NCBI GenBank assembly: GCA_963667725.2
Contig: CAXXHO010000008.1
Coordinates: forward strand, 1-18,356
Direction: 5' to 3'
Source: Treponemataceae bacterium
Lineage (GTDB): Bacteria; Spirochaetota; Spirochaetia; Treponematales; Rectinemataceae
Length of the DNA: 18,356 nucleotides
Shown: positions 1 to 18,356 of the stretch, piece after piece
Layout of the letters: every line of letters starts with the position of its first letter
Position numbering within the stretch: the stretch's first letter is position 1
Notes under the pieces: generated by a model
Seen by the model: only the letters and a program-made list of their open reading frames with translations
The model's database searches: none
Told to the model about the DNA's origin: nothing
Position numbers and translations under genes: made by a program

Positions 1-965
1 CTGCCTCCCTCGATATCCCAGACTCCAGTCCGCCGCCACAGGCAGACTTCGTTTTCCTTCCAGGCGCGCAGGCCGGGACTGCCCAGCGGTTCCCGCCCGA
101 TGACCTTCAGTCCGAGCCCCCGCACGCCGATCCTGTCCACGTTGACGGGAAGGCCTTCGCCCGCGAGCATTGTTTCCCAGGGCGTCGGGGAGAGGCCGGG
201 CATCATGAAGCCCTGTCGCCTGACGCGCGCGTCGTCGATGCCGATGAATCCGGCGCCCGGTTCGTTCAGGCTGTCGATGCCGACCACATTAGGATATTTC
301 GCGAGCCTGAGCGCGATCTCGCGCATGGCGCCGATATAGCGTTCCTGGAGGAAGCGCTGGACGGACGTCCCTTCGATTTCGATGCCCGGGGCGAAATCGT
401 CGCCGCCGAAAAAGAGGGTGAACATCGTGGCGCATGCCAGACGAAGATGATTGGAGTACCACTGCATGCGAGGGTAATCTTTCCCCATTTCCTGGTGGAG
501 GAGGGCGGCTCCCGAAGCTTGGAAATTGCGTACCTCGAAACCACAGGCTTCGAGAGTCCACAGAGGCGCCCCGTCGCCTCCCGACCACCTGCTCCAGACA
601 TCCTGGTGAGGGTCGATGAAGAGGGAGATGTCGTGCCTCGCGGCGCTTTCGACGATCGTTTCCAGGTAATCGAGATAGGCTGTATCGTAGATTCCTGGTC
701 CGCCGTGCTCCACCCCCTCCCAGGTCACCAGGAAACGTTCGAAACGCTGTCCCCAGGCCGCGAGGCGGGCGAAATGCTCTTCGCTTTCGCCGGCGGGGAA
801 GGGGCGGCCGACGAAGGAAACCGCCGTGCCATCATAGAAACCTTCGACGAGATGGGTTCTCCCGTCGGGCGAAAACGGCAACTTGCTGCTGCCCCCAAGG
901 TTGACGCCGCGCAGTATTAGGCCGCGTCCCGAATCGTCGACGAAACGGCTTCCGCAGATTTTCAT
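1..965 (-). CDS. Glycoside hydrolase family 5, endoglycoceramidase-related (EGCrP / steryl-beta-glucosidase-like); partial, runs off the left edge
   Basis: Hand translation from ATG 965 (SD GGGAG 5 nt upstream): MKICGSRFVDDSGRGLILRGVNLGGSSKLP...SFVGRPFP...TWEGVEHGGPGIYD..YLDY...IDPHQDVWSRWSGGDGAP.W...RLACATMFTLFFGG..FAP...VVGIDSLNEP. It has the GH5 NEP acid/base motif and EGCrP-type blocks. The ORF track lacks it, presumably because the stop lies outside the window. Confidence 0.88.
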   Translation of the reverse strand, partial: MKICGSRFVDDSGRGLILRGVNLGGSSKLPFSPDGRTHLVEGFYDGTAVSFVGRPFPAGESEEHFARLAAWGQRFERFLVTWEGVEHGGPGIYDTAYLDYLETIVESAARHDISLFIDPHQDVWSRWSGGDGAPLWTLEACGFEVRNFQASGAALLHQEMGKDYPRMQWYSNHLRLACATMFTLFFGGDDFAPGIEIEGTSVQRFLQERYIGAMREIALRLAKYPNVVGIDSLNEPGAGFIGIDDARVRRQGFMMPGLSPTPWETMLAGEGLPVNVDRIGVRGLGLKVIGREPLGSPGLRAWKENEVCLWRRTGVWDIEGG

Positions 966-980
966 GATCACTCCCGCCTC

Positions 981-1009
981 ATTGTTGCGCGTTCTCATCC
1001 GTTTTGCAA
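981..1009 (-). promoter_or_regulatory. Putative sigma70 promoter of the GH5 gene
   Basis: Minus strand TTGCAA-17 nt-AACAAT, ending 16 nt upstream of the ATG. Confidence 0.35.
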
Positions 1010-1126
1010 TTGAAAACCTCCAGACTCCAGGCCACGCGTAATTGATATCCATCGGCAAGATCGCTTTGATTCAAGGCGGAATAATCGTATTTTATGATAT
1101 CGGCCATGGCCGGCCTAAGGATGCAT

Positions 1127-2815
1127 ATGATCAAACACAAGGACCTTTCCATCGTAATCTCGGGCGAGGCGGGACAAGGAATTCAGTCCATTGAATCCAT
1201 GATCACTATTTTCGCAAAAAAGGCTTTCTTCCATGTATTCGCCACGAAGGAATACATGTCCCGGGTGCGGGGAGGGTGCAACAGCACCAGCATACGCATA
1301 TCGCCGACGAGCGTCATGGCGGGCGTCGACCGGATCGACATCCTCGTGCCGCTGACGCCGGAAGCCATTCCCCACCTGAAGGACAGGATCGGCGATTCCA
1401 CCATCATTCTTGGAGAGAAAAGCCTGATAGGCGAAGATCGCATGATCGATCTTCCCTTTACGGCCATCGCCGTGGAGGCGGGCGGCGCGATCTATTCGAA
1501 TACCGTCGCGGTAGGCGCCCTCTGCGCCTTGCTGAAGATAGACCGTGCGGCCTGCGAGCCGGGCATAAGGGAATTTTTCGCGCAGAAGAGCGGCGATGTT
1601 CAGGCGGCGAACGTCGACGCCTTCAACCGCGGCTACGAGCGCGGCCTATCCTTGCGTCAGGACATCGCCATCGATATAGCCGCCGACCCTGACGTGGCCG
1701 GAAAAATAATGCTGACGGGCGCGGACGCCGTGGCCTTGGGCGCGATAGCCGGCGGCTGCAATTACGTCTGCGCCTACCCCATGTCCCCCGGCACGACGGT
1801 GTTCACGGCTCTAGCCGAATACTCAAAGCGTTTCGACATCATCGTCGAGCAAGTAGAGGATGAGATCGGCGTCGCGAACATGGCCCTGGGAGCCTGGTAC
1901 GCCGGAGCCCGCGCCCTGGTTTCCACCTCGGGCGGCGGTTTCGCCCTCATGAGCGAGGCGGTGAGCCTGTCGGGCGGGATTGAGACGCCTCTCGTCGTCC
2001 ATATCGGACAGAGGCCGGGACCGGCGACGGGCCTCCCCACCCGCACCGAGCAGGGCGATCTCAATCTCGCGATCCACGCGGGACACGGGGATTTCCTGAA
2101 AGTGCTGCTCGCTCCCGGGGATCTCGAGGAAGGCTTCGAGTTGAGCCGCGCGGCATTCGATATCGCCGACCGCTACCAATCGCCCGTATTCATATTGACC
2201 GATCAGTATTTCGTCGATTCGTACTACGCGACGCGGACATTCAAGGTTCCCGAGGCGCCGCTCGAGAATAAGGTGGTGGCGACTGCCGCCGATTATCGGC
2301 GCTACGTTCTCGGTTCCCCGGACGGCATCTCCCCCCGTGGAATCCCCGGCATGGGCGATGGAATCGTCTGCGTCGACAGCGACGAGCACGACGAAGGCGG
2401 CTACATCACGGAAAACAGGGAAATGCGCGTAGCCATGGTCGCCAAGCGCCTCGCCAAGATCGAGGCCGTCAAGAAGGACGCCATCCAGCCCACACTTTAC
2501 GGCGATGCCCGCTACAGCACGCTTCTCGTGGGCTGGGGGTCGGTAAAAATGACGATTATAGAAGCGTTGGCCGCTATCGATCAACCTGGAATCGCCTATC
2601 TTCATTTTCCCTGGGTGTACCCATTGCCAGAAAGCGCGGCCGGCTATATGGCTGCCGCATCCACCCGCGTCGCGGTGGAAGGCAACGCGACGGGGCAGTT
2701 CGCCGATCTCGTGGAATTCGAGACAGGCCTGCGCTTTGACCACAGGATCCTGAAGAGCGACGGTTACCAGTACACCGTCGAAGAACTAGCGGACAAGATC
2801 TCCGCGCTGCTGTAA
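1127..2815 (+). CDS. korA: 2-oxoacid:ferredoxin oxidoreductase alpha subunit (gamma-alpha fusion, KorA/OFOR type; substrate not determined)
   Basis: N-terminal GEAGQG and SRVRGG, YPMSP substrate loop, EDEI, TSGGGF.LM.E and QRPGPATGLPTRTEQGD. Start placed at ATG 1127 after SD AAGGA (ORF track start 1094). Confidence 0.9.
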   Translation: MIKHKDLSIVISGEAGQGIQSIESMITIFAKKAFFHVFATKEYMSRVRGGCNSTSIRISPTSVMAGVDRIDILVPLTPEAIPHLKDRIGDSTIILGEKSLIGEDRMIDLPFTAIAVEAGGAIYSNTVAVGALCALLKIDRAACEPGIREFFAQKSGDVQAANVDAFNRGYERGLSLRQDIAIDIAADPDVAGKIMLTGADAVALGAIAGGCNYVCAYPMSPGTTVFTALAEYSKRFDIIVEQVEDEIGVANMALGAWYAGARALVSTSGGGFALMSEAVSLSGGIETPLVVHIGQRPGPATGLPTRTEQGDLNLAIHAGHGDFLKVLLAPGDLEEGFELSRAAFDIADRYQSPVFILTDQYFVDSYYATRTFKVPEAPLENKVVATAADYRRYVLGSPDGISPRGIPGMGDGIVCVDSDEHDEGGYITENREMRVAMVAKRLAKIEAVKKDAIQPTLYGDARYSTLLVGWGSVKMTIIEALAAIDQPGIAYLHFPWVYPLPESAAGYMAAASTRVAVEGNATGQFADLVEFETGLRFDHRILKSDGYQYTVEELADKISALL

Positions 2816-2830
2816 GACCGGAGGATCGGA

Positions 2831-3694
2831 ATGACCGAAAATGTTTTTGACTTCAACAAGAAGATAGATATCGCCTGGTGCCCCGGCTGCGGGGATTTCG
2901 CGATCAGGAAGGCTCTCCTCTCGGCGCTCCAGGAACTAGGGCTCGAGAGAAAAAACCTCGTGATGGTGTCGGGCATAGGCCAGGCGGCCAAAATGCCCCA
3001 GTACATAAATTCCAGCTTTTTCAACGGACTCCATGGCCGCGCCCTACCGGTGGCCACGGCGATTAAGGCTGTGGCGCCCAACCTCACCGTGATAGCCGAA
3101 GGCGGCGACGGGGATATGTACGGGGAGGGAGGGAACCATTTCCTGCACGCGGCCCGTCGCAATCCTGACCTGACGCTCTTTGTCCACGAAAACATGGTGT
3201 ACGGCCTCACCAAGGGCCAGGCGGCGCCGACGAGCCGTCTGGGCATGCGAACGCCTGTCCAGGTGTCGGGCGTCATAAGCGAGCCGCTCAATCCTGTCGC
3301 CCTCGCGATCGCCATGAACGTGGGCTTCGTGGCGAGGACCTTTAGCGGGGATATAGAAGGCACCAAGGAGATTATGAAAAGAGCCATCCTCCACGAGGGA
3401 TTCGCCCTGGTGGACATTTTTCAGCCCTGCGTTTCGTTCAACAAGGGGAATGGTTTCCAATGGTTCAAGGACAACACCTACAAGCTCGAATCCGATTATA
3501 AAGCCGACGATCGCGCTCGCGCCTTCGCCCGCGCCCTCGAGGAAACGCCTTTCCCGCTCGGCGTGCTCTATGAGAGCGACCAACGTCGTCCGTTTGAGGA
3601 GCTACTGTTCCCCTATCGGGAGGACAAGACCCCGCTGCGGGAACGGAAACCGGATATGGAGCTTCTACGGACCGTGATTCGGGAAAAGGCGTGA
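2831..3694 (+). CDS. korB: 2-oxoacid:ferredoxin oxidoreductase beta subunit (TPP-binding)
   Basis: WCPGCG, LHGRA, GGDGD...N TPP motif, YGLTKGQ and QPCVSFN. SD GGAGGA; 15 nt after the alpha subunit. Confidence 0.9.
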   Translation: MTENVFDFNKKIDIAWCPGCGDFAIRKALLSALQELGLERKNLVMVSGIGQAAKMPQYINSSFFNGLHGRALPVATAIKAVAPNLTVIAEGGDGDMYGEGGNHFLHAARRNPDLTLFVHENMVYGLTKGQAAPTSRLGMRTPVQVSGVISEPLNPVALAIAMNVGFVARTFSGDIEGTKEIMKRAILHEGFALVDIFQPCVSFNKGNGFQWFKDNTYKLESDYKADDRARAFARALEETPFPLGVLYESDQRRPFEELLFPYREDKTPLRERKPDMELLRTVIREKA

Positions 3695-3704
3695 ATCGTT
3701 TCTT

Positions 3705-3727
3705 GACGGCTTGACCGTCCCTTTTTT
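3705..3727 (+). terminator. Possible intrinsic terminator of korAB
   Basis: GACGG-CTTGA-CCGTC hairpin followed by CCTTTTTT, 10 nt after the stop. The stem is short. Confidence 0.4.
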
Positions 3728-3773
3728 CGACGAGGCTTCTCTGATGTTCCCCAATGTTCCCCGATAACGCTCC

Positions 3774-4508
3774 CTACGGGTTTTTTCGGGCGTCGATCAG
3801 GCGGAGGAAATTGTCGGGGGCCGGGCTTTCGAACCTGATCACTTCCCTCGTGAAGGGCTGTTCCAGAACGAGAAGGTGGGCGTGAAGGCAAAGCCTGCCC
3901 AGAGGATCGCTACGGGCGCCGTATCGGGGGTCGCCGGCGACGGGATGTCCGGCCTCGGAAAGCTGGGCGCGGATCTGGTGCTTTCTGCCTGTTTCCAGGC
4001 TCAGAGACACGAGCGAATAACGCTGACCCGCGGCGAGCAGCCTCCAGTTCGTGATGGATCTCAGGGCGCCCGGACTGCCGGGCTGCGCCGCATAGACCTG
4101 GCCTGCGCGATTTTCCACGAGCCAGGTATCGAATACGCCGCTTTCGCCTTCCATCCTGCCTTCGATGACGGCCGTGTAGCCGCGTTCCTTCACGAGTTCA
4201 TTCCAATTGTCCATCAGTTTTTTCTTGGCCATGGCGTGCTTGGCGAAAACCATCACGCCCGAGGTGTCCCTGTCCAGTCGATGGACGACGGCGGCCCTGC
4301 CGCGAGGATTCCTGCGCTGGATATGGTCGGTGACGATGTCGTAAAGGGTTTTGGTCCTCGATCCTTCGGGGGCGATGACGGAGAGCCCCTCAGGTTTCTC
4401 GACGACGATGATGTCTTTGTCTTCGAATATGAACTCGATCCTGTGCCCCGATCTGCCTGGGCCGCGCGATTTGCCGGAATCATGTCGTCTCTGCTGCATG
4501 GAAGGCAT
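3774..4508 (-). CDS. RluA-family pseudouridine synthase (no S4 domain)
   Basis: KPEGL, catalytic VHRLDRDTSG, LETGRKHQIR, GHPVAGDPRYG and LCLHA. The true start may be ATG 4499 (leaderless, see findings). Confidence 0.92.
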   Translation of the reverse strand: MPSMQQRRHDSGKSRGPGRSGHRIEFIFEDKDIIVVEKPEGLSVIAPEGSRTKTLYDIVTDHIQRRNPRGRAAVVHRLDRDTSGVMVFAKHAMAKKKLMDNWNELVKERGYTAVIEGRMEGESGVFDTWLVENRAGQVYAAQPGSPGALRSITNWRLLAAGQRYSLVSLSLETGRKHQIRAQLSEAGHPVAGDPRYGARSDPLGRLCLHAHLLVLEQPFTREVIRFESPAPDNFLRLIDARKNP

Positions 4509-4605
4509 TTTACATCGGAAGGGGCCGATGGACTATAGCGCGAGGCCATGGAGGGCTCCGATCGCAGCTTAAGCTGCTGGATGAGAGGGCATTGGAAGGC
4601 CCCCG

Positions 4606-4634
4606 TTGCCGCGGGGCGGTTTCCCCGCTACTAT
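4606..4634 (+). promoter_or_regulatory. Putative sigma70 promoter of the cupin gene, with a palindromic spacer
   Basis: TTGCCG (4606-4611)-17 nt-TACTAT (4629-4634). The predicted TSS of about 4641 sits at SD AAGGAG. Confidence 0.5.
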
Positions 4635-4653
4635 GGGGCCAAGGAGTCAGACG

Positions 4654-5001
4654 ATGTTGATCCAACGTTCGGAGATGATACAAGAGACGAGAACACATAT
4701 GCGCGAGGGAAAGGGTTCCTGCACCATAACCCAGCTGGGCGGAGCCCAGCTCCAGAAACACTGCAGGGTCCTGTCGGAAATAGTCATACCGGTAGGGGCG
4801 AGCATCGGGTCGCATCCCCATGTCGCCGAAACCGAGTACTACATAATTCTCGAGGGCACCGCCCTCGTAGACGACGACGGAAAGCCTATCAACGTGAAGC
4901 CTGGCGACGTAGTGATCACGAGCGGCGGAGCCACGCACAGCATAGAGGCCACCGGCGACACCCCTCTCAGGATGATCGCCGTCATCGTCACGGACGCCTG
5001 A
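4654..5001 (+). CDS. Cupin-domain protein (metal-binding monocupin)
   Basis: GASIGSHPHVAETEYYIILEG and KPGDVV...GATHSIEATG cupin motifs (His, His, Glu, His). SD AAGGAG 7 nt before ATG 4654; the ORF track start at 4606 is too early. Confidence 0.85.
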   Translation: MLIQRSEMIQETRTHMREGKGSCTITQLGGAQLQKHCRVLSEIVIPVGASIGSHPHVAETEYYIILEGTALVDDDGKPINVKPGDVVITSGGATHSIEATGDTPLRMIAVIVTDA

Positions 5002-5779
5002 TAGCCTCCGCTCTGTTTCCAAACAATTCGTACATGCAGATTCCTCCGGCGACGACGACGTTGAGCGAGTCGATGCCGGGGGTCATGGGTATGTAGACTT
5101 CGCCGCGGCAGAGATTGATTATATCGGCGGGAAGGCCGTACCCTTCGTTGCCGACAACGAGGATGAAGGGGCGTTTCGGGGCGTATTCGCTCAAGGGAAG
5201 GGCGGCGGGCGAAAGCGTGGCGGCGGCCAGATCGAAGCCGCCGTGGGCCAGGGAGGACAATCCGGCCGCGTCGCTGGCGTGGAGCGGGAGGGAAAGGGCG
5301 TTGCCCATCGAGGCGCGAAGGGCCTTGCGGTAATAGGGGTCGGCGCAGCCCGGACCCAGGATAACTCCTGCCGCTCCCAGTCCCGCGGCCGAGCGGATCA
5401 GGGCCCCCACATTCGAGGGATCGGTCACGTTCCAGAGGCAGAGGTAGGAACCCTCAGCCGTCCCTGACAGCCGGGGTTCGCCCTCACTCGCCGCGAAAGG
5501 CTTCAATTCAGGCCTTTTCGCTATGGCGATCGATCCGTGGTGGAAATGAAAGCCGGCAATCCTGCAGATTTCCGCGTGATCGACCCGCTTTACGGGAAAT
5601 TTTACTTCATGGGTCGCTAGCCAGTCCTCGTCGCTCCCCCCCGAACGGACAAGGCCCAGTATTTCAATGTTTCCGGCGATCGCTTTTTCGATGACGATAC
5701 GTCCCTCGAGGACCATGAGGCCCGTCCGCGAAACATCCTTGTCCTTGAGGTCAGAAAACTGGCTGAAATCGAATTCCAT
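4988..5779 (-). CDS. TrmH/SpoU-family RNA 2'-O-methyltransferase
   Basis: SPOUT motifs DPSNVGALIRSA, RASMG, VVGNEGYGL and IPM...DSLNVVVAGGI. Its stop overlaps the convergent cupin gene by 14 nt. Confidence 0.92.
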   Translation of the reverse strand: MEFDFSQFSDLKDKDVSRTGLMVLEGRIVIEKAIAGNIEILGLVRSGGSDEDWLATHEVKFPVKRVDHAEICRIAGFHFHHGSIAIAKRPELKPFAASEGEPRLSGTAEGSYLCLWNVTDPSNVGALIRSAAGLGAAGVILGPGCADPYYRKALRASMGNALSLPLHASDAAGLSSLAHGGFDLAAATLSPAALPLSEYAPKRPFILVVGNEGYGLPADIINLCRGEVYIPMTPGIDSLNVVVAGGICMYELFGNRAEAIRRP

Positions 5780-5981
5780 ATCGGCAGTATACAGTAATAC
5801 TCCCTTTTCCTGCGAGTGCGATAAAGCCAGTTGATAACATCGATGGGTATCTTCTTCCCGTAAGGCTTAAGGCAGGATGTAACAATTTTTCCCATGCAGT
5901 GACCGTTTTCTTAAAAATAACGTTTTCAAATCTGGTAAGTAAATGTGAATATTCCATAAAAGATCATATGAGATAATAACA

Positions 5982-6010
5982 TATTATATATATTAATTAT
6001 TATATATATT
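5982..6010. repeat. Pure A/T tract with a 13-bp direct repeat (TATTATATATATT x2, 16-bp period)
   Basis: 5982-5994 and 5998-6010 are identical and abut the sigma54 -24 element, in an otherwise GC-rich window. Confidence 0.75.
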
Positions 6011-6026
6011 TGGCACGGCGTTTGCA
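6011..6026 (+). promoter_or_regulatory. Sigma54 (RpoN) -24/-12 promoter
   Basis: TGGCAC-GGCGT-TTGCA is an exact match to the TGGCAC-N5-TTGCW consensus. It ends 83 nt upstream of ATG 6110 and is preceded by an AT-rich tract. Confidence 0.88.
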
Positions 6027-6109
6027 TTGTTCGTGGGTAATGCTCTCTCAGTCCCTTAAGCTGCGAAAAAAGGGCAAATTTACGACATTTCGATCAGGAG
6101 GATTCATCG

Positions 6110-7567
6110 ATGGCAAAAAGGCTCTCACGCATACAGTATCTGCGGAGAATTTCGCTGGGGATTTTTTTGGCGGGGGTCACCGTCCTCTCCATTCTTCATC
6201 AGAACCTGCAGAATATGCCCTCTATCGACTCCCTCGATCCTTTTGGCGGTATTGAAACCCTTTTCAAGTATCTCGCGGGGGGAGAACTAATCAAGAAGAT
6301 AATGCCGGCGAACATTGTGCTTCTGATCGCGATCGTCGTGCTGGGAATCGTGCTCTCGCGCTTCTTCTGTGGCTGGATCTGCGCCTTCGGCGCTCTGCAG
6401 GGAGCCTTCGGCTGGCTCGGCAAGAAAATCTTTAAGCGCCGTTTTGTCGTGCCTGCGAAGCTCGACAGGATCCTGAGATGGGTCAAGTATCCTGTCCTGG
6501 CAGGCATCATCTATTTTACCTGGACGACAGGCACGCTGATCATCAGGCCCTACGATCCCTTGGCCGCCTACGGGCATCTCTCCGCGGGGCTGGCCGCGGT
6601 ATGGGCGGAATTCGCCGTCGGCTTTATCCTCCTCATCCTCACGCTCGCGCTCTCAATGCTCTACGAAAGGGCATTCTGCAAGTACGTCTGTCCCATGGGA
6701 GCCGTCAATGCCATTCTGGGAAGAATTTCTCTCTTCAGGATAAAGCGCGAATCGAAGACCTGCATATCCTGTTCAAAATGCGATGCCGTATGCCCAATGA
6801 ACATCGATGTGTCGGGTGCCGATACGATTTCCTCCCCCGAGTGCATAGGCTGCCTGGAATGCGTGACGGCATGCCCGACAAAGAAGGCCACCCTTGTGAC
6901 GACGCTTGCCGGCAAGGTCTGGAAATCCTGGAAAATCGTGGCGCTTGGCCTGGCAATCTACCTCGGCGCCATGGGGATTGGAGCTCTACTTGGCGAGCTG
7001 GACTTTATCGGTCCAAGCCTAACCTCACTAGCTCAATCCGGTTCCCTGGCGGTTGAGGACATCAAGGGTTCTTCTACATGGGCGATGGTGGCCGATTCCT
7101 TCGGCATAGAGCTCGAACGGCTTTACCGCGAGGCAGGCGTCGATGGGACTAAAGTCCCGGCGGACACCAAGCTGAAGGATACTGGCCCTCTCATAGGCGC
7201 CGATTTCGAGGCGGATACGGTCAGGATTGCCGTCGCCAAGATTATCGGAGTGCCCTATGCCGGTGAAGACGGCTCGCTGGCCGTTCCTGTTGCGCCAGCG
7301 GCCGCTCCCGCTACGGCAGCCCCGGCTCCTGTCGCCCCGGCGGCCCCAAGCGCGCCTGCGTCCTCCTTGCTCGTTGTTCCAGCGGATTTTGTCCTCGAAG
7401 GCACGATGACCATCAGGGACGTCGCGACTGCTTTGAACGCGACCGATGCCGCCGTCATCGCGAAACTTGGGCTTTCCGCGGACATCGCCGTGGACAAGCC
7501 TCTGCGCGACATGAAGGACCAGTTCGGGTACACGATGCCGGACTTGAAGGAAAAATTCGCGCAGTGA
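6110..7567 (+). CDS. NapH/MauN-type membrane 4Fe-4S polyferredoxin with a C-terminal tandem small domain and Ala/Pro linker
   Basis: Several hydrophobic helices; FFCGWICAFG and FCKYVCPMG (CX3C[P]) motifs; two ferredoxin motifs, CISCSKCDAVCP and CIGCLECVTACP. SD AGGAGG. Confidence 0.85.
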   Translation: MAKRLSRIQYLRRISLGIFLAGVTVLSILHQNLQNMPSIDSLDPFGGIETLFKYLAGGELIKKIMPANIVLLIAIVVLGIVLSRFFCGWICAFGALQGAFGWLGKKIFKRRFVVPAKLDRILRWVKYPVLAGIIYFTWTTGTLIIRPYDPLAAYGHLSAGLAAVWAEFAVGFILLILTLALSMLYERAFCKYVCPMGAVNAILGRISLFRIKRESKTCISCSKCDAVCPMNIDVSGADTISSPECIGCLECVTACPTKKATLVTTLAGKVWKSWKIVALGLAIYLGAMGIGALLGELDFIGPSLTSLAQSGSLAVEDIKGSSTWAMVADSFGIELERLYREAGVDGTKVPADTKLKDTGPLIGADFEADTVRIAVAKIIGVPYAGEDGSLAVPVAPAAAPATAAPAPVAPAAPSAPASSLLVVPADFVLEGTMTIRDVATALNATDAAVIAKLGLSADIAVDKPLRDMKDQFGYTMPDLKEKFAQ

Positions 7568-7590
7568 TGATTGACTGGTATTGATGGCAT

Positions 7591-7624
7591 AGGAAGGCCC
7601 GCCGGGCGACCGGCGGGCCTTCCT
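7591..7624. terminator. Strong hairpin between convergent genes, probably a bidirectional terminator
   Basis: Perfect 15-bp inverted repeat AGGAAGGCCCGCCGG-GCGA-CCGGCGGGCCTTCCT with a GNRA loop. There is no clean U-tract. Confidence 0.7.
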
Positions 7625-7680
7625 TGCATCGCGCAACTTCCATGTTTTGTACTTTTAAAAACACGCGTTTTGTCCCCTTC

Positions 7681-8538
7681 CTAGGCAAAGAGCGTCTCCA
7701 TTTCCGCGCGCTCGGCGAAAGCGGCCATCGCGGCGTCGGAGGGTTTGGACGGATTTTTCGAAGCCTCCTCGACGATGGTCCTGAAGACATGAATATCGCC
7801 CGCGCTGTTGACGAAGGATCCATCCAGGCCCCAGGCGAAGCCCAGGGCGGCGGCGAGGTCGGCGGGCTCTTTCAGCGGCTCGTACCAAGTGGCGCTGGTA
7901 CGGGGCCTTTCGCCCCAGGGTTTTCGCAGGAAAGCCTTTATGAGCTGGTAGGCGACTTTTCGCCCGCGGCACTCGTCTATGAGTTCGCCGACGGCCGATG
8001 CGTAGCCCGGATTCCGCGACAAAGGCCAGTTCCAGGGGAAAAGCACGGAATCGAAATCGAAACGGCGCAGGCTGCGCAAATGCATGGCCGGAGCGTTCAG
8101 GCCGTGGCCCGTCACGCCGAGGAAACGGACTTTGCCGCTTTTCCTGGCTTCCACGAAAGCCTCGAGTGCGCCGCTCTCTCCCATGGCCTTCTCCCATTCA
8201 TCCTCTTCGACGAGGACATGCATCTGCCACAGGTCCACGTGGTCGGTGCCGAGCCTTGCGAGCGAAGTTTCCAGCTCGGCGAGGGCTTCCATTTTCGTGC
8301 GCATCTGCGTCTTCGTCGCCAAGAAGACTTCGTCGCGGTGAGATTTGAGCCAGGGTTCCATTCTCTCCTCGGCGTTGCCATAGCTCGCCGCCACATCGAA
8401 ATGGTTGAGGCCCGCCTCAAGCGCCAGGCCGAGCGTCTCGTCCGCTTCGCGCCGCGTGACGGTGCCCAGCGCCGCCGCGCCGAATATCAAACGGGAAGAC
8501 TGGTGGCCTGTGCGGCCGAACTCTTGTTGTGGTATCAT
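7681..8538 (-). CDS. Aldo/keto reductase
   Basis: FGRTG..SSRLIFG, NHFDVAASYG (catalytic Asp/Tyr), FLATK (Lys), SLARLGTDHVDLWQMH (His) and GKVRFLGVT. SD AGGAGG. Confidence 0.9.
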   Translation of the reverse strand: MIPQQEFGRTGHQSSRLIFGAAALGTVTRREADETLGLALEAGLNHFDVAASYGNAEERMEPWLKSHRDEVFLATKTQMRTKMEALAELETSLARLGTDHVDLWQMHVLVEEDEWEKAMGESGALEAFVEARKSGKVRFLGVTGHGLNAPAMHLRSLRRFDFDSVLFPWNWPLSRNPGYASAVGELIDECRGRKVAYQLIKAFLRKPWGERPRTSATWYEPLKEPADLAAALGFAWGLDGSFVNSAGDIHVFRTIVEEASKNPSKPSDAAMAAFAERAEMETLFA

Positions 8539-8581
8539 GGAAGCCTCCTATATCAATCATGGCAGCATGCCGGAGGGAAAT

Positions 8582-9454
8582 GTGCGCGTTCTCGATTTCG
8601 GTTCCCTGAATATAGACTATGTTTATAAGGTAGACAATTTTCTTAAGCCCGGCGAGACAAAATCGGCTCAGTCGCTCACGGTTTTCGCGGGAGGAAAGGG
8701 ACTCAACCAGGCCTTGGCGCTCGCGAGAGCCGGGGTCAAGGTGGCCCAGGCGGGTAAAGTGGGCGGAGAAGGCGCTTTCCTCGTCGAAAAGCTGAAAGCC
8801 GCGGGCGTCGACACGAGCCGCATCGAGACATCGAGTCTCGCGACGGGCCACACGATCATCCAGGTGGACGACGCGGGAAGAAACTGCATCCTTTTATTCG
8901 GCGGCGCAAACCGCGACATAGACGCCGCCTGCATCGAAAGGGCCCTCGTCGGCTTCGGCAGGGGCGACCTTCTCCTTCTACAGAACGAGATAACGTCCAT
9001 CGCCTCGATCATGAGGGCGGCGAAGGCCCGCGGCATGACCATCGTCATGAATCCTTCGCCCTACGACGGCAACATCGTGACCTACCCCCTGGAACTGATC
9101 GACATCTTCATGCTGAACGAGATCGAGGTGGTGGACCTGGCGGGAGGCGGCGAACCGGAAGCGGCGGCCTGGGCGCTCGGCAAGCGCTTCCCCGAGGCCA
9201 GGATCGTCGTGACGCTGGGCGCGGAAGGTTCGCTTTGCATAGAAAAGGGCAGCCTGATAAGGCAGAAAGCGTACAGGGTAAAGGCCGTGGACACGACCGC
9301 CGCTGGCGACACCTTTACGGGCTATTTTCTCGCCGGCCTCCTCGAAGGCATGGATACGAGCAAGGCCCTCGACCTGGGCGCCAGGGCGGCATCGATCTGC
9401 GTCACGCGGATGGGCGCGGCCGACTCGGTGCCGCTGCGCGCGGAAGTGAAGTAA
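8582..9454 (+). CDS. rbsK: Ribokinase (PfkB family)
   Basis: GSLNID, GGKGLNQA, GAN, LLQNE, NEIE and VDTTAAGDTF PfkB signature. Start placed at GTG 8582 after SD GGAGGG; the ORF track start at 8405 overlaps the AKR gene. Confidence 0.88.
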   Translation: MRVLDFGSLNIDYVYKVDNFLKPGETKSAQSLTVFAGGKGLNQALALARAGVKVAQAGKVGGEGAFLVEKLKAAGVDTSRIETSSLATGHTIIQVDDAGRNCILLFGGANRDIDAACIERALVGFGRGDLLLLQNEITSIASIMRAAKARGMTIVMNPSPYDGNIVTYPLELIDIFMLNEIEVVDLAGGGEPEAAAWALGKRFPEARIVVTLGAEGSLCIEKGSLIRQKAYRVKAVDTTAAGDTFTGYFLAGLLEGMDTSKALDLGARAASICVTRMGAADSVPLRAEVK

Positions 9455-9522
9455 AGCGAAGTGAGGCGAGTGCGCCGTGCCGATACGAGGGCGCCGAACC
9501 GAAATCTAGGCGCGGCGTCTTC

Positions 9523-9978
9523 TCACTTCTTGCTGTCGAACTTGTCGGATTTTTTGTCCACCCACTCGCCGGCCGCCACCGCCGCGTCCTCGATCGTCTG
9601 GATGATGGCTTTCAGGAGCTTTTCGCCGGCTTTTCCCATGCGGTAAAAACCTTTGGCAGCGTCGTTCTTGCAAATCTTCGCCGCTTGGGTGATGGCGTTC
9701 TTGTACTGCTCGTCGGTCATCTTTTTCACGGCGTCCTTGAGGGGAGCGCCATCCTTCGCGTAACCGAACTTGACAGCATAGTAGGCCATGACCATGTCGG
9801 CTATGGCCTCTTCCTCGAAATTCAGCTTGCCTCCCACTATTTTCGCGATATCGTGAGCCGGATTCCTCGTCCTGAACCAGAGGAAATCGCCGAAAGCGCC
9901 GCTCACCGCCAGGGCGAACAGAAGGATGAGCGAAATCCTCCGCTTGAACCCCGCGGAAAAGAAAATGCGCGTCTTCAT
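9523..9978 (-). CDS. Hypothetical exported protein, last gene of the nqr-like operon
   Basis: Basic N-region, hydrophobic core and AFG cleavage-like site (Sec signal), then a Lys/Ala-rich helical body. ATGA overlap with the upstream gene. Confidence 0.7.
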   Translation of the reverse strand: MKTRIFFSAGFKRRISLILLFALAVSGAFGDFLWFRTRNPAHDIAKIVGGKLNFEEEAIADMVMAYYAVKFGYAKDGAPLKDAVKKMTDEQYKNAITQAAKICKNDAAKGFYRMGKAGEKLLKAIIQTIEDAAVAAGEWVDKKSDKFDSKK

Positions 9979-10451
9979 TCGGATACCGCCATCTTCTTCA
10001 GCAGCTCGGGCTCGAGCCTGAAGGGCGAGCCCCTTCCCTGGCAGAAGTGGTGGACGCGGAGGAGGTGAATGGACAGATCGGAAAAGACGAGCATGTCCTC
10101 GCCTTCGACGCAGGATTCGGGAGACTGATCGGCCGCCCTGACGCTCACCGCGTTCTTGTGAAAGAGTCCGTCATTATAGGGGCAGGGCAGCATGCCGCGG
10201 GCGTCGCCCGTCTGGACGAGAAATTTTCCCAGGGTGATAGGTTCGCCGAGCCCGCGCTCTCCCGCCGCCCTAAGTTTTTCCAGGCCCGACGCCACCGTCT
10301 CGAAATCCAGGCCCAGCCTCGCGAACTCCGCTTCGTCTTCGGCGATTATCTCCTCGGGCGGCCTTATGTCGTTTCCGAGAAAACCCTGGATCGTGATGAC
10401 GCCCGGACGCATTCTTTCAAACGCCTTTATTTCGGCAGGTCTCAATTTCAT
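9975..10451 (-). CDS. Hypothetical cytoplasmic protein with Cys/His motifs, directly downstream of nqrF
   Basis: SD GAGGGAG, 12 nt after the nqrF stop. Motifs GFLGND, LPCPY and SIHLLRVHHFCQGRGSPFRLEP; no TM segment. Confidence 0.78.
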   Translation of the reverse strand: MKLRPAEIKAFERMRPGVITIQGFLGNDIRPPEEIIAEDEAEFARLGLDFETVASGLEKLRAAGERGLGEPITLGKFLVQTGDARGMLPCPYNDGLFHKNAVSVRAADQSPESCVEGEDMLVFSDLSIHLLRVHHFCQGRGSPFRLEPELLKKMAVSE

Positions 10452-10463
10452 GGTACATCTCCC

Positions 10464-11582
10464 TCACGCGAACTTATCAAAGTATATCTTGTCTTCCGTG
10501 AGTCCGTTGCGCTTCATCACGTTTATGCACGCGTTTATCATCCCCGGCGAACCGCAGAGATACCCTTCCAGCCCCTTCGCTCTGTCGACATTCCCCTGGA
10601 GATAGCGATCCAGCACGTCGGTGATGAGGCCTACCTCGCCCTTCCAGTTTTCCTCGGGCTTGGGTTCGGACAGGGCGGGAACGAAGTGGAAGCGCGGCCA
10701 GCTCGCCGAGAGCGCCGCCATCTCGTCCAGATAGAACATGTCCTTCGTCGTCCTCGCGCCGAAGAAATACCAAATCTCCTTCTCGGGGAAGGCGCCCGTT
10801 TCATGCATGTGGTTGAGCATGCTCTTGAAAGGCGCCATGCCCGAGCCGCCGGCCACGCAGATCATGGAGGCGGGCGTGTCGTGGATGCGGAACTCGCCGA
10901 AAGGTCCCACGACTTCCACCGTGTCGCCTTCCTTGAGGAACTTGTGAACCCAGGTTGTGGCTATGCCGCCGGGCACGAGACGCACGAGGAGTTCCACGTG
11001 CTTCGTGTCGCCGGGACACGATGACATGGAATAGGCACGCTGGGCGCTCTCCGTCATGTCGCCGTAGGGCGGAACCACAAGCTGGACGTACTGCCCGGCC
11101 TGGAACTCGATCGTCTGCCCATCGATGGAGAGAAGAATTTCCTTTATATCGTAAGTGAGGTCCTTGATGCTTTCGACGCGCGTCTTGAATTTCTTGATGC
11201 TGAAAAGTTCCTCTGGAAGCTCGATAGCGAGATCCTTGCGGACCTTGATTTGACAGGCGAGGCGAATGTTGTCCTCTATATCCCTGGGGGACATGTAGGG
11301 CATCTCCGTGGGCAGGTGAGGGCCAACGTCGGTGATGACCTTGCATTTGCAGGCGCCGCAGGAACCCCTGCCGCCGCAGGCCGAGGGAACGAATATGCCT
11401 TCGGCGCCGAGGGTCCCGAGGAGGGCGGAACCGCCTTTCACCGTGAGCTCTTTTTTCCCTCCATTGATGGAAATCTTGAGCTGGCCGTAATTGTTGAGAA
11501 ATTTGTCCAGGATCGCGATGACGAGGGCCAGGAAGGTCGATATTCCGGCGACCGTGAGCGGACCTACGAGAATCGGGCTCAT
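10464..11582 (-). CDS. nqrF: NqrF-like NADH-oxidising subunit (TM anchor, 2Fe-2S, FAD, NAD domains)
   Basis: N-terminal TM helix, SACGGRGSCGAC...RLACQ (2Fe-2S), RAYS (FAD), GGSGMAP, FGAR, ALSEP, YLCGSP and terminal FDKF. Confidence 0.85.
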   Translation of the reverse strand: MSPILVGPLTVAGISTFLALVIAILDKFLNNYGQLKISINGGKKELTVKGGSALLGTLGAEGIFVPSACGGRGSCGACKCKVITDVGPHLPTEMPYMSPRDIEDNIRLACQIKVRKDLAIELPEELFSIKKFKTRVESIKDLTYDIKEILLSIDGQTIEFQAGQYVQLVVPPYGDMTESAQRAYSMSSCPGDTKHVELLVRLVPGGIATTWVHKFLKEGDTVEVVGPFGEFRIHDTPASMICVAGGSGMAPFKSMLNHMHETGAFPEKEIWYFFGARTTKDMFYLDEMAALSASWPRFHFVPALSEPKPEENWKGEVGLITDVLDRYLQGNVDRAKGLEGYLCGSPGMINACINVMKRNGLTEDKIYFDKFA

Positions 11583-11592
11583 GTTTCGCTCC

Positions 11593-12192
11593 TCACTGCA
11601 CGGCTATCATGCCGGAAAAGCCGATGAACGCCATGGCCATGAAGCCGATGGTGATGAGGGTGATGCCCGTGCCTTTCAAGCCCGCGGGGATGGCGTTGTT
11701 CTTGTCCAGCTTCGTGCGGATGGAGGCGAGGAGCATGATCGACAGCCACCAGCCTGCGCCCGAGCCGAAGCCGAAAACGACGGCCTGAACGAAATTGTAA
11801 TTGCGGATCTGCATGAAGAGAATGACGCCCAGGACGGCGCAGTTGACCGTGATGAGAGGAAGGAATATTCCCAGGGCCATATAGAGAGAGGGCGAAAAAC
11901 GATCGATAATCATCTCGAGCATCTGCACGACGCCTGCGATCACGATAATGAAGATTATAAAGGAGAGATACTCGATCCCGAGGGGCTTGATGACGAAATA
12001 CAAGACTGCCCAGCAGATCGCCGAACATAGTCCGATGACCATGGTGACGGCTATGCCCAGGCCCATCGAACTCTTGAAGTCCTTGGAAATCGAGATGAAG
12101 GAGCAGGTCCCCAGGAAGTTGGCGAGGAGGATGTTGCTCGTGAGGATGCTCGCGAGGAAAAGCGAAAGTAATCCTACATTGGGTGCGTTCAT
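11593..12192 (-). CDS. nqrE: NqrE (RnfA-family) membrane subunit
   Basis: FLGTCS and GIFLPLITVNCA carry the two Cys ligands of the intramembrane Fe-S centre. The C-terminus IPAGLKGTGITLIT.GFMAMAFIGFSG is NqrE-like. Confidence 0.85.
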   Translation of the reverse strand: MNAPNVGLLSLFLASILTSNILLANFLGTCSFISISKDFKSSMGLGIAVTMVIGLCSAICWAVLYFVIKPLGIEYLSFIIFIIVIAGVVQMLEMIIDRFSPSLYMALGIFLPLITVNCAVLGVILFMQIRNYNFVQAVVFGFGSGAGWWLSIMLLASIRTKLDKNNAIPAGLKGTGITLITIGFMAMAFIGFSGMIAVQ

Positions 12193-12193
12193 G

Positions 12194-12811
12194 TCACTTT
12201 GTTCCTTTCTTTTTCGCTTCGGCCTTGGCCTTGTAGGTGTTGGCGGCCCAGAGCGCCATGGCCACGAGGAAGAACGCCGATGGCGCCATCACCATGATCG
12301 TCCAAGGCGTAAAGCCTTCGCCCATGAACTTGATCCCGAAGAACGAGCCGAAACCAAAGAATTCGCGGATGACGGCGATGCAGACGAGAACCCATCCGTA
12401 CCCCAAGCCGTTCGCTATGCCATCGATGAAGGAAGCTCCCGGCTTGTTGGCCGCGGCGAAGGCCTCGGCTCTTCCCATCAGGATGCAGTTCGTGATGATA
12501 AGGCCGACGTAGGGACCCAGCTGCTTGGAGATGGCCGGCTGGTAAGCCCTGAGCAGTATGTCGATGATGATGACATAGAAAGAAAGCACGAGTACCTGGA
12601 CTATCATGCGTACTTTGCGCGGGATGAGATCCTTGAGGAGGGAGAGGGTCCAGCTTCCCATGGCCGTGGCAAAGGTCACGCCAAGCACCATGATCAGGGT
12701 GTTGCGGAGATTGTTGGTGACGGCGAGGGTGGAGCAGATGCCGAGAACCTGGACGAAAATTGGATTGTTCGTCCAGAGACCATCCTTCATGATTTTGCGC
12801 GCGGGGCTCAT
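12194..12811 (-). CDS. nqrD: NqrD (RnfE-family) membrane subunit
   Basis: NNPIFVQVLGICSTLAVT and ISKQL..YVGLIITNCILMGRAEAFA follow NqrD closely, with both Cys retained. Confidence 0.87.
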   Translation of the reverse strand: MSPARKIMKDGLWTNNPIFVQVLGICSTLAVTNNLRNTLIMVLGVTFATAMGSWTLSLLKDLIPRKVRMIVQVLVLSFYVIIIDILLRAYQPAISKQLGPYVGLIITNCILMGRAEAFAAANKPGASFIDGIANGLGYGWVLVCIAVIREFFGFGSFFGIKFMGEGFTPWTIMVMAPSAFFLVAMALWAANTYKAKAEAKKKGTK

Positions 12812-13437
12812 AGGCTGCCTCCGATTTCTTTTACCGTCGCGAGGGCCTTCGCGACGAGCGTCTGGACAAAGTCCGAGGTCCGGCTCGCGCCCGTTATCGC
12901 GTCGACCTTCGAGTTTTCCTTGTCGGGATCGCCCTTTCCCGAACCTTGCGCGACGGTCACTTTCCCGTCGCTCCCGACTTTTTCGCCCTTGAACTGGTCA
13001 GTGAACCATGCTTCCCCTATGCGGCCGCCCAGTCCGGGCGTTTCCTGCTGGTCGAGCATTTCGAGTCCGCGTATGCGTTCCGCCTTGGGATCGGCGGCAA
13101 GGATGGCGGTTATCGGTCCCCAGAGACCGGGATTCGTGATTTTTACGGCCACGTAAGCGGCGCCATCGATAGTCGAGCCGTAGGCGGCCATGCCCGGCGC
13201 GGGTTCGGGGAGTTCCTTTACCTGGCTCGAATAGGTGCTTTCCACCTCCGCTTTCGAGGTTTCCGGACCGGCCAGGTCGAGGGCCTTGAGGACGGCGTAA
13301 TGGGACGCGTAGCTCTGGTTGGCCTTCACCCGCGGGAGGGTGATTTGGTTCGCCGCGGCGAGGAGGACGACGAAGGCTGAACAGACGACAAAGGTGAATA
13401 CGATGACGTAGCCGATGGATTCCTTTTTAAGCTTCAT
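12808..13437 (-). CDS. nqrC: NqrC (RnfG-family) FMN-binding subunit
   Basis: True start is MKLKKESIGY at 13437 (ATGA overlap with the nqrB stop); the 470-aa track ORF has a spurious N-terminal extension. One TM helix, GLWGPI, ETPGLGGRI and flavinylation motif VDAITGAS. Confidence 0.85.
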   Translation of the reverse strand: MKLKKESIGYVIVFTFVVCSAFVVLLAAANQITLPRVKANQSYASHYAVLKALDLAGPETSKAEVESTYSSQVKELPEPAPGMAAYGSTIDGAAYVAVKITNPGLWGPITAILAADPKAERIRGLEMLDQQETPGLGGRIGEAWFTDQFKGEKVGSDGKVTVAQGSGKGDPDKENSKVDAITGASRTSDFVQTLVAKALATVKEIGGSL

Positions 13438-14360
13438 GCGGCGCTCCCCTTTTTCTCCGCGACGGCCGGTTTCTTTATCGAATCGACGGCGATGTCGATG
13501 AGGCTCGCGAAGGTGTTGCCGAAGAGGATGGCGAAACTCGTGCCTTCCGGAAAAGCCGAAAAGGTTCGGATGACGACGGCGGTGATACCTATCAGGGCGC
13601 CGTAGACGTAGTGGGAAGGCTGGCGCTTGGGCGCCGAGATGGGATCGGTGGCCATGAAAACGGTGACGAAGAGGAAGGAGCCGGCGAGAAGGCTTTCCAT
13701 GGGGAGGGCCTGAGGGACGCCGCCGTAATAGAGGGCCGCGTTGAGGGCGGCGGCGGCGGCGATCGAGGATAGGATGATGCGCCAGCTGGCCGTCTTGGTG
13801 GCGATGAGGTAGATCGCCGCCGCGCCCACGAGGAGCGCCATGCCCTCTCCCATCGCCCCCGGGCGTTGGCCGAGAAGGAGGTTCAGGATGTCGACGCTCT
13901 GGCCTGAACGCATGAGGCCGAGGGGGGTGGCCGAAGCCACGACATCGACCGTGCCCAAGCCGAATCCGCCGAACGTGGAATAGGAAGCGGAGAGCACGAT
14001 GGCGAAGGATATATAGACAAAGGCGCGTCCCGCTATCGCCGGATTGAAGATGTTCTTGCCGAAGCCGCCATAGACGCCCTTGGCCAGGGCGGTGGCGAAA
14101 ACGATGCCTACGCCAAGAATCCAGAGCGGCGTCGCAGGCGGAAAGGCGAGGGCATAGAGAGCGCAGGTTATCAGGATAGCCTCGCTGACTTTTCCCGATT
14201 TTTTCCTCTCGAAGACCCACTCGGTGCCGATTCCCAGGATGAAGACCACAGCCGCCGAAAGAAGGACTTTATAGCCATACATCCAGATCGAATAGAGGTA
14301 GATCGGCACGAGAGCGTATAGGACTCTGCGCATCATCGGCTGTTTCAGGAATTTCACCAC
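13434..14360 (-). CDS. nqrB: NqrB (RnfD-family) membrane subunit, short form
   Basis: YGGFGKNIFNPA..GRAF, DVVASATPL (FMN-Thr), PGAMGE, FMATDPISAP, FPEG and FASLID. GTG start with SD AAGGAGG. Confidence 0.85.
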   Translation of the reverse strand: MVKFLKQPMMRRVLYALVPIYLYSIWMYGYKVLLSAAVVFILGIGTEWVFERKKSGKVSEAILITCALYALAFPPATPLWILGVGIVFATALAKGVYGGFGKNIFNPAIAGRAFVYISFAIVLSASYSTFGGFGLGTVDVVASATPLGLMRSGQSVDILNLLLGQRPGAMGEGMALLVGAAAIYLIATKTASWRIILSSIAAAAALNAALYYGGVPQALPMESLLAGSFLFVTVFMATDPISAPKRQPSHYVYGALIGITAVVIRTFSAFPEGTSFAILFGNTFASLIDIAVDSIKKPAVAEKKGSAA

Positions 14361-14381
14361 GGCTGAGCTCCTCCTTTACGT

Positions 14382-14410
14382 AGAGTAGTATAGGCAATCG
14401 TTATTTGCAA
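14382..14410 (-). promoter_or_regulatory. Putative sigma70 promoter of the nqrBCDEF operon
   Basis: Minus strand TTGCAA-17 nt-TACTCT, with an overlapping alternative -10 TATACT, just upstream of the SD in an AT-rich divergent intergenic region. Confidence 0.5.
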
Positions 14411-14485
14411 TTTGTATATGAACCGAAATTTTGATTAATTGATGCGGATTTTTCTTCCAGGCTCTGGGCAGGAGGTTTTTTCCGC

Positions 14486-14514
14486 TTGACCCATTCACTG
14501 TTAGCGGCAAGAAT
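14486..14514 (+). promoter_or_regulatory. Putative sigma70 promoter of the B3/B4 gene
   Basis: TTGACC-17 nt-AAGAAT upstream of SD GGGAG and ATG 14533. Confidence 0.4.
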
Positions 14515-14532
14515 CCCATGGGGAGAGAAAGC

Positions 14533-15207
14533 ATGGAAACCATTCTGTCATTCGAGGAAGACGCAAGCCTGGATGGGCTGCGAATCGGGCTCGTGGAAGC
14601 GAGAGGCCTTCGCTGGGCCGCGACGCCGGCCGGCGGGCAATTCCTGGCCGCCATCGCGGAAGCGAAAACGAGAGGGGAGGCCCTCATCTCCCCCACCCGC
14701 AAATCCGCCGTGCGCGCCATGCTTCGTTACGGCGCCTACAAACCCGCCGGCCGCGGCAAGCCATCGAGCGAGTATCTCCTCCAGGCAGCCCTCGACGATG
14801 ATTTTCCCGCCGTCAACTTCTTCGTCGACGCGGCCAACATCGTCAGCCTCCTTTCGGGCTATCCCATCAGCATCCTGGACCTGGATAAATCCGGGTATCA
14901 CCTCCTCCTGCGAAGGGGAAGGGCAGGCGAGAACTATGTCTTCAATGCCGGCGGCCAGACGATAGAGCTCGCCGACCTCCTCTGCGTCTGCAGGCAGGCG
15001 GGCGAAGACTTCTTCCCTACCGCCAACCCGGTCAGGGACTCCATGGCCACGAAAATCTTTCCCGGCGCCAAAACCATCGCCGCCGTACTCTACGCGCCCG
15101 CTGGAGCCGAAGGCCGGGACCTCGAATCGGCCTGCGCGAAACTCGCGGCCTATCTCTGGGAATCGGCCGAAAGCGCGGAATGGAGGGTAGTGGAAGCCGA
15201 ACGCTAG
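14533..15207 (+). CDS. Stand-alone B3/B4 (PheRS beta editing-like) domain protein
   Basis: VRAMLRYGAYKPAGRGKPSSEYLL...FPAVNFFVDAANIVSLLSGYPISILDLDK...LRRGRAGE resembles the B3/4 pattern. Start placed at ATG 14533 after SD (ORF track 14518). Confidence 0.75.
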   Translation: METILSFEEDASLDGLRIGLVEARGLRWAATPAGGQFLAAIAEAKTRGEALISPTRKSAVRAMLRYGAYKPAGRGKPSSEYLLQAALDDDFPAVNFFVDAANIVSLLSGYPISILDLDKSGYHLLLRRGRAGENYVFNAGGQTIELADLLCVCRQAGEDFFPTANPVRDSMATKIFPGAKTIAAVLYAPAGAEGRDLESACAKLAAYLWESAESAEWRVVEAER

Positions 15208-15241
15208 ACCTTCACGGCTTTCCTCGATACCATTCGCCCCA

Positions 15242-16258
15242 ATGGAAATGATGGATTCGAGCGACGAAAACCTCAGGAAGGCGGGATCGGCCATAGCGGC
15301 GGGCAAGCTCGTCGTCATCCCCACCGAGACCGTCTACGGCCTCGGCGCCGACGCCTTCAACCCGGACGCCGTCGCGCGCGTTTTCGAAGCCAAGAGACGT
15401 CCCGCCTTCGACCCGCTCATCATCCATATATCCAGACTCGACGATATCGAACGCATCGCGACCTCCTTTCCGCCCAAGGCACGGCTTCTGGCCGAAGCGC
15501 TCTGGCCCGGCCCCCTCACCATGATTTTACCCAAGCGCCCCGAGGTGCCCGATATCGTCACTTCCGGTCTGGACACGGCGGCCGTGCGCTTCCCTGTCCA
15601 TCCCGTCGCGAGGAAAATCATCGAATATTCCGGTACGGTGGTGGCGGCGCCCAGCGCCAATCCCTTCGGCTACATATCGCCCACGACCGCGCAGCACGTG
15701 GCAAAGACCCTCGGCGATCGCGTGGATTTCATCGTCGATGGAGGACCTTGCGCCGTGGGCGTCGAATCGACCGTCATCGATATGACCCGCGATATTCCGG
15801 CCGTACTGAGGCCCGGCGGCATGCCTCTGGAGCGAATCCGTGACATTATCGGCGAAGTGCTGATTCCCGGAAAGAAAGGCGGACTCATAGCCAGCCCGGG
15901 CCAGCTCAAGAGCCATTACGCGCCTCGCGCGACCCTCTACCTCCATCCGTGGAATTCCCTGCCCAACGCGCTTCGGCAGGCCTTGCCCGGCGGCGTCGCG
16001 GCCGATCCGTCCGCCGCTCCCATGGCCGCCATCGTCTTCGACGCGTCCCGCGCCTCCATCCTGGCGGAATCGGGGCTTTTTGGGCGTATCGACGTTCTTT
16101 CCGAGCGCGGCGACATGAGAGAGGCCGCTTCGCGCCTTTTCGCCCTTCTGCATGAACTCGATGCCGCCGGTTTTGGGATCATCCACGCGGAACGCGTTCC
16201 CGAGGAAGGTTTAGGGCGAGCCATCAATGATCGGCTATATCGCGCATCGAAAAAGTAG
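15242..16258 (+). CDS. sua5: L-threonylcarbamoyladenylate synthase Sua5 (TsaC2: YrdC + SUA5 domains)
   Basis: PTETVYGLGA, KRRP..DPLIIH, WPGPLT, AAPSAN, GVESTVID, LRPG, linker SPGQLKSHYAP and C-terminal GLGRAINDRL.RA. Confidence 0.93.
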   Translation: MEMMDSSDENLRKAGSAIAAGKLVVIPTETVYGLGADAFNPDAVARVFEAKRRPAFDPLIIHISRLDDIERIATSFPPKARLLAEALWPGPLTMILPKRPEVPDIVTSGLDTAAVRFPVHPVARKIIEYSGTVVAAPSANPFGYISPTTAQHVAKTLGDRVDFIVDGGPCAVGVESTVIDMTRDIPAVLRPGGMPLERIRDIIGEVLIPGKKGGLIASPGQLKSHYAPRATLYLHPWNSLPNALRQALPGGVAADPSAAPMAAIVFDASRASILAESGLFGRIDVLSERGDMREAASRLFALLHELDAAGFGIIHAERVPEEGLGRAINDRLYRASKK

Positions 16259-16342
16259 AGTATTCTTATCGCGATGGACGATTTATATTTAAAATCCTTG
16301 TGATCAGGTAAAATACTTTTCAGGACTGACATAGGAAATTAC

Positions 16343-17887
16343 ATGGATGGAATAAGGACTGTCGTCACATCTTTGCTTCTCAGCTCATGCATGGCCATCG
16401 CCGTTGTCTGTGTGCTCGCGCTCCGGAAACGATCGACATCGGGCCTGGCCGCGATTTTCCTTGCCCTCTGCGGGCTGAGCGCGGCGATATACGACTTCGG
16501 CTACGCGATGGAAATTCGCGCGACGACGCTGCCCAGCGTCCTTTTCTGGGTTCGTTTCCAGCACTGGGGCATCCAGTCCATACCCCTATTCTGGCTCCTG
16601 TTCACGCTTTGCATCATCGGGAAAAACAAGCTTGTCACTCCGCTTTTTGTCATTTTGATATCCATTTTACCCCTCCTCGCCCTCGCCGCTTCCCAGACCC
16701 TGGGCGGACTAAACCTGCTTCACCCGAACCCTCATTTGGGGGGCGGAGACATGATTTCCCTCTTTCAATACGACAGGGGATGGGCCATATATCTTGTGAC
16801 GGCAGTCCAGAGCGTGTACCTTCTGGCGAGCGCCATCCTCCTGGTCGGCGTGCTGATCCTCGGCGTTCCGGTGCCTCGCCCGCAGACGCTCATCTATCTG
16901 GCGGGCTTCCTTCTGCCATGGTTTAACGGCCTCGCCTACAATATGGGGCTGATCCCCTATAATCTGGATTCCACGCCCCTGATCTTGAGCATAAGCATGG
17001 CGCTTTTCATGATCGGTTTCCTCAAAGTCGGGATGCTCGACATAGCGCCGCTGGCTCGCGACGTGATCTTCGAGGGCACGAATGACGGGATTCTGGTCAT
17101 AGACCGGCATAGCCGGATCACCGATTTCAACACCTGCATGAAGTCCATAATGCCCTTCCTCGACAGATCCAAGACGGGCGTTCCGGCCCGGACCGTTTTG
17201 GCGAATTACGGTACCTTGTGGGAGTTGCTGGACCATGAACTGCCGGCCGTGATCGAGTTCCAGCCGGATTTCAAATCCGATAAGCGCATCTTCCGCGTAT
17301 CCTCAGCCATTCTTCGAGGCAAATTGAACAAAGATCTCGGCAAGCTCCTGACCTTTCACGATGTGACCGAGATGAAAGAACTCCAGCGGCGGCTAGAATT
17401 CCTGGCTATCCACGACGAGCTCACCGGGCTGTACAATCGCCGATATCTCAATGAAGTCGCGTCCCGTGAAATAGAAAAGGCGAAGCGTATCGGCGGCGAA
17501 TTTTCGATGTTGATGCTGGATCTGGATCATTTCAAGCTTGTCAATGACACCTTCGGTCACGCCGGCGGCGATCAGGCCCTCATCGCCATCGCCAAGGTCT
17601 GCAGGAGCACGGTAAGGGAAACCGATATCGTGGGTCGTTTCGGCGGCGAGGAAATCCTGGTCCTGCTTCCTGATACAGCGGATTCAGCCGCGCGCGATAT
17701 CGCCGAAAAAATGTGCGTCGCGATCGAAGCCAGTCCGATTTCCTTCGAGGGAGAAGAAATCTTCCTTACGGCGAGTTTCGGCGTCGCATCGATGAGCCCG
17801 TCCTGCAATACGTTGAAGGCTATCCTGATATCAGTCGATAGAGCGCTCTACAGGGCCAAGACTTCGGGCAGAAACCGCGTCTGCTAG
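16343..17887 (+). CDS. Diguanylate cyclase with an N-terminal 7TM (HisKA_7TM-like) sensor, PAS-like domain and GGDEF domain
   Basis: About 7 hydrophobic helices, then DIAPLARDVIFE..NDGILVID (PAS entry), DELTGLYNRR, DLDHFKLVNDTFGHAGGD, RETD I-site, RFGGEEI and ALYRAK..GRN. Confidence 0.9.
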   Translation: MDGIRTVVTSLLLSSCMAIAVVCVLALRKRSTSGLAAIFLALCGLSAAIYDFGYAMEIRATTLPSVLFWVRFQHWGIQSIPLFWLLFTLCIIGKNKLVTPLFVILISILPLLALAASQTLGGLNLLHPNPHLGGGDMISLFQYDRGWAIYLVTAVQSVYLLASAILLVGVLILGVPVPRPQTLIYLAGFLLPWFNGLAYNMGLIPYNLDSTPLILSISMALFMIGFLKVGMLDIAPLARDVIFEGTNDGILVIDRHSRITDFNTCMKSIMPFLDRSKTGVPARTVLANYGTLWELLDHELPAVIEFQPDFKSDKRIFRVSSAILRGKLNKDLGKLLTFHDVTEMKELQRRLEFLAIHDELTGLYNRRYLNEVASREIEKAKRIGGEFSMLMLDLDHFKLVNDTFGHAGGDQALIAIAKVCRSTVRETDIVGRFGGEEILVLLPDTADSAARDIAEKMCVAIEASPISFEGEEIFLTASFGVASMSPSCNTLKAILISVDRALYRAKTSGRNRVC

Positions 17888-17919
17888 GCTGGATCCCTCT
17901 TCCGAATATCGCAACATCC

Positions 17920-18356
17920 TCACATCGTGTCGCCGCGGTCAGACCGGGGTGGCATCAGATTGTCCAAGTCCTCCGGTTCCGCCGGGGGAAGCGGCTGGGC
18001 AGGGGGCGCTTGGCTTGATGTCGTCAGGTCCGGTATTGCCAACGCGGGTAATGCCGGCGCGGGTAATACCGGGGGGCTCTCCAGCGGTTTTGCCTCGACC
18101 AGATAGTCCAGAAGCGGCAGCGCCGCGATTCCGTACTGGATTTTCCCGAAGGCGAGGGTGGCCTGGATGATGTTCTTCGCGTACTGTCGAGGTTGGGCGA
18201 GATGGAGCGTTTCCAGGAGAATGTCGTCGGGAAGCTCTCCCGATTCCCTGGACCAGGCCAGCATCCGGCTGGGTCCCGCGTTATAGGCGAACATCGCCCG
18301 CATGGGCTTGCGGCCGAAACGGCCAAGCATGTACGAGTAATAGGTGAATCCAATCC
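17920..18356 (-). CDS. Soluble lytic transglycosylase (Slt family), C-terminal part; partial, enters from the right edge
   Basis: The frame is open to the window edge: IGFTYYSYMLGRFG...AMFAYNAGP...W...E...RQYAKNI matches the SLT C-terminal motifs, followed by a Pro-rich tail. Confidence 0.78.
   Translation of the reverse strand, partial: IGFTYYSYMLGRFGRKPMRAMFAYNAGPSRMLAWSRESGELPDDILLETLHLAQPRQYAKNIIQATLAFGKIQYGIAALPLLDYLVEAKPLESPPVLPAPALPALAIPDLTTSSQAPPAQPLPPAEPEDLDNLMPPRSDRGDTM

Follow-up and report, generated by a model that had tools for sequence, protein, structure and literature searches.

A conserved sixth gene in an NqrA-less nqrBCDEF operon of a spirochaete, with rubredoxin as candidate electron acceptor

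The window analysed here is a stretch of 18,356 nucleotides from the genome of a spirochaete (97% complete). It carries on its minus strand an operon of five genes that belong to the Nqr/Rnf families, in the order B-C-D-E-F, which is followed by a sixth gene, u1. The features of the locus are as follows.

14518..15207, plus strand: divergent B3/4-domain gene, upstream operon boundary, outside the system
14368..14377, minus strand: ribosome-binding site of B, AAAGGAGGAG, as read from the sequence
13434..14360, minus strand: B subunit gene (NqrB/RnfD family), 308 aa, GTG start; Pfam NQR2_RnfD_RnfE
12808..13437, minus strand: C subunit gene (NqrC/RnfG family), 209 aa; Pfam FMN_bind
12194..12811, minus strand: D subunit gene (NqrD/RnfE), 205 aa; Pfam Rnf-Nqr
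11593..12192, minus strand: E subunit gene (NqrE/RnfA), 199 aa; Pfam Rnf-Nqr
10464..11582, minus strand: F subunit gene (NqrF-like), 372 aa; Pfam Fer2, FAD_binding_6 and NAD_binding_1
9975..10451, minus strand: u1, conserved sixth gene, 158-aa alpha/beta protein, candidate output adaptor
9523..9978, minus strand: u2 ORF, 151 aa, overlaps the u1 stop, outside the conserved system

The B/C and C/D junctions are ATGA overlaps, D and E are separated by 1 nt and E and F by 10 nt, and u1 starts 12 nt after F. A sequence-only reading of the same DNA had described five tightly coupled genes, which the five minus-strand ORFs and their Pfam domains bear out, with the correction that the unit extends to u1. 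It had also placed B first with its own Shine-Dalgarno sequence, and AAGGAGG indeed lies just 5' of the GTG start; the promoter that it had surmised there was not recovered, as promoter and terminator scans of the locus, including a sigma-70 scan, stayed at chance level. Its argument that an upstream nqrA or rnfC has not been cut off holds, because the divergent B3/4-domain gene starts at 14518; this gene is found near the operon in 17 of 80 related loci, all of them from close relatives. Contamination of the contig (C8) was rejected, since in tetranucleotide composition it resembles the rest of the genome, and two relatives show synteny with the window. RNA runs, taken at the level of contigs and one of them possibly DNA, carry no weight for expression or co-transcription. 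Profile searches of the genome located a separate rnfCDGEAB operon, including RnfC and RnfB, on contig C5 and the gene for ApbE on contig C3.

Judged by its distribution, u1 belongs to the nqrBCDEF system and the unit is one of six genes, because u1 both co-occurs with F and adjoins it. A survey of 251 Spirochaetota genomes finds u1 in 32, this F subunit in 32 and both in 31, and u1 lies directly after F in 135 of 140 distinct u1 loci from five phyla. The same arrangement is seen in 60 of the 63 B-anchored loci that hold F. Carriers make up 51 of the 81 Thermotogota genomes sampled, and the cultured Ilyobacter polytropus has the six-gene locus (ILYOP_RS10220-10195). There are exceptions: one genome (G130, 99% complete) has BCDEF and no u1 match, one locus (L080) has no u1 after F, and four of the 140 u1 loci have no adjacent F. 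Distant relatives of u1 occur as repeats within unrelated long proteins. The adjoining u2 was rejected as a subunit, being present in only 9 of the 80 related loci, all close relatives. Inter-subunit covariation was discarded because the D-E positive control was not distinct at an effective depth of 34-79 sequences.

D alone exceeds a curated Nqr model cut-off (NF006777), and none of B, C, E and F reaches the cut-off of any Nqr or Rnf model; the best-scoring models for D, E and F are nevertheless Nqr models, with F reaching 285 bits against an NqrF cut-off of 295. F shows the layout of an NqrF-type input (membrane anchor, 2Fe-2S, FAD and NAD-binding domains), and its 2Fe-2S cysteines are C69, C75, C78 and the Cys of RLACQ. 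The membrane cysteines are C26 and C109 in D (both present in 69/69 sequences), which also keeps R68 and E116, and C30 and C118 in E (both present in 63/64), which has an NqrE-type ITVNC motif and, like NqrE, carries V and F in place of RnfA T111 and Y105. The flavinylation motif of C, DAITGAS, ends in Ser185 (TGAS) instead of Thr; the motif is found in 65 of 70 sequences, with Ser in 43 and Thr in 22. B has a short N-terminus of the F-x-K-Q type, the FMN threonine T145, which is kept in all 41 B sequences, and the riboflavin-site residues N106 and D239. Judged by these residues, the cofactor sites are intact from F (FAD, 2Fe-2S) via the D/E cysteines to the flavin sites of C and B.

No NqrA was found in the host genome, where the sole TIGR01936 matches (E 0.05 and 0.12) fall in RnfC, nor in the 80 related loci, many of which end early upstream. 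RnfC and RnfB are inside none of these 80 operons. The N-terminal helices of NqrB hold the quinone (PMC12174285), and the N-terminal arm of RnfD is buried in RnfC and holds it (PMC9588780). The quinone-binding helices are present in 0/41 B sequences versus 7/7 NQR rows, and the SPH/APH arm in 0/41 versus 7/7 Rnf rows; the host's own RnfD has the RnfC-binding arm. Both known electron exits are, by alignment, gone from B. In a tree with few references, the NqrA-less operons form one separate clade (SH-aLRT 100) that is sister to the seven NQR rows instead of nesting inside canonical NQR. On this comparison the lineage is a sister of NQR which lost the A/C subunit, and the term 'Rnf/Nqr-intermediate' used in the sequence-only reading is an overstatement. 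The remainder of that reading fares better: the operon lacks rnfB, the cofactor chain looks complete, with Ser in the C motif, and an NADH-type input is combined with a missing output module. The combination that it had named as a refutation, an nqrA elsewhere in the genome with subunits inside canonical NQR, did not turn up. Its suspicion that similar operons were already annotated also proved right.

The NqrA-less layout has been in print since 2014, and is described for Thermotoga thermarum (Theth_1137-1141; PMC4148951), for Pseudothermotoga lettingae (Tlet_0865-0869) and Clostridium ultunense (CUESP_0375-0379; both PMC5924567) and for 'Ca. Izimaplasma' ZiA1 (PMC6256511). As far as the descriptions in these papers go, the clusters have the same five genes in the same order, no nqrA and a separate Rnf operon. 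The parts of the papers that deal with them present five genes with an unknown acceptor, without reference to a sixth gene or to rubredoxin as acceptor (PMC4148951, PMC5924567, PMC6256511). Pseudothermotoga loci match the host B at 52-54%. With the Na+-NQR of Vibrio cholerae (NqrABCDEF, PDB 7XK3) the operon shares the F-type input, the B/C/D/E core, the B-C-D-E-F order and the cofactor residues, including predicted flavinylation sites in B and C with a genomic ApbE and the four D/E membrane cysteines; it differs in the absence of NqrA, a B subunit that is about 100 residues shorter and without quinone helices, the extra u1 and its position as a sister clade. With the Rnf complexes (RnfCDGEAB; Clostridium tetanomorphum 7ZC6, Acetobacterium woodii 9ERI) it shares the D-G-E-A core with its FMN, riboflavin and 2Fe-2S sites, a B of RnfD size, R68 and E116 of the proposed Na+ path and a predicted soluble cytoplasmic output, but it is without RnfB, RnfC and the RnfC-binding arm and has an NqrF-type input instead. 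The two-subunit Nqr/Rnf-like complexes (Huang et al., PMC10979944) likewise combine NqrB/RnfD- and NqrC/RnfG-like subunits without NqrA or RnfC; they are encoded by two genes, and their B is fused to an NAD-binding domain and has lost the FMN threonine, whereas the host has six genes and keeps the threonine.

The u1 protein gave neither a family nor a fold match. A fold search among 48,161 chains gave a best Z of 2.6 and Foldseek no match at E 0.001, which does not by itself prove a novel fold, and 51 members had no match in the Pfam release searched. Atlas features, on the other hand, point towards DUF7919 (PF25535): u1 lies at 0.96 to a cluster of which 13% carries this domain and at 0.90 to a cluster of which 99% does. 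A metal site on u1 is doubtful, since Cys90 is replaced by Ser in 16 of 126 sequences. In two contigs (L168 and L169) u1 is fused to rubredoxin immediately 3' of F, and in L169 a flavodiiron gene directly precedes B; further fusions join u1 to rubredoxin (P0205) and to a rubrerythrin domain (P0164). The predicted fold of a natural u1::rubredoxin fusion (pLDDT 90.5, pTM 0.74; u1 alone 0.86) has two folded domains and says nothing on docking. A search for longer u1 proteins yielded one likely misassembly.

Rubredoxin is a known electron donor to rubrerythrin, superoxide reductase/desulfoferrodoxin and flavodiiron proteins (PMC13333549), and genes of this system recur beside the operon. In ten related genomes the sole rubredoxin gene comes after u1, and in several of these rubrerythrin-domain, ferritin, Fur and rubrerythrin genes follow next; however, nine of the ten are from one family and the four included in the tree are a single clade, so that they count as one event. 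Desulfoferrodoxin and rubrerythrin genes directly precede B in L137, a rubrerythrin-domain gene follows u1 in Clostridia-phylum and Thermotogota loci, and a ferritin gene does so in four Thermotogota loci. No such neighbour was found in 14 Rnf or NqrA-type control loci, a small set. Against this, a rubredoxin-system or oxygen-defence gene lies downstream in only 19 of 140 u1 loci and upstream in 2 of 76. The host window, like most loci, has none beside the operon; elsewhere the genome carries rubrerythrin-desulfoferrodoxin-rubredoxin genes, and also two for flavodiiron proteins. Rubredoxin is also common without u1 (30/30 u1-negative Thermotogota, 138/219 Spirochaetota) and fails as a marker of carriers in Thermotogota, where 80 of 81 genomes have it.

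Because u1 is linked to the operon, both exits are gone, many carriers have no UbiA-family gene and rubredoxin occurs both fused and adjacent to u1, B-C-D-E-F-u1 may be an ion-pumping NADH:rubredoxin oxidoreductase, a reading to which we assign a probability of roughly one half. The six gene products are predicted to form a membrane ion pump that oxidises NADH. By analogy with Rnf and NQR, electrons would pass from FAD via 2Fe-2S, the membrane 2Fe-2S, FMN of C and FMN of B to riboflavin, coupled to export of Na+ or H+. The putative adaptor u1 would take the RnfC/NqrA position on the cytoplasmic face of B and dock rubredoxin near the riboflavin, so that rubredoxin, not quinone, would receive the electrons and pass them to rubrerythrin, superoxide reductase and flavodiiron proteins. 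The cell would thereby conserve energy while removing O2, H2O2 or NO. The predicted overall reaction and downstream partners are those of the soluble NAD(P)H:rubredoxin oxidoreductase (NROR) route, by which rubrerythrin, superoxide reductase and flavodiiron proteins are supplied (PMC13333549); there a single soluble flavoprotein does what in the host a membrane ion pump would do. The host genome also encodes a candidate soluble NADH:rubredoxin reductase, which counts against the membrane route. Mutual exclusion of u1 and soluble NROR was considered, since 12 strong NROR matches all lie in u1-negative Thermotogota, and rejected because eight of them are one near-identical family and the host genome has both. 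Two inspected NROR matches sit between an Fe-S gene and a gene which we take to be of the glutamate-synthase type.

In the strongest alternative, although an unlikely one, u1 would be a genuine sixth subunit or serve in assembly, and the electrons would go to a different soluble carrier (flavodoxin, a ferritin-like or disulfide protein, free flavin) or to one that depends on the lineage. The 121 of 140 u1 loci without a rubredoxin-system gene downstream would fit this, as would fusions of u1 to nitroreductase, thioredoxin-like and aldo-keto reductase domains, but these are single sequences, one of which (P0270) looks misassembled, and rubredoxin is the only partner that is both fused and adjacent to u1. 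The ferritin and rubrerythrin-domain neighbours are iron proteins, and the oxygen-defence genes could reflect shared iron or oxygen regulation rather than the substrate; on the other hand, flavodiiron proteins, desulfoferrodoxin and rubrerythrin all draw on rubredoxin.

That the complex is an NADH:menaquinone oxidoreductase which works without NqrA through a remodelled quinone site is improbable. This would suit a sister clade of NQR whose D, E and F have Nqr models as their best matches, and the host does encode late menaquinone functions (MqnL above cut-off, a prenyltransferase resembling MqnP, and UbiX), which counts against the rubredoxin reading, with an ABC transporter adjacent to them; nor is the Gly141 marker strict, being Leu in two of seven NQR rows. 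Yet the quinone helices are missing from every B, the host genome has no MqnA/D or MqnC/E-family match, and a UbiA-family prenyltransferase is absent from 34 of 51 u1-positive Thermotogota (16 of 30 non-carriers) and from 14 of 50 other genomes tested. In three spirochaete genomes an NqrA-type operon exists separately, in one case next to MenA- and MenG-like genes. The first suggestion of the sequence-only reading, another membrane carrier of quinone type, is therefore disfavoured by the missing helices and the UbiA absences. Its second, an ion-coupled NADH/NAD(P)+ transhydrogenase that makes use of RnfC from the Rnf operon, is very improbable: an intact rnfC exists in the host and in 5/5 other carriers tested, and in one spirochaete clade the genes upstream include those of the oxidative pentose-phosphate pathway, but B lacks the arm that RnfC buries, u1 is left unexplained and the NADH/NAD+ span would offer no driving force. 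Its third, that the two downstream proteins are involved, survives for u1, which travels with the operon in five phyla, and falls for u2. As improbable as the borrowed RnfC is an outward exit, in which flavinylated C would reduce metals or other extracytoplasmic acceptors and B would be a scaffold, for although a similar cluster is described in a metal reducer (PMC5924567) and outward transfer is often served by flavinylated proteins (PMC10979944), the FMN threonine and riboflavin residues kept in B point the path back to the cytoplasm and no conserved outer partner gene is seen around the loci.

The NqrA-less layout itself was already known; what is new is a conserved, previously unannotated sixth gene and a candidate acceptor, rubredoxin. 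The question of the acceptor of these clusters, in print since 2014, can now be tested in cultured organisms. The broader view, of a third Rnf/NQR branch in which a six-subunit ion-pumping NADH:rubredoxin oxidoreductase with a sixth subunit of undescribed fold serves a quinone-free respiratory chain in fermenters, is put forward tentatively, at somewhat less than even odds. If it is true, the Rnf core took a third output module beside RnfC/NAD+ and quinone, oxygen detoxification in many anaerobes would conserve energy instead of only costing it, and strict anaerobes without quinones or cytochromes would build an ion gradient from the reduction of O2, H2O2 and NO via the soluble proteins rubredoxin, rubrerythrin and flavodiiron.

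The NqrA-less operon lies on contig C8, which is covered whole by the window and belongs to a genome of 4.22 Mb (completeness 97%, contamination 6.3%). The composition of C8 is normal for this genome; its nearest relatives are Rectinemataceae/Treponemataceae records, and it shows synteny with two relatives.

Features of the window
1094-3694, plus strand: genes of a two-subunit 2-oxoacid:ferredoxin oxidoreductase
6110-7567, plus strand: NapH-like membrane 4Fe-4S protein whose C-terminal part is unassigned (one paralogue, C3:202543)
9523-9978, minus strand: u2, the ORF after u1
9975-10451, minus strand: u1, the sixth gene, 158 aa, 3' of F
10464-14360, minus strand: nqrBCDEF-type operon (C subunit, 12808-13437)
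14518-16258 and 16343-17887, plus strand: B3/4-domain gene, Sua5/TsaC and 7TM-GGDEF diguanylate cyclase

The five nqrBCDEF ORFs and their tight junctions are present as first described, and the absence of nqrA noted in the sequence-only reading extends to the genome, where the TIGR01936 profile gives only two weak matches, both within RnfC; the promoter that had been proposed for B was not recovered by a sigma-70 scan. The genome also carries a canonical rnfCDGEAB operon (C5:850272-855352) and, on contig C3, an ApbE gene.

In a tree of B, D and E combined (55 rows, 687 columns, LG+F+G4, fast mode, SH-aLRT supports only), the 41 NqrA-less rows, in three of which u1 is not adjacent, form a single clade (SH-aLRT 100) whose sister is the small reference set of seven NqrA-type NQR rows (94.5), with the equally small set of seven Rnf rows outside; locus L175 was omitted because B alone matched. 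The complex is a variant of the Rnf/NQR kind which belongs to neither family. The E subunit resembles NQR in agreeing with NqrE at the ITVNC motif, and the D subunit keeps R68 and E116, the counterparts of RnfE R67 and E115 which are part of a proposed Na+ path (PMC11889175). Of 65 homologues of the C subunit that bear the flavinylation motif, 43 close it with Ser, whereas Rnf and NQR have Thr at that end. The FMN threonine of B is found in 41/41 NqrA-less sequences, as is N106 of the riboflavin site, with D239 in 38/41. The long N-terminal extension of NqrB, which forms the quinone pocket of NQR (PMC12174285), occurs in all seven NQR rows and the SPH/APH arm, which in RnfD is buried within RnfC (PMC9588780), in all seven Rnf rows; neither is found in any of the 41 NqrA-less sequences, where a short F-x-K-Q motif (Gln in 40/41) replaces both. 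With the flavin residues of B kept and both N-terminal elements gone, the wire therefore extends as far as riboflavin and neither known exit is present. Elsewhere, NqrA-like subunits (L125:3885-5399, L126:3449-4846 and L127:1216-2616) share their operons with a long B and NqrF; the two scanned, those of L125 and L126, retain the RnfC-like C-terminal 4Fe-4S dicluster domain, and these three operons are a better candidate than that of the window for a true Rnf-to-NQR intermediate. At L185 (G253:C1:118552-119784) a second RnfC-like gene stands alone, with no core subunits near it.

The u1 sequence has no match in Pfam, NCBIfam or PDB, and no solved fold matches its predicted structure (pLDDT 89.7). 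Seven residues are invariant in 126 sequences (D39, G86, P91, K99, F136, G139 and R145) and three nearly so (H129 in 124, H134 in 117 and C90 in 110). Distant u1-like domains, in two or three copies, occur in the long proteins P0121 (Ser in place of Cys), P0227 and P0189, with no Nqr link seen. F is held by 63 of 80 B-anchored loci and is followed directly by u1 in 60 of these; two of the other three terminate within F and the third (L080) has no u1. RnfC, RnfB and NqrA were found at none of the 80 loci, many of which are truncated upstream, and u2 at nine. Among 140 distinct u1 sequences 135 come after F, and four having upstream DNA do not. In 251 Spirochaetota genomes u1 is present in 32 and F in 35, or 32 once three matches of 33-34% within 750-790-aa frames are excluded; 31 genomes have both. 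G130 has BCDEF, with an enlarged B (L124), and no u1; in G243 u1 is retained beside an operon in pieces (L123). Counting the centre genome in each set, u1 occurs in 51/81 Thermotogota, 3/301 genomes of the Clostridia phylum, 11/201 of the phylum that contains Victivallales and 4/81 Fusobacteriota. Ilyobacter polytropus has all six genes, its u1 being annotated as hypothetical.

Fusions of u1 to rubredoxin lie 3' of F at L168 and L169, the latter reading flavodiiron-B-C-D-E-F-u1::rubredoxin, and a third is found in P0205; other single proteins fuse u1 to a rubrerythrin domain, nitroreductase, thioredoxin-like domain or aldo-keto reductase. The sole rubredoxin gene of the genome comes after u1 in ten spirochaete genomes, which count as one event, and in several of them precedes rubrerythrin-domain, Rrf2, ferritin, Fur and rubrerythrin genes. 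A rubredoxin-system gene lies within 800 bp downstream at 19/140 u1 loci (12 rubredoxin, 3 rubrerythrin-domain, 4 ferritin); at least 600 bp of downstream DNA was available at 130 of the 140. Upstream the count is 2/76. L137 has a rubrerythrin-domain gene, desulfoferrodoxin and rubrerythrin immediately 5' of B. Of the Rnf or NqrA-type control loci, a small set, 0/14 has such a neighbour. Rubredoxin is present in 50/51 Thermotogota carriers and in 50/50 further genomes tested, and also in non-carriers (30/30 Thermotogota, 138/219 Spirochaetota). The source genome has rubrerythrin-desulfoferrodoxin-rubredoxin genes (C3:2120558-2121734), two flavodiiron genes and ferritin; it also encodes a soluble protein with a domain of the NAD(P)H:rubredoxin oxidoreductase type. 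Oxidative pentose-phosphate genes, for 6-phosphogluconate dehydrogenase, glucose-6-phosphate dehydrogenase and lactonase, lie immediately 5' of B at L197:684-2447 and L200:37-3339, within the clade having adjacent rubredoxin, where NADPH may be a donor.

As to quinone, a UbiA-family gene is missing from 34/51 u1-positive versus 16/30 u1-negative Thermotogota, with UbiA matches unsorted by type, and from 14/50 further genomes, a set which takes in G130, where u1 is lacking, and G384, whose u1 is short and has no operon adjoining it. Counter-evidence comes from the source genome, which encodes MqnL, scoring above cut-off, along with an MqnP-like protein, UbiX and an ABC transporter (C3:1835863-1839821; L011:6864-10822); the early futalosine genes are absent there, the MqnA/D and MqnC/E families have no match in the genome, and menaquinone is possibly made from an imported precursor. 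Both operon types coexist in three spirochaete genomes, whose NqrA-type operons have a long B and no u1, one of them adjoining MenA- and MenG-like genes.

By analogy with NQR and Rnf, electrons would enter from NADH and follow the cofactor path, and the kept residues suggest ion export. Because both exits are lost, and because of the co-occurrence, fusions and neighbours, u1 is predicted to be a docking subunit on B and rubredoxin is the candidate acceptor. Rubredoxins have potentials of roughly -60 to 0 mV. With NADH at -320 mV (PMC12174285), the span would be close to that from NADH to menaquinone and enough for pumping. The operon observation is real, and the predicted mechanism, an ion-pumping NADH:rubredoxin oxidoreductase, has about an even chance (roughly 0.5) of being correct.

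The layout itself has precedents in three papers: T. thermarum and T. lettingae encode NqrBCDEF and no NqrA, with the partner termed 'unknown' (PMC4148951), C. ultunense has the same arrangement with the acceptor still to be identified (PMC5924567), and it is listed for 'Ca. Izimaplasma' (PMC6256511); PMC4014512, PMC10979944 and PMC13333549 were also drawn on. The literature searched, which covers few subscription journals, gave no account of the sixth gene and none that names rubredoxin as the acceptor. The NqrA-less operon, known in print as an unexplained layout, here gains a sixth gene that is conserved and a candidate acceptor that can be tested.
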